Positions 1 through 64,000 of a DNA stretch of 64,000 nucleotides are shown one piece after another. The translations under genes were made by a program, and so were the position numbers. Location: sequence record PQ863255.1. One strand, 5' to 3'. Numbering within the stretch: position 1 is the stretch's first letter; the number at the start of each line of letters is the position of its first letter. Under the pieces are notes generated by a model. The model saw nothing but the letters and a program-made list of their open reading frames with translations. It was not told the DNA's origin and ran no database searches. Source of the DNA: Escherichia phage Ptacy1532.

Positions 1-572
1 AGAACGCTGCTCCGGGAACTGGAGATAAAGATGTTGTTACTAAAGGCCAGATGGAGGCTTTTATGAACAACTGGATGGAAAATAAAGTATTCCGTATTGG
101 GTCTTACTATATCACTGAAGAAGATGTTAATCCGGGTGATTCTATCTCTCTTGGGTTTGGCTCTTGGGCTAAAGTTACTGGCGTTATCATGGGTACTGGT
201 GTTGTCAACCCTGATGGTACAGTTCCTAATGCCTCTAGGGTTGAGTTTACTTCTGGGGCTACTGGTGGTAGGATTTTCAACACAGTTCAAACAGAGAACT
301 TACCGTTGATGACTATTAATGGTTCGAGCTTTTCTGTTTCCAGTAACACTCACGCACACAACATTAACTTTGGTCGTGGGGATGCTAGCGGTCACAATAG
401 TTCCCCTAACTGGTATAGTCCCGGTTCTGGATTTACCCACAGAACAGAGTCTGATACTCACACCCACACAATATCTGGTTCTGTTAGTTTTGGACGTGAC
501 GACATATCTCGTCAACCTATTAACACTTTGCCACCATTCAGAGCGGCTCACATCTGGAGACGTATTAGCTAA
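1..572 (+). CDS. tail fibre / tail-collar domain protein, C-terminal part (5' end lies before the window)
   Basis: Reading frame is open from the window edge into the track ORF 51..572; His-rich HxH-type C-terminus resembles phage tail-collar proteins; RBS of next gene follows immediately. Confidence 0.5.
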   Translation, partial: NAAPGTGDKDVVTKGQMEAFMNNWMENKVFRIGSYYITEEDVNPGDSISLGFGSWAKVTGVIMGTGVVNPDGTVPNASRVEFTSGATGGRIFNTVQTENLPLMTINGSSFSVSSNTHAHNINFGRGDASGHNSSPNWYSPGSGFTHRTESDTHTHTISGSVSFGRDDISRQPINTLPPFRAAHIWRRIS

Positions 573-581
573 GGAGGAATT

Positions 582-3500
582 ATGGCGTTGTATCCAATAA
601 AATCACTCGGTGCTGTCGGTGTTATTGCTGACCAAGCACCTACTGATTTAGCTCCTAATGCTTTCACTAACGCTATAAACGCTCGGTTTGTTGAGCAGAG
701 AGTTTTTAAGACGGGGGGCAACGCCCCTCTTTCTTACGTAGATGAAGATAAAGATTTAACTCCTCTGTCTTTCATATCTATGCCTTTCGATTACTATAGT
801 GCAGGTAATAGCTTTCTTATTGTAGGCACTGACAAGAAGCTATATAAACTGACAGATGAAAGCTTGACTGATATCAGCAGAAAAGTCGCTACGGTGACTA
901 AAAAAGCCTCTGCTACTATCAAAATATATCCTGTGGTCTCTAGGATTACCCCTAAAGAGTCTACTATTTCCATGAACTTCAATCAAACTAAATCTTTAGA
1001 AGTTACAATATCTCCAGAAGATGCTAATAATCCTGAACTTGTTTGGAGTGTTAGTAACCCTTCTTACGGTCAGATTACTGTAGACCCTACTGACTCTAAG
1101 AAAGCCTCTTTGACCTCTTTGAATAAAGAAGGCAATCTCGTAGTGACGGTCCAGACTAAAGATGAATCTGTATCAGCTCAGATTGCTGTCAATATTATTG
1201 ACGGAGACTCAGGTATCTTCTTGAGTCAAGATACTGTAACAGTTCGTAAAGGTGGTAATACCACAATAACTGCGGTGACTGGTAAAACTCCTGTAAGTTG
1301 GTCCACTACTAACGGTTCTATCGTTTCTGTGACTCCTAATGCTAACACACTCACGGCAGTGCTTGTTGCTAATGGAGAAGGAACAGCAACTATCACAGCG
1401 GATAACGGAACTAAAACTGCATCATGCGTTGTTAATGTAATACCACAGATTGACAGTATCACTCTGAGTCAAACAGATGTTACCATTAACAGAGGGACTC
1501 AATATATTCTTACAGCTACAGTATCTCCAACGAATGCTCCTAATAAAAACATAACATGGACTTCCTCTAACCCGAATATTGCTACAGTATCTGGTACAGG
1601 TACAGAGGCAACCATTACTGCGATTACAGCTGGCTTCACTGAGATTACCGCTACTACTCAAGAAGGCAGCAGAACCGCTGTCTGTACAGTTCGTGTAGAT
1701 TTGTCTGGAAGGATGATGAGAACCTCTCTTATGGCTATGTCTTCTACTGAACCAGATGCTCCAGAAGTGGTTGAGGATGTAGTAGTTCCTGAGTCAGAAG
1801 AGGTTTTGTATTTTGCATCACCTTCCTCTGGGATAGATACTACTGGAATGTCTGAAGGGAATAGCTTCTATGATTATTCAAACGTGGATGACATGGAGGG
1901 TTTTGCAAGAGCTTCTCTTTTTGCCACCCCTTTAGATTCTGTAACGTTAGATGTAGTTAGTGCTTCTCTGGATGTAGGAGAGGAGATTGTTATTACAGCT
2001 ACAGCTTCTCCAGAGGGTGATTATTCTTACTTGTGGTCTGTTGATAAGACTGGGTATGTATCGACTACTTCTGTAACTGGTAAGTCTATAAAACTTACAG
2101 CTCTTCGTAAAGGTGAGATTAACATAACATGTTCTGTCAGTCAAATGACACAGAGGGATTATGATGCGTTTGATGACTACCCTTGGTATCATGCTGTTAT
2201 ATCGAACTGTGTTGTTGCTACTACTCACTATGAAACCCCTCAAGTAAAAGAGTTCGAGTCTGAATACTTTACCGACCTTCCGGGATGGGGAGAACAAACA
2301 GTAGTAGATAACGATGGGAACCCCTCGGTTAAGAAGTTCAACTGGAAGTGTGAAAGGGTTCGCTCTTTTAATAACAGACTCTTTGCTCTGAACATGAGGG
2401 AGTCAAACGCTTCTGGCGTTACAACTAACTACCCGCTTCGTCTTCGTTGGTCTAATTTTGCTAATGAGAACAAAGCTCCTACATTGTGGGATGACTTTGC
2501 CTACGATCGTTTAGTAACGTCTGACTTAGCTTCGAATATAGTCGGGCAGACTGAAGCTCTGGAAAATGGTTATGCTGGTTACATTGATTTAGCAGACTCC
2601 AATGGCAGCTTGATTGATATCCTACCTCTTAAAGATTACTTGTTCGTTTACACGGAGTTTGAAACGTATATTGGTTCTCCAACTAATAACACATACCAAC
2701 CTCTAATGTTCAAGAAACTCTTTAACGATTCAGGTATCCTTGCCCCTGAGTGTGTAGTAGAAGTTGAAGGCAGCCATTTCGTTGTTACTCAGAATGATGT
2801 GATCTTGCATAATGGTGCAACTAAGAAGTCAATTGCTTCCAACCGTGTCAAGAATATGCTGATTAACGAGATATGTCTGGTCAACCCATTAGCTACCAGA
2901 GTTCACTTACATCAAGATAAAAAGGAGGTTTGGATTCTTTATGTAGGTCCGGGAGAGCCTAAGGAAAGTTATGCTTGTACTAAAGCTGCTGTATGGAATT
3001 ATGAGTTTGATACTTGGTCTTTCCGTACTATTCCTTATGCTCAATGTATCGGTTTGGTTGATCCTCCTGTTCTTGAAAGAGGTCCGATCTGGGCTGACTT
3101 CCAAGAGATTTCTTGGGATGACCCATCAATCAAAGAGCTTGTCTGGAGAAAAGATGCAACAAACTTCCGTCAGAGGATAACCATAGTAGGTTCTTTCTTA
3201 CGTGGATTCTATCAAGTGGATATAGGTTCTTTAGACTATTTCTATGACAGGCTTAATGATGTTGTTATAGAAAAACCTCTTGAGATGAGATTAGAGAGAA
3301 CAGGTATTGACTTTGATAACATCACAAATGAGTGGAATCAGAAGCATGTTAACAGGTTTAGACCTCAAACCACAGGCTCTGGGACTTACACATTCGAAGC
3401 AGGAGGTAGTCAATTCTCAAACGAATATGGTCATCCACACACATCTAAAACATACACAATCGGTGTTGATAGGCATGTCTCTGTGAGACTGAACCATCCA

Positions 3501-3593
3501 TACCTTTTCTATAATGTTATAGATAATGATGTTAACAGTAATGCTGCTATCAATGGTTTAACGATAGAGTTTGCTGTTGGCGGGCGGAGATAA
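582..3593 (+). CDS. tail fibre/structural protein with four Ig-like (Big_2-type) repeats
   Basis: 1003-aa ORF with AAGGAGG RBS; four ~75-aa repeats of the form T..A.VSP..A.N..V.W.S.N..IATV.. typical of bacterial Ig-like domains. Confidence 0.6.
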   Translation: MALYPIKSLGAVGVIADQAPTDLAPNAFTNAINARFVEQRVFKTGGNAPLSYVDEDKDLTPLSFISMPFDYYSAGNSFLIVGTDKKLYKLTDESLTDISRKVATVTKKASATIKIYPVVSRITPKESTISMNFNQTKSLEVTISPEDANNPELVWSVSNPSYGQITVDPTDSKKASLTSLNKEGNLVVTVQTKDESVSAQIAVNIIDGDSGIFLSQDTVTVRKGGNTTITAVTGKTPVSWSTTNGSIVSVTPNANTLTAVLVANGEGTATITADNGTKTASCVVNVIPQIDSITLSQTDVTINRGTQYILTATVSPTNAPNKNITWTSSNPNIATVSGTGTEATITAITAGFTEITATTQEGSRTAVCTVRVDLSGRMMRTSLMAMSSTEPDAPEVVEDVVVPESEEVLYFASPSSGIDTTGMSEGNSFYDYSNVDDMEGFARASLFATPLDSVTLDVVSASLDVGEEIVITATASPEGDYSYLWSVDKTGYVSTTSVTGKSIKLTALRKGEINITCSVSQMTQRDYDAFDDYPWYHAVISNCVVATTHYETPQVKEFESEYFTDLPGWGEQTVVDNDGNPSVKKFNWKCERVRSFNNRLFALNMRESNASGVTTNYPLRLRWSNFANENKAPTLWDDFAYDRLVTSDLASNIVGQTEALENGYAGYIDLADSNGSLIDILPLKDYLFVYTEFETYIGSPTNNTYQPLMFKKLFNDSGILAPECVVEVEGSHFVVTQNDVILHNGATKKSIASNRVKNMLINEICLVNPLATRVHLHQDKKEVWILYVGPGEPKESYACTKAAVWNYEFDTWSFRTIPYAQCIGLVDPPVLERGPIWADFQEISWDDPSIKELVWRKDATNFRQRITIVGSFLRGFYQVDIGSLDYFYDRLNDVVIEKPLEMRLERTGIDFDNITNEWNQKHVNRFRPQTTGSGTYTFEAGGSQFSNEYGHPHTSKTYTIGVDRHVSVRLNHPYLFYNVIDNDVNSNAAINGLTIEFAVGGRR

Positions 3594-3599
3594 CAACAA

Positions 3600-3626
3600 G
3601 GGGCTTCGTGCCCCTTTTATTGTTTT
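3600..3626 (+). terminator. Rho-independent terminator after the Ig-repeat fibre gene
   Basis: GGGGC-TTCGT-GCCCC hairpin followed by TTTTATTGTTTT immediately after the stop codon at 3591-3593. Confidence 0.55.
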
Positions 3627-3636
3627 GGAGGAACTT

Positions 3637-4647
3637 ATGGGTGCAGGTGGTTTTCGTAAGAACACAGGTCGCAACAACACCACACTCCCGTACAACGTTG
3701 GGTTTCTCAATAATGTACAGGATACAGAAAATTATAACGTGGCTGTGTATGATGAACTACAGAAAGTAAGCACAGCTACTAATCAGATGTTCCAAGCTAT
3801 AGATGAGATTCATGATGAAATTGATGTTCGTATCAAAGCTCTAAATGCGATGAATCTACAGTTTGATGAACTTGAGAATAGAATCACTACAGAGATTGAA
3901 ACTGCTATTGCAGATATTCAAACACAGATGGGTAATCTATCCACTGATGACATTTGGGATAACTCAGTACAACCACCTGTCAAACTTGAAAGTTCTATTT
4001 CAGGGATTAAGACGAGCATTGAAGGGAATGACTTAAAGATTCAAACTGTTCAAGGCATCGTCAATGATCAAGGGGAGGAGATAGCTCTAGTCCAAACAGA
4101 ACTGACTTCACAGGGGCAACAGATTACAGATGTTGATGGAAGAGTTACTACAGTACAAAACTCTCTTTCTCAATATATGAAGTTATCCGAATATGAAGCC
4201 ACTTGGGGTGTCAACTCTTCTGTAAACGGAAAATATGCTGGGGTTAAATTGACTAACAATGGAGTTAACAGCAAGTTCCAAGTAACAGCAGATAAGTTTG
4301 TTGTTGGTAATGGAACAACAGGGAACACTCCTTTTGTTTTTGAAAATGGTAGAGCAAAGATGGAGTTTGCTGATATAAAAAATGTCAACATAACTACTGC
4401 TCAGATCGCTAATGCTAGAATACAGTGGGCCCAAATTGATAATGTCAACATCACAAACGCACAAATTCAGAGTTTGTCCGCTGATAAAATTACAGCTGGT
4501 TCTATGAGTGGGTCTAATTGGAGACTAACTGTTGGTGGTGATTTTGTCTTGGGTGGTACGGGTGGTTCTCAATTATGGATGAATGGAAGCAGAATGGATT
4601 TTTATGATGGAAGTGGTGTTCTCAGAATAAGAATAGGGAGTTGGTAA
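3637..4647 (+). CDS. tail fibre-like protein (coiled-coil N-region, beta-rich C-terminus)
   Basis: Track ORF 3571..4647 trimmed to the ATG preceded by GGAGG (5 nt spacing) after the terminator; repeated NVNIT.AQI motifs typical of fibre proteins. Confidence 0.5.
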   Translation: MGAGGFRKNTGRNNTTLPYNVGFLNNVQDTENYNVAVYDELQKVSTATNQMFQAIDEIHDEIDVRIKALNAMNLQFDELENRITTEIETAIADIQTQMGNLSTDDIWDNSVQPPVKLESSISGIKTSIEGNDLKIQTVQGIVNDQGEEIALVQTELTSQGQQITDVDGRVTTVQNSLSQYMKLSEYEATWGVNSSVNGKYAGVKLTNNGVNSKFQVTADKFVVGNGTTGNTPFVFENGRAKMEFADIKNVNITTAQIANARIQWAQIDNVNITNAQIQSLSADKITAGSMSGSNWRLTVGGDFVLGGTGGSQLWMNGSRMDFYDGSGVLRIRIGSW

Positions 4648-4648
4648 C

Positions 4649-5683
4649 ATGGCTTATGGAATATGGACAAGACCTGTCGGTCCCGGACCTGCGGCAGCTT
4701 CTGATATTTACATTGACAGTAATTCTACTTTCCCTCAATTTAAGAACAGGGTTAGTGGTAATTATAACTTTAATGGGGGCAGTAGAGATTTCCCTATTTC
4801 TGGATGGGATGGCTCAGGCCAAATCGTTGTAGTCCCTACCGGCTCTTTGTGTTGGCAATGGGAAGTCCCTCCTAACCTCGTCCCTGATGTGTATGTTGTA
4901 AACAATATCAGTATTGTAAATAACTCAACTTTCAGGGTTAGCATAAACATGAATCCCGGAAGTAACCCGCTGTTTGACGTGGCTTTCAATGTATATCAAA
5001 TATGGCCTAGAGCCAATAGAAACTATGGTATAACCTTTTCAAACACAGCTGATTACTTCTCTATATCAGATGCTGGAGTTGTTGGTCAATGCATTTGGGC
5101 TTGGGAAGGAAATATTAATGGCTCTATGCAAGTTCCTGCCATTAGTGGTTTTGATATGTCAAGAGCTTCGGTATTTGCTAACTGGTCTGGAGGGCAAGGT
5201 TTACTATACGATGCAGGTAGTCGTAATATCAGAGTTTATCAAAATAGAACATACGACAATGGAAACAACAACCAAACAGGTACAATTAACAATGTTAGGG
5301 TTGCAGTATTCTGTGATGGGGCTGGAGTCCCTACGCACAACGGTGGATTGAATATCTACTCACCTAATGGTTCTCAATGCGTATTTTCTACCTACAGGAC
5401 GCCTTTTATAGTTGATCGTTTTATGGCTATGAGTGGAGGGGATACTGGATTATCATACCCTATGATTCCTCTGACAAATGGGGCTGGTTCGATTAGAGGT
5501 CAAGCTGGTAGTTGGTATTTCCAACACGCAAGATCCCATATAATGAACGGGTCTTCTTTTGGCACAGGGTATGGTCGATATATGTTCCAGTGGGATAGAA
5601 GTTACGATATGGGTGGTGGTGGAGCTATCTCCCTTCAGGTTCCAGTGCTAGATGCTAGGAAGATTTTTAGAAGCATACAATAA
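4649..5683 (+). CDS. hypothetical virion/tail protein (Gly/Asn-rich)
   Basis: 344-aa ORF tightly packed in the structural operon with RBS; no recognisable motif. Confidence 0.5.
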   Translation: MAYGIWTRPVGPGPAAASDIYIDSNSTFPQFKNRVSGNYNFNGGSRDFPISGWDGSGQIVVVPTGSLCWQWEVPPNLVPDVYVVNNISIVNNSTFRVSINMNPGSNPLFDVAFNVYQIWPRANRNYGITFSNTADYFSISDAGVVGQCIWAWEGNINGSMQVPAISGFDMSRASVFANWSGGQGLLYDAGSRNIRVYQNRTYDNGNNNQTGTINNVRVAVFCDGAGVPTHNGGLNIYSPNGSQCVFSTYRTPFIVDRFMAMSGGDTGLSYPMIPLTNGAGSIRGQAGSWYFQHARSHIMNGSSFGTGYGRYMFQWDRSYDMGGGGAISLQVPVLDARKIFRSIQ

Positions 5684-5692
5684 GGAGAACTT

Positions 5693-6475
5693 ATGGCAAT
5701 TAGAATGGGTATAGAAGAACTAGACCCGATGGTTCAACAGGCTTCAAAGAAGTATGGTATACCAGCTGCTTTGATTCATGCTGTAATTCAAAGGGAGTCT
5801 AGTGGTCATCCTAAGGTGGCTTCCGGAACTGGTCCTGTTGGTTTGATGCAGATCAGTAAAGGATTAGCCAAAGATTATGGTTACAAGCTAGAAGATAGGC
5901 TTGACCCAGCCAAGAATATCGATATGGGTGCTCGTTACATCAGAGATAACCTGAAAGCTTTTAATGGTGATGTTAGGAAGGCAATGGTTGGCTACTCAGA
6001 GGGAACTGGTGGTGCTAAGCAGATGTTCGCTGGTAAGAAAGGATTTACCCCTCAGGCTCTTGACTCAATGAACAACAAACACTTTCTTCCTTTCTATGGT
6101 GATGCAGCTTCTCAGATTGCTAACCCTATTGGGGCTTTACAAGCTGTTCAACCAGTTAATCAGTTTAATCCTGACTTGTTAGACAGAGAGAAGGCTGCAC
6201 AAGCTCCAACTCAGGCAGAGATTGCTGCTTCTAAGACAGGTGCTTTAGGAGGTAATCCTGTAGAGTTCTACTCTGATGAAGTGCAGGAAGGAGAAGATCA
6301 GAAGCCTCAACAGAACTTTGGTAATGCAGTATTAGAGGTAGCTGCTATGCTTGCTGGTAAACCTCCTACTTCTCAAACAGTTCAGAGGGCAAGTGCACCA
6401 CATGCAGCAGGTTCTCAGTACAGTCCACAAACACAAGCAGTGCTCAGACGTTTGGCTAGCATTGGTGTAAAGTAA
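5693..6475 (+). CDS. lytic transglycosylase (SLT domain), probably virion-associated
   Basis: AAGGAG RBS; motif QRESSGHPKVASGTGPVGLMQI matches the SLT catalytic E-S...GLMQ signature. Confidence 0.75.
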   Translation: MAIRMGIEELDPMVQQASKKYGIPAALIHAVIQRESSGHPKVASGTGPVGLMQISKGLAKDYGYKLEDRLDPAKNIDMGARYIRDNLKAFNGDVRKAMVGYSEGTGGAKQMFAGKKGFTPQALDSMNNKHFLPFYGDAASQIANPIGALQAVQPVNQFNPDLLDREKAAQAPTQAEIAASKTGALGGNPVEFYSDEVQEGEDQKPQQNFGNAVLEVAAMLAGKPPTSQTVQRASAPHAAGSQYSPQTQAVLRRLASIGVK

Positions 6476-6494
6476 TAATCTTTAAGGAGGACTT

Positions 6495-7547
6495 ATGTCT
6501 TTATTTGGAAAATCAGCTTCTAGCAAAACCACAGTGGCTCCTTCCTCTCAGGTTGATGCCCTGCTGAAGCAGATTGTTGCTAATGCTCAGAATATGCAGA
6601 ACAACGATCCGGGATTCATTTCCCAACAGCTGGCTGGGTTTAATGGCAACCAACAGGGTGCTCTGAATAATTTGGCAGCTTCTACAACTCAGAAGCAACT
6701 AGCTGATATGTACACGCCTCGTACTCAGCAAGGGTTGGACCAACTAAACTCTCTTGCCCAACAGTATCAGGATATCATAAACGGTGGCGGTATAACTGCT
6801 GATGGTGTTAATAACTTTAATAAAGGGTTGAATAATTCAGCTCTTGCTCAAGCCACTAGTAAAGCAGCTTCCAACGTATCTCTCGGGAATGGCTCTGATT
6901 CAGGTTCTCTTCGTAGAGCTGCTGCTCAGGGTGCTGCTTTGAATGGTGCTAATACAAACCTAGCTCGAACTATCAATGGAAAGAATATGGGAATTAATGC
7001 CCTTCAACAAGACCAAAACTTCCAGAGAGGATTACTTGGTGCTCAGTCGGGGTTAGCTGGACAGAATCTTAATCTTGGTGCACAAGGTGTTCAGGCAACC
7101 CAACAAGCTATCCAGAATCAACTCTTGGCTGGTAATTTACAACAGCGACAAGATCAAGCTCAAGCTGACATTAATTGGCAGAATGCTATTGGCTCTAGGC
7201 AGTATGGATGGAATCAGCTTAACAACCAGCTTAATGTATTAAACAGTGTAAGCCCAATGGCTGGATATACAATTAAGAATGCCGCTCCGGGTGTTAACAC
7301 AGGGCAGCAGATTCTTGGTGCTGGTATTACTGGATTAGGTATTGCAGGTCGTATGGGCGCTTTCTCTCCTAACCAACAGACTCAAAATGCTTGGAGTTCC
7401 TATAACAACTCAGGTGGGCAATCTGGAATGGCTGGTCCTATGATTGGAGGTTCTAATCTCTCTCAACAGAGAAGTCAGTCTAACTGGTTATCCACAGCAG
7501 GTAGTAATATCTTAGGTGGCGTCTTAGGGGCATTCGGAGCAAACTAA
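6495..7547 (+). CDS. Gln/Asn/Gly-rich virion protein (paralog of 7560..8528)
   Basis: AAGGAGG RBS; N-terminus MSLFG..S.KTT and GFN.NQ..ALNNLA shared with the next gene; Gly-rich C-terminus. Confidence 0.5.
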   Translation: MSLFGKSASSKTTVAPSSQVDALLKQIVANAQNMQNNDPGFISQQLAGFNGNQQGALNNLAASTTQKQLADMYTPRTQQGLDQLNSLAQQYQDIINGGGITADGVNNFNKGLNNSALAQATSKAASNVSLGNGSDSGSLRRAAAQGAALNGANTNLARTINGKNMGINALQQDQNFQRGLLGAQSGLAGQNLNLGAQGVQATQQAIQNQLLAGNLQQRQDQAQADINWQNAIGSRQYGWNQLNNQLNVLNSVSPMAGYTIKNAAPGVNTGQQILGAGITGLGIAGRMGAFSPNQQTQNAWSSYNNSGGQSGMAGPMIGGSNLSQQRSQSNWLSTAGSNILGGVLGAFGAN

Positions 7548-7559
7548 AGGAGATTTAAT

Positions 7560-8528
7560 ATGGCTTTATTTGGAGGAGGGAATAGTAAAACTACTTCCCA
7601 AATGATTCGCCCTGAATACATTCAACAGTATATTGACCAGCTTAATAAGCAGATTGGTAATACCAGTTCAGGGGATTATGTTTATCGAGACAATGTAGGG
7701 TTTAATAACAACCAGACGGAGGCACTTAATAACTTAGCACAATCTGGTGCTCTAGGAACTCTCTCACAGCAATATATGGATGCAGCAGGTCAAGGGTTAG
7801 GGTATCTGGATAATGCCTATAAAGGTTATCAGAGCCTCTCTGGACAAGGTGGGATTACTGGAGAGCAGATCGGTGCTCTCGCTGGTCAACTGTATGATGA
7901 CGATGCTGTGCAAGCAGCTATTACAGCTAATAACGAGCAGGTTCAACAGAACTTGGCACGTAACGCTCTTCCTCAGTTAGCTCAACAGTTTGCTGGTCAA
8001 CAAGGCTCAGGTGCTCGTATGGCTAAGTCTTTTGCCCAAGGTGATGCTCTAAATCAGATGCAAGGCCAAGCAACAGATATTACCAACAGTGCCTATAACT
8101 CGGCTATTAGCCAAGCTGAAAGTATTCTCTCTGGTAATAGACAGAATCAGGCAGCTGCTCTCTCAGGTCTTTCTAATATCGGTTCTAATCTTTCTAACCT
8201 AGGCCAGCAGGGTGCTAATTTGTCTCAACAGCAAATAATGAATCAATGGAATGCAGGATTGCAGCAACAACAGCAACAACAGAATGAATATGATAATGCC
8301 TACCAGAATGCTCAGAACGCAGCTAATTGGGGGTGGCAGGATATCAACAATCAACTCGGTGCAGCAGGTGTACTTAACGGCGCTCTTGGACAAACTACAA
8401 CTACTAAAACATCTGGTGGCAAAGGTGGTTTCCTTGGTGGAGCTATGAGTGGTGCAGCAGCTGGCTCTTCCTTTGGGCCTTGGGGCGCATTAGCGGGGGG
8501 TGTAATCGGTGGGTTGGCTAGTACTTAA
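7560..8528 (+). CDS. Gln/Asn/Gly-rich virion protein (paralog of 6495..7547), contains a poly-Q tract
   Basis: AAGGAG RBS; shares N- and C-terminal motifs with the preceding gene; internal QQQQQQQ run. Confidence 0.5.
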   Translation: MALFGGGNSKTTSQMIRPEYIQQYIDQLNKQIGNTSSGDYVYRDNVGFNNNQTEALNNLAQSGALGTLSQQYMDAAGQGLGYLDNAYKGYQSLSGQGGITGEQIGALAGQLYDDDAVQAAITANNEQVQQNLARNALPQLAQQFAGQQGSGARMAKSFAQGDALNQMQGQATDITNSAYNSAISQAESILSGNRQNQAAALSGLSNIGSNLSNLGQQGANLSQQQIMNQWNAGLQQQQQQQNEYDNAYQNAQNAANWGWQDINNQLGAAGVLNGALGQTTTTKTSGGKGGFLGGAMSGAAAGSSFGPWGALAGGVIGGLAST

Positions 8529-8541
8529 TTAGGAGATAAAT

Positions 8542-10197
8542 ATGCAACAGACAACTTACGCTCAGGTTAGAAGTCGTGACCCGAGAAATACTTTCTATGG
8601 TGTTAATCCGGGAGCGGCTTCGGCCTCTCCTTATATGGCTAGACCGACTCAGACAGCAGATATTTCTATGTACCAACGTCCTGCTGTACCTTCATCTCTT
8701 GCGGGTCTTGTCTCTCAAGCAGAAGAAGATCAGAATGCTATGATTAATCCGGGGTTCCAGCAGCGTCTTATGGAACAGCAGAATCAAGGAACCCCTACCA
8801 GTCTTCAGGGTATTGATATTGGAGCACCAGCCCCTGTAGCGGCTAATCCTAACCTATCCACTGATCAAGGTTTACAAGATGCAGGGCTTATGCCTAGTGA
8901 CCCTCTTCCGGTAACACCTCCTCCTAAACCATTAGAAGATGGTCCTATGGAGTTTACTCCTTCTCAGGTGGAACAGGCACAAGGTGTGATTAACACTCTT
9001 GCTCAAGGACAAGATACTGGTGATGGGATGGCTGCTGCTACTCGTGCTAAAGATCAGGAACGTGTTAACAACGATATCTTGCAAGTTGCGAAAGCTAAAG
9101 ACCCTTCGGAAGCTTGGAACAAACTACAGAAAGAACCATTCTACCAAAACTCCAGTTTCTATACAGGTTTGATGGGTGTAGGTCTTTCCATCATGTCAGG
9201 TAAATCTCCTATCGAAGCTTTCCAGATTGGTCAGGGAATGGCTAATCAAGATGAGACTAAGAAGCAACTGGAAGCTAACCGTGATGCTCTAATTGAACAA
9301 GGTTTCTCTCAAGATTCGATCGCAGCTGCTATTGCTAACGGAGATCCTTCTCTGCTGAAGATGAAAGCTGTGGACCCTGCTCAGAAAGAAGCGTTGTATG
9401 CTGCTCGTGAAGAACGACAGAATGCTGAATGGGACAGACGTCAACAGATTCAAGAGCAGACTATGCGTGAGCGTGCTGAGGAAACTCGTCGATCCGCTGA
9501 AGAAAGAGCTAATATGAACTTTGAACGTCAGAAAGAGTTGATTGGCTATCGTGATAAAGTTAAGGCTGAACGTGCTGAACAGGCTGCTCAGAGTTTTAAC
9601 TTCAACCCGAAAGAAGTCCGTCTTGCTCAGAATACAGCTGAAGGTACGGTTGCTAAGCAGTGGGCAGAGAAAGGTGGCTTGTTTAACCAGTCCAATAAAG
9701 ACTTGGACTTGGCTGATAAAGCTGTTAAGGACAAAGATTATCAGACGGCCCGTTCTGCTTACATGCAGGCTATCATGAACTCCGCAAGGGCTGAAATCGG
9801 TGCTACTCGTTCTCTTACCGAAGAAGACTTGGGACACTTTGCAGAAGACCCATCAATCTTCGTTCGTGTTGGTAACAAGTTTTCACTTAAATCTGGATGG
9901 CGTCCTACTGATTCTGCTCTTGCTTATGCTCGTAAGCAGGCTAACGTTGGTCACACCTCTGCAATGAAAGGTGTTGCTGATGCTAAGAGAGCTACGATTG
10001 AAGCTTATATCGGTTCTGGTATGGATAAGAAGAGAGCTACTGCATTGGTCAACCGTGCAATCCCTTCTGGTGGTTTCTATGACCCTCTAGGTGTTTTCTC
10101 TGAACAAGCGGAGGAAGCAGTTGGTGGTGCAGCAACCAATCCTAAGCTTAATGGTGCTTTATCGGCTGTAGAAGATACTAGCTGGTTCACGCAATAA
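8542..10197 (+). CDS. internal virion / structural protein
   Basis: 551-aa ORF with AGGAG RBS in the structural operon; charged coiled-coil-like C-terminal half. Confidence 0.5.
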   Translation: MQQTTYAQVRSRDPRNTFYGVNPGAASASPYMARPTQTADISMYQRPAVPSSLAGLVSQAEEDQNAMINPGFQQRLMEQQNQGTPTSLQGIDIGAPAPVAANPNLSTDQGLQDAGLMPSDPLPVTPPPKPLEDGPMEFTPSQVEQAQGVINTLAQGQDTGDGMAAATRAKDQERVNNDILQVAKAKDPSEAWNKLQKEPFYQNSSFYTGLMGVGLSIMSGKSPIEAFQIGQGMANQDETKKQLEANRDALIEQGFSQDSIAAAIANGDPSLLKMKAVDPAQKEALYAAREERQNAEWDRRQQIQEQTMRERAEETRRSAEERANMNFERQKELIGYRDKVKAERAEQAAQSFNFNPKEVRLAQNTAEGTVAKQWAEKGGLFNQSNKDLDLADKAVKDKDYQTARSAYMQAIMNSARAEIGATRSLTEEDLGHFAEDPSIFVRVGNKFSLKSGWRPTDSALAYARKQANVGHTSAMKGVADAKRATIEAYIGSGMDKKRATALVNRAIPSGGFYDPLGVFSEQAEEAVGGAATNPKLNGALSAVEDTSWFTQ

Positions 10198-10216
10198 GAC
10201 CTAAGTCCTGCCTTCT

Positions 10217-10225
10217 ATAATGTAT
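10217..10225 (+). promoter_or_regulatory. TAATGTATA motif about 40 nt upstream of the 1473-aa virion gene (candidate phage promoter element)
   Basis: CTATAATGTATATAGGGGG; same 9-mer recurs upstream of two minus-strand genes (20013-20023, 26428-26438). Confidence 0.35.
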
Positions 10226-10264
10226 ATAGGGGGTAGGACATTTTTATTTATAAAAGGAGACGTT

Positions 10265-13200
10265 ATGGCTAACATTAAACCGTGGGAAGAAGCTTCCAAA
10301 GCTCCTGCGTATCTGAATGCCTCTCCGGAGCAACAAGCTCAAATGAGAGAACAATATAAGGCAGCAGGTGGCTCTATTCCTGAGGAACAACCAGTAGCAC
10401 AACCACAACAAGAAGAACGTGGTGCTATAGGTGAGTTTGCTCAAGGTGTGTCAAATGCTCTTCAATCTGGTGGTGCAAATATTGCAGCTAGTGCTGCTAA
10501 AGGTATTGGTGGTTTAGTTGAGATTGGTGAGAATCTAGCTGGAACACAAACTAGTTATGGTAAGCGTATCCAAGAGAACTCTCAGAACCTTCTGAAAGAA
10601 CGTATGGATAAGATTGAGGATGGGGTTGGTAAAACTGTTGGTCAGTATGCTGGCGTTGCTGGTGATATTGGTATGACTGTTGCTAATCCATTGGCTGCTG
10701 CTGCTATCATCGCAGGTCGTGAGACAGGTCGTGCGTATGCAGACCAAACACCTGAAGAGGGAGAAGATAAATCTATTCTAGATGCGGCCTTAGTTGGTGG
10801 TGCTAACTATGCGGCTCAGAGAATCCTTCCGGGTGCTGTTGGTACAGCTGAGTCCACACTTGGACGTATCGGTCAGAACGTTGCTAGTAACGCAGTGGCT
10901 GGTGCTAAAGGTGGCGCTCTTGTAGGTGCTGCTGAAGCTCAGAACAAGCATGGAGATGATACAACCTTTGCTAATGTATTAGAGGGTGCTATCGAAGAAG
11001 GTGCTATGGGTGCTGCATTTGGTGGTGCAGTTGGTGGGGTTCATGGTTTGATTAGCCGTCCAGACTCTGCTGTCTTCAAGAATACTCCAGAGTATGCGAA
11101 GACTGATATTGCTGCTGATGACGAACTAATTCGCAGTGCTAAGAATATTGATGAATTGAAAGAAGCCTACTCTAAAGCTGAAACTGCTAACGCTGCTTCT
11201 GCTCTGAATCTTCTGGATGAGAATGGATTCCGTATTACAGATGCTGTTGCTGTAGATTCTCCTGCTGCTCAGCGTATTCTCAATACTGACCAAGCTCGCG
11301 CTGAGAAAGCTGCTTCCATTCAGAAAGAACATTCCAACATTCCGGGCCTTAACCCTTTAGCTTCTCCTGCTAAGACTCGTGGTAAAGCATTCGCTGATAA
11401 CGAGCACAACCAGAAGCAGGCTGTTGCTATGAAGGATGCAATGGCTGATTACACCAAAGACAACACGAAAGCTCTTACAGATGTTCTAGATAATCTAGAC
11501 CGTGAATTAACATCTCTCCGAGCTTCTGGTGATTTTACTGGTAGTCCGATTGATATTAAGAATCGTACACAAGCCGACCGTGACTTCATTGATGCTTACA
11601 AGACTTTCTACAACGAAGCAAATCGATTCAAAGCTCGTGATGGTGAAGACTTTAATAACTTTGTAGAGAAAGCTGCTGAACTACAGAAGATGGCTGATAA
11701 TGTTTCTCCAGAGATGAAGAAAGCTATTGGTGGGTTGAAGAAACTGAAAGGTATGCCTGAAGGTTTTAATCCTATCCAAGATGCTTACACTCTGAACAAT
11801 ACAGCTAAGTTCATGAGCAATCAAGATCGTGGTTGGACTTCCCTGACTGATGATGGATTCCGTGAGGCTTCTTCACCTAGTCTGGTAATGAATACTCTCG
11901 GTGCTGCTAAGTATGCTCTGAATCGCTTCTCTTCTCAGCGTGCTCGCTCTCAACGCGTTAAACAACAAGAGTCTAACAGTGAAGCTATCCGCTCTCTGGC
12001 TCGTGGTGATTTGGAAGTTGCTCGTGCTAAGTCTACTGCTGACGAAGCTCGTGCTAAGATGGAAGAAGAACCAGTTGTTGATGACATTAAATTTAAGACG
12101 CAAAATGACGTAGAAACCGAACCGGTTCGGGAGCCTTCTTCTAGTACTGTGACGGAAGAAAATCTTCCTTCTTCTACTCCTCAAGAAACCCCTCTTACAG
12201 CTCGTGATTTAGTTGCGCAAAGACGCGCTATCCGTCAGGCTGAACAGCGTCGCGCTGAAGAAGAGGCATTGGCTGCTCAAGAAGCTCCGGTCGAACAAGC
12301 TCCACAGGCTGAACCTCTCCCTGCTCGTAACCCTTTAGAGGAACGTCGTGCAATGGAACAGCAACGTGCTCAAGAAGAGGCCGCACAGGCTCCAGAACCC
12401 ACCGTAGAGGAACCAATAGTCAAAGCTGAGCCATTACCTGCCCGTGCTCCTAAAGCTCCTAAGGAGGCTGTACAGGACGTTAAACCGGCAAGTGGTGTAG
12501 AACGTTTAGCTGCTATGTCTAGTGCTGCTCGTCAGGCTACCAAAGATCGTGCAGAACGTTTTGCTCGTTCTCTGTACTCCAAGGCTGCTAAGGCTAAAGC
12601 TACTGCTGAAAACTTCTTGGCTTATAAAGGTGATCCTAAGGAATTGATGCGTCGTATTCGTCAGGAAGATAATGCTATCAACACTGAACGTCATGAAGAA
12701 ATGGCTCGTAACCAGCTGGCTTCTCAGCAAGGTATTGCTACTGCTAAGAACAACACTGTACGAACTAATTTTGCTGAATGGGTTAAAGAGCGTGGTCTGC
12801 CAGAAGACATTGCTACTAAGGCATTACGTGCTGAAGAGAAAGGTTTAGGTGGGAACGTAACTAACTTGGATAGTCTGAAACGTCGTGCTGAAAGGTTGTA
12901 TCAGAAGCAGCGTGAGGATGAGTTTGATAGACTGTACCAACAAGCTCTAGAAGAGAATAAAGCTTTCGATAACAAGAATGCTCCTAAGCTGGCTGACCAG
13001 AAGAAAGAGCTTCAGTCTGAGATTGATGCTTTGATTGATTCAGAACCTTTACGTCCTGCTCAGAAAGATGCTATGCGTAAGCTGATGAATGATTTTGTAG
13101 ATGGGAAGTTTAAATCTTCAGAGAAGGCTGGTAGGGAAGAGGCTTTGGAAGTTGGTCAGATGAAGGATATTTGGGATGGGTTTATTAATACCTATAACAG

Positions 13201-14686
13201 AGAGGTGAATGCCTTCAACAAAGCTAACAAGAACTCTCAGTACGAAGCTGCTGCTAAGCATTTACAGGCTCGTGAAGAACGTCTTGCTACACTCAGGAAA
13301 AAGGCTCAGGCTCGTTCGGATGCTAAAGCTGCTGTTGAGAATGAACGTAAAACTCTAGAGGCTATTGCAGCTCAGAAGAGTGAGATTGAGAAGATGATGG
13401 AGGGTTTACCTAAACCTGTTCGTGAGGCTCAGGAATCTCGTACACTGAAACAGTTGGCTGCTCACCACGATAAGAACTCTCCAGTTCCTCCAGAGAAGTT
13501 CCGTAGTTATATTGAACGTATTCACAACGCCGAGTCAGATTACCTTGATCGTCAGCGTCGTTTAACTGATGCAGAGGAAGATGCTCGTCAGGCTAAGTGG
13601 AATAAGATGTATGAGCAAGCGGAAGAGATGAACCGTAAGTTTGATGTGGACAAGAGAGTTAAGCGCAGTGAAGAGCTTAAAGCGGCCCAAGAACGTGAGA
13701 ATGACCTTATGGCAGTACAACGTCAACGTGATGACATTCATCGCCGCCTGATGCGTACTATGGAAGATAAGGGCATATCTAGAGAGGATGCTGAAGCGTT
13801 TGCTGGTTCCTACATGGATAACCGTTATGCACTTCTCGAGAAGCCTATGACTCCAACTGAACATCAGAATGCTCGCTCTCGTATTGAAGCTGATGTTGAG
13901 AAGTTCGCTAAGAAGTACGAATCAATGACTCCTATCGAGAAAGAGATTGTTAAGGTTACTGGAGATACTGAAGGTAAGCTTGATAACTTGGATGCGGATA
14001 CTAGGAAGGCTATTGAGGAGGCTCAGAAGGTTGACTCTGATATTAAGAAACTGCAAGAGGAAGAGTTGGAGATGGAGAAGATTCGTTCTGCTCTGCCTGA
14101 CGATGAAAGATCTCAAGCAAATTCTGATATCTTGGAAAGCATTAAACAACAGGAAGAGGTCTTTGCTGATAAAGTAGAGAAAGCTTTCTTGAGTGGGAAA
14201 AGCTTGGATGAGTTGGTTAGTGTGGCTGAAGTTTTAGACAGGGTTCATGGTGCAGATAAGGCTGGTAACAACCGTCGCTTTGTACGTGCATTGCAGACTG
14301 CTGCTGAAAACAAGAAGAAGTATGGTGATAATCCGGTAGCTTGGTTTAGTGCTGATGATTACTCTGCCATTGCTAAACTTGGTGCTTCTTCCGCAGGTGG
14401 TAACAAATCTAGAGCACTGGAGAAGATCTTTGGTTCTACAGCTGAACAGGCTAAGAGTAAGTTGCTTGGTAGGGATGATGTAGCGAAGATGAGACGTGTG
14501 ATTGAAGAAAACCCTGATATCAAGATTCCTTCTTACAAGACAACGAATCGTACTGAGTACTTGCAGTTCTTGGAGAAGTTTAATGACGAAGGGAAGCCGA
14601 AGATTAAACGTGGCTCATTGTCAGAGAAGCTTGAACGCAGTAAGCGTCAATCGAGACTCCGTGTAAGAGTTCGACCTAAGGAGTGA
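10265..14686 (+). CDS. large internal virion protein (1473 aa; Ala/Glu/Gln-rich, coiled-coil, tape-measure/ejection-protein-like)
   Basis: Track ORF 10220..14686 trimmed to the ATG with AAAAGGAGA RBS; very long low-complexity helical protein with internal AEPLPAR repeats. Confidence 0.6.
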   Translation: MANIKPWEEASKAPAYLNASPEQQAQMREQYKAAGGSIPEEQPVAQPQQEERGAIGEFAQGVSNALQSGGANIAASAAKGIGGLVEIGENLAGTQTSYGKRIQENSQNLLKERMDKIEDGVGKTVGQYAGVAGDIGMTVANPLAAAAIIAGRETGRAYADQTPEEGEDKSILDAALVGGANYAAQRILPGAVGTAESTLGRIGQNVASNAVAGAKGGALVGAAEAQNKHGDDTTFANVLEGAIEEGAMGAAFGGAVGGVHGLISRPDSAVFKNTPEYAKTDIAADDELIRSAKNIDELKEAYSKAETANAASALNLLDENGFRITDAVAVDSPAAQRILNTDQARAEKAASIQKEHSNIPGLNPLASPAKTRGKAFADNEHNQKQAVAMKDAMADYTKDNTKALTDVLDNLDRELTSLRASGDFTGSPIDIKNRTQADRDFIDAYKTFYNEANRFKARDGEDFNNFVEKAAELQKMADNVSPEMKKAIGGLKKLKGMPEGFNPIQDAYTLNNTAKFMSNQDRGWTSLTDDGFREASSPSLVMNTLGAAKYALNRFSSQRARSQRVKQQESNSEAIRSLARGDLEVARAKSTADEARAKMEEEPVVDDIKFKTQNDVETEPVREPSSSTVTEENLPSSTPQETPLTARDLVAQRRAIRQAEQRRAEEEALAAQEAPVEQAPQAEPLPARNPLEERRAMEQQRAQEEAAQAPEPTVEEPIVKAEPLPARAPKAPKEAVQDVKPASGVERLAAMSSAARQATKDRAERFARSLYSKAAKAKATAENFLAYKGDPKELMRRIRQEDNAINTERHEEMARNQLASQQGIATAKNNTVRTNFAEWVKERGLPEDIATKALRAEEKGLGGNVTNLDSLKRRAERLYQKQREDEFDRLYQQALEENKAFDNKNAPKLADQKKELQSEIDALIDSEPLRPAQKDAMRKLMNDFVDGKFKSSEKAGREEALEVGQMKDIWDGFINTYNREVNAFNKANKNSQYEAAAKHLQAREERLATLRKKAQARSDAKAAVENERKTLEAIAAQKSEIEKMMEGLPKPVREAQESRTLKQLAAHHDKNSPVPPEKFRSYIERIHNAESDYLDRQRRLTDAEEDARQAKWNKMYEQAEEMNRKFDVDKRVKRSEELKAAQERENDLMAVQRQRDDIHRRLMRTMEDKGISREDAEAFAGSYMDNRYALLEKPMTPTEHQNARSRIEADVEKFAKKYESMTPIEKEIVKVTGDTEGKLDNLDADTRKAIEEAQKVDSDIKKLQEEELEMEKIRSALPDDERSQANSDILESIKQQEEVFADKVEKAFLSGKSLDELVSVAEVLDRVHGADKAGNNRRFVRALQTAAENKKKYGDNPVAWFSADDYSAIAKLGASSAGGNKSRALEKIFGSTAEQAKSKLLGRDDVAKMRRVIEENPDIKIPSYKTTNRTEYLQFLEKFNDEGKPKIKRGSLSEKLERSKRQSRLRVRVRPKE

Positions 14687-14694
14687 TAAAAGAA

Positions 14695-14735
14695 AAGCCC
14701 TCAAGGAGAAATCCAAGAGGGCTTTATTTGTTTCT
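14695..14735. terminator. bidirectional Rho-independent terminator at the convergence point of the plus and minus gene blocks
   Basis: AAGCCCTC...GAGGGCTT stem with inner GGA-GAAA-TCC tetraloop, flanked by T-runs on both strands. Confidence 0.55.
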
Positions 14736-14880
14736 AAGTTTTAAAAACCATCAAATTCGTCATACATCCCAATTCTCTTCAGAGGTCTGGATGTTCATCT
14801 TCAAAGCACCCTGAGATGCCTCCATAGAACCAATCTGATTTACTACCAAGAATAACAACTTCTTCATTCATATAACCCCC

Positions 14881-15042
14881 CTAGATTGTGTTTATAAAAT
14901 TAATAAGCTTCTCTTCGCTTTCATCAAAAGCTTTTCCAGCTGCTTCCATCTCCCAAGTATCGGCATTGTCAATAAAGCTCTGAGCTTCTAATAGATCGTG
15001 GATTAAGTCGAAGAGTTTATTTTTATCTGCTTGTGTGATCAT
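14881..15042 (-). CDS. small hypothetical protein (53 aa, acidic)
   Basis: ATG preceded by AGGAA; below the 60-aa track threshold; tightly packed at the end of the minus-strand block. Confidence 0.3.
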   Translation of the reverse strand: MITQADKNKLFDLIHDLLEAQSFIDNADTWEMEAAGKAFDESEEKLINFINTI

Positions 15043-15050
15043 GTCAGTTC

Positions 15051-15278
15051 CTAGATTAAATCGTAATACTGAATAATGTCAGAGAGTTTGAACTCTCGAA
15101 TCTCATCTTTCTCTACATCTATCGCTGTCATAATCCAACAAGGTTTGCCACCATTATGAAAACGGGAGCTAGCAACGGAGGTTCGGAGTGGAATAACGGA
15201 CCGGTCAGCAACCTCGCCTCTCCAATTGCGATAGCGAAAGCGAAGCACTTGTTGCGTAGATTTTTGATCATCACTCAT
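15051..15278 (-). CDS. hypothetical protein (about 75 aa)
   Basis: Track ORF 15051..15419 trimmed to an internal ATG with AAGGAA that just overlaps the stop of the upstream HNH gene. Confidence 0.35.
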   Translation of the reverse strand: MSDDQKSTQQVLRFRYRNWRGEVADRSVIPLRTSVASSRFHNGGKPCWIMTAIDVEKDEIREFKLSDIIQYYDLI

Positions 15279-15672
15279 TTCCTTTTTTGAATTGTTTTCT
15301 TGCATCATTTTCCATCTTAGTTTTAATCTTGTGACAAGGGTCTTTACACAGAACCTGAAAACCTTCTTTCTCACATAGAGCACGAGAGATGATTTCATCC
15401 CAAGTTGCTTCATGGTCAAGAGGAACTATAGGCTCTATGTGGTCAATAGCCATATCCTTTACAGGGTGGTCAGAACCACATATGGCACACTTAAAGTGCA
15501 TTGCCAGTCTACCTGTCTTTGGATTAATCTTTTGCTCTGTCTTGGCGTCTGCTAGTGCATCGAACATGGGCTTCCACTTTCTAGTCAGAGAACGAATCCC
15601 TGACTTGATGAAAGAATTATAACGAGCTTCAGTCCACATTCCACTACAGCGAGTCTTCTCAGACTTCGCCAT
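15271..15672 (-). CDS. HNH endonuclease
   Basis: CxxC...IDHIEPI...LC..CHKIK arrangement (zinc-binding HNH motif). Confidence 0.6.
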   Translation of the reverse strand: MAKSEKTRCSGMWTEARYNSFIKSGIRSLTRKWKPMFDALADAKTEQKINPKTGRLAMHFKCAICGSDHPVKDMAIDHIEPIVPLDHEATWDEIISRALCEKEGFQVLCKDPCHKIKTKMENDARKQFKKGNE

Positions 15673-15838
15673 AATCAGCTTCTTCCCAAACTCGTTTGTT
15701 TACACGATGGCTCACTTTACCCTCACGAGGAATACGACCAGTTCTCTGATCAAACAGTTGATGCTTGATCTTTTGATCTTTACGAGATTCACGATTGGAG
15801 GAGTTTTCATCATATGAACGATAATCAAATTTACCCAT
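15659..15838 (-). CDS. small basic hypothetical protein (59 aa)
   Basis: ATG with AAGGAT RBS 13 nt after the exonuclease stop; ends overlapping the HNH start. Confidence 0.3.
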   Translation of the reverse strand: MGKFDYRSYDENSSNRESRKDQKIKHQLFDQRTGRIPREGKVSHRVNKRVWEEADYGEV

Positions 15839-15851
15839 TATAATATCCTTA

Positions 15852-16670
15852 TTACCAAGATTTATCTAACCATGTCCAGTCGAACAGGTCTTCCGGAGTC
15901 TGACCAACAAAGAGCAGACGAGCATTCTCAAGCATCTTCTCTTCATCTTCAGTATCGAACTTCTTATAATATTCCATTCGTACTATATGATACATGGTCC
16001 ACTTATCTGTAACACCAGCTAGTAATTTAGCTGCTGCCTTCTTCCCTATGCCTTGACGTCGAAGCTGAAGCTTACCGCCCCACATAACCTCTTTACGTTC
16101 CCCACATCCGGGGATATTATCCGTACCGTCTCCAATCAACATTTGATAGAAGAAATTTTGCCATGAAACTAAATCGGATACGTAGTGAGGGGGAACCTCT
16201 TTTTGCCTTTCTCCACAAGCCCAACGATAATGCCATCCGGGAGTTATCAACAAATCTTTGTCTCTAGTACAGATGATAGTGTTCTTATCCCTACGTTGCC
16301 TTTCAGCTAGTGCATCATCAGCCTCTCTCCCAAATACATCTATGTATTCATATTTACCTTTAATATAATCACCAACGTTTTGCCAGTGAAAAGGTCTTTC
16401 TCCGGGAGGTCTATTTGCTTTGTAGTCTTGCTGCTTAGCAACATCGAAACGGAAGTTACCACCTTCGCTGAAGTAGAACACGATCTTGCTACAACCCGAT
16501 CGAGCTATGATTGTATCAATCTTATACTGAAGTCGTTCAATCATGAAATTGTAATCAACTGGAACACGTCCTGTGTCAAGGAAGGGATGCTCCTGAGTAA
16601 GAGCACCCACTTCATATCGAAGAACGTCAGCATCCACTATAGCTACTTCAGGGAGCTTAACGTCTTCCAT
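15852..16670 (-). CDS. 5'-3' exonuclease / flap endonuclease (T7 gp6-like)
   Basis: Motifs YKANR, ICTRDKDLLITP and IGDGTDNIPG align with T7 gene 6 exonuclease / FEN-family signatures. Confidence 0.75.
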   Translation of the reverse strand: MEDVKLPEVAIVDADVLRYEVGALTQEHPFLDTGRVPVDYNFMIERLQYKIDTIIARSGCSKIVFYFSEGGNFRFDVAKQQDYKANRPPGERPFHWQNVGDYIKGKYEYIDVFGREADDALAERQRRDKNTIICTRDKDLLITPGWHYRWACGERQKEVPPHYVSDLVSWQNFFYQMLIGDGTDNIPGCGERKEVMWGGKLQLRRQGIGKKAAAKLLAGVTDKWTMYHIVRMEYYKKFDTEDEEKMLENARLLFVGQTPEDLFDWTWLDKSW

Positions 16671-16671
16671 A

Positions 16672-17198
16672 TTATTCTCCTAACAGCTTACGTATTCCAT
16701 TGCGGAAATTATCGTACTCTTCAGGGTATTCAAACCCACACTCAAGAAGAGCATAGTGAACAACCTTCAACAAATCCTGAACCTTATTCTTATCTTTGTG
16801 TCGATAAGCATATTTGATCATATTGGTTTGTTGGAAGTTCAACTGTGGGTTTGCATGATAAAACTCAACAGGTTGAATGATTTTAGATTCCGGGTTATAG
16901 TGTGCACCGCCAACCATAGTGTCTAAAGCTGGACTTCTTTTGCTGGTTTGTTTAGTTGTGGACTTAAAACTGACCACAGGAACAGAAGAGTAAACTATAT
17001 ACTCTTCCCCTACTGGTGGTTTTATTCTTAGTCCGCGCATGGCATATTCAATCTTCGTGTCAGTGGAACCTGAAGCAATCTCTTCAACAGACTTGCGATA
17101 GCTGTCAATAACTGCCCGTAGCATAGAGATTGTTTTGGTCATATCTTTTACTTTCTCATTAAGTACAACAACCTCTGATTCTTTGAAATCAAACAAAT

Positions 17199-17208
<10 letters not shown>
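16672..17208 (-). CDS. DUF3310-like phage protein
   Basis: VGGAHYN...IQPVEFYHAN...KYAYRHKDKNKVQDLLKVVHYA resembles the DUF3310 signature common in phages. Confidence 0.45.
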
Positions 17209-18492
<1,284 letters not shown>

Positions 18493-18737
18493 AATGCATC
18501 TCTTTATAAACAGTTTCCGTGTTCTTCTTCCAGTTAGATAAACCGGTAAGAACTCTCTGAGCAACTTCATCAGCTGCCCTACTTCTTTCAATCTCTAACT
18601 CTTGTTGATGCTTTTCTTTATCCAGATTGTTACTGTCTGTTCTGTACTCATTAAACTTCATGCCACCAAAGAATACAAGAGCTGAAAAGATAACAAATCC
18701 TAGATTATCACTTAAAGTGCTTTGCATATTGACTCCA

Positions 18738-18763
18738 ACGAAAAAAGCCACCCGGAGGTGGCT
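18738..18763 (-). terminator. Rho-independent terminator between the HNH gene and the spanin pair
   Basis: On the minus strand GCCACC-TCCG-GGTGGC followed by TTTTTT. Confidence 0.5.
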
Positions 18764-18785
18764 AAGCTATAACAAGGAGAGTTAT

Positions 18786-19199
18786 TTATATGAATTTCTG
18801 CATACCTTTGATACGAGGGTTATCATCACCAACTCTCGATTTACAGTAAGCGATAAAAGATTCAGTATTGAGGTTATCCTTTTGAGAACCCCACTGGAGA
18901 TTGTCTGCTCTATTGTTGCTCGGATTATCATCCAGATGCATAACAACAGCGTTAGGAAAAGGTTTCTCACCATGAAAAGTCTCACACACTAAGATATGAA
19001 TCCTTTTCTTAAACTTTCTTTTCCTGTTTACAAACACCATTCTTCCATCTTTCTCTCTATATCCGCTATATGGTTTTCCTACGAAAAGCCTAACTCCACC
19101 ATTATTCGTTATGGCTGTGAAAGGCTTAATCTTAACTCTACCAAAAGATGATACGGAAAGGAAATCATAATAGGGGTGATCTTTCCAGACTTCTTCCAC
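18786..19199 (-). CDS. HNH homing endonuclease
   Basis: HLDDNPSNNRADNLQW HNH motif; free-standing between a terminator and the next gene. Confidence 0.65.
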   Translation of the reverse strand: MEEVWKDHPYYDFLSVSSFGRVKIKPFTAITNNGGVRLFVGKPYSGYREKDGRMVFVNRKRKFKKRIHILVCETFHGEKPFPNAVVMHLDDNPSNNRADNLQWGSQKDNLNTESFIAYCKSRVGDDNPRIKGMQKFI

Positions 19200-19208
19200 T
19201 ATCTATCC

Positions 19209-19955
19209 TCAAAATGGGCTATCGTTGTCGTCTTCGTAAGTAGAAGCAGGCTCTTTATCAATCGTAGGGATTGAAGGAGTAGCTTCTTTCTGTTCTGTTT
19301 CAGAAGCACGAGTAATTTCACGACCAGCCAGAGGCATGTTCTTAGCGTCATTAGCTTGAGTAAGCAGGTTGCGCTGGAACGGGAACATCAGTTGATAGGA
19401 TGCTACGTTCTCATCGGTTTCAGCATACGGTTCGAAGAATACCAGAGGACTACGAGCTTCACCAACTGCTGCACGATATTTGGTTGGGATTGGAGAAATG
19501 GTCTTGATGGAGTTTTTAACTTCACCAGCTTTGTTAGTGTAAGAGTTAACCAGAATGTTAACAGGCTGGCCTAACAGAACATCCTTGAACCAAGACAGAT
19601 CACCTTTCAGTGCTTGAATACTTGGGTCAATCATCTTGCAAAGATCAAGAATACCAGAGTTCTTAGCTCGTGGGTTTACATCATAGCTCTTGAACTGGCA
19701 AGCCGGACGTGGTTCTAATGCCTTACCATCGGAATCTTTACCAGTAGCATCAACACCAATCAGCTCGAAAGCTAAATCCATACGGAAAGCTGGATTCTTA
19801 GGAGTTACTGCTTTGGTCTTCGGGTCAATCCAAGGGTCACGATTGTGAACACCCAAACCTACTACACGAACGATACGTGCTTCGTACTCACCATCAGGGA
19901 TTACATCGTAGTTGGATTTACGGGAAGCAGTTGCGATAGTTGGAATCATAGACAT
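19209..19955 (-). CDS. hypothetical protein with acidic C-terminal tail ending in Phe (T7 gp2.5-like ssDNA-binding protein candidate)
   Basis: C-terminus ...TYEDDNDSPF resembles the acidic, Phe-terminated tail of T7-type SSBs; body not recognisably similar. Confidence 0.35.
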   Translation of the reverse strand: MSMIPTIATASRKSNYDVIPDGEYEARIVRVVGLGVHNRDPWIDPKTKAVTPKNPAFRMDLAFELIGVDATGKDSDGKALEPRPACQFKSYDVNPRAKNSGILDLCKMIDPSIQALKGDLSWFKDVLLGQPVNILVNSYTNKAGEVKNSIKTISPIPTKYRAAVGEARSPLVFFEPYAETDENVASYQLMFPFQRNLLTQANDAKNMPLAGREITRASETEQKEATPSIPTIDKEPASTYEDDNDSPF

Positions 19956-20012
19956 ATTTTAATTTCCTTATTTAATTTGAAAGATTGTTGCTCTCTTTGA
20001 GCGGTTATGTAT

Positions 20013-20023
20013 AGTATACATTA
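20013..20023 (-). promoter_or_regulatory. TAATGTATACT motif about 58 nt upstream of gene 19209..19955 (candidate phage promoter element)
   Basis: Minus strand reads GCGTAATGTATACTATACAT; same core as 26428-26438 and 10217-10225. Confidence 0.35.
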
Positions 20024-20086
20024 CGCTTATACCGATAAGAGTACTATATAATATAAGTATCTTTGGTAGTAGATATAACACACTAG

Positions 20087-20095
20087 TAATGTATA
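20087..20095 (+). promoter_or_regulatory. TAATGTATA motif in plus orientation inside the 415-nt intergenic region (no plus-strand gene nearby)
   Basis: CTAGTAATGTATATATTG; orientation opposite to the flanking genes. Confidence 0.25.
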
Positions 20096-20371
20096 TATTG
20101 TATAGCTGATAAAGTTATTGCAGGCTTGTATATTGGGCAATTCACAGAATCCCTTGCAAGTACCGAAGGGCAGGAGCCACCTGCGAGATAAAAATAGAGA
20201 ATTAAGGAATCCTTGATTTAGGTTGTAGGGACTCCTAGGGACTTTGATTCTCTATTTAAAAGAATATTAATTACTTATTACCTAAATAATTAACTAACTT
20301 ACTTAAACCAAATTCAAGAATAATAGATAAAAAGATTATTCCTAAGAAAGCTAAAAAGTAAAGGATATAAG

Positions 20372-20536
20372 TTACCATTCAAGTAAACCTTTAAAGTTAG
20401 TTTGTTCTACTATCCTCTGATAACGAAGATTAGAATCAGCTTGTTTCTTTAACATCTCATTATATTGATCTCTGATAGAGTCTTTATATACTACAGGTTC
20501 TTTAAATAATGAGATCTTGTTCTTTTCTTCTTTCAT
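20372..20536 (-). CDS. small hypothetical protein
   Basis: Track ORF 20372..20620 trimmed to an internal ATG; start uncertain, overlaps the 3' end of the phosphoesterase gene. Confidence 0.25.
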   Translation of the reverse strand: MKEEKNKISLFKEPVVYKDSIRDQYNEMLKKQADSNLRYQRIVEQTNFKGLLEW

Positions 20537-21005
20537 CAAAGACCTTCCTAATCTCTTGCAGAGAAACAGCTTTATAGTTAATTTGCTCCATTGATGTACA
20601 GAAATATCTCCAATCATCAATTACATGGTTATGAGTATGAGCATAAATATTAAACTTCCCTCTCATCTCGTCAGTGTGAATAGGAATATGAGTTACCCAA
20701 AACTCTTTATATTTATAATCACCAGAGATTCTACGGAATACTTTCATCATATCGGGGAGAAGTTCTAACCTGTCATGGTTCCCCAAGACCAGATGCTTCT
20801 CTCCTTTTACTTCAGCGATGATATCAAGGGCATACTTTTCAAACACCCAATCACCGGTAAAGAAGATTTTATCACGCTTAGTTACATGATCAAATGCAGC
20901 TAGGATTGCTTTGTCATGCTCTTCAATGTTTTTAAATTGCTTACGAAAACTACAGATGTTGCGATGACCTAAGTGACCATCTCCTGCAAAATAAACTTCA
21001 GCCAT
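20502..21005 (-). CDS. calcineurin-like metallophosphoesterase
   Basis: Motifs GDGHLGH, FFTGDWV, LGNHD (D.H / GD / GNHD signature). Confidence 0.65.
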   Translation of the reverse strand: MAEVYFAGDGHLGHRNICSFRKQFKNIEEHDKAILAAFDHVTKRDKIFFTGDWVFEKYALDIIAEVKGEKHLVLGNHDRLELLPDMMKVFRRISGDYKYKEFWVTHIPIHTDEMRGKFNIYAHTHNHVIDDWRYFCTSMEQINYKAVSLQEIRKVFDERRKEQDLII

Positions 21006-21014
21006 AAAGACCTC

Positions 21015-21230
21015 TTAGATAGTGCACCCGTCACAAGTTAAATCGCCTAGAAGGGATAGAGAAAGTAATCTGGATTGCTCATCACTGTATAGTTGATCAA
21101 TCTCTTCTTTAAGTTTTGCCAACTCCATGAAATTGATAAGTTGACCATGTTCAAGACAGTCTGTTTTTAGTATAAACAAAACTTCAGCGTCTGTTGAATC
21201 TTCACTTGAATATTTATCAATGTATTCCAT
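21015..21230 (-). CDS. hypothetical protein
   Basis: 71-aa ORF with AGGAG RBS. Confidence 0.45.
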   Translation of the reverse strand: MEYIDKYSSEDSTDAEVLFILKTDCLEHGQLINFMELAKLKEEIDQLYSDEQSRLLSLSLLGDLTCDGCTI

Positions 21231-21245
21231 TTTTACTCCTATTAA

Positions 21246-21389
21246 TTATGACCAAGATTTAGCTTTCACTTCGACGTATGTTTTAACTTCACCTTTCAAA
21301 ACTTCCTGAGAAGCATTTGCACTTTCCTCAGAGTGATGTACAACGGTGATCTCTTTCTTTCCAATCTTATAAGTGTGAATCCAAATCAT
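21246..21389 (-). CDS. small hypothetical protein (47 aa)
   Basis: ATG overlaps the stop of the upstream gene (ATGA coupling); below track threshold. Confidence 0.25.
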   Translation of the reverse strand: MIWIHTYKIGKKEITVVHHSEESANASQEVLKGEVKTYVEVKAKSWS

Positions 21390-21553
21390 ACTTCTTCCTT
21401 ATATTCCCAATTTCTTTCATAATATCCAGAGTTATAGTTTAGGGCGCACTTCTCGGCCTCTTCTATGTCGTCAGTGTTTAGGATATTTACCCATCCTCCA
21501 ACTTCATCAAAACCTTCCTCTACTTCGTTAAACCATACACTATATTTCTTCAT
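21386..21553 (-). CDS. hypothetical protein
   Basis: Track ORF 21386..21586 trimmed to the internal ATG with GGGGAAG RBS. Confidence 0.4.
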   Translation of the reverse strand: MKKYSVWFNEVEEGFDEVGGWVNILNTDDIEEAEKCALNYNSGYYERNWEYKEEV

Positions 21554-21726
21554 CGAGAAGTTCTTCCCCAATCTTTTACATAGCATCGACCGTTAACCCA
21601 CTTCGTCTCTGACTTAAATTCTTGAGACAATCTCACTTCACAGTCTTCTCTACTGGCATCCCCTCCGATATCAATCAGATATAGGAACAGAGCTATACCT
21701 AAAGCCCAAAGAGTTATCTTCTTCAT
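21550..21726 (-). CDS. small secreted/membrane protein (58 aa, N-terminal hydrophobic segment)
   Basis: ATGA-coupled to both neighbours; N-terminus MKKITLWALGIALFLYLIDIG. Confidence 0.3.
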   Translation of the reverse strand: MKKITLWALGIALFLYLIDIGGDASREDCEVRLSQEFKSETKWVNGRCYVKDWGRTSR

Positions 21727-22133
21727 CGAATCACCAAAGGCTCCTCAGAGTACACAGGAGCGGCTATTTCTACAGGAGGTGCTGCCCTAAGGTCGTTAAG
21801 TCTTACACCCTTCAGCATCCCATCTAGGTGGTCCTTTTGGGGGATTCCAACAGGGAAGTCGTCAATCCAGATATCTACAAAGAAACCTAGCTGCCGACAT
21901 ACCTCATCCTTCTGTACACCATTGCAAAAGATGATAGGAATCTGCAAACACTCTGCATCAATCTTAATGTCGTGATTGTCATACCCATTAGGCTCTGCAA
22001 AGCGATAAGTTACAAAACGTACATCATAACCTTTAGCTTGCATTAATGCCACCACAGAGCGCCACAGCTTTTTATCTGAGGTGTAAGTGTCATCATAATC
22101 TAAACCAATATTCATGTCAAATCCTTTAGACAA
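21723..22133 (-). CDS. HAD-superfamily phosphatase-like protein (possible nucleotidase)
   Basis: N-terminal IGLDYDDTYT matches HAD motif I (DxDxT). Confidence 0.45.
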   Translation of the reverse strand: MSKGFDMNIGLDYDDTYTSDKKLWRSVVALMQAKGYDVRFVTYRFAEPNGYDNHDIKIDAECLQIPIIFCNGVQKDEVCRQLGFFVDIWIDDFPVGIPQKDHLDGMLKGVRLNDLRAAPPVEIAAPVYSEEPLVIR

Positions 22134-22155
22134 GAAAAGCCGCCCGAAGGCAGCT
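22131..22155 (-). terminator. Rho-independent terminator
   Basis: AGCTGCC-TTCG-GGCGGCT hairpin (one mismatch) followed by TTTTCTTG on the minus strand. Confidence 0.4.
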
Positions 22156-22161
22156 TCTTAT

Positions 22162-22338
22162 TTAACTGTTCACTTTAGCTTCAAGTGTTTCGTTTTCAAT
22201 ACTCAAGTCAATCACTACACCAGTAAGCTCAACGACTGCTTGGCGAAGGGCATCTTTACCCATAGAGTGTACTTGAGATAAGAAGAAAGCTTTACCTTCT
22301 TCAGTGGATAGGGTTTCTTTCAGTTCAGTTGCAGTCAT
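22162..22338 (-). CDS. small hypothetical protein (about 58 aa)
   Basis: ATG with GAGAGAGGAAAAGA RBS; followed by the terminator at 22131-22155. Confidence 0.3.
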   Translation of the reverse strand: MTATELKETLSTEEGKAFFLSQVHSMGKDALRQAVVELTGVVIDLSIENETLEAKVNS

Positions 22339-22517
22339 TCTTTTCCTCTCTCTCTTTCCATAGTTCAGCCAGTTCTAAATAATATTGTGCTTCATCAGCA
22401 CGTCCTTGTTCACTACAGATGGCGCTTTGACGATAACACCAATCCGATGGCATCTCTTCCACTTCAATCTCCTTGTTACGAACCAATCAATAAGAATAGT
22501 TCATTCGTCTTATTTGT

Positions 22518-22709
22518 TCACTCTGCCAATGCAGGTATCTCTAATCTCTTAATTGTGAATGCTTTGTCTGGAAACTTTCGAACTAGCTCCGCTGCTTTGC
22601 TAATTGCTAAGTTCTCTGTTTCAAAGATACAGAATTGACCATTCAGCGCGGTAATAGTGGAGCCACCACTGAAGATGGCCCAAGATTTATAATAACCACG
22701 AACGCTCAT
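22518..22709 (-). CDS. hypothetical protein (63 aa)
   Basis: Track ORF 22518..22754 trimmed to the ATG with AAGGTGG RBS just after the polymerase stop. Confidence 0.35.
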   Translation of the reverse strand: MSVRGYYKSWAIFSGGSTITALNGQFCIFETENLAISKAAELVRKFPDKAFTIKRLEIPALAE

Positions 22710-22717
22710 AACCCACC

Positions 22718-24562
22718 TTAGTGCGTATGCATCCAGTTTAGTCCAATCTGACAATCAGAAGCCAGAGGACATTCCATGTTCAAATATTCACCCGCTTTCT
22801 TAACACAAAGCTCAGTGTGTTCTTTGAGTTTCTGTACATCATTACGATTCACTGAGAATTGGCCCTCATCGTGCATATCAATTACCTTAGCACAACGAAC
22901 CCTATCCCTCTCAATCCACTTGTTTAGGAACATCATAGCATATTTCATAACAACAGCACCAGCACATTGCAGGAGAGTGTTAAGTGCTTTATGAACCATA
23001 ACCTTACCAGTGGCATCTCGTCTCATTGTAATCTTACGACCATCAACACCAATCAAGTATCCTTGAGCAGCTTTCTCTGTCATACGATCAATGAGGATTG
23101 CAATACATGGGTTCTCTGCCAAGAAACGTGCTCGCATCACTGAACCTTCGTCAGCCCCACCACCTACAATTGAACCAAGCTTAGCGTCTCCAGCACCGTA
23201 GTTGAATGCATAGATAAACGTTTTAGCATTGTCACGAGTAGGAAGACCAGCAAGTTTCTGGTTGTGGGAGTGGATATCGCCTTCAAGGAGGATATCACGA
23301 TACATAATAGCAGAAGCTAAACCACGTTCTGCCAGAGCTTTCTTAGCTGGATTGTTTTCTTCTATTGCTTCAGCAAGCATATCCCTACACTCTTTAATGA
23401 GGTAGTGAGCGAGCATACGAAGCTCAAGTCCAGAACCATCATACCCTAAGAATACTTCTTTACCAGCGGGTATGTAATATTTGTAAGCACCTACAGGTTT
23501 GTCTTTCTTCCCCGGCTTACCTTTCTCGTAAATTACGTTAGTACCTTTTCGTATATAACAACCATCAGGAACAACGTTAGTAATAACGAAAGGACGAGAA
23601 TGATCACTGTCTGAGTTATAGTCAGACTCAAACAGACTGCGACACTCGTGACCAAACAGACCACGGGAGGGAATATTAACCACGATACGATGTTTGAATC
23701 GAAAAGTCGGAGTAGCGCAGCTGTTAGCTTCTGCCGAAAGTTTACCATCTTCGCGTTCCTTTGCTATGAGTCCACTGATAAGACCTAGCCTGTGAGCCGC
23801 TACAACGCGTCTCTTAAGCAAACTTCCGACACTCCCTAGCTCACCCCCTAGCCCCTCTTCAAGAGTCTCCTCGAGGTTTGTAGGAGCTGTAGGCCACTTG
23901 TTTGATGTGGCTAGTGCTTTCTTAATCTCATCAAACGTTACAGGATTACGACGATTAGGGTTCAATCCCAAACCAAATACGTAAGCCTTCATATAGTTCT
24001 TAGTCTTAAACCTGAAATGCTTTTCTAAGAACTTCTTAATATCAGCGTCAACCATCTCGGCTGTCTGCTTCTGTTTAGTATTGCCTCGCATCCAAGCAGT
24101 GTACCATGCTTGATACGTTCCATACTTTCTCATATCTTTCTTAATTTCGAAAGTATTCCAAGGCTTCTTAGATACATTAAACTCTGGAGGAAGAAAGCCC
24201 TCATCCATAAGAGCTTCTTTAACTCGAGCATCTTTCGATGGGTCAAAGTCTACGTATTCAACACAGGTGAAAGCTCCACCAATATCTTCTCTTTTCAGCC
24301 CAACCCTATCACAATAGGCTTGAGGCCACTTCTGTAAAGCTCCAGACTTCTTAAACGGCTTCATATAAGTAGAGCCGTCTAATCTCATCTTAGGTAAGAG
24401 AGGAATCAACTCTCTGTCAATATTAACAATAATCTCTTTAAGGAGGTGAACATACCACCGAGCATTTCTTCGGTTGAAACTCACTCCGTGCTTTGCTTGC
24501 TTAGAGATTATATCAGCGACAGTCATCTCTGTCAAAAATGGAAGAGCGTCCGGGTTGCTCAC
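22718..24562 (-). CDS. DNA polymerase (family A, T7 gp5-like) polymerase domain
   Basis: SGLELRMLAHYL and GDIHSHNQKLAGLPTRDNAKTFIYAFNYGAGDAKLGSIVGG match T7 DNA polymerase motifs A/B; no 3'-5' exonuclease domain in this ORF. Confidence 0.9.
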   Translation of the reverse strand: MSNPDALPFLTEMTVADIISKQAKHGVSFNRRNARWYVHLLKEIIVNIDRELIPLLPKMRLDGSTYMKPFKKSGALQKWPQAYCDRVGLKREDIGGAFTCVEYVDFDPSKDARVKEALMDEGFLPPEFNVSKKPWNTFEIKKDMRKYGTYQAWYTAWMRGNTKQKQTAEMVDADIKKFLEKHFRFKTKNYMKAYVFGLGLNPNRRNPVTFDEIKKALATSNKWPTAPTNLEETLEEGLGGELGSVGSLLKRRVVAAHRLGLISGLIAKEREDGKLSAEANSCATPTFRFKHRIVVNIPSRGLFGHECRSLFESDYNSDSDHSRPFVITNVVPDGCYIRKGTNVIYEKGKPGKKDKPVGAYKYYIPAGKEVFLGYDGSGLELRMLAHYLIKECRDMLAEAIEENNPAKKALAERGLASAIMYRDILLEGDIHSHNQKLAGLPTRDNAKTFIYAFNYGAGDAKLGSIVGGGADEGSVMRARFLAENPCIAILIDRMTEKAAQGYLIGVDGRKITMRRDATGKVMVHKALNTLLQCAGAVVMKYAMMFLNKWIERDRVRCAKVIDMHDEGQFSVNRNDVQKLKEHTELCVKKAGEYLNMECPLASDCQIGLNWMHTH

Positions 24563-24578
24563 TTTATACTCCTTTAAA

Positions 24579-25001
24579 TTATTGGTAAAGTAAATCTGTA
24601 AATGCTTGGTTATCTTCTACCACACCTAACATGGTAGCTTCATCACTATAAGCTCTAACCGACCCATTGACAACTGTCCAAGGAGGGGGCGGAGGAGGTG
24701 TATGTGTAGCTCTGGCTTCACGAGGTTGTTCTCGTACCAGATGAGCCACAACTCTCTGATTAGCAACCTCTTCCCTTTCTCGAATAGCTCTTTGAATGTA
24801 AGCCAGCTTCATACCCCAAGCTTCTTCAAATTCTTGAGGGTGCTTATCGCTGATAACCACATACTGACGTTCAGGAATACCAGAGCGAATCTCTGATAAT
24901 AATTCATGGAACAGGTCCAGTTCGTGCTCAGTGAGATTCATTTCAATATCATCCCACTTGAGAACTAGGAAACGGTTTTGGTGTCTAGCTGGTAATGGCA
25001 T
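24579..25001 (-). CDS. hypothetical protein (contains PPPPPP tract)
   Basis: 140-aa ORF immediately upstream of the polymerase gene. Confidence 0.45.
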   Translation of the reverse strand: MPLPARHQNRFLVLKWDDIEMNLTEHELDLFHELLSEIRSGIPERQYVVISDKHPQEFEEAWGMKLAYIQRAIREREEVANQRVVAHLVREQPREARATHTPPPPPPWTVVNGSVRAYSDEATMLGVVEDNQAFTDLLYQ

Positions 25002-25002
25002 C

Positions 25003-25161
25003 CTACTCCACCTCTACTTCAATGTAAGTTCTCTCTCCAACATCGTCTTTTAAGACCCATGACTTGGCATCTTCTTCCGACTTAAAAGCTTTCACAACGC
25101 TGTATCCGCCTTCCCATTCATCACCGAACCAGCGCTGTCCTACGTAAATGTATTCTTTCAT
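25003..25161 (-). CDS. small hypothetical protein (about 52 aa)
   Basis: ATG 3 nt after the stop of 25165..25449; stop 1 nt before the next ATG. Confidence 0.3.
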   Translation of the reverse strand: MKEYIYVGQRWFGDEWEGGYSVVKAFKSEEDAKSWVLKDDVGERTYIEVEVE

Positions 25162-25164
25162 CAC

Positions 25165-25449
25165 TCAACCTTTCGGGAATGGCATTAAAAATTCTACAGC
25201 AGATTTGATTTCGTTATTGATTCGTGAATCACGGTAAGAGATAAACTTACCTTTGCTGTCACGTAACATCACATGGGTTCTGGCTGTTTTGTGAGGAAGC
25301 AAAGTGATACTGGTTGGTATAGTATCAATTCCTACAGAGCATGAATTGATAGTCTTACTCTCTACTAGCAGATAAGACCAAGTACGCGGTTTCTGCTCCG
25401 GACGGTTGGGGTATGTGTCTCGAATCTGTACCATAGCTAATTTATTCAT
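25165..25449 (-). CDS. hypothetical protein, tandem paralog of 25451..25705
   Basis: Shares TARTHVMLRDSKGKFISY...FLMPFPKG with the neighbour's TARTNVLLRGADGKFISY...NLIPFPKG. Confidence 0.5.
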   Translation of the reverse strand: MNKLAMVQIRDTYPNRPEQKPRTWSYLLVESKTINSCSVGIDTIPTSITLLPHKTARTHVMLRDSKGKFISYRDSRINNEIKSAVEFLMPFPKG

Positions 25450-25450
25450 A

Positions 25451-25705
25451 TTAAACCCCTTTAGGGAATGGGATGAGATTTTCTACTGCAACACGGAAAG
25501 ATTTTTCTACGTTCTTATTCTTATAAGAGATAAATTTTCCATCAGCCCCGCGAAGGAGCACGTTAGTGCGAGCTGTATTTGGGTTTTGTTGAATCATAGA
25601 ACGAATGATGTTCTCTGAACCTCTATGCTTATTGGTGAATTTCCAACTGATAGTTTTACCGGTACGAGTTACATCAATGATATTTACGATTTTTACAATA
25701 GACAT
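25451..25705 (-). CDS. hypothetical protein, tandem paralog of 25165..25449
   Basis: See paralog; genes are separated by 1 nt. Confidence 0.5.
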   Translation of the reverse strand: MSIVKIVNIIDVTRTGKTISWKFTNKHRGSENIIRSMIQQNPNTARTNVLLRGADGKFISYKNKNVEKSFRVAVENLIPFPKGV

Positions 25706-25734
25706 AGTTATTACCTAAGAAGTTTAGTTTGGTT

Positions 25735-25771
25735 TATATAAAAGAAAAGGCCACCTGATTAGGCAGCCTTT
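25735..25771 (-). terminator. candidate Rho-independent terminator
   Basis: AAAGGC...GCCTTT stem with inner CC/GG pairs followed by TTCTTTTATAT on the minus strand, directly after the stop of 25775..26068. Confidence 0.35.
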
Positions 25772-25774
25772 GTT

Positions 25775-26068
25775 CTAGAGACGAAGCCAAGTTTGATAGT
25801 CAGCTTCAGTGTAATGGTTGTTCCGAGAGTTGTTTTTCATCTCCTTGAGGGTAGCTCTTAGGTCGATGTTATGCTCTCTCCTTGTTCTATTCGGGTCTGT
25901 ATCTTCTAATAGATGGGAGTGATCACTACAAGAGTAGTGCTTATAGTGGTCCCTGTACCCCCTATTTGGAGAATACTTGGTCATTAAAGTTGCAACTCTT
26001 TTTACACCCTCTGCTTTACAGAATTTACAGTAAGTGTGAATTGTACATCTTTTTGTTTCTGCTGACAC
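25775..26068 (-). CDS. Cys/His-rich small protein (possible zinc-binding)
   Basis: CTIHTYCKFCK ... HYKHYSCSDHSH. Confidence 0.45.
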   Translation of the reverse strand: MSAETKRCTIHTYCKFCKAEGVKRVATLMTKYSPNRGYRDHYKHYSCSDHSHLLEDTDPNRTRREHNIDLRATLKEMKNNSRNNHYTEADYQTWLRL

Positions 26069-26078
26069 TATAACCTCT

Positions 26079-26393
26079 TTATGAGCTTAAAGCTCCTTTG
26101 CGTGCTCCAGCTGCTTTTCCAGCTCGATCACCACTTTTGCCGCCGTTTGAACGGTTTGAGCTGACTGATTCAACACGTAAATTGCTTGACGCATTAGAAC
26201 CTCCAGACTTGACAGCTCGTTTGTGTCCAACATCTTTACCTCTGACAGCAGCTTTTCCATCGCGCTTTTCAACGATGCGACGTGCACGGTGGCGCTGAGC
26301 ATCTCCGCTCTTGCTCCCAACGCCTGTCTCACCACGGGCAATTGCGGTACGTCTTTCTTGTGCATAATCTCTCTTTCCTACATGGTCTGCCAT
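26079..26393 (-). CDS. highly basic Gly/Lys/Arg-rich protein
   Basis: Strong AAGGAG RBS 7 nt from ATG; chosen over the overlapping frame 26087..26365. Confidence 0.5.
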   Translation of the reverse strand: MADHVGKRDYAQERRTAIARGETGVGSKSGDAQRHRARRIVEKRDGKAAVRGKDVGHKRAVKSGGSNASSNLRVESVSSNRSNGGKSGDRAGKAAGARKGALSS

Positions 26394-26427
26394 TTAGAAC
26401 TCCTTAATATATCAGTGTACACTAAGG

Positions 26428-26438
26428 AGTATACATTA
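26428..26438 (-). promoter_or_regulatory. TAATGTATACT motif about 35 nt upstream of gene 26079..26393 (candidate phage promoter element)
   Basis: Minus strand reads CTATAATGTATACTCCTTAG. Confidence 0.35.
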
Positions 26439-26447
26439 TAGATGATG

Positions 26448-26615
26448 TTAAAACTCTGCTAAGTACTTAATATCAGAGGCATATACCTCATCAAAGGAAA
26501 TAACTTCCCCGTTGTAAAGAAGCTCTATTTTCAGTATACCAGAGCATTTGGTGTCTTTAGAGTCAACTCTGATAGAGAGTTTATCAACTATATGAGCTTT
26601 AATCTCTTCTATCAT
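26448..26615 (-). CDS. hypothetical protein
   Basis: Track ORF 26448..26696 trimmed to an internal start; exact start uncertain. Confidence 0.35.
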   Translation of the reverse strand: MIEEIKAHIVDKLSIRVDSKDTKCSGILKIELLYNGEVISFDEVYASDIKYLAEF

Positions 26616-26628
26616 TAACTCTTGAGTA

Positions 26629-26814
26629 TTACTCACTCCACCCTCCCGGTGGTACAAAATCATCAGGAACGTCAATGATAGTAGGTTCTCCATCATTCAT
26701 GCAGGTGTCTTCATTGAACTCTTCACACTCAAAACATGCTCGTTCGATATTTTTGTAGAAGTCGATGGTTGCTGAACCATCACCACAATCTCGGATAACT
26801 AAAGCGACTTTCAT
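26629..26814 (-). CDS. Cys-containing acidic hypothetical protein
   Basis: ATG overlaps the phoH stop (ATGA). Confidence 0.4.
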   Translation of the reverse strand: MKVALVIRDCGDGSATIDFYKNIERACFECEEFNEDTCMNDGEPTIIDVPDDFVPPGGWSE

Positions 26815-27554
26815 TTATCTTGTTCCTTTTCCATAGCTTTAACAATGGCTTTACAGAAACCAGAACGAACAATGTCATCTGACTCACCGTCTACAATCTC
26901 AGCAAACTCATACAGATCATGTTCATCAATAAAGTTAGTAGCCCAAGTCAGGCCACTCTCACGACCACGCATATCATGCTGGTTTGTATCACCCATGCAA
27001 AACAGCTGAGAGGTTTCTCCCAATCGAGTCATGATGGAGAAGGCTTCATCCTTAGTTGTGTTCTGGAACTCATCTACGATAACAATAGCATCATTGAAAG
27101 AACGACCACGGAGGTATTCCAGAGGTACGAACTCGATGTTGCTATTACCAAGTTGGCATTCATAGAACCCCTTACCATATCGCTGAGTAATAACATCAAT
27201 GATAGGCATCAGGTAAGGTTCAAACTTCTCACGCATTCCTCCCGGAAGTAACCCAAGAGAATTGCCCATGCCAACCGAAGGACGACTCAGAATGATCTTC
27301 TGAATCTTACCACTCTTCAGTGCATCGATAACCGTGGAAGTGATTACAAAGGTCTTACCACAGCCCGCAGGAGCGTCTGTGAACACAACTTGTTTAGTCT
27401 TAATAGCATTGAGTAGCTCAGACTGAAACTGGTTCTGAGGGACTACAGGCTTTGCTAAAACCACCTCTTCATACTCTCGCTTACCTTTACGAGTAACAAG
27501 TGCTTCCCGACGAAGGTCTTTCCGTGATTCTTTCCGTGATTGACGACGACTCAT
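26811..27554 (-). CDS. phoH: PhoH-like ATPase
   Basis: Walker A DAPAGCGKT plus conserved PhoH core (IVDEFQN, LGETSQLFCMGD). Confidence 0.85.
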   Translation of the reverse strand: MSRRQSRKESRKDLRREALVTRKGKREYEEVVLAKPVVPQNQFQSELLNAIKTKQVVFTDAPAGCGKTFVITSTVIDALKSGKIQKIILSRPSVGMGNSLGLLPGGMREKFEPYLMPIIDVITQRYGKGFYECQLGNSNIEFVPLEYLRGRSFNDAIVIVDEFQNTTKDEAFSIMTRLGETSQLFCMGDTNQHDMRGRESGLTWATNFIDEHDLYEFAEIVDGESDDIVRSGFCKAIVKAMEKEQDK

Positions 27555-27748
27555 TTACGCTCTCCAATTTCTTCGTAATGACACTCAGTAGTTAAGCAGT
27601 CTTTACAGATTGCTGTATAAACCCTGACGTTAGTAAATCGTTTGTTCTTCCCTTTGGTTGGAGAGCCTTTGGCAAGCTCTCTGATAACCTTGTTACTTAA
27701 ATGAAGGTTTGTTCCTTCACATCTAGAGCACTTCACCACAATGTCCAT
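27551..27748 (-). CDS. small zinc-ribbon protein
   Basis: CSRCEG ... CKDCLTTECH; ATGA coupling to phoH. Confidence 0.45.
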   Translation of the reverse strand: MDIVVKCSRCEGTNLHLSNKVIRELAKGSPTKGKNKRFTNVRVYTAICKDCLTTECHYEEIGERK

Positions 27749-27933
27749 TCAGTAAGAGACCACAGGGAGTCACCTATGTGGGCATTGTCATTCCTGATGA
27801 GGTCTTTGATTTTATCAACATCAGTTAAGTGAGTCACATTCAAAATATCCTCAACATCCGGGGTATATTTAAATATGGCAATAATACTGTTGTGATCTTC
27901 AGCATATCTTTCTAGAACATAAACTACACTCAT
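27733..27933 (-). CDS. hypothetical protein
   Basis: 66-aa ORF in the co-directional array. Confidence 0.4.
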   Translation of the reverse strand: MSVVYVLERYAEDHNSIIAIFKYTPDVEDILNVTHLTDVDKIKDLIRNDNAHIGDSLWSLTEWTLW

Positions 27934-28136
27934 AAGGCATCAACCTCTCTCAGATACCACCATTTAAACTCAACACCTTTACGACCACCACCATTCATAA
28001 CCCAACGCATCATCTCATCAGGTATTCCAAAAGGTTTAAGTTTCGCATAGTTAGGTTTTTCTAAGAACACAGCTTCAAAATACTCACCATCTTGATCATA
28101 CTGGTTGATTGCTCTTGTTAGTACCCATACTTTCAT
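27930..28136 (-). CDS. hypothetical protein
   Basis: Track ORF 27930..28247 trimmed to an internal ATG to limit overlap with 28096..28452. Confidence 0.35.
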   Translation of the reverse strand: MKVWVLTRAINQYDQDGEYFEAVFLEKPNYAKLKPFGIPDEMMRWVMNGGGRKGVEFKWWYLREVDAL

Positions 28137-28452
28137 TACTCTTCTCTTTATGAAGTCTATAAACAGCTGTCGCCATGCAAGCAACAGCTTCATTATGCGG
28201 AAGGTGCATCCCTGTAGAACCATCCCAATCTTTGAACTCATTGTCAAAGACTCCGGTAGGTTCTGGATACAGAGCTTGCAGCTCCACTAGATCATTAGCA
28301 ACTTGTTGCCATTTATCATCAGACCAGATAGGGTCATCCAACCAGTAATACAAATAGGAATGGATGATCAATTGCCTTCTATGCCGATTGATTACTTCAG
28401 CGGGACTTATTTCACTTCCATTTGAAGTTCTAAATGTATTACCGTCGATCAT
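28096..28452 (-). CDS. hypothetical protein
   Basis: 118-aa ORF, protein-like composition. Confidence 0.45.
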   Translation of the reverse strand: MIDGNTFRTSNGSEISPAEVINRHRRQLIIHSYLYYWLDDPIWSDDKWQQVANDLVELQALYPEPTGVFDNEFKDWDGSTGMHLPHNEAVACMATAVYRLHKEKSNESMGTNKSNQPV

Positions 28453-28655
28453 TATGAAAATTTCCGTTCTGTTAAAAAGTATATAACTTCATTATCTGGA
28501 GACCGAACTTTCTCTCCATTTACTAATTTCTTAGCATCTTCATATGAAGCACAATCCAAAGCAGGGTTATCAGGTGTTGGCTTCCCTAGGAAATATTTCC
28601 AAGTCCAACGCTCTCTGTCATCATCTTGACAGTCAAGAGTCCACAATGTTTTCAT
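28452..28655 (-). CDS. hypothetical protein
   Basis: 67-aa ORF. Confidence 0.4.
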   Translation of the reverse strand: MKTLWTLDCQDDDRERWTWKYFLGKPTPDNPALDCASYEDAKKLVNGEKVRSPDNEVIYFLTERKFS

Positions 28656-28837
28656 TTAACAACCTTAAATTTGAATGTTGTTGGGTGATAATAGTGCAAC
28701 CTGTTGATAGTATGCTTTGTTTCAAGGTATGTCCTACAGGAGTGGCACATAACATGAGACAAACCAGTCACAGGATTGGGCTTAAAATTGATGATAAGCT
28801 TCTCTTTCTTACAGAAGCTACAGACTTTCTTTTCCAT
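28652..28837 (-). CDS. small zinc-ribbon protein
   Basis: Track ORF 28652..28906 trimmed; CSFCKK ... CHSC. Confidence 0.4.
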   Translation of the reverse strand: MEKKVCSFCKKEKLIINFKPNPVTGLSHVMCHSCRTYLETKHTINRLHYYHPTTFKFKVVK

Positions 28838-29051
28838 CTTTTCTCCAGTGGTCAACGAATTGCTGAAACACTTTATGGTCGAAGGTGAAACCACGAGCAA
28901 TCCCACACTCTACGAAAGTAGAAGGCATATAGTCTACATCACCTTTAGATGTATGACCATAAACTTGAATAAGCTTTTTAATCTTACCCTTCTCTCTTCG
29001 AGGAAGCATCCTAAATGCCTCCTGAATATCTGTAATATGTTTGACTTTCAT
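28818..29051 (-). CDS. hypothetical protein
   Basis: 77-aa ORF. Confidence 0.4.
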   Translation of the reverse strand: MKVKHITDIQEAFRMLPRREKGKIKKLIQVYGHTSKGDVDYMPSTFVECGIARGFTFDHKVFQQFVDHWRKDGKESL

Positions 29052-29197
29052 CAGAAATTCCTGCTAATCCTCTGGATTATGAGAACAGCAATACTCACAT
29101 ACTCCGCAATATGGACAAATTTCTACACTTGGGTCATATGCATCATCCACTGTCATTCCGCACTTGGTACAGAACACGTCGTCATCTTCTTCCAATA

Positions 29198-29854
29198 TTA
29201 AATCTCCAATGTTTTCTTCAGAGCTGCCCACGAGATTGGGTAGATCTTAGTCATCTCTTCGTCTACAGATTTAGCAAACACTCGAACTTCATATTGAGCG
29301 TGAGAGGAGAGTCGCTGACGACACAACTCAAACCATCCATACAAAGAACCAGTCCACACCCACTCAGTGATCATCCCCTGAGGAAGAACAAATCGAGCTT
29401 GCTCTGGTGCAATAAATTCAATCAACTTGTCATATGCTGCTAGAGAAGCTTCATATGCATCATTAATCAGCATTAATGCTTCAGCTCGTTCTCCGTCGAT
29501 GAGTTGAATCCCTGAACCTGCATGGAGGTCCGAAGGTCTCGCAAAAATCTCTTTAGGGATGAAGACTTCAACTGCTCCATCTTTATACCGCCGGGACATT
29601 TCGTTCCACGAGAATCCAACCTGATGCTTCTGTAGTTGACGAGCGATTGCAATTGGAGCCTTACAACGAAAGGACACTTGTGGGTGACGGAACGGAGTGC
29701 AGTGTTTCTCTCTAGCCAAGAAATTAATCAACCGAGTGTCACGATCGTTCAAATCACCCTCTCGTACAACACCAAAAGAAACTCTTGCAGCATTAACAAC
29801 AGTTTTATCACTGCCCATAGCCTCAATCAATGTTGCTTGCAATTGTTCATTCAT
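29198..29854 (-). CDS. thyX: flavin-dependent thymidylate synthase (ThyX-like)
   Basis: FRHPQVSFRCK ... NEMSRRY matches the ThyX RHR / S.R / SxRY signature. Confidence 0.7.
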   Translation of the reverse strand: MNEQLQATLIEAMGSDKTVVNAARVSFGVVREGDLNDRDTRLINFLAREKHCTPFRHPQVSFRCKAPIAIARQLQKHQVGFSWNEMSRRYKDGAVEVFIPKEIFARPSDLHAGSGIQLIDGERAEALMLINDAYEASLAAYDKLIEFIAPEQARFVLPQGMITEWVWTGSLYGWFELCRQRLSSHAQYEVRVFAKSVDEEMTKIYPISWAALKKTLEI

Positions 29855-30326
29855 ACTTCAACTTCTCCTTGTTATAAGCAATCTCTGCTTCCTCTGGAGT
29901 ATGGAAAGTTCCTAGATGCTTAGTCTTTCCATTAACTCCGATGATAGCTCTGAATTTTGTACCACTAGCCGTCTCTCTGATGTAAACACCCATTGGAAGT
30001 TTTCCAGCTTTTCCGGCTCTGTTGTATTGTTTTCTGTTATGACAGTTTGTAGATGGGTCAACATCTCTTAGATTTTTAAGAGAGTCATCCAGTTTAATCT
30101 GGTTGATATGATCAATCTCAAACTCAGGCATCTTTCCATAAGAGAAAAACCAAGCTAATCGACATGCTCTGTAAGATTTCCCTTCATAATAGATATACCT
30201 GTAACCTAATGTTGAGATACACCCAGCAATGTTCCCTGATATTCTCCGACCTTTAGTATTCTTCCACCTAAAGACCCCAGTATCAGGGTCATATGCTAGG
30301 TCATCTTTTATTTTATCAGTTAACAC
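29847..30326 (-). CDS. HNH homing endonuclease with C-terminal AP2-type DNA-binding domain
   Basis: EIDHINQIKLDDSLKNL ... CHNRKQ HNH motif; GVYIRETASGTKFRAIIGVNGKTKHLGTFHTPEEAEIAY AP2-like. Confidence 0.65.
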   Translation of the reverse strand: MLTDKIKDDLAYDPDTGVFRWKNTKGRRISGNIAGCISTLGYRYIYYEGKSYRACRLAWFFSYGKMPEFEIDHINQIKLDDSLKNLRDVDPSTNCHNRKQYNRAGKAGKLPMGVYIRETASGTKFRAIIGVNGKTKHLGTFHTPEEAEIAYNKEKLKYE

Positions 30327-30591
30327 CTAAAGCTGTGTCCAAAAATGCTTTCAGGTTTGCTTCAGTCTGCATACCAGAGAGGCTGTAATGTGCACCGCTG
30401 TTACGGTCAGGTACAACGAAAGCAGGGATGCTTCGTACACCATACTTAACAGCTTGCTCACGACCATCACCTTCAAGGATGTTAATCTCTTCCACTTCTA
30501 CATCAAACTCCTTAACAACCTTCTCAAAGGTAGGAGCCATTGCTTTACATGGAGCACATTGATCACTATAAAACTTAATTACTTTAGACAT
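30316..30591 (-). CDS. thioredoxin
   Basis: Track ORF trimmed to the ATG; active-site-like CAPC in FYSDQCAPCKAMAP. Confidence 0.65.
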   Translation of the reverse strand: MSKVIKFYSDQCAPCKAMAPTFEKVVKEFDVEVEEINILEGDGREQAVKYGVRSIPAFVVPDRNSGAHYSLSGMQTEANLKAFLDTALGVN

Positions 30592-39771: not shown

Positions 39772-41802
39772 TTAACCTCTATTCAATGAACATTTAGGAG
39801 AATTACAATAAACTTGATTCATAGAACCAAGCGTACAACTTTCAGCATCGCGCCACGGAATCTGCTTAAAACACTCTGAACAGTAACCGAGGGTTGACCA
39901 CATTGCTTTGGTGAAGTCAGTGCTTCGGTTTCCGTCGAAGCTGACAACAGTTTTGCGGAGAGCTGTTCGTGATTCAGGAAACACACCTGCTTTCTCAGCA
40001 GGTTCCTCCTTTTTTGGCTTAGTTGAGATTGCAAAAATACTGTTGCTACGTTTCTCAACATAAGCATCAACAACATCCTCCAGAGTGATGCCTGTCTGTT
40101 TCGCTGAGGAAGGTAATACAGTCATACGACCAATCATGTCTTCAGTTACACGTAAAGCAAATTCAGGACGACGGGCGTTTGTTGTATCTGTTGCTTTAAT
40201 CCAGACATAACCATCTTTGATCGTAGCATTAGACACTTTCTTCTTTACTTCTACAGCGCAGACTTTACAGATATCTTCACCACGAAGACGACTAAGTTCA
40301 TCATCGAACTCGTTCTCTGTTTTAACTTCACCGCAGATTTCACAAACACCAATAGGAGTTTCCTCCTCTTCTTCGTCTTTAGATTTAGTCAAACCTTCCA
40401 GACATTCAGGATGCCAGTAGCACTGATATGCGAAGACTGCTTTAGGTGCGTCCTTCCAATCAATGTGTTTGTCACAACCGCCACAGTCACCATGAGAGTG
40501 TGCTTCCCAGAATTTACGAGTGATAGTAACGCCATTCTTGTTGACGAAACTATCATTCATGTCAAAAGGGATATCATCATCAAAGTCAGCAGTAGTAGAC
40601 TCAGGCTCCTTTTTCTCCAGAGATGGGTCAACAAAACGACCTGCTGTGATCACTAAACGGACCATAGCATTGACTTCGGAGATGCAGGATACTGTCCCAC
40701 GGTAAACAATTTTAGGGTCTTTCAGGGCATCCTGATAAGCCTTAATGTCTACGTTATGAACATCACCTTCGATATACTCTTGAGACTTCTCATCGTAGAT
40801 ATAACCAATCATCTTACCACGAGAAGGAACAGCACCAGCAGTTGCATAAGGAATAAATTCATGTGGTGTAATCTCCACAGTCATGTCGCGGCGAATGTCA
40901 ATATTTCGATCGCTTGCGATTTTGTTTTGACTTACCACTGCGTTTCTTCGACGAACGTCTGCCGCTGTCACGCCCGGCTTCGTGTCGTAAGGATTGCTTG
41001 TATTGCTTTTTGAGGAACTTTGATAGTTGCTTTGGCTGTAGTTGTTCGAGTAATAACTGCCCCAACGATTGGCTACCGTAAAAACCGGAAGCTCGTGGGC
41101 GACCTCTTCAACCAGAGTCATGCCGTTGTTTGACATATCAAAGATATACTCTGTACCAACTTTACATTCAAAATGCTCGTCAATACGGTTCTTATGAGAC
41201 TTAGAACGCTTCAGAATCCACATCAACATATCTTCTTCAGAAGCACCAAACCAATCTCTGTTACAACGTGCGAGGTGGAATGGACGCTCTTCGTTACGGA
41301 TGATATGAAGGCGGTTATCAGAAGCATCATGCCAGATTAAAGTGAAAGCACCATCCAGCTTTTGAATAGTCTCTGCTGCACCAATGGTGTTAATAGAGTG
41401 GCAGATGTTCTCACTGTCTACCTCGAAGTTTTTGCTGTCAGGTAACAGATCTTGGTCCATCAAGGTTCCATTATGAACCAGAGTGATGTTACCATGTTGG
41501 AAAGGATGGGCGTTCTTGGCGTTAACTGCACCTTTCGTTGCATGACGACTGTGACCAACAATCCATGAAGGTGCTACAGTGTAAGCTGTTTCACCAGTGG
41601 TGTGCTTCTTGTACTCATCTTGTAAGATGAATGCGAAAGAAGGAAGAGCTTCTTTATAAGTGAAGACTTCCTTAGTGCTTTTACGCTGACCAAAGATACC
41701 AGAGGAATGTTGTCCTCGGAATACTCCAGCATAAAAGAGTTGGTTGAATACGTCTAAATCGGTGCTTGACAGATTACCGCCAGCTAATACGATGCCACAA
41801 AT
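39772..41802 (-). CDS. class-II glutamine-amidotransferase-like N-terminal-nucleophile (Cys1) protein with Cys-rich zinc-ribbon C-terminal region; apparent AUU start codon
   Basis: Track ORF begins at TTG 41463, but the frame stays open 113 codons upstream to a TAG; the upstream part reads (M)CGIVLAGG ... RHATKG ... NAHPF ... LVHNGT, a classic Ntn GATase-II N-terminus; only ATT precedes Cys, 8 nt after an AGGTGG RBS. Confidence 0.65.
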   Translation of the reverse strand: MCGIVLAGGNLSSTDLDVFNQLFYAGVFRGQHSSGIFGQRKSTKEVFTYKEALPSFAFILQDEYKKHTTGETAYTVAPSWIVGHSRHATKGAVNAKNAHPFQHGNITLVHNGTLMDQDLLPDSKNFEVDSENICHSINTIGAAETIQKLDGAFTLIWHDASDNRLHIIRNEERPFHLARCNRDWFGASEEDMLMWILKRSKSHKNRIDEHFECKVGTEYIFDMSNNGMTLVEEVAHELPVFTVANRWGSYYSNNYSQSNYQSSSKSNTSNPYDTKPGVTAADVRRRNAVVSQNKIASDRNIDIRRDMTVEITPHEFIPYATAGAVPSRGKMIGYIYDEKSQEYIEGDVHNVDIKAYQDALKDPKIVYRGTVSCISEVNAMVRLVITAGRFVDPSLEKKEPESTTADFDDDIPFDMNDSFVNKNGVTITRKFWEAHSHGDCGGCDKHIDWKDAPKAVFAYQCYWHPECLEGLTKSKDEEEEETPIGVCEICGEVKTENEFDDELSRLRGEDICKVCAVEVKKKVSNATIKDGYVWIKATDTTNARRPEFALRVTEDMIGRMTVLPSSAKQTGITLEDVVDAYVEKRSNSIFAISTKPKKEEPAEKAGVFPESRTALRKTVVSFDGNRSTDFTKAMWSTLGYCSECFKQIPWRDAESCTLGSMNQVYCNSPKCSLNRG

Positions 41803-41881
41803 TTTCTAATCCACCTGAAGGGTAAACCCTTTCATCTAATTAACCTTTAAATTGTGCCCCTTTATCAGAGGCACCCATTGA

Positions 41882-42985
41882 TTACAGCGCTTGCTCTAAC
41901 TGATTTTCCAGATGGTCTGGAATGTACCCTGTGATATTGTTATCACTATGACCTGACTCACGCAGTAAGTCAAAAATAGCACGGATACGTTGTTCTGGAG
42001 CGTGTCTTACTTGAGACAGGTCAGTTGTACGAAGCATAACCAGAATCTCTTGGTACAAGTTGTTAGCGTTCCCTCGGACATACCCAAGGAATCCGTAGAA
42101 GTCTGACATAAGACGCAAGTCAACAAGAACATCTCCGTTGGAGTTGGTTCGACGTAAACGAATACGACCAGACTGTTCTACTTCATGAGAACGACAATAC
42201 AAAACATCACGGGCCATACAATAGCCTGAATGCAAATCCGATTCATCCAGATTGTAATCCAGAGGAAGGTAAGGAAGCATTGGGGCAAATCGTACAGTAT
42301 TTAAGTGCTCAATAAACTGATCATTGCTCATATCTGCGTTATCTAGAGCCAGCTTCTTCAACATCAAGAAGCGGTTAACCAGATTGAGAAGTTGACCACG
42401 TTTCCACTTAGGCTCACTGATACGGAACTCAATTGAACCGTATTGGGCAAGTGGCAGAAGGTTCAGAGATGTATATTTATCCCATGAACGAACCAGACGG
42501 TTGAAGAATTCTTCACCATCGTAGTTAAATGCGTCAGAGGCATTCATTACCTGTGCTTGTACCACTGCAAACGCAGGGCAGAAATTGCTACGGTAACGAT
42601 GGTAGCCTGAACACTTGAACAACATCTTTTCGTAGAAGGTCCAAGCAAGGATGGTCTTCTTGAGGATATTACTATCAGCATCCCTCATATCCATATGAAC
42701 GTGAGTAGAGCAACGCCAAGTCCCCTCGGCGTGCGATTCAGCTACTGCTTCACTCAGGTTGTTGATAGCGTCTAACAACTCCTGTCCGTTGTAAGGTCGT
42801 GAACATACCATTTCACAACCATTACGCAGGGAACCATCCTCTGTGCAATCCCACATATCTGCTTCGATATGTTCAGAACCTTCGAGTTCAAGTTCAATAC
42901 CGACACCGCACTGAAGTGCAATTGAACTATGCGCCTCAGTTAAACGACCTTCTCGATATCCAAAAGTTTGCGCTACAGTTGTCAT
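41882..42985 (-). CDS. glutamine-synthetase/GCS2-like COOH-NH2 ligase (amidoligase) candidate
   Basis: N-terminal GVGIELELEG resembles the G.E.E metal-binding strand of GS-like amidoligases; weaker than the other cluster assignments. Confidence 0.5.
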   Translation of the reverse strand: MTTVAQTFGYREGRLTEAHSSIALQCGVGIELELEGSEHIEADMWDCTEDGSLRNGCEMVCSRPYNGQELLDAINNLSEAVAESHAEGTWRCSTHVHMDMRDADSNILKKTILAWTFYEKMLFKCSGYHRYRSNFCPAFAVVQAQVMNASDAFNYDGEEFFNRLVRSWDKYTSLNLLPLAQYGSIEFRISEPKWKRGQLLNLVNRFLMLKKLALDNADMSNDQFIEHLNTVRFAPMLPYLPLDYNLDESDLHSGYCMARDVLYCRSHEVEQSGRIRLRRTNSNGDVLVDLRLMSDFYGFLGYVRGNANNLYQEILVMLRTTDLSQVRHAPEQRIRAIFDLLRESGHSDNNITGYIPDHLENQLEQAL

Positions 42986-43599
42986 AACGAATCCACCAAC
43001 GTAATATTATAATTGCTAAGGTTTTCAGAGATGTGATGAAAATACTCCAGAAGTCGCATCGGTTGTTGACCGTAAGAGTCACGAGGCGCTTCCAGATCTA
43101 CCTGACCTACCAGTGCACCTTTATAATGCACTTTACCATCTGTAGGATTGATGTAAATATAACGAGTAACCAATCCATCAAATTCAGGATTGAACAGACT
43201 GTAAACCATTTCACCAGAGATAGAACGACCAATCCCCGGAGCGTTTCGAATCTTATTACCCATCAAACCCTTCGCTCTCTGACGAACAGGGTTGATATGA
43301 GTCCAGCTTACGGTATTACCGTTATGGAACAGATAACCAACATCAGGTGATTCAAGAATCAAGGTTGGGTCGAACACTGGAATATTCATCGTAGTGTTTC
43401 GGAGATTCCCATGCTCATTCTTGTACCACTGCTCTACAACAAAGTATAGAGCCTGTTCTGCTTCGTGTGAGAAGTCATCGCTGCGGAAGTTACCGCTCTG
43501 CTCAACACCAATCACAAAACACGGAAGGTTGATATTGCCTGCTCGTTTAGCAATCCATGTACCATTATAGTAATGAGAAAAATCAGCTACTAAGCTCAC
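42982..43599 (-). CDS. hypothetical protein (candidate component of the amidoligase cluster)
   Basis: 205-aa ORF ATGA-coupled to neighbours. Confidence 0.45.
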   Translation of the reverse strand: MSLVADFSHYYNGTWIAKRAGNINLPCFVIGVEQSGNFRSDDFSHEAEQALYFVVEQWYKNEHGNLRNTTMNIPVFDPTLILESPDVGYLFHNGNTVSWTHINPVRQRAKGLMGNKIRNAPGIGRSISGEMVYSLFNPEFDGLVTRYIYINPTDGKVHYKGALVGQVDLEAPRDSYGQQPMRLLEYFHHISENLSNYNITLVDSL

Positions 43600-43608
43600 G
43601 ATAACCTC

Positions 43609-44415
43609 TTATGCTACCTGAAGGAGTTTGATCTGCTGGTCCGCTTCTTTAACGTTGTTCCCGTTAATGATTTCATGAAGCTTCTCAATCGGAAGGCGAG
43701 AATGCAATGCCATCAGAGTGGACATATCACACTGTTGAACAACCTTGTCAACCTGATCGTAAACAAACTTACGGTTTTCACGATCACTAATCCAGAAGTT
43801 GGACAGCGAACGATATTCGATACCGTAGTCCTTATAACGGATTGCAGACGCTTTACCGTAGAGTTCTTTACGGCGAGTATCTTTGTCCATAATTACTGCT
43901 GGAAGTGACAGGAAGTAATCACACAGCACACCAAGCATCATCTGAGTTTGCAGAGTGATATCCAAAGCACCAACTACGCCAAGATGTACGTGACCACCGG
44001 CAGTACGAAGCCCCTTGTTCTGAGAAGTTGGGGATGGGTTTTTCTGACCAGTGAAAGCGTTGAAGTCAGGAGTGCATCCAAAGATGAACGCTGATTCATT
44101 AAAGGTCTTCATCTCTTCTTCGGTGAAGATGTGAGAGCTGACACCCGGAGCTGTTTCCATATCCAGCTTGTTCAGGACATTATTGGTGAGATCAATACCA
44201 CGTTGCATGTTATCGTTAAACGCTTCAAAACCGCTCTGTGGGTCGATATCAAACTCAGCCAATACGTTGTCCTCTTGAAGACGAACATCCTTAGCCAGAG
44301 CGATCTTATCGTCCTTAGAACAGCCTAATAGACCGGCTACAGAGGTGATGATACCGTTGCTGGTACGAACAAACATTTCCGGGTCCGACCCGATAAGGAA
44401 TTTGCGCTTAGTCAT
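43609..44415 (-). CDS. hypothetical protein (candidate component of the amidoligase cluster)
   Basis: 268-aa ORF; N-terminal IGSDPEMFV. Confidence 0.45.
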   Translation of the reverse strand: MTKRKFLIGSDPEMFVRTSNGIITSVAGLLGCSKDDKIALAKDVRLQEDNVLAEFDIDPQSGFEAFNDNMQRGIDLTNNVLNKLDMETAPGVSSHIFTEEEMKTFNESAFIFGCTPDFNAFTGQKNPSPTSQNKGLRTAGGHVHLGVVGALDITLQTQMMLGVLCDYFLSLPAVIMDKDTRRKELYGKASAIRYKDYGIEYRSLSNFWISDRENRKFVYDQVDKVVQQCDMSTLMALHSRLPIEKLHEIINGNNVKEADQQIKLLQVA

Positions 44416-45379
44416 TGTAATACTCCACTAGTTCAGAAAAGAGAGATGAGATTGTGTTACCAACTTCTTCAAGAGTAAGACCGGAATCTGCTCCAGTTCT
44501 CTGAATCAGTCGGGCTGTAAAGTTTTGTACTGTAATGTTTCCCAACTTGTCGTCTATTGCTTCACGTTTGTGACCATAACAGTTGGACCAGAGTCTTAAC
44601 CACTCTGACATTGTTTCATACTCGTCTGGGTCTTGATCTTTAGCACGAGCAAATCTTCGTAAGGCATCTTGGTTGTGGTTACGAACATAACCATTCTCAT
44701 TGTCGCCAACACCGAAGGGGTTTTGAACCCATACTTGCTTCGTATATTCATCAGAGTCTACAACCAAAGGAAGGAAAGCTGCTGCTGACATATTGTTGTT
44801 AATAACAATAGAGGTGCTCTCGCTACTCCCATTGGCTCTCCCTCGTTGAGACCACCCACCAAAGAAGTCACGACCCAACCCAGCTAACACTAGAGCGATG
44901 CCGATGCGTTTACGCTTCAGCCACTCTTCCCTGTCTTCAATTCCTTCTGCTAGGAAATCCATTCCACGATACTGTCCTTCCAGAATGCTACGGAAGAGCA
45001 TAAGTCCTGTGAAGATCTGATCTGCTGGATGCTCACGAAGGTTGACAGCAACACTATTCGCTGAAGTGATCGTAAATACGTCACGATAGCAAGACATGGA
45101 GTTCATAATGTCTGCTGTTTCAACCAAGTTCTTTTCAATATCAGATGCAACATGACCATGAAAAGAGTGAGTCCAGTAATTCAACATCTCCAGTTGCAAG
45201 TTGATATCGCGGTTGAAGCGACGATAGCGCCCTTCTTCCGTGATAACTTCACCATTAATGTCATTTACACACTGGCCTTGCATGTAGTTGTGGATACCGA
45301 AGCACCCACGACCTAAGAACTTCTGTTCCCCTAAATCTTGTTGAAGATTAAAAGGTACGATCGTTGTGGAGATTGACAT
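44408..45379 (-). CDS. hypothetical protein (candidate component of the amidoligase cluster)
   Basis: 323-aa ORF. Confidence 0.45.
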   Translation of the reverse strand: MSISTTIVPFNLQQDLGEQKFLGRGCFGIHNYMQGQCVNDINGEVITEEGRYRRFNRDINLQLEMLNYWTHSFHGHVASDIEKNLVETADIMNSMSCYRDVFTITSANSVAVNLREHPADQIFTGLMLFRSILEGQYRGMDFLAEGIEDREEWLKRKRIGIALVLAGLGRDFFGGWSQRGRANGSSESTSIVINNNMSAAAFLPLVVDSDEYTKQVWVQNPFGVGDNENGYVRNHNQDALRRFARAKDQDPDEYETMSEWLRLWSNCYGHKREAIDDKLGNITVQNFTARLIQRTGADSGLTLEEVGNTISSLFSELVEYYND

Positions 45380-45389
45380 AACTAACCTT

Positions 45390-46583
45390 TTATTTTCCTA
45401 AAAATAATCCGCTCATAACACCATCCCACTCAGAGGACGGAATCACTGAATACTCCGAACTTTGGTCCAGAGTTCCACTACTAAATCGCTGAACAATGTT
45501 GTAGATGTTGAACAGGTCTTTAGCCTCGGCACGAATGCCGTAGATTAACCTGTTAGCTGTTCTCTCATTTTTAGACACGCGACGGGTAAAGTTAACCAAA
45601 AGATTATCACCTTTAAGTATCTCTGACCCATCTTTTACTAGATCGGGGTGCATCACTGGCAAGAACATTGAGTTGTTAACTCGCAATTCTGCTGTTTCGT
45701 CGTTCTCATAATGAATCCACTTAAAGTCTTCATCACGAAAGTGACCGCATCCATCTCTGTATGACTGTTGACGCCAAGGCACTTGAAATGCTTCAGCGTA
45801 TTTATCAGCCATGCCAACCGTAAATAGTGACGCTGGGAAAATACAAGCATCCCAATCGTTACCAACCAGAGTTGCTTTCGTTTCTCCCAAGAGGTTGGTG
45901 TAAGTGCTAACCATTCGTGAGTAAACGTAAGCCTGAAGAATTGTCCAGCCTTCAACCAACCATTTATGAAGGAAGGTTTCAACTTGACTCTCTTCATCTT
46001 CACAATAGAAGGTTCGATCTAACATCAAATAGAACAGACAACGATCAGCAGGAACATTCTCAGTTGCTACCCCCATAAAACCTTTCTCGTGCCAGCGTAA
46101 ACAGGAGGGACGATCTTTGTCCACAAATGCTTCCATAGCTTCCAGTACAGCACGAGGTGTGGTTCGATGTTCAGGGTTTTTGTCGTTCCAACGTTCGATG
46201 TTATTTTTAAGCTCGCCTTCGTAATCAATAGCACCCCAACCTAAAGCTTCGGATACATGCTCTGCGTCACGCCAACGTCTAAAACCTAACATCTTCATGT
46301 GAGTTCCGGAGTTCCAGATATGCTTGATTTTACACATATCCATCTCTCGGCTTAACAGGAACTCTTCCCCATCAGCACTACGAACGTTAGCTTCTTCATG
46401 CCACACTCGAACGTGCATATTCCACCCATGAGTTGCCTCATACATGTTAGGGTCGAAGTATTCATCTTCGTCATCATCTTCATCAACGCCACCGTTATAG
46501 TTGCGAAGCTGAAGGAACCCATAACAAGGAGGGTTGACCGTTAAAACATTACCTTCAGTATCTTCTAATGTTACTGGAAACAT
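45390..46583 (-). CDS. hypothetical protein (candidate component of the amidoligase cluster)
   Basis: 397-aa ORF with acidic N-terminal stretch. Confidence 0.45.
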   Translation of the reverse strand: MFPVTLEDTEGNVLTVNPPCYGFLQLRNYNGGVDEDDDEDEYFDPNMYEATHGWNMHVRVWHEEANVRSADGEEFLLSREMDMCKIKHIWNSGTHMKMLGFRRWRDAEHVSEALGWGAIDYEGELKNNIERWNDKNPEHRTTPRAVLEAMEAFVDKDRPSCLRWHEKGFMGVATENVPADRCLFYLMLDRTFYCEDEESQVETFLHKWLVEGWTILQAYVYSRMVSTYTNLLGETKATLVGNDWDACIFPASLFTVGMADKYAEAFQVPWRQQSYRDGCGHFRDEDFKWIHYENDETAELRVNNSMFLPVMHPDLVKDGSEILKGDNLLVNFTRRVSKNERTANRLIYGIRAEAKDLFNIYNIVQRFSSGTLDQSSEYSVIPSSEWDGVMSGLFLGK

Positions 46584-46594
46584 TATACCAACCT

Positions 46595-46957
46595 CTATTG
46601 GTTTTTAATCAACTCAATCGACTTACGGATATAAAGGATATCTCGGAAATTTCGATAGTTGTTCATAAATTGATGCTTCTGGAAAGTAGCTTCTTCCAGA
46701 GCTTTCTTTGCTTCTGCGTAGTTTTTACGGGCAAGATGTACAACCCGCTCGGGTAACACATTTGCATGACGGATGACATACTTGTGAGCTTTCATGTTGC
46801 TTTGCTCACGAGCAATCTTACCTTTAGCAACTTTGATACCATTTGCAATCCAAGCAAGTTCTTGCTCAAGCTCATCGTTGGACATTCCACCGAGATTTGA
46901 TGCAACCTTGTTCAGAGTTTCAATATTAACGTTGCCCTTAATGGGACGTGTATTCAT
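46595..46957 (-). CDS. hypothetical protein
   Basis: 120-aa ORF. Confidence 0.45.
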   Translation of the reverse strand: MNTRPIKGNVNIETLNKVASNLGGMSNDELEQELAWIANGIKVAKGKIAREQSNMKAHKYVIRHANVLPERVVHLARKNYAEAKKALEEATFQKHQFMNNYRNFRDILYIRKSIELIKNQ

Positions 46958-46959
46958 AC

Positions 46960-47112
46960 TTACTCCTGTTGTTTACACTCGTCAATAACCCACTGATAAG
47001 TGGATTGCCCAGAAAAGAAACACTGAATAAATCCAGATGTTCTCTGCGTTACCAGTGCTAGTGCACAAATCACTACCGCTGCTGCTAGCAGTTTTAAATC
47101 TAATTTAGACAT
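46960..47112 (-). CDS. small membrane/secreted protein (about 50 aa)
   Basis: Track ORF trimmed to the ATG with GAGAGGAAA RBS; hydrophobic LLAAAVVICALALV. Confidence 0.3.
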   Translation of the reverse strand: MSKLDLKLLAAAVVICALALVTQRTSGFIQCFFSGQSTYQWVIDECKQQE

Positions 47113-47224
47113 ATTTCCTCTCATTGAATTTAAAAAAGGACTCTCCGAAAAGAGCCAAGCTTTAAATCCAAAAAAGATATTACCCAATATCTGTGGATAA
47201 CCTGCTCTTAAAATATCTATCCGA

Positions 47225-47345
47225 CGGATGTTCGAGGATTGTTCCTCTCCCTAGCATCGGCCCCATACGGGAAATATATTAAGATTAGGTTAGTTGAGTC
47301 AGAATAACTCACATAGCCCTCCGAAGAAGGCTATAGGCGTTACTA
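47225..47345 (-). promoter_or_regulatory. conserved intergenic element, copy A (hairpin TATAGCC..GGGCTATGTGAG, then GCTAGGGAGAG and CTCGAACATCCG boxes)
   Basis: About 120 nt sharing ordered blocks with 54055-54178; starts right at the stop of the upstream gene. Confidence 0.35.
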
Positions 47346-47348
47346 CAA

Positions 47349-47564
47349 CTAAAAATCACTTGATTTTACAAAATCATCACTAAGGATTTCGTCAATCTCT
47401 TTGCTAGTCAAATCTTTCCTGAACCAGCAACAAGGAACATCCACCCATTGACCAGAGTTGTTTTCTACAGAGCATCTATTGCCTGTCTTACTCTTGCACT
47501 TATAGGTTTTCCCTTTGTCTAGACGATAGTGTATTCTGTAAACGATCGACACAAGTGCTATCAT
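47349..47564 (-). CDS. hypothetical protein
   Basis: 71-aa ORF. Confidence 0.4.
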   Translation of the reverse strand: MIALVSIVYRIHYRLDKGKTYKCKSKTGNRCSVENNSGQWVDVPCCWFRKDLTSKEIDEILSDDFVKSSDF

Positions 47565-48028
47565 TACTCTATCCTAACTGAAGGGCAGTATTTCTCTTTC
47601 TTGCTGCGATACATCACAACAATCCAGTTTGAATCACGACGCTCTTTCTTACGTCGTTTCTTTTCAGCACGAGTTTCATATGTGCTAGTTCGGTGGTCAC
47701 GGTATATTCCACGAAGTTCATGAAATGCCCAACTACCACCAAACACTACACCAGCCAAAGCAGCCAAAGGTAAGGCACCAAGAGCAGGGGCAGTGAACCA
47801 TGTCCACCAATTGAATGACAAAAAATTCTCATGTCCAAGGAGAGAGCCACCAATCATGGATAGTGCAGCGTATACAATCCCTAACAGCAGCGTCAGTGCA
47901 ATGAAGTGCATCACTGTACGCCAGAAGTATTCGCAAAAGTTAGTCATATTATCCCAATGAGGGTTGGGTAAACCTGACATGGTTTTGTTTAACTTATGCA
48001 ACCATCCGTTCTTGTTAATCTTGATCAT
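47564..48028 (-). CDS. integral membrane protein (2-3 TM helices, basic C-terminal tail)
   Basis: Hydrophobic segments HFIALTLLLGIVYAALSMIGG and FTAPALGALPLAALAGVVFGG. Confidence 0.45.
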   Translation of the reverse strand: MIKINKNGWLHKLNKTMSGLPNPHWDNMTNFCEYFWRTVMHFIALTLLLGIVYAALSMIGGSLLGHENFLSFNWWTWFTAPALGALPLAALAGVVFGGSWAFHELRGIYRDHRTSTYETRAEKKRRKKERRDSNWIVVMYRSKKEKYCPSVRIE

Positions 48029-48261
48029 TACTCACCTTTCTTGGCACGATCTTTGGCAGTTTTACCAGTGCGGATGCGATGGGAAACGTTAACCAGAGTA
48101 CCACCATCAACTACGGTAACGCTCTTGTTTTTAGCCAGATCAAACACAGTCTTCTCTGTGCCACCCAAGCGAATTTGCTTAGGCTCACTGAAGGTTTGGG
48201 TTGATTTAGATTGGAACTGGAACGGTTGACGGATTGCATCGATTGCGCTTACTTTAGACAT
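48028..48261 (-). CDS. hypothetical protein
   Basis: 77-aa ORF directly downstream of conserved element C. Confidence 0.4.
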   Translation of the reverse strand: MSKVSAIDAIRQPFQFQSKSTQTFSEPKQIRLGGTEKTVFDLAKNKSVTVVDGGTLVNVSHRIRTGKTAKDRAKKGE

Positions 48262-48495
48262 AGGGGAAATTCCTTAAAAAGTTATGGCTGCGTAGAGGGA
48301 ATTCCCTACGCAAATTGGGACGCCCACAGAGAGGCGTCATAGTACTAAAAGGAGGAGAGAAGAGGGATTATTTAGCTACCTTTTTCTGTCCATTTACGAA
48401 CCAGATAATTGAACCGTCAGGCTGTCGTTGACCGAAGCCTTTTTGGTTAATCATATCGTCATAAGAATATGCTTTACGTCTCATTTGTTTTCCTA

Positions 48496-48708
48496 TTAAC
48501 AGGCGTAGTTACGTAGGTATACATGCCGATCTCTCAGCACCTCACCAAGAAAAGATTTGTAATCTTCTGTTATGCCAGAATAAAACTTCTCTTTAGCTTC
48601 TTCTTCGGACACTTTCCACAACTTAGAAAGTTGGTTGAACAAGATTTCCTCTGAGGAAAACAGTAGATAGGCATTCTGTATGAGTATGTCTTTCTCTTCT
48701 TGAGTCAT
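48496..48708 (-). CDS. hypothetical protein
   Basis: 70-aa ORF. Confidence 0.4.
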   Translation of the reverse strand: MTQEEKDILIQNAYLLFSSEEILFNQLSKLWKVSEEEAKEKFYSGITEDYKSFLGEVLRDRHVYLRNYAC

Positions 48709-48717
48709 AGACCACCC

Positions 48718-48963
48718 TTACATTAGAGTTAAGATGATCTCTGCTTTGGCAAACTTCTCACCAACTTCAAGAGTGTCAGAAACAGGACGAGGTTCGCCTG
48801 TGCCTAAATTAACTGCTCTGCGATATCCACCAGATAGAGGCATCATCAAATAAATGACCTGACTGTCATCATCTTTTAAAGTAAAGATGTCAGCGATCGC
48901 TAGATCTTTAACAAAGAGTTTCTTTTCTTCTTCATGATGAACTTTGATATGTATTGTGCTCAT
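48718..48963 (-). CDS. small protein of the tandem ~80-aa paralog family
   Basis: Shares the family pattern (N-terminal MK/basic, L..L..G..F, central Y, C-terminal NL.TG) with nine neighbours. Confidence 0.5.
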   Translation of the reverse strand: MSTIHIKVHHEEEKKLFVKDLAIADIFTLKDDDSQVIYLMMPLSGGYRRAVNLGTGEPRPVSDTLEVGEKFAKAEIILTLM

Positions 48964-48965
48964 GC

Positions 48966-49217
48966 CTACTCCTGAACCACTGACATACGAATCATTTCTA
49001 CCTGATCATCAAGACCTTTAACAGATAATACACCTGTGGAAAGGTTTATCACAGGAACCCAGCCACTGGCTATGCGAATGTTACCAGAAGCATTTTCAAC
49101 CCTCATGTAATACTGAGGAGAAGCACTTCCGTTCTGAACTACGAAGGGGTTTCCGGGAATGATTGTTTCCAATCGTACCGTATTATCCTTTTTCTTAGGG
49201 ATGATTTTCATTAGCAA
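48966..49217 (-). CDS. small protein of the tandem ~80-aa paralog family
   Basis: Family pattern; INLSTGVLS motif. Confidence 0.5.
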   Translation of the reverse strand: MLMKIIPKKKDNTVRLETIIPGNPFVVQNGSASPQYYMRVENASGNIRIASGWVPVINLSTGVLSVKGLDDQVEMIRMSVVQE

Positions 49218-49459
49218 TCACTCACTAAAAGTTCTGCCGACACAGGAATAACTTGGCACCAGCTAGACGGTGCTGTTACGTTACCATCAGATAGACGGAG
49301 AGAGAGTACTCGATCAGAGTTAACGGTTACATTAGGACTTTCAGATACAGTCCCTTTGACATAGAGAGTAGCACTCTCGGGGAATTTAAACACTGCTCCG
49401 CTGGGAAGGGTGTTGAGATCAACCTTGGTCACTTCTTCTTTCTTGTGAGTAATCTTCAT
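49211..49459 (-). CDS. small protein of the tandem ~80-aa paralog family
   Basis: Family pattern; LNTLPSGAVF. Confidence 0.5.
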   Translation of the reverse strand: MKITHKKEEVTKVDLNTLPSGAVFKFPESATLYVKGTVSESPNVTVNSDRVLSLRLSDGNVTAPSSWCQVIPVSAELLVSDC

Positions 49460-49710
49460 TTAGAATCCTTAATAACGTTAGCTTCAACCTTAACAGGAAT
49501 AACAGAGATGCCCTCAACGGGGCCACTTAAGTGTCCATCTTCCAGTCTGACACACACGACTCGATCTCGTGCAACTTCTACCCAATTAGTAGATGCCGCA
49601 GTACAGACCATATGAATTGGACCGTTCTCTTCCAGCCGGAAGGTATCGCCCTTCTTCAGAGTGTGGAGTTTCACAGTCTTGATAGTTTTGTTCAATTCGT
49701 TAACTTTCAT
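49456..49710 (-). CDS. small protein of the tandem ~80-aa paralog family
   Basis: Family pattern; LHTLKKGDTF. Confidence 0.5.
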   Translation of the reverse strand: MKVNELNKTIKTVKLHTLKKGDTFRLEENGPIHMVCTAASTNWVEVARDRVVCVRLEDGHLSGPVEGISVIPVKVEANVIKDSK

Positions 49711-49718
49711 ATTGATTC

Positions 49719-50030
49719 CTATTTAAGTTTCAGGCTAATATTAAGGTGCATACATGCCCTGTTCTGTACAGCAGCATAGCTTCTACCGAGCATGTCAGCC
49801 ATTCTCTGAATAGGCATGAACCCAGCATTACGGATAAGGAACTGATCTTCTTCTTCAGACCACTTAACTCGGATTGAAGCTCTTGATATTCCGAACTTAG
49901 TGCAAGCTGTGTTAACAGCATTCTCCGTTACATTCATAATCTGAGCAACTTCTTTAACCGAGTACTCTTTGATTAATCTCCGAAGATTTTCAATCTGCAT
50001 CGGAGTCCATATAGTTCTTCGCGCTTTCAT
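49719..50030 (-). CDS. DNA-binding protein with two helix-turn-helix-like segments
   Basis: SVKEVAQIMNVTENAVNTAC and IQRMADMLGRSYAAVQNRA resemble tandem HTH units. Confidence 0.45.
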   Translation of the reverse strand: MKARRTIWTPMQIENLRRLIKEYSVKEVAQIMNVTENAVNTACTKFGISRASIRVKWSEEEDQFLIRNAGFMPIQRMADMLGRSYAAVQNRACMHLNISLKLK

Positions 50031-50510
50031 ATACCCTCCAATTAAAAAGAAGAAAACTATCAGGGGAGTACACTAGCTCTGGGCCACGCTGTAGACATCG
50101 GCCTACCTTCCACAGCTAATCAGCTAATGTACTCTCCTAATAGTTTATGAATAGGGGGAGGGGACGAATCCTCCCATATCCTATTAATTAATATTGCATG
50201 TAAGATCTAACAATCGGTTGCCTTTGTAGGAATAAGCGTTATGCTAATCCAGCACTAAACTCCCGCCCCCTTAGTGGGCTGGGTTATTAAAGGGTAACGC
50301 CCTTATGGGCTAGTTACGTGAATGTTAGTTTGATAGGAGATCTGAAGTCCTATCTCAAAGGACTCTCGTAAGAATCCTTCACGATATTACTTATTCAACT
50401 CTCGTCGGCTATCTCTCCAAGCCAACCAAGTGTAGATTTTCAACTCTTCAAAATCTTCTGGAGAGAATAGATATTCTTTGAAGGTGTCACCAAACCACTC
50501 TAAAAATTCT

Positions 50511-50711
50511 TCAGTCACAAATACCTCTTGCTTTATAGGTGGTACAGATTAATGTTGCATGTCTTTGGTTATACAGTTCGAAGTAATGAGGCTTGCTCCA
50601 GTCTCTGTCTCTGGTAAAGGATTGAAGAATGAAGTGCCTGTCACATCCAAGCCATTCAGAAACATCCATCGCTAGACGTATAGGAGAACCTCTGAATTCC
50701 CTCCGCTCCAT
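50511..50711 (-). CDS. hypothetical protein
   Basis: 66-aa ORF. Confidence 0.4.
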   Translation of the reverse strand: MERREFRGSPIRLAMDVSEWLGCDRHFILQSFTRDRDWSKPHYFELYNQRHATLICTTYKARGICD

Positions 50712-50722
50712 TTAAACCTCTC

Positions 50723-50896
50723 TTAGCAAGACTGGTCACAAGGTTGATCTCCGCATGTTTTACAGATCACTGGTGAGTAACTACAGGCAGGATACACTGA
50801 CACACCATCCCATGTCTCACACCCACAGTCAGGACATGTGCCGTTAGATTCCATGTCATCATCGTCGTCTATTTCACCGCCACCAAAACAACTCAT
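50723..50896 (-). CDS. small Cys-rich protein (57 aa; probable zinc-binding)
   Basis: ATG with strong AAGGAG RBS; multiple CxxC pairs (CPDCGC, CKTCGD, CDQSC). Confidence 0.4.
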   Translation of the reverse strand: MSCFGGGEIDDDDDMESNGTCPDCGCETWDGVSVYPACSYSPVICKTCGDQPCDQSC

Positions 50897-50905
50897 ACAG
50901 GCTCC

Positions 50906-51127
50906 TTAGTAAACTAAACCTATAGCCTTTGCATCGGGCTGAGGGACTACCTTTGCGCTAGGGCGATAGCCATCCACTGAACCATTCCAAAGGTTGACAC
51001 AGGTAATATACCCATCGTCTATGATGTCTGTTTTAATCCAGAAGTGTTTATCATGACCAAAGATACTTCCGTTTGGCAGCGTGGACAGTTCAGCGGTTTT
51101 AAGTGACTGCTTAGAGTCTAGTTTCAT
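50906..51127 (-). CDS. small protein of the tandem ~80-aa paralog family
   Basis: LSTLPNGSIFGHDKHFW ... NLWNGSVDGY; closest to 54173..54391. Confidence 0.5.
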   Translation of the reverse strand: MKLDSKQSLKTAELSTLPNGSIFGHDKHFWIKTDIIDDGYITCVNLWNGSVDGYRPSAKVVPQPDAKAIGLVY

Positions 51128-51134
51128 AATAACC

Positions 51135-51383
51135 TCAATTATCGTAGCATGTATTCCAATACATGTAGTTAACGCACGTTCTCGGTTTGATTCCGTACAT
51201 AATGAAGTGAGTCTTTTTAATCCTTTCCTTCAGCGTGTAATAAAGGCCATCACTGAAGTTACCAATCTTTACTTGGAAGCGTAAAGAGCGAGCATCCATT
51301 CGAAGCATAGAGATTAGCTGTACTCTGCTACCCCCAGCCATCTCTTCAAGAAGCTTCTTTGTATTCCAATAATGAGCTGTCAT
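51135..51383 (-). CDS. hypothetical protein
   Basis: 82-aa ORF. Confidence 0.45.
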   Translation of the reverse strand: MTAHYWNTKKLLEEMAGGSRVQLISMLRMDARSLRFQVKIGNFSDGLYYTLKERIKKTHFIMYGIKPRTCVNYMYWNTCYDN

Positions 51384-51384
51384 A

Positions 51385-51666
51385 TTACCACTCCTTACCG
51401 GTTGTTGTTACAGAACCGCCACACCATTGAGCATTGGATAAGGTTTTAGTCTCCTCATCTACTGCTGCACCGTTAAGACATGAGATACCACTGTAACGCA
51501 TATCAATTTCACCAGAAGGAACCTTCTCACCTTTATGCCAGCGAGAAACACAAACACCTTCCACTGCTACTGCACACCATCCATCAGGACGGCTCTGTAC
51601 ACAGCCTGTAAGGGTTATGCAGACAAGGAAGATACAGATTAAGGATATTACACCACCCCAACTCAT
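51385..51666 (-). CDS. lipoprotein (candidate superinfection-exclusion/host-envelope protein)
   Basis: Signal peptide with lipobox LTGC (ICIFLVCITLTGC). Confidence 0.5.
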   Translation of the reverse strand: MSWGGVISLICIFLVCITLTGCVQSRPDGWCAVAVEGVCVSRWHKGEKVPSGEIDMRYSGISCLNGAAVDEETKTLSNAQWCGGSVTTTGKEW

Positions 51667-51686
51667 AACTACCTCCTATTTGATGT

Positions 51687-51763
51687 GGTGCGCCCTACAG
51701 GACTCGAACCTGTAACCAATAGCTTAGAAGTAAAGTTTCTATCCTTGTAATGAAGTTTTCATT
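51687..51763 (-). pseudogene. tRNA-like 3' fragment (intact T-arm, acceptor 3' strand and CCA; no matching 5' acceptor strand)
   Basis: Minus strand ends ...ACAGGTTCGAGTCCTGTAGGGCGCACCA; contains CTTCTAAGCT like the tRNA-Arg anticodon region, but no GCGCCCT-type 5' strand found. Confidence 0.3.
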
Positions 51764-51764
51764 G

Positions 51765-51839
51765 TGGCGTTCCCTCGTGGAATCGAACCACGAATAAGAG
51801 CTTAGAAGGCTCCAGTTATATCCGTTTAACTAAGGGAAC
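51765..51839 (-). tRNA. tRNA-Arg (anticodon UCU)
   Basis: Cloverleaf folded by hand: acceptor GTTCCCT/AGGGAAC, D-stem GTTA/TAAC, anticodon stem GGAGC/GCTCT with loop CTTCTAA, T-arm CGTGG-TTCGATT-CCACG, encoded CCA. Confidence 0.8.
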
Positions 51840-51845
51840 ATTACA

Positions 51846-52196
51846 ATGAAAACTTGCACAACCTGTCACACCCAAAAGGAAGATTCAGATTTTTACAAGA
51901 AAGGAGATCGACTTCATTCTATGTGTAAACAATGCTTCAATGCCTACTGTATTGAACGTTGGAGACAAAGAAAGACTCAAGCGGTTAAAGATTTCGGAGG
52001 TAAATGTCATGACTGCAATCAAGAGTACCCAGATGCAGTCTTTGATTTCCACCACCTAGACCCTTCTGAAAAAGATTTTGATTGGAATAAACTAAGACTC
52101 CGATCTATTGACTCTATCAGAGAGGAGTTAAGCAAGTGCGTAATGCTCTGTGCTAACTGTCACCGTATTCGTCACATCGATTGCTCTATCCATTGA
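51846..52196 (+). CDS. HNH endonuclease (opposite-strand, free-standing; likely homing endonuclease)
   Basis: CxxC ... FHHLDP ... LCANCHRIRH; the only credible plus-strand gene inside the minus block, 7 nt from the tRNA-Arg 5' end. Confidence 0.6.
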   Translation: MKTCTTCHTQKEDSDFYKKGDRLHSMCKQCFNAYCIERWRQRKTQAVKDFGGKCHDCNQEYPDAVFDFHHLDPSEKDFDWNKLRLRSIDSIREELSKCVMLCANCHRIRHIDCSIH

Positions 52197-52209
52197 GCTA
52201 AGAGCGCGG

Positions 52210-52380
52210 AATTATTTAGATCATATCTCGCTTAGTGATATGACCACATGTTTTACATCGAAGTATGTAACGAGTTCCGGTACTTTCCAGTTTACCAAAC
52301 TCATTGTATGTATTTAAACTAACCGCTTTGATTGTCTCCCACTCATGGAGATGGAAGAGATATTTAAACCACTTGAACAT
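52210..52380 (-). CDS. small hypothetical protein (56 aa, CxxC-containing)
   Basis: ATG with GAGGTGG RBS 2 nt after the upstream stop. Confidence 0.3.
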
Positions 52381-52382
52381 AA

Positions 52383-52616
52383 TTATACCACCTCAACGAG
52401 AGATGTTTTCCACCCAAACAGAGGTCCATTATCATTAAGATAAACAGCCCCTCCAGTCTCGAATGGAGTTCCATAAGGGAGTGCCCAAGCATGCCCACGA
52501 ATTTCTGGCTTATGAGTAAACCCATACACTTCGCCGTTGCTATCAGTTGCTAAATATCTTATAGAGTTACCTATTTTAATAACTTCACCAAAATATTTAA
52601 CCTCTTTAGTCTTCAT
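52383..52616 (-). CDS. hypothetical protein, paralog of 52624..52875
   Basis: Track ORF trimmed to the ATG with GAGGT RBS; shares VI.I ... RY.A.D..G.V ... KP pattern with the neighbour. Confidence 0.45.
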   Translation of the reverse strand: MKTKEVKYFGEVIKIGNSIRYLATDSNGEVYGFTHKPEIRGHAWALPYGTPFETGGAVYLNDNGPLFGWKTSLVEVV

Positions 52617-52623
52617 CAGAACC

Positions 52624-52875
52624 TCAAGCACAAGCAGGGAGAGTAATGATTTTATACTGACCTTCAAACTCTCCAAATAAGCCCAAGAATGTAGGACTGT
52701 AAGTACCAGTGCAAACAAACTCATCAAACAATGCGTTATAGCTAGGCTTAATCTTCCAAGCCCATACATAACCCATCTTGTCAATTGCAATGTAACGAGT
52801 GTTCAGAGGAACAGTCATCATTACACCATCAACTTCGATTACTTTAGTTATTGGTGCAGCTTGAAAGTTTTTCAT
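52624..52875 (-). CDS. hypothetical protein, paralog of 52383..52616
   Basis: See paralog. Confidence 0.45.
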   Translation of the reverse strand: MKNFQAAPITKVIEVDGVMMTVPLNTRYIAIDKMGYVWAWKIKPSYNALFDEFVCTGTYSPTFLGLFGEFEGQYKIITLPACA

Positions 52876-53057
52876 ACTTTACCTTTAATGAAAATATCAT
52901 TACCACAGACACAGCATGAACGAACAACAGTAGCGCCACGCTGAACGATACGAACCTCTTCCTTAACCAGACTAATACGAGCACCGCAGCAAGGAGAATT
53001 GACATAAGAGTAACCAGCTTGCGTATGTTTGATTGTTTGCTTAGACATTTTATTCAA
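52872..53057 (-). CDS. small zinc-ribbon protein
   Basis: CCGARI ... CCVCGN. Confidence 0.4.
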   Translation of the reverse strand: MNKMSKQTIKHTQAGYSYVNSPCCGARISLVKEEVRIVQRGATVVRSCCVCGNDIFIKGKV

Positions 53058-53397
53058 GATCTCTTAGTTGTTCAGCCAATTGTTCACATTCGTTGACGCA
53101 GAACTCTTCTGTTCTTGGTACCCCGTTAGGGTTGAACCGTGTCTTGTCACACGCATGGGCACAATCAAATCCGACTGTATTTAAACCACCCATCTCTTCA
53201 AGAGAGTCCTGCCATGTAACACCACCATGAACATCAACATCACAAACACGTTCTTCCTTTCCGTTGTATCCTGTGAAGTTTTTATTGCTTAAACTATCTG
53301 GCAACTCCACATACCCACAAAAGTGGGAGTCGTTCATGTGCATAATCACAGCACGAAGACCTGATTTAGTTACCCAATCTTTAACCATGCGTCTCAT
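53050..53397 (-). CDS. hypothetical protein (Cys/His-containing)
   Basis: 115-aa ORF. Confidence 0.45.
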   Translation of the reverse strand: MRRMVKDWVTKSGLRAVIMHMNDSHFCGYVELPDSLSNKNFTGYNGKEERVCDVDVHGGVTWQDSLEEMGGLNTVGFDCAHACDKTRFNPNGVPRTEEFCVNECEQLAEQLRDLE

Positions 53398-53440
53398 ATA
53401 AGCACCTCTTGTTAGTTTAAGTAAGAGTTGTCCCTTAATT

Positions 53441-53470
53441 AAAACAACAAAGGCCGCCCGAAGGCAGCCT
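53441..53470 (-). terminator. Rho-independent terminator
   Basis: AGGCTGCC-TTCG-GGCGGCCT hairpin followed by TTGTTGTTTT on the minus strand, right after the stop of 53475..53726. Confidence 0.45.
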
Positions 53471-53474
53471 CTCT

Positions 53475-53726
53475 TTATTGACTAACACCACGAATCAGAT
53501 GATTCTGTAGCATTTCATCTTCTGCATTATATAGGAATGCAAACATCAACTCCTTAGCCACATCTCTTGAGCAATTAAGACACTTAGAGATTTGCGTTAG
53601 TTGCATGTTGCGTTCAGTGTGTTCCATCAAGGCAATGCGAATGATCTCTCGCATACCTATCACATGGGTTGTCTTAACCGGCATAGGTCCAATTGCCTTG
53701 CTTGTTACGAATGGCTGACATTGCAT
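53475..53726 (-). CDS. hypothetical protein (possible small DNA-binding protein; start uncertain)
   Basis: Track ORF; a 46-aa alternative ORF with better RBS overlaps its 5' end, so the true start may be the internal MREII. Confidence 0.4.
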   Translation of the reverse strand: MQCQPFVTSKAIGPMPVKTTHVIGMREIIRIALMEHTERNMQLTQISKCLNCSRDVAKELMFAFLYNAEDEMLQNHLIRGVSQ

Positions 53727-54054
53727 GAAGCCAGAAGCCTTCCAGTTTCAGAGCACCATTAGCTACTACATCCATACGTTCAGGGCGGTTCATACGTTTG
53801 GTTGATACTTTCATACATATCTCTCTTTGTTAGTGGAGGCATTATTGCCAGTTGATATAAGGGATAGCCCTAGTCAGGAGGCTAATTCTGACCGCGTACT
53901 CATTGCCGACCTTCTCTGCCTAAGAGTTCAGGTTCTAGAGCTATCTCTTATTCCAACTGGTGAAGACTCCCTACCCCTAGGAAGTCTCCTGAATCCCAAA
54001 CCAATACGTACCCCTACATATCGGAAAGTCTTTCGAAAATTAACAGGTTTTAGT

Positions 54055-54178
54055 CTAACACCGGATGTTCGAGCAAGCTCTCCCTAGCGGTGTGGCATAT
54101 GCCTGAATTAATAAGTTAATGAGGAACACCCTCACATAGCCCTCTGATAAACACAAGGGCTATAAGTCGATGTTACTT
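54055..54178 (-). promoter_or_regulatory. conserved intergenic element, copy B
   Basis: Same ordered blocks as copy A; stem TAGCCCT/AGGGCTA conserved while the loop differs. Confidence 0.35.
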
Positions 54179-54391
54179 TTGGGATAAACACAGATCAGGA
54201 CGTGGCATAACAGTGGTTGATAGACCGAAGACTTCAACAGAACCGCTGTTCAGATCGGCGGCCTTACACAAACCGTCAGGAGTTTTATCTTCTAACATCA
54301 GCCAGAAACGTCTATCGTAAGAGAAAACATCACCACCTTTAACATCTTCTGCATTTGAATATTTAGGATAATCAACTACTTTAATTTCCAT
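54173..54391 (-). CDS. small protein of the tandem ~80-aa paralog family
   Basis: VKGGDVFSYDRRFW ... DLNSGSVEVF. Confidence 0.5.
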   Translation of the reverse strand: MEIKVVDYPKYSNAEDVKGGDVFSYDRRFWLMLEDKTPDGLCKAADLNSGSVEVFGLSTTVMPRPDLCLSQK

Positions 54392-54401
54392 TTACTTACC
54401 T

Positions 54402-54620
54402 TTACTGATAGATGGAGAGGTGGATAAGTTTATTCACATAAGTGAAGTTAGGTAGGGTTTTCATCTCATTGTTGAAGACATTAAAACAACGAACCCCGCC
54501 CTCTACAGCATAAGCAGATTTCTGAAACAGACTACCTCCCCACACAAATACATCATGTGTTTCAAGAGATCGTAACTGAACAGCCTCGTCAACAACCTTC
54601 TTTTCAATGTTCATATTCAC
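54402..54620 (-). CDS. small protein of the tandem ~80-aa paralog family (divergent member)
   Basis: LRSLETHDVF ... weaker match to the family pattern. Confidence 0.45.
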   Translation of the reverse strand: MNMNIEKKVVDEAVQLRSLETHDVFVWGGSLFQKSAYAVEGGVRCFNVFNNEMKTLPNFTYVNKLIHLSIYQ

Positions 54621-54871
54621 TTCCGATTGGTAATTACTGCATCTGGGATAAGGATTACAGGAAGATTTGAATTAAGCTTCATAACCTGATTAGTTCTTAA
54701 ACCAAGCACAACTGTTCCAGAATCTTTCTTGTTCGACTCGGTTACATGTGGAGTGAATAAACTAACAACCAAATAATGATCGACGCGTGTAGATTTAACT
54801 TGGAATACATCTCCAAGCTTTAAATCACCCACTGTAAGATCTGGGTCTTTTAGTTCAAGATCAATCTTCAT
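54617..54871 (-). CDS. small protein of the tandem ~80-aa paralog family
   Basis: MKIDLELKDPDLTVGDLKLGDVFQV. Confidence 0.5.
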   Translation of the reverse strand: MKIDLELKDPDLTVGDLKLGDVFQVKSTRVDHYLVVSLFTPHVTESNKKDSGTVVLGLRTNQVMKLNSNLPVILIPDAVITNRK

Positions 54872-55107
54872 TCTTCCGCCTTGTTCGTGAGTCGGGCGTT
54901 GTGAACTTTCTTAACAACTTCATGGGTGAAACCATCAGAAATCACACCAGTAGAAAGGTTAATACATTTTCTCTGATCTCCTGATTTGTTATAAACACTT
55001 GAGGACATATAATAATCACTTGTGTTCAGAGGGAATTGAAAAACCTCCCCCGACTCTAAATCACCAAGACAGACAACCTTAGGGGTGTTGTTCATGTCAA
55101 TCTTCAT
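54868..55107 (-). CDS. small protein of the tandem ~80-aa paralog family
   Basis: MKIDMNNTPKVVCLGDLESGEVFQF ... CINLSTGVIS. Confidence 0.5.
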   Translation of the reverse strand: MKIDMNNTPKVVCLGDLESGEVFQFPLNTSDYYMSSSVYNKSGDQRKCINLSTGVISDGFTHEVVKKVHNARLTNKAEE

Positions 55108-55333
55108 CTTTAGCCTCTATGTTAGTTATGTGGAGATCACCTCGTACTTGGCAAACTTCATCCCGTTTAAAAGGCATAAGCTTTCCAGTTACCACATCAA
55201 CACAGTTGATATAATTATCTGCGTACAGGGTGTCGGTTCTAATGTAAAGAGAGTCTTTACGCTCAAATAGAACGCCCGGCTTCATGTTGTTTAAGCTAAG
55301 CATTGTACGATCGGATTTAATATTAACTTTCAC
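55097..55333 (-). CDS. small protein of the tandem ~80-aa paralog family (probable GTG start)
   Basis: Track ORF trimmed to GTG preceded by AGGAGA (7 nt); VKVNIKSD ... MKPGVLF ... CVDVVTGKL. Confidence 0.45.
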   Translation of the reverse strand: MKVNIKSDRTMLSLNNMKPGVLFERKDSLYIRTDTLYADNYINCVDVVTGKLMPFKRDEVCQVRGDLHITNIEAKDED

Positions 55334-55619
55334 TGTTAATCTCCTGCTGCTTAGCAATAGCCACTCGCAAATCTTCATTAGCACGAGTGAGGCGCAATAC
55401 TTCATGATTGAGGCTCTGAAGACGCTTGTTTCTGTCTTCAACTTGCATAATAAGATCGTTAAGTGTTACTTTAACTTTCTCATTATACATCTCATCCACT
55501 CGGACTAGAGATTTATACATTCTTTCCCAGCTTGCTGCTTTGTTTCTGAGAACAATAAATCCTATAACGCTGATAGTTAAACAGCTTACAAAAAGGAATT
55601 TATATACTTCTAAAGTCAT
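55323..55619 (-). CDS. membrane-anchored coiled-coil protein
   Basis: N-terminal TM helix FLFVSCLTISVIGFIVL followed by heptad-like charged helix. Confidence 0.45.
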   Translation of the reverse strand: MTLEVYKFLFVSCLTISVIGFIVLRNKAASWERMYKSLVRVDEMYNEKVKVTLNDLIMQVEDRNKRLQSLNHEVLRLTRANEDLRVAIAKQQEINSES

Positions 55620-55819
55620 ATCATTTTACCCTTTATCAGAGATTAAAAGTAATATTATTTAAGTAAGTTAAATTTAGTAAACTTATTTTCTAAGAAATTT
55701 TCAAAGGGTCTATATACAGAGCATTACCCATAGTCCCAGAATACTACCATCTTTTTCAATAAATTTACTAAGTGGTTGGTTTATAAAGGAATTTAGTTTG
55801 TCAAATCTGGCACTAGTGA

Positions 55820-56209
55820 TTATTCCCTAGAGCTATTATCGAACACTAAATCACCACAATACATAGGATTGGCATACCATTTTGGCACCCCTTCGCTCTT
55901 ACTCTGAAAGTAAGTCCCACTATACAGCGGAACATAATTCTTCTTAAGGGCACGTTTAGCCAGCCGCTCGCTTTCTCCAATGGCTTGCTTAGTCATCGGA
56001 TTTTTATCACGAATCAGCTTTACATAACGTTTATAAGGTTTCTCCTGTTTTAATAGTACCGGAATCCACTCAAACTGGTTCTTTTGTCTTATCACCTGTT
56101 CAGCGGTCAGTTTTCGTTGAGCCATTCTATTTATTACGGTATCCGCAACTAAAGCCTTACATGCGGTTGGCTGATTCCCTGCCTCATAATAAATAGTCAA
56201 TGTCAACAT
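55820..56209 (-). CDS. cell-wall hydrolase (SleB / Hydrolase_2-like); endolysin candidate
   Basis: YYEAGNQP..CKALVADTVINRM ... QKNQFEW ... YCGDLVF follows the SleB-type consensus. Confidence 0.55.
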   Translation of the reverse strand: MLTLTIYYEAGNQPTACKALVADTVINRMAQRKLTAEQVIRQKNQFEWIPVLLKQEKPYKRYVKLIRDKNPMTKQAIGESERLAKRALKKNYVPLYSGTYFQSKSEGVPKWYANPMYCGDLVFDNSSRE

Positions 56210-56256
56210 TAGCTGGGCCGTTGTTATCAGAACTTGCTACCTCCTGTTTTACGGGC

Positions 56257-56284
56257 ATAAAAAAGCCCCAGCCGTAGCCGGGGC
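56257..56284 (-). terminator. Rho-independent terminator (second of a tandem pair)
   Basis: GCCCCGGC-TACG-GCTGGGGC hairpin followed by TTTTTT on the minus strand. Confidence 0.4.
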
Positions 56285-56342
56285 AAACCTGAAAGCAACA
56301 CATGACCGTTGCTATAAATACACTCGCAAATGCACTTACAGC

Positions 56343-56369
56343 AACGCAAAAAGCCGCCCAAAGGCGGCT
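56343..56369 (-). terminator. Rho-independent terminator (first of a tandem pair)
   Basis: AGCCGCC-TTTG-GGCGGCT hairpin followed by TTTTTGCG on the minus strand. Confidence 0.45.
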
Positions 56370-56423
56370 ATGCGGAAGCTTCAAATGGGGAGAGTACGAC
56401 GCGACAGAAAGAGCGTCATAGTA

Positions 56424-56606
56424 CTAAAAGAGGGGGGTAGTATTCCATAGAGATCTTCTCTCTCTTTCCCTATTTTCAGCCTCTAATTCTTTCTTTAGTA
56501 ATTCGTTTTCTTCTTGCAAGGATGCTACCAGATGAACCAGAACATCAACTACTGCATCACCTTGCCGCATCTCTCTGACTTTATTTAGAATCTCTGAATA
56601 AATCAT
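56424..56606 (-). CDS. hypothetical protein (charged, helical)
   Basis: 60-aa ORF. Confidence 0.4.
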   Translation of the reverse strand: MIYSEILNKVREMRQGDAVVDVLVHLVASLQEENELLKKELEAENRERERRSLWNTTPLF

Positions 56607-57046
56607 TTTACCCTCGCCTCTTTGATGGGGTCAATGTATTTCTCAACGCCCCATTTATGTTTACTATCTGCGTAGAAAACATCAGGCGCACACTGACTTG
56701 TCTTAGGGAATGCTTGCGGGTCTTTCGTGCTACCTTTAAACTTCTGCTTACCACGGGTGCGACCATTACAGAAGATTTCTAACTTCTTCTCTTCTTCTGT
56801 TTTAGCGCCCCCGCTCTGTAACAAAGAACGTTTATGATCAGCTAACAACAACGCATCAGCACGATGGACACGATGGCCTACACGTTTTGCCACACTAGAA
56901 GGAACATGGGATTCAGCTTCAGCCTTTGCAGCACGACGTTTTAAACTACGCTTACTAACGTGATTGGTTGCCTTTGGCTTCTCTTTCTCCAATTCAGAAA
57001 TAGAAAAACAACGACCACCCTTCATGCTGATTTTAGATTTAGCCAC
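56603..57046 (-). CDS. basic hypothetical protein
   Basis: 147-aa Lys/Arg-rich ORF. Confidence 0.45.
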   Translation of the reverse strand: MAKSKISMKGGRCFSISELEKEKPKATNHVSKRSLKRRAAKAEAESHVPSSVAKRVGHRVHRADALLLADHKRSLLQSGGAKTEEEKKLEIFCNGRTRGKQKFKGSTKDPQAFPKTSQCAPDVFYADSKHKWGVEKYIDPIKEARVK

Positions 57047-57115
57047 AATCTTATTCCTTTCAGTGATAAATTATATCGGGCAAGCCCATCGTAGGGATAG
57101 GCTTGAACAAATAAT

Positions 57116-57325
57116 TCAATCGAGTAAACTAAACGATTTCCAGCTACGTAACAAAACTGTTCCGTCATCCATCGCTACGCTAAATTGTAGTAGCTTCTTA
57201 TTAATACTACTCACTGTTAAAATCCGTCCAGTTGCAGCTTTACCTTTATTGCTATAAAGATATATAACACGACGACCTAACAGACGAGAAGGCGCTTTCT
57301 TAAACTCTGAAATATTAGTGATCAT
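57116..57325 (-). CDS. hypothetical protein
   Basis: 69-aa ORF. Confidence 0.4.
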   Translation of the reverse strand: MITNISEFKKAPSRLLGRRVIYLYSNKGKAATGRILTVSSINKKLLQFSVAMDDGTVLLRSWKSFSLLD

Positions 57326-57546
57326 AATGCTTGATACCTTTGGATGTGTTCAATACGGGTAGATTGAGCAAAGGACGCTTTAACAGCCATTTTTCTAACT
57401 TCTTCTTTACGCTGGTTAGCGTGTACAGTATCCCAATGATTATCATCACGTTGGCGCTGTAATATCTTACTACATTTGCGATGGTTTCCCGTGCTGCGAT
57501 GTTTCTCACAAATAGGACACTTGCCAAAATTACTACTGAATATCAT
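57322..57546 (-). CDS. small Cys/His-containing protein
   Basis: CPICEKH ... HRKC; preferred over overlapping 57315..57527. Confidence 0.4.
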   Translation of the reverse strand: MIFSSNFGKCPICEKHRSTGNHRKCSKILQRQRDDNHWDTVHANQRKEEVRKMAVKASFAQSTRIEHIQRYQAL

Positions 57547-57770
57547 TTTCTTAATCCCAGCTTTCTTAAGATACGGCCTAACGTTGTTTCTTGCGTGATA
57601 ATATAGCTGATCGCTTCACGTTCCAACGTTTCAATCTTCATTGGCGACGGATACCATTCACCGGTAATAACACATTTACATTCAACGCCATACTTTTTAG
57701 ATAGGCGGTAATGTTGACCGTTGACAAGATTTCTATAGATCGTGGTATGTGTAATTAACATGATAGTCAC
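57543..57770 (-). CDS. hypothetical protein
   Basis: 75-aa ORF. Confidence 0.4.
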   Translation of the reverse strand: MTIMLITHTTIYRNLVNGQHYRLSKKYGVECKCVITGEWYPSPMKIETLEREAISYIITQETTLGRILRKLGLRK

Positions 57771-57811
57771 CTTTGATTAGATTCTTTGATTAATGCACTG
57801 AATCAATGCAC

Positions 57812-57850
57812 TGATAAAAGAAAAGGCGCTACCCGTTAAGGTAGCGCCTT
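57812..57850 (-). terminator. Rho-independent terminator
   Basis: 11-bp stem AAGGCGCTACC/GGTAGCGCCTT with 6-nt loop, followed by TTTTCTTTTAT on the minus strand. Confidence 0.55.
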
Positions 57851-57872
57851 ATGTTTATTCGAATTGTCTTAC

Positions 57873-58772
57873 TTATGCCGCCTGACGTGCCGCCATAATC
57901 TCAGCCGCTTTACGCAACACTTCTTCCTCTTCTTCTTTCGCAGCTTGTTCGGTACGGGTAGCAACCGTTGAAGAGATACGACCGCGCAGTCCTTCTAACT
58001 TCTCCTGCATAGCTGCGATGGTCTTTTCCATTTCATCAGCGTATGAATCGAGGGATTCTAATTCCTTGCTTGATGCGTTCATCAGATAATCGTCAGAGAT
58101 CGCTACCGTCGAGGCCGTTACTTTCTTGATGAGCGAGTCAAAGGATTTTTTAACCTTGCCGACTTCTTCACTTAAGGCGATAGTGTTATCGCTAGTAGCG
58201 CCGTTGCGCTCATCAGCCAGCAATTTGGCTTCGATACGGATTACATTCAAGCGTTCAACTAAAGCGTAAATATCCTGATTAAAATCTTCCTTGTTTTTCG
58301 CCGGTATTTGCAGGTGTGCCGCCACGTTGTCATTGCAACCTTTGTAGAAGTTAGGATTATCCACTTCAATTGCACGACCTAAAGCAAAGTTTTCGAAAGC
58401 GTTTGACCAACGGGCGCGGTTTTGTTCCATTTTGGCCTTAATTTGCGCTTCTTTCGCGTCTTCTTTAGCTTTCGCCTCACCTTCCAGATTAATCCACTTT
58501 TTACGACCGTTCGCCGCATCAGTGTTAAACTTGATAGGAGTTAAGAAAGTAATTGCAGTGGCAATAACATCCATATCACGGAAACGTTCAGTTAACAAGA
58601 AGTCAACCGCCGCCTGCAATACGTCCAGCTTCTTACCATTACTGCGGAAGTGCTGTAAGTGTCCTAACAGGAAGTTAGAAACATCTTGTTTGATCGCCGC
58701 GTTATTACTGCGAATGTTGTTAGCCAGAGCATTAAAACCGGATTCGTTAACCAGAGTAAAGATTTTAGCCAT
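57873..58772 (-). CDS. hypothetical protein (299 aa, helical; first gene downstream of the ORF-free region)
   Basis: Track ORF trimmed to the ATG with AAAGGTGA RBS. Confidence 0.5.
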   Translation of the reverse strand: MAKIFTLVNESGFNALANNIRSNNAAIKQDVSNFLLGHLQHFRSNGKKLDVLQAAVDFLLTERFRDMDVIATAITFLTPIKFNTDAANGRKKWINLEGEAKAKEDAKEAQIKAKMEQNRARWSNAFENFALGRAIEVDNPNFYKGCNDNVAAHLQIPAKNKEDFNQDIYALVERLNVIRIEAKLLADERNGATSDNTIALSEEVGKVKKSFDSLIKKVTASTVAISDDYLMNASSKELESLDSYADEMEKTIAAMQEKLEGLRGRISSTVATRTEQAAKEEEEEVLRKAAEIMAARQAA

Positions 58773-58781
58773 GATATTCAC

Positions 58782-60751
58782 CTTTCAATTGTAAGGGCGC
58801 TATTGCCCCGCTCTCTATGAGCTTGTTTAAGTCACTATTAACTTAACTATAACCACTCGTTGTTAAGTAGTTATAGGTAAGCGGGGCGGTCTTATCAGGA
58901 GTTAACCTTGCCGCCCCCTTATCCGTGATGTTTCATCTGGTATCTTTAATTAGTCGCTATAAACGAAGCCGACCTGATAGCGATGATCAATCATCACAAT
59001 AAGGCTATGCGTCCGACTCTATTTAATTACATTACTGTAACCGTCGGCAATATCGTCCACTTTGTTTTCGCTCCCGCTTATCCTTTTATATCAGCTCTCT
59101 ATCGCTAGTCATCGCCCACTACGGGATACTATTGCGAAAGAGTCACTAACCGCCTATTATTCCGGCGTTTTATATCTTTCAGCAGGTTTACTACATAACC
59201 CGACTATGTACTTTCATCTTATAATGAATCTCAAGCCGTTCACATCGTAAACGTTCGCATTAAACCTTATTGTTAAATAGCAATTTGCCACTTTTTAACC
59301 ACTCACCGCCGCTCTCAATTGAGCGTTATTTCTTCGGGCTTGCCTACCCTGATTAACTTCTTTCACCGTAGCACCTTGTTAGCGATGACCGCCGCTACCC
59401 TTAACCGTGGGCGATTAGCTTAAGTCTTTGCGTATACTCGATGAATCCGTTTATCAGTGGTGACGTTTCCATCAAGGGATTGTAAGGCTGTTTTCTCTGA
59501 TAGTTTAGAGAGTCTTACATCGTTTTGTCTGGTATGTTATCCGATGGTTATTATCATCTAACATATTCAACCGATATAGGAGAATGTTTAAATTATTAAA
59601 GAGCGGTAAATCTATCAGTGTGCTTTCTCACACTATGCAACTGTTAGCCGTTGTTACGCTTTCCTTAAGCGGTGATTTGCTTAAGTGATGCTCATTATGA
59701 ATCATGTTGTTTTCGCTGTCAACCGCTTTTTAATCTTTTTCGTCGTTCCCGCTATTGGGAGGATATATCAATCAGCTTTATTTGATTGAAGATTAAGCGG
59801 TGATGCTTAACTTATGATTCATATTGTTAAAGAGCGTTAGCCTTTTAGAGTGTCTGCTAATCACTGTCACATTTAAGGCTTACTTATTCATTAACGGGCC
59901 GCCTACACCCGAACTACTCGCTGCACTATGTGCCACCTTTCCCGCGATACGTTGATTTGGGAACTAGTTAGCGATGTTTTGCTAACTTGTGGTTAGTATG
60001 GACTACTTTAACCACGTTTGCAAGCTCTTTTTATCATCTTCTTTTAATTCCTCTCCCTTATCTCGCGTGAATCTATGCGAAAGGGCAAGATGATAAGTCT
60101 GATTTGTCTTTTAGGAATCTAGCGCGCTTTCAAGCATTAATCTTTTGAAAGTATCGAACAAATAAGGCTTATTGATATTGCTTATTGTCCGCCTGCGTCA
60201 CGTATGAATCAGGAATCAATTCTACCGATTAACTGAGCGCCTTATAGTAATGACGTCGCCGCCACCCGTAAGACAAATCATATTTTTAAAGAGCGGGATT
60301 TTTCAAGTCATCGCTGACTATGCTCACTATATATCAGGCTTTTTCGGTGTCAATACTCTTTTCAAGTATTTTCACTTTCTAGCCTGATTTTTAAAGAGCG
60401 TAGCACTTTCATGTGCGTCCTGCTTTCGGTATTCCTACCGCTCCCCGTTGAAGCCTTTTACCGTGATGCTAATCACCTATCGAGGAGTTTTTTACTACTT
60501 GTTACTTACTGCTTACTACGGGATTCATATTACTATACAGGAAAACCCTGTCAATACCCTTTTTTCAAATTATTTTATATCTTACTGTTTTATAAAGGAA
60601 TTTATTTTAGGGAGGATAGGAACTACAAAGAAATCAGGGGGGATAGAGGAACGGGCGCGCGTGATACATCATAAGAAACGGCTTGTAAAGCAATAATAAG
60701 CGGCCTAGAACGCACTACAGCAAGCGAAAAGGGAGTAAGGCATACAATCAC
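58782..60751. repeat. ORF-poor region (~2 kb) with dispersed short direct repeats
   Basis: No ORF of 60 aa or more on the minus strand; ATATTnTTAAAGAGCG at about 59596, 59827, 60286, 60391; TAAGCGGTGAT(T)TGCTTAA at about 59666 and 59794. Confidence 0.5.
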
Positions 60752-60784
60752 CCTATAAAATAGAAAAGCCTCACTAGGAGGCTT
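60752..60784 (-). terminator. Rho-independent terminator
   Basis: AAGCCTC-CTAGT-GAGGCTT hairpin followed by TTTCTATTTTAT on the minus strand, about 75 nt after the stop of 60860..61225. Confidence 0.5.
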
Positions 60785-60859
60785 ACAGGAAGGATTAGAG
60801 AATCAGATAGATTATGACCATAGGCATGACTACAGCACAATACAGGAGAAAGATTAAGC

Positions 60860-61225
60860 CTATGGATTTACACATTGACCGTTACCGGATTCTACTTCGT
60901 TCATGGACTCATCAAAGAGTGTCAACGATGAGCGCATCAAGTGATCCACCGTGATTTGTTTACCAGTGGATTCGTTTACCAGTTGAATAGTTTTATCATA
61001 TGATTGAACATGATCGAAATCATTTACATGTAAAATAATAACTTTAGGTGACTTTTTACCAGTTTCATAATTCTCTACGAGATAGGTACACTGTAAACCG
61101 TCAACCGTATCAGGGGAGAATGTTGCAGCCTTAACGCTACCCATAGCCGATAGCAGGACACCTAACAGAAGAACGACCAGAAAGAAGCCTACAACCATCT
61201 TAACGACGAATTTAATAAACCACAT
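60860..61225 (-). CDS. membrane-anchored/secreted protein
   Basis: N-terminal hydrophobic segment FIKFVVKMVVGFFLVVLLLGVLLSA. Confidence 0.45.
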   Translation of the reverse strand: MWFIKFVVKMVVGFFLVVLLLGVLLSAMGSVKAATFSPDTVDGLQCTYLVENYETGKKSPKVIILHVNDFDHVQSYDKTIQLVNESTGKQITVDHLMRSSLTLFDESMNEVESGNGQCVNP

Positions 61226-61317
61226 AACAATAAACCTTTAGTTAGAGAATATAAGAATAGAGCATATCAGCGATGAATAACGCCACTGTAACAACGAACA
61301 AGCAACGCCAAAAATAA

Positions 61318-61581
61318 TCATTCTTCTTCATTGCTATCCTCGCCAAAAAATGCTACGCTAATCTGTTCCACTTCTTCCAGCGACAACAAAATCCCACGTT
61401 GGGCTAAATACTTCCCAACGGTTATATAATCTTGCACCAAACAAACAACGGGAAAGCGGATAGTTTGAATCTCACCCTTAGAAAGAAAAGACAAATAACC
61501 AGCGTCGACTGATTCATCAAAGGATAACGTAACGCCACCGTAATTATGCGTATCAATTAACGCAATAGTTTCATTCCCCAT
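61318..61581 (-). CDS. small protein, member of a 3-gene tandem paralog set
   Basis: Track ORF trimmed to an internal ATG; shares the PVV..C core (TIRFPVVCLV) with the two neighbours. Confidence 0.45.
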   Translation of the reverse strand: MGNETIALIDTHNYGGVTLSFDESVDAGYLSFLSKGEIQTIRFPVVCLVQDYITVGKYLAQRGILLSLEEVEQISVAFFGEDSNEEE

Positions 61582-61801
61582 AACGTTTCCAATCCTTATT
61601 GTATTTGAGAATAGACACATACTCAGGGCCGGACAAAGTGCCGCCTAAGTAAGTAACCGTCATTCGTGCGCTAAACTCTGAAAGGTTGCACAATACGGCA
61701 AGTGGTACACGACTTTCACCGCGACTACTTGCAACTAACACAACATTATCAAAGATAGTTACGCTATCATTAACAAGGATGTTATTTCCCATTGGTATCA
61801 T
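61571..61801 (-). CDS. small protein, member of a 3-gene tandem paralog set
   Basis: RVPLAVLCNL core; start uncertain. Confidence 0.4.
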   Translation of the reverse strand: MIPMGNNILVNDSVTIFDNVVLVASSRGESRVPLAVLCNLSEFSARMTVTYLGGTLSGPEYVSILKYNKDWKRYGE

Positions 61802-62048
61802 CCTTAATTAATCCTTCACTTAACAGATTAGTCAGTGACAAATCACCGTCAATATAGATTGACTTGAAATCATCGCGGTTAATATCAATACGCACCAATT
61901 GAAGCCATTTTTTGGCCTCATTAAAGCTCATGGAACAAAAAGCAACAACGGGAACTATAATCTGACCATCGCGCATATTAAACTCGATAGATTGCCCACC
62001 AACAAAACAAGAAAAGCCGTTAGATAATTTAACTTCTTTGATAGCCAT
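61782..62048 (-). CDS. small protein, member of a 3-gene tandem paralog set
   Basis: QIIVPVVAFCSM core. Confidence 0.45.
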   Translation of the reverse strand: MAIKEVKLSNGFSCFVGGQSIEFNMRDGQIIVPVVAFCSMSFNEAKKWLQLVRIDINRDDFKSIYIDGDLSLTNLLSEGLIKDDTNGK

Positions 62049-62084
62049 TATTTACACTCCCAAAAGATTGGCAAATTAATTTAT

Positions 62085-62957
62085 TCACTTACTAGCCTTA
62101 ATGCAGTTGGCTAAATTAACGTGAACGGTATAAACAGCGTTATCCGCGTTATTATAAACAGTAGTAGCGATCATCGACTCATTGATCGGGCCATAGCTAA
62201 CAAGGTTAGTAACGGCTTTAACGTCTTCATAACGTTGTACAGTGCCAAATGTCACCATATCCGCATCGTTATCGGTACGCTTGAGAACTAGATCACTGTT
62301 AGGCTGATTATCTAACGTTTTAGATTGAAAGAGAACGCCATCATTAGTAACGTTGCTAAATTTCATCTTTAGCACGATATTATTGCCGTCACTATCTGCA
62401 CCGTTGCAAATCATCCAACCTTTATTGATGGAACTAGAGAAGACACTAGCGGCATCAGTTGCAGGAGTAGTACTAGCAACAGCCTTATCAGAAAGAGATG
62501 TGACCAGTGCACTAACACCGATAGCTGCAACCAGTGCATAACTAGCCAGATTGACAGACTTCATTATCTTACTCGCAACAGTAGGCTTGATTGGCTGTTT
62601 CTTGTTTTTCTTATTCCATGCTTCAACCATGACAGACAAGCGGGATAATTCAGCTTTCACATCGCGGCAAGATTCAGGCCAATCTTTCTGATTCCAGCTA
62701 TCTAAATTTGCCTGAATATAACAATTAATAGCGTCCTGCATATCGGTAAAACCGTTTTCTTTGAACGTGCTTTCATCTTCACACTGTAAAGCGTTCGCAG
62801 TAGAGTTAATGATCAAGCAAGCCAGCATTACAGAGTTTTTGAATCCTTTACGTGCGCTTTCGTTTTCCATCCACGCAATAGGACTACCAACAGTTAAGTC
62901 TAAAGAGGAAAGGCTTTCGTTTGCTTTGTTCAAGTGGTTAATCGCTACTTTTGACAT
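62085..62957 (-). CDS. hypothetical protein with central TM segment (first gene of the minus-strand block)
   Basis: 290-aa ORF; hydrophobic LASYALVAAIGVSALVTSL. Confidence 0.5.
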   Translation of the reverse strand: MSKVAINHLNKANESLSSLDLTVGSPIAWMENESARKGFKNSVMLACLIINSTANALQCEDESTFKENGFTDMQDAINCYIQANLDSWNQKDWPESCRDVKAELSRLSVMVEAWNKKNKKQPIKPTVASKIMKSVNLASYALVAAIGVSALVTSLSDKAVASTTPATDAASVFSSSINKGWMICNGADSDGNNIVLKMKFSNVTNDGVLFQSKTLDNQPNSDLVLKRTDNDADMVTFGTVQRYEDVKAVTNLVSYGPINESMIATTVYNNADNAVYTVHVNLANCIKASK

Positions 62958-63003
62958 TTTGTTAATCCTTTTGGTTGATGAAAACTACAAACTACACTCG
63001 CAA

Positions 63004-63031
63004 CTATATAATAAAGGAAAAAGCTGTCAAC
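63004..63031 (-). promoter_or_regulatory. sigma70-like early promoter for the minus-strand block
   Basis: Minus strand reads TTGACA-16 nt-TATAGT about 45 nt upstream of the 62957 start codon. Confidence 0.4.
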
Positions 63032-63766
63032 CATTTATTTTCTAACTTTATTGCATCTTACTGAAAACTAAAGGAATTTAATTTACTAAACTTCCCCTAC
63101 TCAGAGAATCAGCTTACTGACTATTGTTACTTTATAACACTAATCCTACGGGTAGCAGACCAACATACCAGGACAAACGGGGATACAACAACCGCAGAAC
63201 AGACCACGGGGAAACATAGCCAGATAGTGCGGTAGTAATATACCACTTAAATAATTAGTTAACTATTAATGTAAACTCAAACATCAAAGACGTTCGTACT
63301 TCGTACTCACAAAGGCACGCTGAAAAAGAAAAGAATAAAAGAAATAATAAACATCAAACATAATCTTTCCACTTAATTAATACATACATCATTATTGCAC
63401 TCATAATCATTGCTATTGAAACTATTTACACTCAAACTATGGGGGATGTGGGCTATTACTTATGGGTATTATTAGACCTGTTATTATCACGCCTTTACTA
63501 GTTTATACAGTGCTGGCCTTTCTCTCACTCTTTAAAGGGGAACTAAATAAACGGGTAGCTAATGAATAGGATGGTATACACGGGGAAATAATTACGGGGA
63601 GTAGGCACGGGGAAAGGTGGAACATGTAAAGGGAAGGTAAAGGCATTGCCAATAACCCTTTTTTAAATGAGGACTCCCCCTTTTTAGGAAACGCGCGGGA
63701 AGCGGCTAGCCCCACTCGGTCAAATCAGAATTTTAAACTCTTATATATAAGGTTGAAAGAGAACTT

Positions 63767-63931
63767 ATGTGGAAAATTAAGTTAATCATTAAGCAATTCA
63801 AATGTGATCATGAGTACTATCGGATACGCAAAGCTTACGGGGATGAAAGAGTTCACACCCTTTATAAGTCCACTTGGAGATGTAGTAAATGTGGCAAGCT
63901 TAAACACAGCACATGGATGGACAGGCCTTAA
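63767..63931 (+). CDS. small Cys/His-containing protein (54 aa), first plus-strand gene after the divergent control region
   Basis: ATG with AAAGAGAA RBS; CDH ... CSKCGKLKH. Confidence 0.3.
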   Translation: MWKIKLIIKQFKCDHEYYRIRKAYGDERVHTLYKSTWRCSKCGKLKHSTWMDRP

Positions 63932-64000
63932 TGGAATGGATATTCTGGTTAGTAATAGTTTTCTGTTTATTCATCTGCTTCTCTATAGCGAGATGTATCA

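What the first reader, a model, noticed from the sequence alone, without database searches (positions are those of the whole stretch)
47225..47345. Two copies of a conserved ~120-nt intergenic element with a covarying hairpin
Regions 47225-47345 and 54055-54178 share, in the same order on the minus strand, AGTAAC, a hairpin (TATAGCC..GGGCTATGTGAG), GCTAGGGAGAG and CTCGAACATCCG. The stem sequence is conserved while the loops differ (TTCTTCGG versus TGTGTTTATCAG), which argues for selection on structure. Both copies begin right at the stop codon of the upstream gene and precede the next gene. The GCTAGGGAGAG box loosely resembles the initiating region of T7-type promoters.
Basis: seen in the sequence. 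Interest (0 to 1): 0.55.

Follow-up and report, generated by a model that had tools for sequence, protein, structure and literature searches.

The report
New structured RNA in phiEco32-like phages
The two intergenic stretches are real copies of a previously undescribed RNA fold, supported by strong covariation, that sits between genes inside the long early transcript of a phiEco32-like coliphage; it is not a promoter and most likely controls how that transcript is cut, ended or read through.

Summary
The window is a phiEco32-like Kuravirus. Copy A (47132-47344) and copy B (53957-54177), both on the minus strand, share a five-helix core of about 130 nt: P1, P2, an AU-rich linker, P3, and P4 closing an invariant 7x7 internal loop (CUAGGGN / NAACAUC) capped by P5. 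Each copy then has further hairpins. A ends in an intrinsic terminator.

A covariance model built only from A-type sequences finds B at E=3e-12. Across 35 distinct homologues, 99.3% of pair cells are paired and 14 of 25 pairs show compensatory changes. Slid controls give 33-49% paired.

The family occurs in Kuravirus, Suseptimavirus, Moazamivirus (phage 7-11) and one Zobellviridae-like contig. It is non-coding and strand-specific. It matches no Rfam family and is not annotated as an RNA in any record examined.

The reading as a T7-type promoter is rejected, as are phage-sigma (gp36) and sigma-70 promoter readings.

Function is inferred, not shown. My best guess (about 0.4) is an intercistronic processing, stability and termination module of the early operon, whose product may itself be a stable RNA. 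The main rival (about 0.2) is a put/EAR-like antiterminator RNA. The need for antitermination in these phages is an acknowledged open question.

Side finding: copy A carries an antisense match to the 5'UTR of host nrdD.

The parts
47132..47344 (-). Copy A, whole element (213 nt): 5' motif, P1-P5 core, long-range helix, P6 and intrinsic terminator. It lies between the phi32_91 and phi32_90 homologues.
47339..47344 (-). AGUAAC 5' boundary motif of A. In most family members this motif is the last sense codon NAG plus the UAA stop of the upstream ORF.
47313..47334 (-). P1 of A: AUAGCCUUC / GAGGGCUAU with a UUCG tetraloop.
47296..47310 (-). P2 of A: GAGU/ACUC. This helix covaries, being GAGG/CCUC in B and GAGC/GCUC in the SU7 type.
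47272..47295 (-). AU-rich linker of A (ACUAACCUAAUCUUAAUAUAUUU). Its UAACCU and UCUUAA segments can pair with AGGUUA and UUAAGA downstream of P4.
47262..47271 (-). P3 of A: CCC-GUAU-GGG. Relatives have GGC/GCC or GCC/GGC.
47221..47260 (-). P4-loop-P5 domain of A. P4 is CCGAUG/CGUCGG. The invariant 7x7 internal loop is CUAGGGA (47248-47254) / GAACAUC (47227-47233). P5 is GAGGA/UCCUC.
47164..47213 (-). A-specific 3' domain. It holds the 3' strand of the long-range helix, a perfect DnaA-box sequence TTATCCACA (47192-47200) and the P6 hairpin (47168-47196, GGGU loop). The segment is 82% identical, in antisense orientation, to the E. coli nrdD 5'UTR.
47132..47156 (-). Intrinsic terminator of A: GGCUCU-UUUCGG-AGAGUC followed by U6. 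The stem sequence is conserved as far as phage 7-11, and a G/A polymorphism keeps G.U or A-U pairing.
53957..54177 (-). Copy B, whole element (221 nt), between the phi32_113 and phi32_112 homologues.
54054..54177 (-). Core of B: P1 54136-54163, P2 54121-54133, P3 54094-54103, and the P4-loop-P5 domain 54058-54093.
54001..54024 (-). P6 of B: a 10-bp hairpin, CCGAUAUGUA-GGGG-UACGUAUUGG.
53962..53989 (-). Terminal hairpin of B: 12 bp with a GGGG loop inside a conserved UAGGGGUA, and no U-tract.
53830..53956 (-). Variable module downstream of B. It is predicted to form a long stem. Its apical part (53871-53937) is 79% identical to the leader between nutL and gene 24 in P22-like phages. Other Kuravirus and Suseptimavirus genomes carry unrelated hairpins here.
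50278..50391 (-). Possible third, degenerate copy C: AGUAAU, P1 with a UACG loop, P2, an ACUAAC linker and P3, but without the invariant internal loop.
   Evidence: 17.3 bits; E=0.05 window-wide, 4e-4 locally

Best explanation
SHOWN. Copies A and B are paralogues of a non-coding, structured RNA domain. It is read on the minus strand, the sense strand of the long early operon of a phiEco32-like Kuravirus, which host sigma-70 RNA polymerase transcribes. The shared core is 5'-(NAG-UAA-Y)-P1-P2-AU-rich linker-P3-P4[invariant 7x7 loop CUAGGGN/NAACAUC]P5. It is followed by a hairpin with a G-rich loop (P6) and a terminal hairpin. In A the terminal hairpin is a bona fide intrinsic terminator.

INFERRED (my commitment, about 0.4). 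The element is an intercistronic 'punctuation' module. It partitions the polycistronic early transcript at that point. It would do so by termination or attenuation (copy A) and by endonucleolytic processing in or next to the single-stranded AU-rich linker. The very stable P1/P2 hairpins would then sit at the 3' end of the upstream mRNA, and the P3-P5 domain would sit at the 5' end of the downstream RNA. The invariant internal loop would be the recognition site for the factor that acts on it, either a nuclease or an RNA-binding protein.

In role this resembles the family of related RNase III sites between the early genes of T7. The excised or terminated module may itself persist as a stable RNA. 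For copy A that RNA would carry an antisense segment to the leader of host nrdD.
For: The structure is real and strand-specific.
- Covariation: 99.3% of cells paired, and 14 of 25 pairs with changes on both sides (0 of 500 shuffles reach this). Slid controls give 33-49% paired (smaller set).
- An independent lineage, L132, has entirely different P1, P2 and P4 sequences that still pair, with the loop nucleotides unchanged.
- A non-canonical position next to P5 covaries A.G <-> C.A.
- G.U pairs, and better z-scores on the sense strand than on the antisense strand.

The element is not coding: there are at least 3 stops in all six frames and the indels are not multiples of 3.

It is under strong selection. 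A is about 70% identical in nucleotides between Kuravirus and phage 7-11, whereas the neighbouring protein phi32_92 is only 30-33% identical.

The context fits punctuation.
- All copies are intercistronic and sense, and start at the stop codon of the upstream ORF.
- There are two copies, and possibly a third, spaced 3-4 kb apart in one operon.
- No promoter motif of any known type lies in or before them.
- P1 carries UUCG or UACG loops of the kind discussed as phage mRNA stabilisers (PMC8948821).
- A ends in a terminator only 19 nt before the next start codon.
- A tRNA gene embedded in the same operon shows that this transcript is processed.
Against: There are no transcript-end data, so neither cleavage nor a stable product has been shown.

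The helices are too short for classical RNase III substrates.

A simple stabiliser would not need 22 invariant nucleotides and six or seven helices.

The possible third copy C and the CVT22 relative lack the invariant loop, so scaffold and loop may have separate roles.

Strong intrinsic terminators lie both upstream and downstream of the copies. The literature says an antitermination mechanism is needed (PMC8948821). Both points fit the rival explanation equally well.
Confidence: 0.4

Rival explanations
1. Cis-acting processive antiterminator RNA, working like HK022 put or Bacillus EAR. The nascent core would bind the transcribing host RNA polymerase and make it resistant to the terminator that follows (A's own terminator, or the one about 0.6 kb after B) and to later terminators.
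For: Early transcription in this phage group starts at sigma-70 promoters at the right end and runs as very long polycistronic RNAs. The authors state that an antitermination strategy 'remains to be defined' (PMC8948821).

In 7-11 no sigma-70 promoter is predicted between gene 151 and gene 99. Transcription must therefore pass A's terminator to express genes 111-100 (PMC4331800 Table 2).

Copy A sits immediately upstream of a strong terminator whose stem sequence is conserved, with only 19-38 nt to the next gene.

Like EAR, the element is intra-operonic and intergenic. No N or Q homologue was found next to it.
Against: Strong terminator-like hairpins (57850, 56369, 56284) lie between the best early promoters (about 59.7-60.5 kb) and copy B, so B cannot account for read-through there.

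There is no similarity to any Rfam family, EAR included.

The element is larger and more complex than put.

Two or three copies in series in one operon are not needed for a processive modification.

Nothing here tests binding to RNA polymerase.
Confidence: 0.22
2. Trans-acting small RNA. In the strict form of this idea, the main function is regulation of other RNAs or sequestering of a protein, with the core acting as a chaperone- or protein-binding scaffold. Copy A would be an antisense regulator of host nrdD mRNA, in the manner of FinP/FinO.
For: Copy A has a discrete intrinsic-terminator 3' end whose stem is conserved.

Its 3' domain is antisense to the conserved 18-mer CTGTGGATAACCTGTTCT in the enterobacterial nrdD 5'UTR (-20..-37). 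All A-type copies show 0-1 mismatch to it, apart from two Salmonella-phage-like variants, pSal-SNUABM-01 and metagenome L126, which differ further or by a 1-nt deletion. Kuravirus copies also match E. coli-specific flanks: 50 nt at 82% identity and 51 bits, which I calculate as E of about 5e-7 for a single genome. The predicted duplex is -70 kcal/mol, against -35 +/- 4 for shuffled sequences.

Phage 7-11, pSal-SNUABM-01 and SU7 encode ProQ/FinO-domain proteins in the same early region.
Against: Copy B and L132 lack both the nrdD segment and a strong terminator. B has no match in E. coli at all.

The nrdD-like nucleotides are also explained by intramolecular helices, or by DnaA binding at the DNA level.

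No promoter is present, so a 5' end would require processing.

No ProQ/FinO homologue was found in this window.
Confidence: 0.15
3. Ligand- or protein-sensing attenuator (riboswitch-like leader), or a new self-cleaving ribozyme, with the invariant internal loop as binding pocket or active site.
For: About 22 nucleotides are invariant in an internal loop, surrounded by helices whose sequence varies but which always pair. This holds across four phage lineages.

In copy A an aptamer-like domain is followed by a terminator and then by a gene.

Small ribozymes and orphan riboswitch candidates are common in phage intergenic regions (own knowledge).
Against: The downstream genes differ in every lineage: a small membrane protein, an endolysin, a 46-aa protein, and an unrelated ORF.

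No conserved alternative (antiterminator) pairing with the terminator stem was found.

There is no match to any known riboswitch or ribozyme model.

The CVT22 relative and copy C lack the loop.
Confidence: 0.1
4. DNA-level element: a replication origin, a single-strand initiation signal, or a DnaA-binding site.
For: A perfect DnaA box, TTATCCACA, is conserved in all A-type copies and overlaps a hairpin. The same box, with its flanks, occurs in the host nrdD leader.
Against: Copy B and L132 have no DnaA box.

There is only one box and no cluster of boxes.

Cumulative GC skew shows no feature at 47 or 54 kb.

G.U pairs, the A.G<->C.A covariation and the strand asymmetry of folding point to RNA.
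Confidence: 0.04
5. Promoter: a T7-type initiating region, a phage-sigma (gp36) promoter or a sigma-70 promoter.
For: GCTAGGGAGAG resembles CTATAGGGAGA of T7 promoters (sequence only).
Against: Transcription in this phage group is described as carried out by host RNA polymerase with sigma-70 and then with the phage sigma factor gp36. The cited papers do not mention a phage-encoded RNA polymerase (PMC8948821).

The gp36 motif tAATGTAtA is absent from both regions.

No sigma-70 consensus precedes either copy.

The box is one strand of a covarying RNA internal loop.
Confidence: 0.02

Closest known systems
T7 early-region RNase III processing sites (R0.3, R0.5, R1, R1.1, R1.3)
   Same: Both are families of related, structured, intercistronic RNA elements. 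Both lie in the early operon of a virulent podovirus that host RNA polymerase transcribes. Both have conserved internal-loop nucleotides, and both leave hairpins at mRNA ends. (The T7 details are from my own knowledge.)
   Different: T7 sites are single irregular hairpins of about 20 bp that RNase III cleaves. Here there is a multi-helix domain whose helices (3-13 bp) are too short for a classical RNase III substrate. Cleavage has not been demonstrated, and there is no sequence similarity.
HK022 putL/putR antiterminator RNAs
   Same: Both are paralogous structured RNA elements within one phage genome. Both are transcribed in the sense direction within early transcripts and lie upstream of intrinsic terminators. 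In both cases the phage lacks an N-like protein.
   Different: put RNAs are about 70 nt with two stem-loops, lie close to the promoter, and each serves its own operon. The present element is 130-220 nt with 5-7 helices, lies kilobases from the promoters, and its copies are in series in one operon. Binding to RNA polymerase is untested.
EAR (eps-associated RNA) of Bacillales
   Same: Both are intergenic, intra-operonic structured RNAs of about 120 nt that would allow read-through of distal terminators.
   Different: EAR is in Rfam and does not match. It is bacterial and associated with polysaccharide operons, and it has a different fold.
Lambda/P22 nut sites (boxA + boxB)
   Same: Both have a short linear motif followed by a hairpin, occur as two copies per genome, and lie in early transcripts. 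In addition, the module next to B is homologous to the nutL-gene 24 leader of P22-like phages.
   Different: There is no boxA. The P1 loop is variable, whereas the boxB loop is the conserved feature. No N-like protein was detected. The P22-like piece lies downstream of nutL and is not nutL itself.
FinP/FinO-type antisense RNAs and 3'UTR-derived, ProQ/Hfq-associated sRNAs
   Same: Copy A ends in an intrinsic terminator, is cut from or ends an mRNA, and contains a long antisense match to an mRNA 5'UTR (host nrdD). Related phages encode ProQ/FinO-domain proteins.
   Different: The conserved core is far more elaborate than these sRNAs. Copy B has neither a terminator nor a detectable target. No expression data exist.

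Membership tests
Any described RNA family (Rfam 15, 4227 models) | Score at or above the family's gathering threshold, or at least a significant E-value, against a covariance model | tested here: not met
   Over the whole window at gathering thresholds, only a tRNA is found. Permissive E-value scans of both regions give only chance-level hits for A (best E=0.36) and none for B.
T7-type single-subunit RNA polymerase promoter | A conserved promoter of about 23 bp (TAATACGACTCACTATAGGGAGA-like), repeated before gene blocks | tested here: not met
   Only a 10-nt partial resemblance exists, lacking the TATA. The box occurs twice in 64 kb and is one strand of a covarying RNA internal loop.
T7-type single-subunit RNA polymerase promoter | The phage encodes a single-subunit RNA polymerase | not tested
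   I did not screen the window ORFs for such a polymerase. The literature describes phiEco32-like phages as using host RNA polymerase with sigma-70 and then with the phage sigma factor gp36 (PMC8948821).
phiEco32 gp36-dependent middle/late promoter | The single element tAATGTAtA, 6-8 bp upstream of the start site | tested here: not met
   No match with one mismatch or fewer lies within 47113-47348 or 53814-54177. The known promoters precede genes 6, 13, 26, 40, 58 and 68 (PMC4331800).
Sigma-70 promoter | -35 and -10 hexamers at 16-18 bp spacing upstream of the element | tested here: not met
   There is no site before either copy. One weak 9/12 match lies inside A. Sequence conservation begins abruptly at AGUAAC, and the upstream sequences are unrelated.
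RNase III processing site (T7 R-site type) | An irregular dsRNA hairpin of about two helical turns (about 20 bp) | tested here: not met
   P1 has 9-13 bp. P4 has 6-7 bp and P5 4-5 bp, separated by a 7x7 loop. Only the variable module downstream of B is predicted to form a stem of about 21 bp.
RNase III processing site (T7 R-site type) | Cleavage by RNase III | not testable with these tools
   This needs an in vitro cleavage assay or comparison of rnc mutant and wild-type transcript ends.
Lambda-type nut site | A boxA consensus plus a boxB hairpin with a conserved loop, together with an N-family protein | tested here: not met
   There is no CGCUCUU(U)A. P1 loops differ freely (UUCG, 12-nt loops and others). 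Neighbouring proteins have no N/Q-type Pfam or PHROG assignment.
HK022 put / EAR-type processive antiterminator RNA | The nascent RNA makes RNA polymerase terminator-resistant in cis | not testable with these tools
   Only context is available: the element lies upstream of terminators inside a long operon, and the literature states a need for antitermination.
Intrinsic (Rho-independent) terminator (3' end of copy A) | A GC-containing hairpin directly followed by a U-tract | tested here: met
   GGCUCU-UUUCGG-AGAGUC plus CUUUUUU at 47132-47156. The same feature is annotated as a terminator in 7-11 and SU7. Copy B has no U-tract.
Terminator-ended / 3'UTR-derived sRNA | A discrete stable transcript, with target complementarity | tested here: inconclusive
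   Target complementarity is found for A only, to the nrdD leader. Existence of the transcript cannot be tested here.
DnaA-box cluster / replication origin | Several DnaA boxes with an AT-rich unwinding element, and a skew inflection | tested here: not met
   Copy A has a single perfect box and B has none. GC skew shows no feature there.
Riboswitch | A conserved aptamer consistently upstream of one functional class of genes, with an alternative-pairing expression platform | tested here: not met
   The downstream genes are unrelated across lineages. No conserved antiterminator pairing was identified.
Protein-coding sequence | An open frame preserved across homologues | tested here: not met
   There are at least 3 stops in each of the six frames in both copies. 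Indels of 1, 2, 4 and 7 nt separate homologues.

The most novel reading that the evidence does not exclude
The core is an RNA that acts directly on host RNA polymerase. That would make it a third, structurally unrelated class of processive antiterminator RNA, after HK022 put and Bacillus EAR. It would explain how the sigma-70-driven early transcripts of phiEco32- and 7-11-like phages run through their many intrinsic terminators, a mechanism the literature explicitly calls undefined.
Probability: 0.2. Interest if true: 0.8.

Novelty: new variant of a known kind. Interest (0 to 1): 0.62.

Why it matters
phiEco32 and 7-11 are model systems for the takeover of host RNA polymerase by phage sigma factors and inhibitors. 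How their 25-30-kb early transcripts are punctuated, stabilised or carried through terminators is not known.

A covariation-supported RNA family placed exactly at intercistronic positions of that transcript gives a concrete, mutable handle on the question.

The family is not in Rfam and is not annotated as an RNA in any of the GenBank records examined. Some genomes label it 'hypothetical protein', so it also corrects annotation.

The antisense match of copy A to the conserved leader of host anaerobic ribonucleotide reductase (nrdD) would, if functional, be a rare case of a virulent phage RNA targeting a host mRNA.

Tried and rejected
Readings tested and rejected:
- T7-type promoter, gp36 promoter and sigma-70 promoter.
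- Protein-coding explanation.
- Known RNA families.
- Origin of replication: GC skew shows nothing and there is a single DnaA box.

Searches for more copies or relatives:
- Pattern scans of IMG/VR and metagenomes returned only the same phage clades plus chance hits in coding DNA.
- Aeromonas phage APT65, P22-like ST104 and the right end of 7-11 contain no copy.
- The search for related loci with the phi32_92 protein reached only close relatives.
- Copy B and its downstream module have no match in E. coli genomes.

Structure leads that stayed weak:
- A NrdR-box or IHF reading of the nrdD-like segment did not fit, judged by eye only.
- The long-range linker pairing is only weakly supported statistically in AU-rich sequence.
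- A 5' 'P0' helix could not be made consistent across lineages.

Literature:
- The svsR prophage sRNA paper (PMC12803456) proved unrelated.
- The two key phiEco32 papers (Savalia 2008, Pavlova 2012) are not held, so gene-by-gene temporal data around genes 90-91 and 112-113 could not be read.
- A Salmonella nrdD leader, needed to test host-specific complementarity of the 7-11 copy, could not be obtained. The one locus fetched is from another, unidentified enterobacterium.
Full report
IDENTITY OF THE WINDOW. The 44-57 kb part of the window is 97.6% identical to Escherichia phage vB_EcoP_WFI101126 and about 94% identical to phiEco32 (genus Kuravirus). All genes in this part lie on the minus strand. 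They are the small early genes phi32_86 to phi32_122 plus a tRNA-Arg gene. Copy A lies in the 236-nt spacer between the homologues of phi32_91 and phi32_90. Copy B lies in the 359-nt spacer between the homologues of phi32_113 and phi32_112.

CHECK OF THE OBSERVATION. The three exact 11-12-mers occur only in these two regions of the 64-kb window. Near-matches occur at the frequency seen in shuffled sequence. A covariance model built only from A-type homologues of other phages (alignment A4, model R1) finds copy B at 59.6 bits, E=3.1e-12, and nothing else of significance. A second model built from all family members, run without filters, scores A at 138 bits, B at 107 bits and the next hit at 18 bits. 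The repeat is therefore real and far beyond chance.

The description needs three corrections.
- The element is about 210-220 nt long, not 120.
- P1 does not covary between the two window copies.
- The 'boxes' GCTAGGGAGAG and CTCGAACATCCG are the two strands of an internal loop.

ANATOMY. On the sense (minus) strand the shared core has the following parts.
- A 5' motif AGUAAC. In most members this is the last codon NAG plus the UAA stop of the upstream ORF.
- P1, of 9-13 bp. Its base is AUAGCC/GGCUAU in enterobacterial phages. The distal part and loop are variable. The loop is UUCG in copy A.
- P2, a short hairpin: GAGU/ACUC in A, GAGG/CCUC in B, GAGC/GCUC in the SU7 type, and 6-10 bp in other members.
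- An AU-rich linker containing ACUAAC.
- P3, of 3 bp with a GUAU or AUAU loop.
- One unpaired nucleotide.
- P4, of 6-7 bp, closing a symmetric 7x7 internal loop, CUAGGG(A/C) opposite (G/A)AACAUC.
- P5, capping the loop: GAG./.CUC with a variable loop.

Minimum-free-energy folding of single sequences from four lineages recovers the core hairpins without any alignment (all five in window copy A and L132; P2 or P5 is missed in 7-11 and copy B). The sense strand folds better than the antisense strand: z = -1.9, -2.1, -2.3 and -3.9, against +0.2, -1.8, -0.2 and -2.7.

Downstream of P4 both copies have a hairpin, P6, closed by CCA/UGG with a GGGU or GGGG loop, followed by a terminal hairpin.
- In A the terminal hairpin is a canonical intrinsic terminator (GGCUCU...AGAGUC plus U6, 47132-47156). 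It is also annotated as a terminator in phages 7-11 and SU7.
- In B it is a 12-bp hairpin with a conserved UAGGGGUA apex and no U-tract.

In A the linker (UAACCU, UCUUAA) is complementary to AGGUUA and UUAAGA downstream of P4. B has an analogous AUUAAC/GUUAAU pair. Support for this long-range helix is only moderate, because the sequence is AU-rich.

COVARIATION. On 35 distinct sequences aligned to the model (A8), 99.3% of the 853 pair cells are standard pairs and 14 of 25 pairs show changes on both sides. No shuffle out of 500 reaches these values. Sliding the 3' partners by 1-3 columns drops pairing to 33-49% and the number of double-change pairs to 4 or fewer (a 17-sequence subset is). One caveat is that the alignment is fitted to the model. 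However, RNAalifold run on a plain MAFFT alignment finds P1, P3, P4 and P5 with 12 compensatory pairs.

The strongest single item is L132, a 48.7-kb phage contig mis-binned into a Flavobacterium MAG. Its P1, P2 and P4 are entirely different in sequence, yet fully paired, while the loop nucleotides are unchanged.

The position flanking P5 covaries A.G <-> C.A, with two A.A exceptions. From my own knowledge of RNA isostericity this is typical of a sheared non-canonical pair, and it points to a structured loop. B's P6 and terminal hairpin also show wobble-compatible and compensatory changes.

All six reading frames are closed and the indels are not multiples of three.

DISTRIBUTION AND SELECTION.
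- A-type copies occur in about 100 Kuravirus and Suseptimavirus genomes and in the Salmonella phages 7-11, SE131 and pSal-SNUABM-01 (Moazamivirus and relatives), at 69-75% nucleotide identity.
- B-type copies occur in Kuravirus and Suseptimavirus only. I found no B copy in the 28 kb of 7-11 scanned.
- The adjacent protein phi32_92 is only 30-33% identical between these groups. The non-coding element is therefore the best-conserved sequence in its neighbourhood.
- Pattern scans of IMG/VR, metagenomes and 185,579 genomes returned only these clades, mis-binned phage contigs, and L132.
- Citrobacter phage CVT22 (Zobellviridae), which also encodes a sigma factor and the amidoligase cluster, has a weak syntenic hit at 28 bits. 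It has the same helix order but a different, smaller internal loop.
- No Rfam family matches. No record examined annotates the element as RNA, and no paper in the searchable library describes it.

WHAT IT IS NOT. The T7-like resemblance is superficial. phiEco32-like phages use host RNA polymerase with sigma-70 early on, and with the phage sigma factor gp36 later. The gp36 motif tAATGTAtA precedes genes 6, 13, 26, 40, 58 and 68 (PMC8948821, PMC4331800). It is absent from both regions. No sigma-70 consensus precedes either copy, and conservation starts abruptly at AGUAAC. The helices are too short for classical RNase III sites. There is no boxA or boxB and no neighbouring N- or Q-like protein. 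GC skew and DnaA-box counts give no support for an origin.

CONTEXT BEARING ON MECHANISM. The best sigma-70-like promoters on the minus strand lie at 59.7-63.0 kb. Strong terminator-like hairpins on the same strand lie at 57850, 56369, 56284, 53472 and 47156. For 7-11, primer extension validated only two early promoters, at the right end. The authors infer very long polycistronic early RNAs and state that an antitermination strategy remains to be defined (PMC8948821). No sigma-70 promoter is predicted between genes 151 and 99 of 7-11, so transcription must pass A's terminator there.

The elements are thus sense-strand, intercistronic parts of one long transcript, which also carries a tRNA that has to be excised. 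With the broader model a marginal third copy appears at 50278-50391 (17.3 bits; E=0.05 window-wide, 4e-4 locally). It again begins at an AAG-UAA-U stop, with P1 (UACG loop), P2, an ACUAAC linker and P3, but it lacks the invariant loop. The 353-nt spacer around it is very structured, z=-5.4.

MOST LIKELY MECHANISM (inference). I commit, at about 0.4, to an intercistronic punctuation module. In this model two or three related structured elements partition the early polycistronic RNA. They do so by attenuation at A's terminator and by endonucleolytic processing near the exposed AU-rich linker. The UNCG-capped P1/P2 hairpins are left as a 3' protector of the upstream mRNA, and the P3-P5 domain is left at the 5' end of the downstream RNA. 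The invariant loop is the recognition site of the factor involved. The closest analogue in role is the family of related RNase III sites between the early genes of T7. Membership in that family fails on helix length and remains untested for cleavage. The released module may itself be a stable RNA.

RIVALS. A put/EAR-like processive antiterminator (about 0.22) fits the literature's open question and the juxtaposition with terminators. It is weakened by the strong terminators upstream of B and by the serial copies. A primarily trans-acting sRNA (about 0.15) is favoured by the features of copy A described below, but not by B. A riboswitch or ribozyme (about 0.1) is favoured by the invariant loop and disfavoured by the inconsistent downstream genes. 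DNA-level roles (about 0.04) and a promoter (about 0.02) are unlikely.

SIDE FINDING ON COPY A. The A-specific 3' domain (47164-47213) is 82% identical over 50 nt to the E. coli chromosome 14-63 nt upstream of the nrdD start codon. It lies in antisense orientation to nrdD. The blast score is 51 bits, which I calculate as E of about 5e-7 for one genome. The nrdD 5'UTR has two perfect DnaA boxes. The proximal box lies in an 18-mer, CTGTGGATAACCTGTTCT, that is identical in a second enterobacterium. Most A-type copies carry its reverse complement with 0-1 mismatch, and one metagenomic 7-11-like copy matches 18/18; pSal-SNUABM-01 and metagenome L126 differ further or by a 1-nt deletion. The Kuravirus copies also match E. 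coli-specific flanks. The predicted duplex energy is -70 kcal/mol, against -35 +/- 4 for shuffled leaders.

The same nucleotides form the long-range helix and the base of P6, so their conservation has an RNA-structural explanation as well. Whether the match means antisense control of nrdD, DnaA binding, or a captured host fragment is open. Phages 7-11 and pSal-SNUABM-01 encode proteins that pass Pfam's ProQ/FinO threshold, and SU7 encodes one just below it, three genes upstream of its A copy. None was found in this window.

VERDICT. This is a real, well-supported and previously undescribed structured RNA family in a model phage group. Function is unproven. The leading and rival hypotheses can be separated directly by transcript-end mapping and terminator read-through assays.

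Noticed in passing
window 47164-47213 (-); L131:1501-1550; L135:560-590: The 3' domain of copy A is antisense to the 5'UTR of host nrdD (anaerobic ribonucleotide reductase). It includes a perfect DnaA box and an 18-mer conserved among enterobacterial nrdD leaders. Kuravirus copies also match E. coli-specific flanks (50 nt, 82% identity).
   Followed up: partly
window 50278-50391 (-), within spacer 50040-50392: This is a marginal third, degenerate copy of the family. It has AGUAAU, P1 with a UACG loop, P2, an ACUAAC linker and P3, but lacks the invariant internal loop. It lies in a very structured 353-nt intergenic spacer (z=-5.4) that also holds a hairpin with a G-rich loop.
   Followed up: partly
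window 53830-53956 (-); L092:2501-2567: The module between copy B and the phi32_112 homologue is predicted to form a stem of about 21 bp. Its apex is 79% identical, with a 22-nt exact core, to the leader between nutL and antiterminator gene 24 of P22-like phages such as ST104. NJ01-type and SU7-type phages carry unrelated hairpins at this place. A 9-codon mini-ORF (MSTRSELAS) is not conserved.
   Followed up: partly
L091:3008-3712 (7-11 gp122); L094:2708-3436; L093:7083-7496 (SU7_91): Phages that carry copy A encode ProQ/FinO-domain RNA-binding proteins in the same early region. The Pfam ProQ scores are 36.8, 30.6 and 25.8 bits against a cut-off of 27. tblastn finds no homologue in this window.
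   Followed up: partly
window 57823-57850, 56352-56369, 56265-56284, 53449-53472 (-): Several strong intrinsic-terminator-like hairpins lie inside the early gene cluster, downstream of the best sigma-70-like promoters (59.7-63.0 kb). Read-through, or additional unrecognised promoters, must therefore exist.
   Followed up: no
L134:15084-15300 (-) (Citrobacter phage CVT22, between gp79 and gp78): A syntenic intergenic RNA has the same order of helices (P1, P2, linker, P3, P4/P5) but a small, different internal loop. It scores 28 bits with model R2. It is possibly a diverged branch of the family in Zobellviridae.
   Followed up: partly
L130:3135-3845 (-) (7-11, between gp135 and gp134): This unannotated 711-bp gap contains tRNA-like T-arm sequences (GGTTCGAATCC, GGTTCGACTCC). 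It may hold unannotated tRNAs or other RNAs. Phage 7-11 gp135 is the homologue of phi32_112, the gene that follows copy B.
   Followed up: no
L132 (JBOFGJ010000684.1) and L133 (CALKAR010000070.1): Two contigs assigned to bacterial MAGs (Flavobacterium sp. and Peptococcaceae) are phage DNA. One is CVT22-like and the other is a Kuravirus. L132 also encodes a series of small paralogous ORFs that all end in (E)EENE.
   Followed up: no

What the first reader, a model, noticed from the sequence alone, without database searches (positions are those of the whole stretch)
48300..48365. Second conserved intergenic motif pair (GCGTCATAGTACTAAAAG + hairpin) 8 kb apart
The sequence GACGC-loop-GCGTCATAGTACTAAAAG(G)AGG occurs at about 48321-48360 and again at about 56400-56440. 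In both places a GACGC/GCGTC hairpin with a different loop accompanies a near-identical 18-nt box. On the transcribed strand the box reads CCTCTTTTAGTACTATGACGC. One copy lies upstream of gene 48028..48261 next to a second palindrome (GCGTAGAGGGAATTCCCTACGC); the other precedes the tandem terminators upstream of the SleB-like hydrolase gene.
Basis: seen in the sequence. Interest (0 to 1): 0.5.

Follow-up and report, generated by a model that had tools for sequence, protein, structure and literature searches.

The report
Predicted DNA nick sites in a kuravirus
The repeated box is real and carries the exact sequence at which related Pseudomonas phages hold a permanent single-strand nick in their packaged DNA, so this E. 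coli phage (phiEco32 group) very probably has the same poorly understood nicking system, and a small conserved HNH-type nuclease gene in the same window is a candidate for the enzyme.

Summary
An exact 18-mer lies at 48334-48351 and at 56413-56430, each next to a GACGC(C)/GCGTC hairpin. No dinucleotide shuffle gave as many matches.

The window is a Kuravirus (phiEco32 group). On the sense (minus) strand the box reads TTTTA-GTACTATGACG-C. Its core matches 5'-(G)TACT/RTGAC-3', the consensus of the physically mapped single-strand nicks of phages tf, LUZ24-like phages and Rembedalsseter.

- A third copy, GTACTGTGACG, lies at 12144-12154 (+) inside a late virion gene. The 11-mer occurs 3 times against 0.01 expected.
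- Suseptimavirus SU7 has exactly three sites at the same three positions, although the flanks have diverged.
- Phages 7-11, Privateer and TacPo2 carry 13, 5 and 6 copies, nearly all on one strand.
- Aeromonas phage LAh_9 carries a variant, TACGGTGAC, five times on one strand.
- All these phages share a syntenic gene core with LUZ24 and tf.

The motif does not match the sigma70 promoter, the gp36 promoter, an intrinsic terminator, boxA or any Rfam family.

Best explanation (about 0.65): these are recognition sites of a phage nicking endonuclease. No physical nick has been shown in any kuravirus.

The candidate nickase is a 104-aa HNH-like protein (26079-26393, minus strand; phi32_58 family). 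It sits directly behind a gp36 middle promoter and is the most conserved protein across these lineages.

The adjacent hairpin is specific to Gordonclarkvirinae and remains unexplained.

The parts
48335..48345 (-). Site A core, GTACTATGACG. The 9-mer TACTATGAC spans 48344 down to 48336. The predicted nick is in the minus strand between 48341 (T) and 48340 (A).
   Evidence: It is identical to the LUZ24-type nick consensus GTACTATGAC and to tf TACT/RTGMC. It is conserved in all sampled kuraviruses and in SU7.
48319..48338 (-). Hairpin A. On the sense strand it reads GACGCC-TCTCTGTG-GGCGTC, and its 5' arm starts at the GAC of the core.
   Evidence: MFE -11.2 kcal/mol. The core stem CGCC/GGCG is kept in other kuraviruses and in SU7, while the loop varies.
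48346..48359 (-). Pyrimidine tract 5' of the core (sense strand CTCTCCTCCTTTTA). It is shared with site B of Kuravirus and with site A of SU7. SU7 site B and site C lack it.
   Evidence: Its role is unknown. In the RNA fold it can pair with the Shine-Dalgarno sequence of gene 48028-48261.
48290..48311 (-). Second palindrome GCGTAGAGGGAATTCCCTACGC, between site A and gene 48028-48261 (phi32_93 homologue).
   Evidence: It is conserved in kuraviruses. It is not followed directly by a T run, so it does not look like a canonical terminator.
56414..56424 (-). Site B core, GTACTATGACG. The 9-mer TACTATGAC spans 56423 down to 56415. The predicted nick is in the minus strand between 56420 and 56419. 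The TAG just 5' of TACT is the stop codon of ORF 56424-56606.
   Evidence: phiEco32 has TACTGTGAC here, so the only variation falls at the R position of the consensus.
56398..56417 (-). Hairpin B. On the sense strand it reads GACGC-TCTTTCTGTC-GCGTC.
   Evidence: SU7 has GACGCTC-TTCTT-GAGCGTC at the homologous place, and TH38 keeps the stem with a G.T wobble.
56265..56369 (-). Two intrinsic-terminator-like hairpins (56369-56352 and 56284-56265) directly downstream of site B. They close the first early transcription unit.
   Evidence: They are annotated as terminators in WFI101126 and Paul. SU7 keeps the arrangement of motif, hairpin and terminator.
12144..12154 (+). Site C core, GTACTGTGACG, inside the 1488-aa late virion gene 10220-14686 (phi32_26 homologue). 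The predicted nick is in the plus strand between 12148 and 12149.
   Evidence: It is conserved in phiEco32, ECBP2, Bas88 and SU7, and lost in DE5.
12154..12168 (+). Hairpin GGAAG-AAAAT-CTTCC directly after site C.
   Evidence: MFE -8.8 for the 32 nt starting at TGAC. SU7 has GGAAG-aaattc-CTTCC.
26079..26393 (-). Candidate nickase: a 104-aa HNH-like (HNN variant) protein of the phi32_58 family.
   Evidence: - It is 55-61% identical across Kuravirus, 7-11, LUZ24 and tf, the highest of all shared proteins.
- It carries the signature DH..K.GG.N...NL.......N.
- Pfam HNH matches weakly in 3 of 5 members, best E 0.071.
- Some sources name homologues as HNH.
- The AlphaFold2 model has pLDDT 73 and a beta-beta-alpha element.
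26430..26438 (-). Exact gp36-dependent promoter element TAATGTATA, 37 nt upstream of the start codon of the candidate nickase gene (published promoter P58).
   Evidence: The consensus and the gene list (6, 13, 26, 40, 58, 68) come from PMC4331800 and PMC8948821. The same element is found in phiEco32 at 42945-42937.

Best explanation
The conserved box is a recognition and cleavage site for a phage-encoded, site-specific DNA nicking system. It is the same system that leaves localized single-strand interruptions at 5'-(G)TACT/RTGAC-3' in the virion DNA of Pseudomonas phages tf, LUZ24-like phages and Rembedalsseter.

Proposed mechanism:
1. A phage nuclease binds the duplex motif. The candidate is the small HNH protein encoded at 26079-26393 (minus strand), transcribed from the gp36 middle promoter.
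2. In mid to late infection it cuts only the motif-bearing strand, between T4 and R5. This leaves a ligatable 3'-OH/5'-P nick that is packaged.
3. After injection the host ligase reseals it.

In this phage the expected nicks are:
- in the minus strand at 48341/48340 and at 56420/56419;
- in the plus strand at 12148/12149.

Shown here: the identity of the sequence with the mapped nick consensus, its statistical excess, its conservation at syntenic positions in two genera, and its lineage-wide, strand-biased enrichment.

Inferred: that the DNA is actually nicked in kuraviruses, the timing, and the enzyme.

The hairpin that starts at the GAC of every site in Kuravirus and Suseptimavirus is an additional lineage-specific feature. 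It may restrict cleavage to three sites, or it may have a separate role at the RNA level. This is speculation.
For: 1. Sequence identity. The tf nicks were mapped by primer extension and by ligase repair at TACT/RTGMC (PMC3517423). P. aeruginosa LUZ24-like phages show read ends at GTACTATGAC and GTACTGTGAC (PMC3634792, PMC4482731). Rembedalsseter has 13 nicks seen by nanopore sequencing at WACTRTGAC (PMC11780129). The window has GTACTATGACG twice and GTACTGTGACG once (3 found against 0.01 expected, 0 of 100 shuffles).

2. The only variation inside the box among kuraviruses is A/G at the R position.

3. The whole genomes of WFI101126 and SU7, and 72.6 of 77.5 kb of phiEco32, each hold exactly three sites at the same three homologous places, while the flanks have diverged. 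The base before TACT is G in all three Kuravirus sites and C in all three SU7 sites.

4. Related lineages are strongly enriched, and almost all of their sites lie on one strand:
- 7-11: 12 TACTRTGAC against 1.6 expected, or 13 when one TACTGTGCC is counted; 12 of those 13 lie on one strand.
- Privateer: 5 of 5 on one strand, against 0.79 expected.
- TacPo2: 6 of 6, against 1.05 expected.
- LAh_9: the variant TACGGTGAC, 5 of 5, against 0.11 expected.

5. Kuravirus shares a syntenic core with LUZ24 and tf: large terminase (TerL), portal, major capsid protein, 5'-3' exonuclease, DNA polymerase, primase/helicase and the amidoligase cluster.

6. A conserved HNH-like protein is present in all these lineages.
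Against: - No physical evidence exists for a nick in any kuravirus, and no paper in the searchable library links the two.
- There are only three sites, and the bare 9-mer is not significantly enriched in the window (3 found against 1.8 expected; 26 of 100 shuffles reach 3).
- Sites lie on both strands, two on the minus strand and one on the plus strand. In the characterised phages (LUZ24, tf, Rembedalsseter) all sites are on one strand.
- Sites A and B share extra conserved flanks (a pyrimidine tract and a hairpin) that are not part of the known nick sites. The hairpin is absent from the LUZ24, tf and LAh_9 sites. An additional or different function is therefore possible.
- Site C is lost in one record, DE5, which is marked UNVERIFIED.
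- No residue change in the LAh_9 protein accounts for its variant motif.
Confidence: 0.65

Rival explanations
1. The box is a transcription signal: a single-element promoter for an unidentified holoenzyme or activator. TACTAT would act as a -10-like element, and transcripts would start in GACGC and carry a protective 5' hairpin. At site B this would give a short RNA of about 55-70 nt ending at the first terminator.
For: - The box is intergenic at sites A and B, and at all three sites it lies on the sense strand.
- TACTAT has the A2 and T6 of a -10 hexamer (direct reading).
- The hairpin is followed by a single-stranded stretch and a terminator at site B, which resembles small-RNA architecture.
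- gp36 promoters are also single elements.
Against: - There is no match to tAATGTAtA.
- No sigma70-like -35/-10 is predicted at either site.
- Rfam gave nothing.
- In SU7 the sequence upstream of the core at site B is unrelated.
- The same core occurs 5-13 times, mostly inside ORFs, in 7-11, Privateer and TacPo2, and 9-14 times in LUZ24 and tf. In the late regions of LUZ24 and tf it lies antisense to the genes.
- The 7-11 study mapped promoters with a different consensus.
Confidence: 0.08
2. The element works in the early mRNA. The hairpin plus the flanking U-rich or pyrimidine-rich stretch would be an RNase processing or stability site, or a translational coupling device, with the CUCCU tract pairing with the Shine-Dalgarno sequence of the next gene.
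For: - The hairpins fold better than shuffled sequence.
- The stem is kept in SU7 with a different sequence, and with a G.U-compatible change in TH38 that works only on the sense strand.
- At site A, CUCCU can pair with the AAGGA of gene 48028-48261.
Against: - This does not explain why the invariant part is the 11-nt core rather than the stem.
- It does not explain why the same core recurs inside a late gene on the other strand and throughout related genomes without hairpins.
- Site B has no downstream gene before the terminators.
- Hairpin A has an A.G mismatch in most kuraviruses.
- This could still be a secondary role for the hairpin.
Confidence: 0.1
3. The core is a DNA signal read by another conserved core protein without stable nicking. 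Possibilities are a fixed priming site for the primase/helicase (with RTGAC as the primer start), a packaging or ejection pause signal, or an operator for a regulator.
For: - The motif co-occurs with the whole shared core, not only with the HNH-like gene.
- The nucleotide 3' of the mapped break is always a purine, as expected for an initiating nucleotide (inference).
- In Kuravirus, TAGTACTA is an 8-bp palindrome (direct reading).
Against: - In tf the breaks are ligatable 3'-OH/5'-P nicks present in more than 90% of virions.
- The palindrome is not kept in SU7, 7-11, Privateer or TacPo2, which have ACTACT, so a dimeric operator is unlikely.
- No tool here can test priming.
Confidence: 0.12
4. 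The two copies are a neutral leftover of a duplication or recombination event and have no function.
For: - Sites A and B share flanks beyond the core.
- Segmental duplication does occur here: EcoN5 has two copies of the site A block.
Against: - The core is invariant across about 96 records and in a second genus, while neighbouring intergenic sequence diverges.
- The third copy is in coding DNA.
- Enrichment is lineage-wide.
Confidence: 0.02

Closest known systems
Localized single-strand interruptions of Pseudomonas phages tf (Krylovvirus), LUZ24-like phages (Bruynoghevirus) and Rembedalsseter/UFV-P2 (Vicosavirus); consensus 5'-TACT/RTGMC-3', GTACTRTGAC or WACTRTGAC
   Same: - The core sequence is identical, including the flanking G on each side and the A/G degeneracy.
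- The phages share a syntenic core genome.
- Sites cluster in the early region.
   Different: - Kuraviruses have only 3 sites instead of 9-15.
- Their sites lie on both strands.
- Every site abuts a hairpin.
- Two of the three sites are intergenic and carry extra conserved flanks.
- No nick has been shown physically.
Nick sites of phiKMV-like phages (5'-CGACNNNNNCCTA/CTCCGG-3') and of T5/BF23
   Same: Few, strand-specific, sequence-defined nicks in virion DNA. They are resealed after infection and reintroduced late. The function and the enzyme are unknown (as described in PMC3517423).
   Different: The consensus sequences are unrelated and the phage lineages are unrelated.
Small stand-alone HNH nicking endonucleases (Gme HNH 4h9d, phage GVE2 HNH 5h0o, I-HmuI 1u3e)
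   Same: The candidate protein at 26079-26393 (minus strand) has about the same size as Gme HNH and GVE2 HNH (about 100 aa). It has a beta-beta-alpha-metal topology and an H...N...N signature. These three are among its five best structural matches.
   Different: - Sequence similarity is marginal (Pfam HNH E 0.07; no PDB sequence hit).
- There are no zinc-binding cysteines.
- It has a unique, highly basic, invariant N-terminal half.
- Its activity is untested.
phiEco32 gp36-dependent middle/late promoters (tAATGTAtA)
   Same: A short single conserved element on the sense strand of a kuravirus.
   Different: The sequence is different. The gp36 element is found at its published places (for example 26430-26438 and 10218-10226) and not at sites A, B or C.

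Membership tests
LUZ24/tf-type localized nick site | Sequence matches 5'-TACTRTGMC-3' (extended form GTACTRTGAC) | tested here: met
   three sites, all GTACTRTGACG. Compared with the consensus quoted and with the annotated tf nick sites (sci) and the LUZ24 motif occurrences.
LUZ24/tf-type localized nick site | Physical single-strand break with 3'-OH/5'-P after TACT in virion DNA | not testable with these tools
   This needs native DNA (nanopore sequencing, alkaline gel with and without ligase, primer extension). No report was found.
LUZ24/tf-type localized nick site | Motif over-represented relative to chance | tested here: met
   The 11-mer occurs 3 times against 0.01 expected. The 9-mer alone is only 3 against 1.8. 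Relatives are strongly enriched: 7-11 has 12 against 1.6, Privateer 5 against 0.79, TacPo2 6 against 1.05.
LUZ24/tf-type localized nick site | All sites on one DNA strand | tested here: not met
   Kuravirus and SU7 have two sites on the minus strand and one on the plus strand. The feature is met or nearly met in 7-11 (12 of 13), Privateer (5 of 5), TacPo2 (6 of 6) and LAh_9 (5 of 5). With n = 3 this lowers but does not exclude membership.
LUZ24/tf-type localized nick site | The phage belongs to the lineage that carries the system (shared core genes) | tested here: met
   large terminase 37-39% identical, primase/helicase 45-47%, DNA polymerase, 5'-3' exonuclease and a syntenic amidoligase cluster.
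gp36-dependent kuravirus promoter | Consensus tAATGTAtA 6-8 nt upstream of the transcription start | tested here: not met
   One search finds no match with up to 1 mismatch at 48.3 kb, 56.4 kb or 12.1 kb.
sigma70 promoter | -35 and -10 hexamers with a 16-18 bp spacer | tested here: not met
   predicts no site at either box. The strong early promoters lie at 59.7-63.0 kb.
Intrinsic terminator | GC-rich hairpin followed directly by a T run | tested here: not met
   Hairpins A and B are followed by CCAATTTG and GTACTCTCC. The true terminator-like sites are separate.
Lambda-type nut site (boxA) | boxA CGCTCTTTA conserved in all copies, followed by a boxB hairpin | tested here: not met
   Only site B reads CGCTCTTT. 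Site A reads CGCCTCTCT. The boxA consensus is from memory.
Known RNA family (Rfam) | Match at the gathering score | tested here: not met
   only a tRNA at 51768-51839. The hits near site B fall on the terminators and are far below threshold.
HNH (beta-beta-alpha-metal) nuclease, for the candidate enzyme at 26079-26393 | HNH/HNN catalytic motif on a beta-beta-alpha fold | tested here: inconclusive
   - Invariant H57, N67, N71 and N80.
- Pfam HNH best E 0.071, below the cut-off.
- The model contains a beta-beta-alpha element.
- All 10 Foldseek hits are HNH nucleases, but with E above 1.

The most novel reading that the evidence does not exclude
The roughly 100-aa HNH-like protein of the phi32_58 family is the long-sought site-specific nickase of the nicked-genome phages. 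It is mis-annotated in LUZ24 and tf. In kuraviruses it would cut only three hairpin-flanked sites, one of them exactly at the end of the first early operon. phiEco32 in E. coli would then be a tractable model for finding out what programmed nicks are for.
Probability: 0.35. Interest if true: 0.75.

Novelty: new member of a known kind. Interest (0 to 1): 0.6.

Why it matters
Sequence-specific nicks in packaged phage DNA have been known for about 50 years in T5, and later in phiKMV-like and LUZ24-like phages. Neither the enzyme nor the function is established (PMC11780129, PMC3517423).

If kuraviruses carry the same system, four things follow:
- The system is much more widespread than reported. 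It would extend to Escherichia, Salmonella, Proteus, Pantoea and Aeromonas phages of Gordonclarkvirinae, Grimontviridae and Lahexavirus.
- It becomes testable in a genetically easy host, with only three sites to mutate.
- A concrete candidate enzyme is available.
- Nicked templates would matter for sequencing, assembly and engineering of kuraviruses used in therapy. They cause coverage artefacts and nanopore read breaks.

Tried and rejected
- **sigma70 promoter:** rejected, no site predicted at either box.
- **gp36 promoter:** rejected, the consensus is different.
- **Known RNA family:** nothing in Rfam.
- **boxA/nut antitermination site:** only site B resembles boxA, so this was dropped.
- **Dimeric operator on the palindrome TAGTACTA:** the palindrome is not kept in SU7, 7-11, Privateer or TacPo2.
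- **Small ORF starting at the ATG inside the box:** the ORFs are 29 and 12 codons, have no Shine-Dalgarno sequence, and the peptides are not conserved (direct reading).
- **Exact-sequence literature search for the box:** only unrelated primers.
- **IMG/VR scan for the box:** it added only three kuravirus contigs plus an unrelated conserved gene.
- **De novo k-mer enrichment:** too noisy because of codon repeats.
- **T7 endonuclease I-like gene as the shared nickase:** it is present in 7-11, LUZ24 and tf but was not detected in Kuravirus.
- **WFI gp028 HNH (phrog_3106) and the HNH_3 homing endonucleases:** they are not shared across the lineages.
- **A private substitution in the LAh_9 HNH-like protein to explain its variant motif:** none found.
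- **PDB sequence search with the family profile:** no hit.
- **Primary phiEco32 papers:** Savalia 2008 and Pavlova 2012 are not held in the library, so their primer-extension data could not be checked.

Full report
**What the window is**

The region 47000-50000 is 99% identical to Escherichia phage vB_EcoP_WFI101126 and 90-95% identical to about 90 other Kuravirus records, including phiEco32.

- Genes from about 15 kb to the right end lie on the minus strand. Late genes on the left lie on the plus strand.
- Strong sigma70-type early promoters lie at 59.7-63.0 kb on the minus strand. This agrees with the published picture that early genes are transcribed leftwards from the right end (PMC4281155; PMC8948821).

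**The observation**

- The 18-mer GCGTCATAGTACTAAAAG occurs exactly at 48334-48351 and 56413-56430. With up to 3 mismatches allowed, the search gave 3 matches against 0.06 expected, and none of 100 shuffles reached 3.
- The hairpins are at 48319-48338 and 56398-56417. The second palindrome is at 48290-48311. Two terminator-like hairpins follow site B at 56369-56352 and 56284-56265.
- On the sense (minus) strand the copies read CCTCCTTTTAGTACTATGACGCC-loop-GGCGTC and CCTCTTTTAGTACTATGACGC-loop-GCGTC.
- Site A lies between the homologues of phi32_94 and phi32_93. Site B follows the phi32_120 homologue and a 60-aa ORF whose TAG stop codon is part of the box.
- Both sites are found in most kuravirus records: 96 records for site A and 76 for site B.

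**Readings that failed**

- The box is not the gp36 promoter tAATGTAtA. That element is found at its published places, for example upstream of genes 26 and 58.
- No sigma70-like site is predicted at either box.
- The hairpins are not followed by T runs.
- Rfam gives nothing beyond a tRNA.
- A resemblance to lambda boxA exists only at site B.
- The 8-bp palindrome TAGTACTA is not kept in other genera.

**The key match**

The core of the box, (G)TACTATGAC(G), is the consensus of experimentally mapped single-strand interruptions in a related phage group.

- In P. putida phage tf, 14 nicks lie at 5'-TACT/RTGMC-3'. [quoted passage not shown]
- In P. aeruginosa LUZ24-like phages, read ends pile up at GTACTATGAC or GTACTGTGAC (PMC3634792; PMC4482731).
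- In Rembedalsseter, 13 nanopore coverage drops coincide with WACTRTGAC, and 61 related phages are enriched for the motif (PMC11780129).

In the window:

- A search for TACTRTGMC returns three sites: the two boxes and TACTGTGAC at 12145-12153 (+). The third site lies inside the 1488-aa late gene 10220-14686.
- All three sites read GTACTRTGACG. This 11-mer occurs 3 times against 0.01 expected, and 0 of 100 shuffles reach 3.
- The only variable position of the box among kuraviruses is A/G at the degenerate R position. phiEco32 site B reads TACTGTGAC.
- In LUZ24 and tf themselves the flanking bases are mostly G before and G after the 9-mer, as they are here.

**Comparative evidence**

- The complete WFI101126 genome has exactly these three sites. 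phiEco32 has the same three in the 72.6 kb examined: 27941-27949 (+), 63070-63062 (-) and 70592-70584 (-).
- SU7, from a different genus (Suseptimavirus), also has exactly three sites at the same three homologous places. The surrounding sequence has diverged there. Upstream of site B it is unrelated.
- The base before TACT is C in all three SU7 sites and G in all three Kuravirus sites. In the coding site this costs a Ser-to-Thr change. Such a concerted change is what co-evolution of a protein with its sites would produce.
- Counts in more distant relatives:

| Phage | Motif | Sites found | Strand distribution | Expected by chance |
|---|---|---|---|---|
| Salmonella phage 7-11 | WACTRTGMC | 13 (12 are TACTRTGAC) | 12 on one strand | 1.6 for TACTRTGAC |
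| Proteus phage Privateer (50 kb) | TACTRTGAC | 5 | all on one strand | 0.79 |
| Pantoea phage TacPo2 (50 kb) | TACTRTGAC | 6 | all on one strand | 1.05 |
| Aeromonas phage LAh_9 (50 kb) | TACGGTGAC (variant) | 5, and no canonical copy | all on one strand | 0.11 |

- Eleven of the 7-11 sites are followed by G, and the consensus there is ACTACTGTGACG.
- Kuravirus shares with LUZ24 and tf a syntenic core: large terminase, portal, scaffold, capsid and tail proteins, 5'-3' exonuclease, DNA polymerase and its exonuclease subunit, primase/helicase, and the amidoligase/GATase/ATP-grasp cluster. Inheritance of the nicking system from a common ancestor is therefore plausible.
- No paper in the searchable library connects kuraviruses, phiEco32 or 7-11 with nicks.

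**The hairpin**

- In Kuravirus and SU7 all three sites, including the coding one, are followed by a hairpin whose 5' arm begins at or next to the GAC of the core. Mean MFE of the 32 nt from TGAC is -8.9 and -8.1 kcal/mol, against a background of -3.2 and -3.4.
- Stem B is kept in SU7 with a longer, partly different stem, and in TH38 with a G.T wobble. Stem A keeps only CGCC/GGCG in most phages.
- The LUZ24, tf and LAh_9 sites show no such hairpin.
- The hairpin is therefore a feature of Gordonclarkvirinae and not part of the general nick site. Its role is open. It may restrict cleavage to few sites, form a cruciform or single-stranded DNA structure, or act at the RNA level.

**Candidate enzyme**

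- Among the proteins shared by Kuravirus, SU7, 7-11, LUZ24 and tf, the most conserved is a protein of about 100 aa, 55-61% identical across all five (phi32_58; window 26079-26393, minus strand).
- In LUZ24 and tf the conserved ORF lies in a different frame from the annotated gp26 and tf_29.
- The family has at least 1031 members, and some are named HNH by their sources. It is present in 246 phage records from exactly the lineages above.
- It has invariant H57, N67, N71-L72 and N80 in a DH..K.GG.N...NL.......N pattern, preceded by an invariant basic N-terminal half.
- Pfam HNH matches 3 of 5 members weakly, best E 0.071.
- An AlphaFold2 model (pLDDT 73) has a beta-beta-alpha element at the motif.
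- All ten Foldseek hits in the PDB are HNH nucleases, but with E above 1.
- The gene sits 37 nt downstream of an exact TAATGTATA, the published gp36 promoter P58. This fits nicking in mid to late infection.
- The assignment is a hypothesis. The protein co-occurs with the whole shared core, and the LAh_9 protein shows no private change that would explain its variant motif.

**Verdict**

- The most likely explanation (about 0.65) is that the box is a nick site of the tf/LUZ24 type.
- The strict one-strand rule of that family is not met, and no physical nick has been shown. The finding is therefore filed as a predicted new member of a known kind.
- Promoter, RNA-element and other DNA-signal readings remain possible at low probability. 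The hairpin and the pyrimidine tract shared by sites A and B are not explained.

Noticed in passing
L021 (LUZ24) 15622-15933 + and L022 (tf) 16129-16416 +: The ORF conserved at 55-61% with phi32_58 lies in a different frame from the annotated LUZ24 gp26 (15668-15937) and tf_29 (16115-16429). These are probably mis-annotations that hide an HNH-like gene.
   Followed up: yes
L025+L026 (Salmonella phage 7-11), e.g. record 88039, 87012, 86028, 85070, 83748: 7-11 carries 13 copies of the nick consensus, 12 of them on the minus strand. Five are spaced about 1 kb apart at the right (early) end. No report of this was found in the papers searched.
   Followed up: partly
L038 (Aeromonas phage LAh_9) 1084, 4258, 9171, 11759, 21259 (+): LAh_9 has no TACTRTGAC but has five copies of TACGGTGAC, all on one strand (0.11 expected). 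This is an apparent co-evolved variant of the motif.
   Followed up: partly
window 56312-56325 (-): GAGTGTATTTATAG between the two terminators resembles the gp36 promoter TAATGTATA (6 of 9). It may be a weak middle/late promoter for the cell-wall hydrolase gene 55820-56209.
   Followed up: no
window 26430-26438 (-) and 10218-10226 (+): Exact TAATGTATA elements lie at the places of the published gp36 promoters P58 and P26. A further exact pair lies at 20015-20023 (-) and 20087-20095 (+).
   Followed up: partly
L004 (EcoN5) 31431-31439 and 32949-32957 (-): EcoN5 has a tandem duplication of the phi32_89-93 block, which gives two identical copies of site A.
   Followed up: no
L028 (DE5) site C: The UNVERIFIED record DE5 reads TACTGTGATA at site C, so the motif is lost there, either truly or through sequence error.
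   Followed up: no
window 60535-60609 and 63011-63085: A 75-nt direct repeat (72% identity) overlaps two of the strongest sigma70-like early promoters (TTGACA-16-TAATAT and TTGACA-16-TATAGT). These are probably duplicated early promoter modules.
   Followed up: no
window 48255-48375 (-): In the predicted RNA fold, the CUCCU tract 5' of site A pairs with the AAGGA Shine-Dalgarno sequence of gene 48028-48261.
   Followed up: no
L022 (tf) sci1, sci4, sci11: Three mapped tf nicks fall exactly at annotated start codons, so the RTG of TACT/RTGAC is the ATG or GTG of tf_04, tf_15 and tf_41. In the window the ATG inside the box opens only 29- and 12-codon ORFs without a Shine-Dalgarno sequence.
   Followed up: partly
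L019 29544-29945 (-) (window about 15.2-15.6 kb): WFI gp028 is an HNH endonuclease by PHROGs (phrog_3106, E 6e-40) but has no Pfam HNH hit. Its SU7 counterpart is annotated as terminase small subunit.
   Followed up: partly

What the first reader, a model, noticed from the sequence alone, without database searches (positions are those of the whole stretch)
48718..55333. Tandem arrays of at least ten paralogous ~80-aa proteins in the early region
Four consecutive genes at 48718-49710, one at 50906-51127 and five at 54173-55333 encode 72-84-aa proteins sharing an ordered pattern (basic N-terminus, L..L..G..F, central aromatic, NL.TG/S near the C-terminus) with otherwise high divergence. Such expanded, fast-diverging small-protein families in phage early regions are typical of host-takeover or anti-defence functions. 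I do not recognise the family.
Basis: seen in the sequence. Interest (0 to 1): 0.7.

Follow-up and report, generated by a model that had tools for sequence, protein, structure and literature searches.

The report
Ten-copy small beta-barrel early-gene family
A phiEco32-like coliphage carries ten diverged copies of one small beta-barrel protein in its early genes; the family is real, is found in many other phages, has no known function, and most likely acts as a set of non-enzymatic binding proteins.

Summary
The window is a Kuravirus (phiEco32-like podovirus). The ten minus-strand ORFs at 48718-49710, 50906-51127 and 54173-55333 are true paralogues. With each member and its close relatives left out of the profile, every one is recovered at E 1e-7 to 3e-17 among 820 window ORFs; the best unrelated ORF has E=3. 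There is no eleventh member in the window. Two AlphaFold models (pLDDT 83 and 90) give the same six-stranded SH3-like barrel. Orthologues in eight related phages are under purifying selection (dN/dS 0.04-0.25, the same range as neighbouring genes), so these are real genes. Diversity comes from copy-number change (6-11 per genome), one pseudogene and swaps between deeply diverged alleles, not from fast drift. The family reaches far beyond this phage group. It has about 2,100 clusters at 50% identity and includes N4 gp21, LUZ24 gp7, PaP3 ORF.65, repeats inside giant phage proteins and C-terminal repeats of Bacteroidota SprT-like proteases. It matches no Pfam, NCBIfam or PDB entry and only unknown-function PHROGs. 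Function is inferred: a rigid, mostly acidic scaffold with variable loops and no conserved polar residue points to protein-binding modulators of host or defence factors. LUZ24 gp7 was not toxic to its host.

The parts
48718..48963 (-). m1, 81 aa; the most divergent member (phrog_12612)
   Evidence: Leave-out profile E 1.4e-7. AlphaFold model pLDDT 90.4, SH3-like barrel. Orthologue dN/dS 0.10-0.25.
48966..49217 (-). m2, 83 aa from the TTG at 49217; more likely 81 aa from the ATG at 49211
   Evidence: Leave-out E 4e-14. Orthologues start MKIIPKK. dN/dS 0.05-0.11.
49211..49459 (-). m3, 82 aa; closest paralogue of its neighbour m4
   Evidence: BLASTP against m4 gives 1.5e-13. Leave-out E 5.7e-12. 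The orthologue in WFI101126 is split by a frameshift.
49456..49710 (-). m4, 84 aa; long hairpin insert; a variable slot
   Evidence: Leave-out E 1e-15. In phiEco32, ES17 and NJ01 the best match to m4 is only 29-30% identical; phiEco32 and ES17 carry a different cluster (x2) at this slot and NJ01 has no member there.
50906..51127 (-). m5, 73 aa; isolated copy between the two arrays
   Evidence: Leave-out E 3.4e-16. BLASTP against m6 gives 8e-9. dN/dS 0.04-0.15.
54173..54391 (-). m6, 72 aa; the promoter-distal (last-transcribed) gene of the upstream five-gene array
   Evidence: Leave-out E 3.6e-13. A 48%-identical alternative allele sits in WFI101126 and Ptacy1479.
54402..54620 (-). m7, 72 aa from the GTG; more likely 70 aa from the ATG at 54614; a rare cassette
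   Evidence: Leave-out E 4.4e-8. Among the eight compared phages it is present only in NJ01.
54617..54871 (-). m8, 84 aa; long hairpin insert
   Evidence: Leave-out E 6e-12. BLASTP against m9 gives 2e-6. Alleles fall into 88-95% and 64-67% identity groups.
54868..55107 (-). m9, 79 aa; the best-connected member; a variable cassette
   Evidence: Leave-out E 2.6e-17. AlphaFold model pLDDT 83. Present in Ptacy1479 and NJ01 only; elsewhere the best match is 33-41% identical.
55097..55333 (-). m10, 78 aa with a GTG start; the first-transcribed gene of the five-gene array
   Evidence: Leave-out E 1.9e-13. The 78-aa orthologues begin MKVNIKSD. dN/dS 0.04-0.17.

Best explanation
Shown:
- The ten genes are old paralogues of one small domain of 70-85 aa. 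The domain folds into a six-stranded SH3-like beta-barrel.
- They lie in the early, leftward-transcribed region of a phiEco32-like phage.
- They are kept as coding genes by purifying selection.
- Their number and identity differ between near-identical phages, through tandem duplication, loss and replacement of whole cassettes.

Inferred mechanism:
- Each copy is a non-enzymatic binding module. A conserved hydrophobic core and two Gly turns hold the barrel. The variable-length hairpin and neighbouring loops form the specificity surface.
- Made early in infection, the set binds and modulates different cell proteins.
- The most likely targets are non-essential host factors such as anti-phage defence or stress proteins, not the core machinery.
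- A phage that carries many versions, and swaps them by recombination, covers more host strains.
For: Family and fold:
- Two independent AlphaFold models (pLDDT 83 and 90.4) have the same strand order.

Not an enzyme:
- The best-conserved columns across 130 diverse members are M1, I3, L17, G20, F23, Y33, M34, V49, L51, G54 and V65.
- All of these are hydrophobic or Gly. No polar residue is conserved.

Variable surface:
- The hairpin segment is 10-27 residues long across the family and 11-21 residues in the window's ten members.
- Within orthologue groups, changes cluster in the N-terminal linker, the loop after the GDVF strand, the hairpin tip and the segment after NLxTG. The core motifs do not change.

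Mostly acidic:
- The median pI of the 130 members is 5.3 and 75% are below 6.5.
- The window members have net charges of -3 to +2.
- This fits protein binding better than nucleic-acid binding.

Early expression: literature on SU10, YF01 and phiEco32/7-11. Tight operon packing is seen.

Accessory-like dynamics:
- There are 6-11 copies per genome across three genera of Gordonclarkvirinae, and 2-4 in Salmonella phage 7-11.
- One member is a frameshifted pseudogene in the 96.8%-identical phage WFI101126.
- Slots alternate between cassettes (m4/x2, m6/x4) or gain and lose them (m7, m9, x1).

Not a shutoff toxin: LUZ24 gp7 is a family member (E 1e-12). It did not inhibit growth of P. aeruginosa PAO1 when expressed from a single copy (PMC4635203).

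The domain is used as a module elsewhere: tandem two-domain proteins, repeats in giant phage proteins, and 1-5 copies attached to SprT-like proteases.
Against: - There is no direct evidence of binding or of any target.
- Gene-wide dN/dS is as low as in neighbouring genes, so these pairwise estimates show no arms-race signal.
- Six of the ten (m1, m2, m3, m5, m8, m10) are present in nearly all Kuraviruses compared. This could mean conserved roles in the phage's own cycle and not strain-specific counter-defence.
- The nearest structural neighbours are RNA- or ribosome-associated barrels such as ribosomal L2 and EF-P.
- The Bacteroidota SprT-linked repeats are basic (pI 9.7), so the fold can probably bind nucleic acid.
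- The LUZ24 result concerns a distant homologue in another host.
- Other genomic contexts were uninformative.
Confidence: 0.4

Rival explanations
1. They are nucleic-acid or ribosome binders. In this reading the small barrels act like KOW, L2 or EF-P-type domains and tune translation, RNA stability or transcription of host or phage messages early in infection.
Confidence: 0.2
2. They serve the phage's own programme. In this reading they are adaptor or chaperone subunits that bind phage replication, transcription or assembly proteins, and the paralogues are specialised for different phage partners.
For: A backbone of six members is kept across Kuravirus and mostly in EP335. The family is retained in other genera and in 7-11, with strong purifying selection. 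LUZ24 gp7 had no effect on the host when expressed alone.
Against: Copy number and identity vary between phages whose replication and structural genes are nearly identical. One member is a pseudogene in a viable isolate. Single-copy members occur in unrelated phages (N4, LUZ24/PaP3) that share few partner proteins.
Confidence: 0.15
3. They are antitoxin-like neutralisers. In this reading each barrel plugs a different host toxin or abortive-infection effector, as the SH3-like antitoxin VapX blocks VapD.
Against: The similarity is no better than to dozens of other SH3-like barrels. There is no sequence relationship, and no toxin partner gene lies beside any member. This is a special case of the best explanation and has no evidence of its own.
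Confidence: 0.1
4. They are decaying duplicates or selfish filler ORFs with no current function.
For: There is one frameshifted copy in WFI101126 and presence/absence variation between phages.
Against: dN/dS is 0.04-0.25 for all ten. Reading frames are intact across genera. Shine-Dalgarno sites and coupled start/stop codons are present. AlphaFold models are confident. The family has about 2,100 clusters.
Confidence: 0.03

Closest known systems
N4 gp21, LUZ24 gp7 and PaP3 ORF.65 (uncharacterised small phage proteins)
   Same: Same sequence family: the family profile scores N4 gp21 at 58.9 bits, LUZ24 gp7 at E 1e-12 and PaP3 ORF.65 at E 4e-9. Foldseek also matches m9 to N4 gp21 and PaP3 ORF.65. 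Same size and the same MKI...GxxF...NLxTG pattern. The LUZ24 and PaP3 genes are early; N4 gp21 sits among non-structural genes at the left end of the genome.
   Different: These phages carry single copies. The window has ten, in two tandem arrays plus one isolated gene. None has a known function; LUZ24 gp7 is known only to be non-inhibitory to its host.
SH3-like barrels of translation proteins (ribosomal L2 C-domain, EF-P/eIF5A domain I, KOW) and other SH3-like small barrels (DtxR C-domain, FeoA, Tudor, CarD, VapX, HspQ)
   Different: No sequence or profile relationship. There is no KOW or KPGKG motif. The proteins are mostly acidic, stand alone and are encoded by phages.
Blocks of small early 'host-takeover' genes in lytic phages (for example the LUZ24 early ORFans studied in PMC4635203; SPO1, T4 and T7 early genes from general knowledge)
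   Same: Position at the promoter-proximal end of the early transcript, small size, unknown function and variability between relatives.
   Different: Those blocks are mostly sets of unrelated proteins. Here one fold has been multiplied ten-fold and the copies are exchanged as cassettes.
PHROGs 6570, 7832, 7431, 8365, 16423, 9955, 12612 and 33163
   Same: The ten proteins and 119 of 130 wider relatives match these models.
   Different: PHROGs splits the family into eight or more separate groups, all labelled 'unknown function'. No Pfam or NCBIfam model unites them.
Bacteroidota SprT-like domain proteins with C-terminal repeats
   Same: Their 1-5 C-terminal repeats match the same profile, with per-domain E down to 4e-9.
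   Different: They are chromosomal, fused to a metalloprotease domain and basic (pI 9.7). They are probably a cellular use of the same module for substrate or DNA binding.

Membership tests
   All ten score E 2.6e-17 to 1.4e-7 against 820 window ORFs; the best unrelated ORF scores E=3. With only the nine-member profile, m7 is weak (0.64) but still ranks first.
The paralogous family itself | Shared three-dimensional fold in the best-connected and the most divergent member | tested here: met
The paralogous family itself | Conserved as coding in related genomes | tested here: met
   dN/dS is 0.04-0.25 where dS is 0.1-0.9, the same as 11 control genes. The one exception is the m3 orthologue, which is frameshifted in WFI101126.
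PHROG unknown-function groups 6570/7832/7431/8365/16423/9955/12612/33163 | HMM match at E<=0.01 | tested here: met
   Best E values range from 8.5e-9 to 5e-51. phrog_6570 matches 7 of the 10.
Any Pfam-A or NCBIfam family | HMM match at or near the curated cut-off | tested here: not met
   The ten members gave only three single-member chance-level hits (E 0.13-0.18) at the E<=1 limit. For the 130 members the best recurring hit is EFP_N, in 3 members at E 0.017. NCBIfam gave nothing.
EF-P / KOW-type translation SH3-like domains | SH3-like barrel fold | tested here: met
EF-P / KOW-type translation SH3-like domains | Sequence-profile relationship and the functional loop motif (KPGKG in EF-P; the Gly-Lys KOW motif) | tested here: not met
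   hhalign probability is 0.4%. No such motif appears in the column table.
VapX-type antitoxins | An adjacent cognate toxin gene (VapD-like) and a specific sequence family | tested here: not met
Known anti-defence proteins | Sequence match to a described anti-defence family | tested here: inconclusive
   There is no annotated PHROG or Pfam match. No dedicated anti-defence library was available.
Known anti-defence proteins | Demonstrated protection of a phage from a defence system | not testable with these tools
   A functional assay is needed; nothing available here can substitute for it.

The most novel reading that the evidence does not exclude
The arrays are a phage-borne repertoire of one stable barrel scaffold with interchangeable loop surfaces. 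On this reading they form a library of inhibitors in which each copy disables a different host immunity or stress protein. Cassettes would be shuffled between co-infecting Kuraviruses through the near-invariant non-coding segments that flank the arrays. The same module would have been recruited into giant phage proteins and into cellular SprT-like proteases as a target-recognition domain. It would then be a large, unnamed family of counter-defence binders comparable in reach to known anti-defence families.
Probability: 0.2. Interest if true: 0.8.

Novelty: new variant of a known kind. Interest (0 to 1): 0.55.

Why it matters
Ten genes of one fold are a large share of the unknown early genes of the phiEco32-like phages, a group that is being isolated widely as E. 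coli phages (115 matching GenBank records). Three points make this useful.

- **One family in place of many orphans.** Dozens of separate 'hypothetical proteins', split over eight or more PHROGs, become a single domain family of about 2,100 clusters. That family links model phages (N4, LUZ24, PaP3, 7-11), giant phage proteins and bacterial SprT-like proteases.
- **A ready-made comparison.** Near-identical phages differ in which cassettes they carry. This can be tested against host range and defence-system panels.
- **A possible new source of inhibitors.** If the proteins are binders of host factors, the family offers many natural inhibitors built on one small, stable scaffold.

Tried and rejected
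- **Family libraries.** Pfam, NCBIfam and PDB sequence searches gave nothing.
- **Searches that could not run.** The AlphaFold-database fold library was not available.
- **BLAST across genera.** tblastn with distant members found almost nothing outside the query's own phage group: P0135 had no hit, P0137 hit only phiEco32-like Escherichia phages at 31-38% identity, and N4 gp21 hit only N4-like phages plus three marginal hits. The family is too divergent for BLAST, so profile scans of fetched genomes were used.
- **Plasmid leading-region idea.** P0133 sits near DUF932, DUF4313, cREC_REC and a reverse transcriptase. PHROG scans of its neighbours were uninformative and there was no plasmid hit, so the idea is not supported.
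- **Giant-protein hits.**
  - P0122 (cadherin repeats), P0140 and P0167 are sums of many weak repeat matches and are probably spurious.
  - P0132 and P0136 each have a domain of 24-25 bits with the full motif, and P0147 and P0150 one of 18-21 bits; these look real. P0125 has only several 11-13-bit domains and is less certain.
- **Literature.** No searchable paper describes the paralogy. The original phiEco32 genome and transcription papers are not held in the library, so I cannot exclude that they mention it.
- **Gene-wide positive selection.** Pairwise estimates do not show it. Site-level tests were not run.


Full report
**What the window is.** The 8-kb stretch around the finding matches 115 phage records. 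The best is Escherichia phage vB_EcoP_WFI101126 (96.8% identity), followed by many other phiEco32-like podoviruses of the genus Kuravirus, subfamily Gordonclarkvirinae. From about 16 kb onward the genes are on the minus strand (GC skew; ORFs). The region of the finding lies in the block the literature calls early:
- SU10 CDS 69-125 are early (PMC4281155).
- YF01 gp82-122 are early (PMC9965538).
[quoted passage not shown] It is the most diverse part of the genome and is thought to act in host takeover (PMC8948821).
- The WFI101126 annotation equates the m4 and m5 orthologues with SU10_098 and SU10_0102.

**Checking the observation.** I call them m1 to m10 from left to right.
- BLASTP links m3-m4 (1.5e-13), m5-m6 (8e-9), m8-m9 (2e-6) and m10-m5 (3e-6). 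Weaker links tie in m1, m2 and m7.
- A leave-one-out profile from the other nine always ranks the omitted member first among all 820 ORFs of 35 aa or more in the window. m1 (0.004) and m7 (0.64) are weak in this test.
- With the wider family alignment, and with each member and everything at least 35% identical to it removed, all ten become significant (2.6e-17 to 1.4e-7). The best unrelated ORF scores E=3.
- Independent PHROG models cross-match several members each.
- The profile finds exactly ten members in the 64 kb.
- Orthologues suggest slightly shorter forms of m2 (ATG at 49211) and m7 (ATG at 54614) and confirm the GTG at 55333 for m10.
- The genes are packed with 1-11 nt overlaps and mostly have Shine-Dalgarno-like sequences. 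This fits co-translation from one transcript.

**Are they real genes?** I compared each with its best counterpart in eight related phages: WFI101126, phiEco32, Ptacy1479, NJ01, ES17, Paul, EP335 and ECBP2.
- Where synonymous divergence is informative (dS 0.1-0.9), Nei-Gojobori dN/dS is 0.04-0.25 for the family.
- Eleven neighbouring control genes give mostly 0.01-0.26.
- The family is therefore under ordinary purifying selection.

**How the diversity arises.** The protein identities are bimodal:
- m4 is 94-100% identical in three phages, but in phiEco32, ES17 and NJ01 its best match is only 29-30% identical.
- m6 is 89-99% identical in most phages, against 48% in WFI101126 and Ptacy1479.
- m9 is 80-95% identical in two phages and 37-41% elsewhere.
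- m5 is 41% identical in Ptacy1479.

Clustering all members at 55% identity gives a cassette map.
- The backbone m10-m8-m5-m3-m2-m1 is nearly universal in Kuravirus.
- m9, m7, m6/x4, m4/x2 and an extra x1 upstream of m10 come and go.
- Profile counts are 10 (window, Ptacy1479), 9-10 (NJ01), 8-9 (phiEco32, ES17), 8 (Paul), 8 plus a frameshifted m3 orthologue (WFI101126), 11 (EP335, Nieuwekanaalvirus) and 6 (ECBP2, Suseptimavirus).
- Salmonella phage 7-11 has two clear members and two marginal ones.
- The adjacent pairs m3/m4 and m8/m9 are each other's closest paralogues at 33-36% identity, which points to old tandem duplication.

So 'fast-diverging' is better described as old paralogues plus gain, loss and allele replacement.

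**Fold.**
- AlphaFold2 on m9 with 35 aligned sequences gives pLDDT 83 and pTM 0.69.
- On m1, the most divergent member, with 77 sequences it gives pLDDT 90.4 and pTM 0.78.
- Both are six-stranded all-beta barrels with the same strand order.
- This defines the fold class, not a function.
- A Foldseek search of viral models returns only uncharacterised phage proteins. They include N4 Gp21, PaP3 ORF.65 and proteins of Serratia, Morganella, Erwinia, Vibrio, Xylella and Pseudomonas phages.

**Extent of the family.**
- An exhaustive profile search of 1.84 billion cluster representatives finds 2,122 proteins at E<=0.001.
- Most are 66-87 aa stand-alone proteins that begin MKI/MKV. About fifteen are tandem two-domain proteins of 140-184 aa.
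- Profile scans of fetched genomes confirm N4 gp21 (58.9 bits), LUZ24 gp7 (E 1e-12) and PaP3 ORF.65 (E 4e-9) as single-copy members.
- Several giant proteins of 1,900-3,200 aa on phage-like contigs contain multiple diverged copies, for example P0132 on a 123-kb contig and P0136. Other 'giant' hits (P0122, P0140, P0167) look like summed noise.
- Chromosomal SprT-like proteins of Bacteroidota (Tenacibaculum and others) carry one to five C-terminal copies.
- No Pfam, NCBIfam or PDB sequence match exists.
- PHROGs splits the family into at least eight groups, all of unknown function.
- In the few other contexts I fetched the gene is single or paired. The 6-11-fold expansion appears to be a feature of Gordonclarkvirinae, though that sample is small.

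**What the sequence says about mechanism.**
- Across 130 diverse members the strongly conserved columns are M1, I3, L17, G20, F23, Y33, M34, V49, L51, G54 and V65. These are core hydrophobics and two turn glycines. No conserved Asp, Glu, His, Lys, Arg, Cys or Ser could form an active site.
- The segment containing the central hairpin varies from 10 to 27 residues across the family, and from 11 to 21 residues in the window's ten members.
- Within orthologue groups, substitutions pile up in the N-terminal linker, the loop after the GDVF strand, the hairpin tip and the stretch after NLxTG. The core motifs stay fixed.
- The proteins are mostly acidic or neutral: median pI is 5.3 and the window members have net charges of -3 to +2.
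- Together this is the signature of a rigid scaffold with variable binding loops. It points to proteins, not nucleic acids, as partners. This step is inference.

**The one experimental datum.** Wagemans et al. expressed 13 LUZ24 early proteins from a single copy in P. aeruginosa PAO1. Gp7 (YP_001671880, 77 aa) was among them. Only gp4, gp6, gp9 and gp11 inhibited growth (PMC4635203). A family member is therefore not a general shutoff toxin, at least in that host. This fits a target that is dispensable for growth, such as a defence or stress factor, but it does not show one.

**Best explanation and rivals.**
- I rate 'early-expressed, non-enzymatic protein-binding modules whose paralogues address different cell targets, probably including defence factors' at about 0.4.
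- The main rival is nucleic-acid or ribosome binding (0.2). The L2/EF-P-like neighbours and the basic SprT-linked repeats support it. The acidity, the lack of conserved basic residues and the failed profile comparison with EF-P (probability 0.4%) count against it.
- A role as adaptors for the phage's own proteins (0.15) would explain the conserved six-gene backbone, but not the cassette turnover between otherwise near-identical phages.
- Antitoxin-like neutralisation (0.1) is a special case with only fold-level support.
- Non-functional duplicates (0.03) are close to excluded by dN/dS.

**Novelty.**
- I found no paper that describes this paralogy. However, the two primary phiEco32 papers are not in the library.
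- The proteins are in databases as unrelated 'hypothetical proteins'.
- What is new here is the unification into one SH3-like domain family, its ten-fold expansion with cassette exchange in phiEco32-like phages, and its links to N4 gp21, LUZ24 gp7, giant phage proteins and SprT-like proteases.
- The kind of thing (small, variable early phage proteins) is familiar. I therefore class it as a new variant of a known kind and score interest at 0.55.

**Seen in passing.**
- Three non-coding gaps next to the arrays are far more conserved than the family genes themselves: 93-100% identical across Kuravirus, with 100%-identical blocks even in ECBP2.
- Two of them fold much better than shuffled controls (z -3.2 and -4.8). 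They have no Rfam match.
- They may be regulatory regions, structured RNAs or recombination anchors for cassette exchange. I did not resolve this.

Noticed in passing
window 50031-50386 (core 50150-50386), minus strand: A non-coding gap between the regulator-like gene (49719-50030) and the next small ORF. It is 97-99% identical across six Kuraviruses and EP335, and has 100%-identical blocks even in ECBP2 (77% overall). The predicted RNA fold has MFE -123.7 kcal/mol, z -4.79, with 0 of 100 shuffles as stable. The consensus has several hairpins and 4 pairs with compensatory changes. No Rfam match. It could be a structured RNA or a dense regulatory region.
   Followed up: partly
window 53815-54172, minus strand: A 358-nt non-coding gap directly downstream of m6 (the end of the five-gene array). 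It is 93-99% identical in Kuravirus, 95% in EP335 and 84% in ECBP2, which is far more conserved than the adjacent family genes. RNA fold z is -3.17. It begins with a strong hairpin (AUAGCCCUU...AGGGCUAU). It may be a recombination anchor for cassette exchange or a non-coding RNA.
   Followed up: partly
window 55620-55819, minus strand: An AT-rich 200-nt gap upstream of the 98-aa gene that precedes m10. It is 99-100% identical in all Kuraviruses compared and 77% in the other two genera. It has no predicted structure (z +0.6). It is possibly a promoter or regulatory region. Together with the gap at 53815-54172 it brackets the variable array.
   Followed up: partly
window 51846-52196 (+ strand) and 51765-51839 (- strand): A 116-aa Cys/His-rich HNH-type endonuclease ORF lies on the strand opposite to all its neighbours, directly beside tRNA-Arg(tct). 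Ptacy1479 has an HNH gene at the same place, Paul has a different one on the other strand, and phiEco32 and WFI101126 have none. It looks like a mobile homing-endonuclease insertion.
   Followed up: no
window 56257-56386 and 57823-57850, minus strand: Strong terminator-like hairpins sit at 56369-56352, 56284-56265 and 57850-57823, upstream of the arrays in the direction of transcription. Another sits at 53472-53449, downstream of array 2. WFI101126 has terminators annotated at the matching positions. Early transcription must read through or restart to reach the family genes. A sub-threshold MicX-like Rfam hit (26.9 bits against a cut-off of 75) covers the 56.3-kb pair and is probably just the hairpins.
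   Followed up: no
L001 4215-4458 (WFI101126, orthologue of m3): The m3 orthologue in the closest relative (96.8% DNA identity) is split into two frames. GenBank annotates only a 56-aa stub. This is evidence that single family members are dispensable.
   Followed up: yes
L005 10001-11437 (Tenacibaculum MAG) and related proteins P0292-P0304: Bacteroidota chromosomal SprT-like metalloproteases carry one to five C-terminal repeats of the same barrel domain. The repeats are basic (pI 9.7). The gene sits among housekeeping genes and not in a mobile element.
   Followed up: partly
L022 10001-18004 and L023 10001-15763 (metagenomic phage-like contigs): Proteins of 2,667 aa and 1,920 aa, rich in Gly, Ala, Pro and Lys and with no Pfam match, contain several diverged copies of the domain. 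They are encoded among small phage ORFs, on contigs of 123 kb and 26 kb. Their function is unknown.
   Followed up: partly

What the first reader, a model, noticed from the sequence alone, without database searches (positions are those of the whole stretch)
50031..50510. 480-nt gene-poor gap containing a long imperfect inverted repeat
Between genes 49719..50030 and 50511..50711 there is no ORF above threshold. The gap contains a roughly 15-bp inverted repeat (GGGGAGTACACTAGC ... GCTAATGTACTCTCC, about 50063-50137) enclosing about 45 nt, a duplicated CAGCTAAT, and GC-rich runs (GGGGGAGGGGACGAATCCTCCC). It may encode a structured RNA, a processing site or a protein-binding site. A 43-aa GTG-initiated ORF with an AGAGG RBS at the upstream edge is possible but weak.
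Basis: seen in the sequence. Interest (0 to 1): 0.4.

Follow-up and report, generated by a model that had tools for sequence, protein, structure and literature searches.

The report
Mobile structured RNA modules in phage gap
The "empty" gap in this phiEco32-like coliphage holds about 330 nt of conserved RNA hairpins read on the minus strand; unrelated N4-like phages carry the same hairpins, and there the long hairpin sits directly in front of a tmRNA-like tag RNA, but what the RNA does has not been tested.

Summary
The window is a Kuravirus, 99% identical to vB_EcoP_WFI101126. The 43-aa ORF (50387-50518) belongs to a conserved family (PHROG 9481), so the non-coding stretch is 50031-50386.

It holds two units, both on the minus strand, which is the strand of the early genes:
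- **Long hairpin, 50054-50146 (93 nt).** It has a 25-bp imperfect "clamp" stem and an apical stem. In 16 distinct homologues 94.9% of pair cells are paired, against 34-47% when the partners are slid. Eleven pairs change on both sides.
- **Multi-hairpin RNA, 50147-50386 (240 nt).** It has six hairpins, a possible long-range helix and an invariant 19-nt linker.

G-U counts favour minus-sense RNA. Rfam and ARAGORN find nothing.

The same modules occur, as mosaics, in N4-like Gamaleyavirus and Kaypoctavirus tRNA islands. There the clamp stem is conserved but what it encloses varies, and it lies immediately 5' of a tmRNA-like tag stretch. That stretch is absent from this window.

Best reading: these are co-transcribed, horizontally exchanged structured RNA modules, and the clamp is a portable processing or boundary hairpin. 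Structure, strand and conservation are shown. Processing and function are inferred.

The parts
50387..50518 (-). 43-aa gene (GTG start, stop UAA at 50387-50389). It is not part of the RNA element but shortens the gap. The RNA element begins right at its stop codon.
   Evidence: PHROG 9481, E = 2e-25, residues 1-43. Annotated in WFI101126 (gp106) and phiEco32 (phi32_101).
50147..50386 (-). 'C-B' unit: a 240-nt multi-hairpin non-coding RNA that starts at the upstream stop codon and ends with hairpin H6.
   Evidence: Present in all Gordonclarkvirinae hits and in all Gamaleyavirus loci examined. MFE -71.8 kcal/mol, z = -3.8. No Rfam match.
50357..50380 (-). H1: GAAGGAUUCU-UACG-AGAGUCCUUU, a 10-bp stem with a UACG tetraloop.
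   Evidence: for coordinates. Variants keep the pairing: A-U becomes G-C in the Salmonella phage L017, and U-G becomes C-G (L079) or U-A (L086 and the upstream Gamaleyavirus copy).
50332..50354 (-). H2: GAUAGGA-CUUCAGAUC-UCCUAUC, a 7-bp stem with a conserved 9-nt loop.
   Evidence: In 37 distinct sequences, 258 of 259 pair cells are Watson-Crick. Two pairs switch A-U/G-C between the Kuravirus type and the Gamaleyavirus type. It occurs only once in the window.
50207..50328 (-). Central domain, possibly closed by a long-range helix CUAAC(A) (50323-50328) with (U)GUUAG (50207-50212). It encloses H3, H4 and H5.
   Evidence: Predicted in the single-sequence MFE and by RNAalifold. 184 of 185 cells are Watson-Crick and 1 is G-U, but both strands are nearly invariant, so covariation cannot test it.
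50294..50317 (-). H3: GUAAC-UA-GCCC-AUAA-GGGC-GUUAC. Suseptimavirus and Gamaleyavirus carry a different hairpin, GCUCAAUGUUGAGC, at the same place.
   Evidence: Per-allele folds; alignment.
50262..50283 (-). H4: a GCCC/GGGC hairpin with a G-rich 3' side. It has two alleles, and each allele occurs in both phage families. It is absent in G7C.
50229..50250 (-). H5: GGAUUAGC-AUAAC-GCUUAUUCC, a hairpin whose sequence varies widely.
   Evidence: About a dozen distinct hairpin-forming stem-loop sequences at this position, for example GGAUAGCUUAGCUAUCU, GGAUAGUAUCGCUAUCU and GGUAAGCGUUUUACGCUAUCC.
50194..50212 (-). Linker UGUUAGAUCUUACAUGCAA, invariant except for one R position. It is the best candidate for a recognition surface. 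Its GAUCU could pair with the H2 loop AGAUC.
   Evidence: Invariant in the 37 distinct sequences that were selected by this motif (one R and one Y position were allowed in the search), whereas its flanks vary; sequences with other changes in the linker would not have been collected. For the loop-linker pairing, the variable position gives 19 U-A, 17 U-G, 1 C-G and 0 C-A. This is suggestive only.
50150..50185 (-). H6: AAUAGG-AUAU-GGGAGG-AUUCGUCC-CCUCCC-CCUAUU. Two stacked 6-bp stems with a continuous 3' strand and a 4-nt bulge on the 5' strand, giving a minihelix-like shape.
   Evidence: The inner stem is 221 Watson-Crick plus 1 G-U of 222 cells, and L017 carries two double changes (AGGCGG/CCGCCU). 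A hairpin of the same form but different sequence precedes the clamp in L156.
50054..50146 (-). 'Seg A': a 93-nt clamp hairpin. The long stem is 50122-50146 with 50054-50078. The apical stem GCUGUGGA/UCUACAGC is 50109-50116 with 50088-50095. A possible pseudoknot is GGCC 50100-50103 with GGCC 50082-50085.
   Evidence: 94.9% of cells are paired. Eleven pairs change on both sides. The apical stem is 100% paired, with 3 of 6 pairs covarying. The pseudoknot pairs hardly vary (three of four never, one on one side only), so they are untested.
50031..50053 (-). U-rich spacer and GGAGG ribosome-binding site of the downstream regulator gene (49719-50030). Homology with the N4-like phages ends here, just after GAUAGUUUUC.
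   Evidence: The regulator matches PHROG 323.

Best explanation
The gap encodes non-coding RNA, read from the minus strand as part of the long early transcript. It has two self-contained modules that move between phage genomes independently of the flanking genes. The first is a 240-nt multi-hairpin RNA (C-B). It starts at the stop codon of whatever gene lies upstream and ends in a minihelix-shaped hairpin (H6). Its invariant 19-nt single-stranded stretch is the likely contact surface for a host or phage partner. The second is a 93-nt clamp hairpin (Seg A). I propose that this 25-bp stem is a portable endonucleolytic processing or boundary element, most simply an RNase III-type site. In this phage it would cut the early transcript between the C-B RNA and the mRNA of the downstream regulator gene. 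That would give the RNA a defined 3' end and the mRNA a structured 5' end. In N4-like, lambdoid and Ackermannviridae phages the equivalent clamp marks the 5' edge of a tmRNA-like tag RNA. Shown: non-coding status, structure, strand preference, conservation, modular exchange and the clamp's position in other phages. Inferred: transcription as part of the early operon (from published work on SU10 and phiEco32), cleavage at the clamp, the enzyme, and any trans-acting role for C-B.
For: Non-coding: there is no conserved ORF, and homologues differ by indels and swapped hairpin alleles. Structure of Seg A: 94.9% of cells paired against 34-47% for slid partners, 11 pairs with double changes, and 0 of 500 shuffles reach the observed covariation score. 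RNAalifold finds the same fold on its own. Structure of C-B: H1, H2 and H6 show compensatory changes, and H3 to H5 are replaced by other hairpins at the same positions. Strand: in the Seg A helices the minus sense gives 62 G-U and 29 mismatches, while the plus sense gives 14 G-U and 77 mismatches. The minus strand also folds about 10 kcal/mol better. All neighbouring genes are on the minus strand. The corresponding SU10 genes lie in the early class, which is driven by sigma70 promoters far upstream (PMC4281155). Modularity: the genes upstream of C-B fall in at least four unrelated PHROGs, and the downstream neighbours differ too. Both H4 alleles occur in both phage families, and L055 is a chimera. 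Clamp as a boundary element: the stem is kept while the enclosed insert varies from about 40 to 125 nt and is unrelated between Gamaleyaviruses. Clamps of unrelated sequence sit immediately 5' of GUUUUCG... in HK633, Serratia 2050H1, L188 and L156. In Klebsiella phage VLCpiS13b a sigma70-like promoter (10 of 12 matches) occupies that position instead. Genuine permuted tmRNA genes carry a long, variable, excised hairpin at the analogous place. At 25 bp the stem meets the length that RNase III needs (established knowledge).
Against: There are no transcript, end-mapping or cleavage data for any of these phages. Only 18 of 129 matching records cover 80% or more of the gap, which they cannot do without Seg A, so Seg A is dispensable for Kuraviruses. 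The sampled diversity is shallow: two phage lineages that exchange this DNA. Several covariations may therefore trace back to a few events. Some alleles may have arrived by separate transfers rather than by selection in place. The long-range helix and both proposed pseudoknots rest on nearly invariant sequence. A clamp with a variable insert also occurs 3' of the tag in other phages, so clamps could be structural arms rather than cleavage sites. No partner for the 19-nt linker was found.
Confidence: 0.5

Rival explanations
1. Seg A is a relic. It was carried into some Kuraviruses when the C-B-A block was acquired from an N4-like phage, in which it belongs to a tmRNA-like tag RNA gene. Cut off from the tag, it has no function of its own here.
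For: The tag stretch is absent from the window, and homology with the N4-like phages stops just after GAUAGUUUUC. Seg A is patchy among Gordonclarkvirinae. In phiEco32 and 4E8 other sequence takes its place.
Against: The copies in Kuravirus and Suseptimavirus remain fully paired, with several different stem variants such as GGAGAGUAC/GUACUCCCC, AAUGAGUGC/GCACUCUUU and GGAGAGUGU/GCACUCCCC. The position after H6 always carries some hairpin, also in phiEco32 and Suseptimavirus. Both facts argue for a selected structural role at this site.
Confidence: 0.2
2. The region is a cis-acting leader or attenuator for the downstream regulator gene. Seg A plus the following U-rich run would act as a terminator or translational operator, or the hairpins would simply protect mRNA ends.
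For: Seg A ends 14-24 nt before the GGAGG and ATG of the regulator gene and is followed by UUUUCUUCUUUUU. In some relatives H6 is followed by UAUUUUAUU, and the 4E8 annotators marked a terminator there.
Against: The scan finds no terminator-like site in the gap. The base of the stem next to the U-run is A-U rich, and the G-C part lies 6 nt away. A terminator here would cut off roughly thirty downstream early genes. The same modules precede unrelated genes, or RNA genes, in other phages. A 240-nt RNA with six hairpins and an invariant linker is more than end protection needs.
Confidence: 0.1
3. The feature acts as DNA: a cruciform or single-strand hairpin used as a replication or recombination signal, a binding site for the adjacent regulator, or a promoter for the phage sigma factor gp36 (consensus tAATGTAtA).
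For: The inverted repeat is perfect enough to extrude. TAATGTAC lies at 50125-50132 on the plus strand. G-T wobbles are tolerated in DNA hairpins.
Against: TAATGTA is not enriched in the window: 16 found against 10.2 expected, and 7 of 100 shuffles reach 16. Published gp36 promoters lie upstream of genes 6, 13, 26, 40, 58 and 68 (PMC4331800). The motif is also present in N4-like phages, which are not known to encode gp36 (from my own knowledge; not checked here), and on the plus strand it would drive antisense transcription. No sigma70-like promoter lies on the minus strand. Presence of the hairpin does not track the regulator gene. There is no target-site duplication, and Seg A replaces sequence rather than being inserted. 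All 16 distinct copies have the same orientation, which argues against an invertible segment. The wobble asymmetry favours one transcribed strand.
Confidence: 0.07
4. The gap encodes a small protein that was missed.
For: Some records annotate 40-aa CDSs over the homologous region, for example PhAPEC5 gp55.
Against: There is no ORF of 25 aa or more in 50077-50386 on any frame. Homologues differ by indels that are not multiples of three and by swapped hairpins. Substitutions follow base pairing, not codons.
Confidence: 0.02

Closest known systems
Intervening hairpin of permuted (two-piece) tmRNA genes (Rfam RF04321; Keiler, Shapiro and Williams 2000, from my own knowledge)
   Same: A long stem with a variable loop lies a few tens of nucleotides 5' of a resume codon and tag frame. 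It is seen in the genuine permuted tmRNAs L154, L150 and L162. It is also seen in the N4-like, lambdoid and Ackermannviridae phage copies of the clamp. In the N4-like phages H6, or a tRNA-like ...GCCA end, precedes the clamp, where the T-arm, acceptor 3' strand and CCA precede the intervening hairpin.
   Different: The window has no tag frame. There is no ACCA before the clamp and no GGGG...UCGAC after it. The G-rich strand lies on the opposite side from the one it would occupy as an acceptor stem. H6 has no G3:U70 pair and no T-loop. Rfam scores are below threshold in the relatives, and there is no match at all in the window.
RNase III processing hairpins between phage T7 early genes, and the stems flanking 16S and 23S rRNA (established knowledge)
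   Same: An imperfect RNA duplex of 20-25 bp inside a polycistronic early transcript, lying between functional units. It is portable and not tied to particular genes. For the rRNA case, a conserved stem encloses an RNA that gets released.
   Different: There is no sequence similarity and no cleavage data. The T7 sites have a characteristic internal loop, whereas this stem has a conserved single A-C mismatch and an apical stem with a possible pseudoknot.
Small stable RNAs of unknown function in phage tRNA clusters (T4 species 1 and 2, rnaC/rnaD; from my own knowledge)
   Same: Structured non-coding RNAs of unknown function encoded alongside tRNA genes and produced by processing of a longer transcript. 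In N4-like phages these modules sit inside the tRNA island, and the window has tRNA-Arg 1.4 kb upstream.
   Different: BLAST against the phage collection found no similarity to T4. Here the modules recur across unrelated phage families as mosaics.
GOLLD and ROOL large non-coding RNAs of phages and prophages (Rfam)
   Same: Complex-fold RNAs with conserved linkers and variable hairpins, found near phage tRNA genes, with unknown function.
   Different: Those RNAs are much larger (about 580-800 nt) and occur in Firmicutes and relatives. There is no Rfam hit here even at E = 10.

Membership tests
tmRNA (RF00023, RF04321 permuted) | Tag reading frame with a resume codon (for example ...AUAAAU GCA AAC GA...) ending in hydrophobic residues and a stop | tested here: not met
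   No match to ACATAAATGCAAACGA with up to 3 mismatches anywhere in the window. The frame is present just after the clamp in N4-like relatives.
tmRNA (RF00023, RF04321 permuted) | tRNA-like domain: acceptor stem with G3:U70, T-arm with a T-loop, 3' (A)CCA | tested here: not met
   ARAGORN finds no tmRNA in the window. The outer stem of H6 has A-U, A-U, U-A at positions 1 to 3, its loop is AUUCGUCC, and it is followed by CAUA. The G-U at the third pair of the plus-strand reading of Seg A is specific to this window and is G-C in PhAPEC5.
tmRNA (RF00023, RF04321 permuted) | Covariance-model score at or above the gathering threshold | tested here: not met
   No tmRNA hit in the gap even at E = 10. 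Relatives score 19-33 bits against a threshold of 47, and only over the clamp and tag.
tRNA | Cloverleaf with anticodon arm and T-loop, detectable by ARAGORN or RF00005 | tested here: not met
   The only tRNA in the window is tRNA-Arg(UCU) at 51765-51839.
Intrinsic (Rho-independent) terminator | Short G+C-rich hairpin immediately followed by a U-tract | tested here: not met
   The scan reports no such site within 50031-50386. The only one reported in 49500-51000 lies at 50636-50652, inside a gene. The tail after H6 is CAUAAACU. The G-C part of Seg A lies 6 nt from the U-run.
RNase III substrate | About two turns (20 bp or more) of mostly Watson-Crick RNA duplex | tested here: met
   The stem has 25 positions, of which 22 are complementary by the repeat finder's count and 24 form standard pairs once G-U wobbles are counted (in RNA sense one A-C mismatch). 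17-21 bp are conserved in relatives.
RNase III substrate | Cleavage by RNase III in vivo or in vitro | not testable with these tools
   No experimental data were found.
phiEco32 gp36 promoter | tAATGTAtA upstream of middle or late genes, in the direction of the genes | tested here: not met
   There is a 7 of 9 match, on the antisense (plus) strand only. The heptamer is not enriched. Known sites are elsewhere.
Sigma70 promoter | -35 and -10 hexamers with 16-18 bp spacing on the coding (minus) strand | tested here: not met
   No site on the minus strand in 49500-51000.
MITE or other inverted-repeat mobile DNA | Clean insertion with target-site duplication, and empty sites in relatives | tested here: not met
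   Compared with 4E8 and phiEco32, Seg A replaces about 37 nt or a whole gene, with no duplication.
Any Rfam 15 family | Match at the gathering score | tested here: not met
   The best hits in the gap have E = 1.7-9 to unrelated miRNA and sRNA models.

The most novel reading that the evidence does not exclude
The gap may hold the tag-less front part of an undescribed, widespread class of phage tmRNA-like RNAs. H6 would be a minihelix stand-in for the tRNA-like domain, and Seg A would be the counterpart of the excised intervening hairpin of permuted tmRNA genes. The 240-nt C-B RNA would be a new complex-fold RNA that coliphages of unrelated families trade with each other. It would act on host translation or tRNA and tmRNA handling, for example as a decoy for processing or rescue factors.
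Probability: 0.15. Interest if true: 0.8.

Novelty: new variant of a known kind. Interest (0 to 1): 0.5.

Why it matters
Kuraviruses and Gamaleyaviruses are being developed for therapy, and their early regions are mostly unannotated. Three points follow:
- This gap is annotated as empty or as spurious small CDSs in public records, but it carries selected RNA structure.
- Two unrelated coliphage lineages, Gordonclarkvirinae and N4-like Schitoviridae, repeatedly exchange non-coding RNA modules. This implies a host-directed function that does not depend on the phage's own transcription machinery.
- The clamp hairpin links this locus to a tmRNA-like tag stretch found in 183 phage records of several families. 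That stretch is unannotated in most of the records I looked at, and my searches found no paper describing it.

If the clamp is a processing signal, it gives a concrete way to look for discrete small RNAs in these phages. If the tag RNAs are functional, trans-translation may be a target of phage manipulation.

Tried and rejected
- **Rfam.** Gathering mode over the whole window and E-value mode over the gap gave only noise. Related loci gave only tRNAs and sub-threshold tmRNA hits.
- **ARAGORN.** No tRNA or tmRNA in the gap.
- **Host origin.** BLAST against 5,426 complete E. coli genomes and against PLSDB plasmids found no match.
- **Wider distribution.** Pattern scans of IMG/VR, metagenomes and GTDB genomes returned only the same two phage lineages plus chance hits. 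One MAG contig is a Kuravirus fragment.
- **Promoter and terminator scans.** Nothing on the minus strand in the gap.
- **gp36 promoter idea.** Rejected.
- **Seg A as a tRNA or tmRNA acceptor stem.** The G3-U70-like pair exists only on the plus strand of this one phage.
- **H6 as a true T-arm.** The loop lacks the T54/A58 pattern.
- **MITE or invertible-segment ideas.** Rejected.
- **A shared upstream protein.** The 43-aa ORF and G7C gp47.2 are unrelated, and the upstream genes fall into four PHROGs.
- **Pseudoknots.** The H2 loop-linker pairing and the GGCC-GGCC pairing in Seg A are compatible with the data but not demonstrated.
- **Target search for the 19-nt linker.** Not feasible with the tools. 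An 8-mer shared with 16S rRNA is what chance would give.
- **Literature.** Searches for Kuravirus transcriptomes, G7C non-coding regions and phage tmRNA-like RNAs found no description.
Full report
**What the window is.** The region 49700-50800 is 99% identical to Escherichia phage vB_EcoP_WFI101126 (Kuravirus, Gordonclarkvirinae, the phiEco32 group). It matches 115 phage records. All genes around the finding are on the minus strand. In the SU10 genome paper the corresponding genes belong to the early class, transcribed by host sigma70 RNA polymerase from promoters far upstream (PMC4281155).

**Checking the observation.**
- The inverted repeat is larger than reported. Its arms are 50054-50078 and 50122-50146, 25 nt each, 88% complementary, enclosing 43 nt.
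- As RNA of the minus strand the 93-nt hairpin folds at -44.6 kcal/mol (z = -7.2). As plus-strand RNA it folds at -34.7 kcal/mol (z = -5.5). The whole gap gives z = -5.3 and -4.3.
- The 43-aa GTG ORF (50387-50518) is not weak. It matches PHROG 9481 over its full length at E = 2e-25 and is annotated in relatives.
- The non-coding stretch is therefore 50031-50386. No ORF of 25 aa or more lies within 50077-50386.
- ARAGORN and Rfam find nothing in the gap. The only RNA gene in the window is tRNA-Arg(UCU) at 51765-51839.

**An unexpected distribution.** A sensitive BLAST of the gap hits 129 phage records. These include Gordonclarkvirinae (Kuravirus, Suseptimavirus and a Salmonella relative). They also include N4-like phages of the Schitoviridae (Gamaleyavirus G7C, PhAPEC5, Mimir124 and others, and Kaypoctavirus KP8), at about 78-88% identity. 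In those phages the matching DNA lies in a roughly 2-kb stretch without credible genes. That stretch lies between the gp47 and gp48 homologues and contains tRNA genes and many non-canonical tRNA-like sequences. It is oriented the same way relative to transcription. Nothing similar exists in 5,426 complete E. coli genomes or in PLSDB plasmids. Pattern scans of IMG/VR, metagenomes and GTDB genomes recover only these two phage lineages.

**Anatomy (minus-strand sense).** I call the parts C, B and A.
- **C-B (50386 down to 50147, 240 nt)** begins exactly at the UAA of the upstream gene. It contains:
  - H1 (50357-50380, UACG tetraloop).
  - H2 (50332-50354, conserved loop CUUCAGAUC).
  - A central domain that may be closed by CUAAC/GUUAG (50323-50328 with 50207-50212). 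It holds H3 (50294-50317), H4 (50262-50283) and H5 (50229-50250).
  - The linker UGUUAGRUCUUACAUGCAA (50194-50212), which was the search motif used to collect the homologues.
- H6 (50150-50185). This is two stacked 6-bp stems with a continuous 3' strand and a small bulge on the 5' strand.
- **Seg A (50146 down to 50054)** is the long hairpin. It has a 25-bp stem with one A-C mismatch, an apical 8-bp stem and a possible GGCC/GGCC pseudoknot.

**Evidence for structure in Seg A.**
- In 16 distinct homologues 94.9% of pair cells are standard pairs, against 34-47% when the 3' partners are slid by 1-3 columns.
- Eleven of 37 pairs show changes on both sides. No shuffle out of 500 reaches the observed covariation score.
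- The apical stem is 100% paired, with three of six pairs covarying.
- RNAalifold, with no input from me, predicts the same long stem and apical stem.

**Evidence for structure in C-B.**
- H2 is Watson-Crick in 258 of 259 cells across 37 distinct sequences, with two pairs switching between A-U and G-C.
- The inner stem of H6 is paired in all 222 cells. The Salmonella phage carries two double substitutions.
- H1 shows A-U to G-C, and U-G to C-G or U-A.
- H3, H4 and H5 are replaced in different phages by other hairpins at the same positions. H5 has about a dozen stem sequences.
- The long-range helix appears in the single-sequence fold and in the alignment fold. Like the two possible pseudoknots, it involves almost invariant sequence and remains untested.

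**Which strand, and RNA or DNA.** In the Seg A helices the minus-sense reading gives 417 Watson-Crick, 62 G-U and 29 mismatched cells. The complementary reading turns those into 14 G-U and 77 mismatches. The possible H2-loop/linker pairing shows 17 U-G and no C-A. Together with the better minus-strand folding energy and the orientation of all genes, this points to a function as RNA of the transcribed strand.

**Modularity.**
- The genes just upstream of C-B belong to at least four unrelated families (PHROGs 9481, 14773, 13462 and 6570) or to none. The downstream neighbours also differ.
- phiEco32 and most Kuraviruses have C-B without Seg A. Only 18 of the 129 records cover 80% or more of the gap, which they cannot do without Seg A.
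- KP8 has Seg A without C-B, placed 5 nt after a tRNA-like ...ACGGGGAGCCA.
- Gamaleyaviruses have a second, upstream copy of the H1-H2 unit and an extra module between the two copies.
- The two H4 alleles each occur in both phage families, and one metagenomic phage (L055) is a chimera of the two types.
- The units therefore behave as self-contained modules exchanged by recombination between phages that share hosts.

**What the long hairpin is next to in other phages.** In Gamaleyaviruses the stem CUAUCGGGGAGUACAUU...AGUGUACUCCCCGAUAG is conserved. The enclosed insert differs completely between phages, ranges from about 40 to 125 nt, and is tRNA-like in G7C.

In most N4-like loci examined (PhAPEC5, Mimir124, PBM-3, phi G17, nithesis, KKP 3715, KP8 and several metagenomic relatives), the stretch immediately 3' of the stem, after GAUAGUUUUCG and about 45 nt, resembles a tmRNA resume region and tag. 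In G7C, K57alpha1.2, SP5M and the first phi G17 copy a different sequence follows the clamp.
- Example: AUAAAU GCA AAC GAU GAU GUU GUU CUG AUG GCN GCN UAA, which reads ANDDVVLMAA.
- The final Ala-Ala codons vary synonymously (GCA GCC, GCU GCU, GCG GCG).
- Rfam's permuted-tmRNA model hits these at 27-33 bits, below its threshold of 47.

A BLAST with this stretch finds 183 phage records of very different kinds:
- N4-likes and Ackermannviridae.
- Lambdoid HK633, where it lies between pR'/qut and the holin gene.
- Klebsiella, E. coli and Salmonella siphoviruses of 45-48 kb, where it lies next to tRNA genes.
- In the listed records the stretch is almost always unannotated.

In HK633, Serratia phage 2050H1 and two metagenomic phages a clamp of unrelated sequence sits at the same place, directly 5' of GUUUUCG. 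In Klebsiella phage VLCpiS13b a sigma70-like promoter (TTGACA, 17 nt, TAGATT) sits there instead. Genuine permuted tmRNA genes found in the same scans have, at the analogous position, a long hairpin with a variable loop. It lies between the CCA end and the 5' acceptor strand and is excised during maturation.

The window has no tag stretch. Homology with the N4-like phages stops just after GAUAGUUUUC, where the ribosome-binding site of the regulator gene begins.

**Best-supported explanation.** The gap encodes structured non-coding RNA made as part of the early transcript. The clamp looks like a boundary element that marks the 5' edge of the RNA that follows it. It is kept as a duplex regardless of its contents. 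It lies where a promoter lies in a phage in which the downstream RNA has its own start. It also resembles the excised hairpin of permuted tmRNA precursors.

Its length suits RNase III. The closest working analogies are the T7 early-region RNase III sites and the rRNA flanking stems. In this Kuravirus the clamp would separate the C-B RNA from the mRNA of the regulator gene.

C-B, with six hairpins and a 19-nt linker that is conserved in every copy collected, is more elaborate than a processing signal needs. It travels independently of any gene. I therefore take it to be a stable RNA that acts through that linker on a partner common to E. coli hosts. The same RNA would be transcribed by host polymerase in Kuraviruses and, if these genes are transcribed as their N4 homologues are (my own knowledge, not checked here), by the phage RNAP II in N4-like phages. 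This argues against a polymerase-directed role such as HK022 put.

I put 0.85 on a selected RNA structure on the minus strand. I put about 0.4 on the clamp being a cleavage site. I have no specific confidence in any target for C-B.

**Rivals.**
- **Seg A is a relic here (0.2).** It would have been carried along from a tag-RNA gene. Its patchy presence and the missing tag fit this. The fully paired, variant stems within Kuravirus and Suseptimavirus, and the constant presence of some hairpin after H6, speak against it.
- **A leader, attenuator or end-protecting element for the regulator gene (0.1).** No terminator signature is found, and the neighbours are not conserved.
- **A DNA-level signal or gp36 promoter (0.07).** The TAATGTA match is antisense and not enriched. 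There is no target duplication or inversion. The wobble asymmetry points to RNA.
- **A missed small protein (0.02).**

**Comparison with known systems.** The feature is not a member of tmRNA, tRNA, intrinsic terminator or any Rfam family; each defining feature I could test failed in the window (see the membership table). It works most like an inter-cistronic processing hairpin combined with a stable RNA of a phage tRNA island, as with T4 species 1 and 2. It is positionally analogous to the intervening hairpin of permuted tmRNA genes. I found no publication describing it.

**Limits.**
- No expression data exist.
- Sequence diversity is shallow, and recombination means that covarying cells are not independent events.
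- The alignments of H3 to H5 were judged allele by allele rather than with a single covariance model.
- The tag-RNA lead lies outside the window and was only partly followed. In particular, I could not find what, if anything, provides a tRNA-like domain.

Noticed in passing
L002 (PhAPEC5) 2424-2456 minus; also L011 (KP8), L013, L019, L020, L026, L027, L031; L197 (HK633) about 741-802; L198; L199: A tmRNA-like resume region and tag frame (ANEEAYLMVA, ANDDVVLMAA, ANEEMYLAVA, ANEEVYLAVA, ANDNAYLMVA), with synonymous variation in the last two Ala codons. It follows the clamp hairpin in N4-like phages. It matches 183 phage records of several families and is unannotated in nearly all of the 40 records listed. 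Rfam scores are below threshold, ARAGORN is silent, and no acceptor stem with G3:U70 was found.
   Followed up: partly
window 47113-47348 (minus strand): A second non-coding gap in the early region. Part of it (about 47191-47230 and flanks) is homologous to the module that separates the two H1-H2 copies in Gamaleyaviruses. The CCGAUG/CGUCGG versus CUGACG/CGUCAG stems and a CCC/GGG versus GCC/GGC mini-hairpin show compensatory changes. It also contains a 9-bp hairpin with a UUCG loop.
   Followed up: partly
window 47132-47156 (minus strand): A terminator-like hairpin, GGCUCUU-UUCG-GAGAGUC followed by CUUUUUU, lies in the middle of the early gene block just before the next gene's ribosome-binding site. 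It is not annotated in the WFI101126 record.
   Followed up: no
L011 2208-2331 minus; L002 1874-1997 minus: A roughly 125-nt tRNA-like element with an encoded ACCA end and a GGUUCGAAUCC T-arm. Its 7-bp acceptor stem shows two compensatory changes between KP8 (UACUGGU/ACCAGUA) and PhAPEC5 (UACCAGU/ACUGGUA). ARAGORN does not call it. The N4-like islands hold several such non-canonical tRNA-like sequences.
   Followed up: partly
L030 2499-2518 (IMG/VR contig of 63.8 kb): The exact H6 apical hairpin GGGAGGAUUCGUCCCCUCCC recurs in an apparently unrelated viral contig. There it sits inside a different multi-hairpin (GCGACA...UGUCGC), just upstream of an ORF with an HNH-endonuclease-like motif.
   Followed up: no
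L055 (metagenome contig); H4 alleles across L002-L025: There is evidence of repeated recombination between Gordonclarkvirinae and Gamaleyavirus inside the element. Both H4 alleles occur in both families, and L055 joins a Gamaleyavirus-type 5' part to a Suseptimavirus-type 3' part.
   Followed up: partly
window 50548-50562 versus 50187-50201: A 15-nt direct repeat, ATTAATGTTGCATGT / ATTAATATTGCATGT. On the minus strand it overlaps the invariant linker (ACAUGCAAUAUUAAU). The second copy lies inside the 66-aa gene 50511-50711.
   Followed up: no
window 50125-50132 (plus strand): TAATGTAC resembles the phiEco32 gp36 promoter core tAATGTAtA, but it is antisense to all genes, and the heptamer is not enriched in the window (16 against 10.2 expected).
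   Followed up: yes
L012 (Klebsiella phage K57alpha1.2) 705-3407; L002 2197-2316 and 2573-2695: Public annotations place protein CDSs over the non-coding RNA island: a pseudo 'tail spike protein' in K57alpha1.2 and 40-aa hypothetical proteins in PhAPEC5. These are probably artefacts.
   Followed up: no
window 51765-51839 (minus strand): tRNA-Arg(UCU), the only RNA gene detected in the window, lies 1.4 kb upstream of the finding on the same transcript strand.
   Followed up: no
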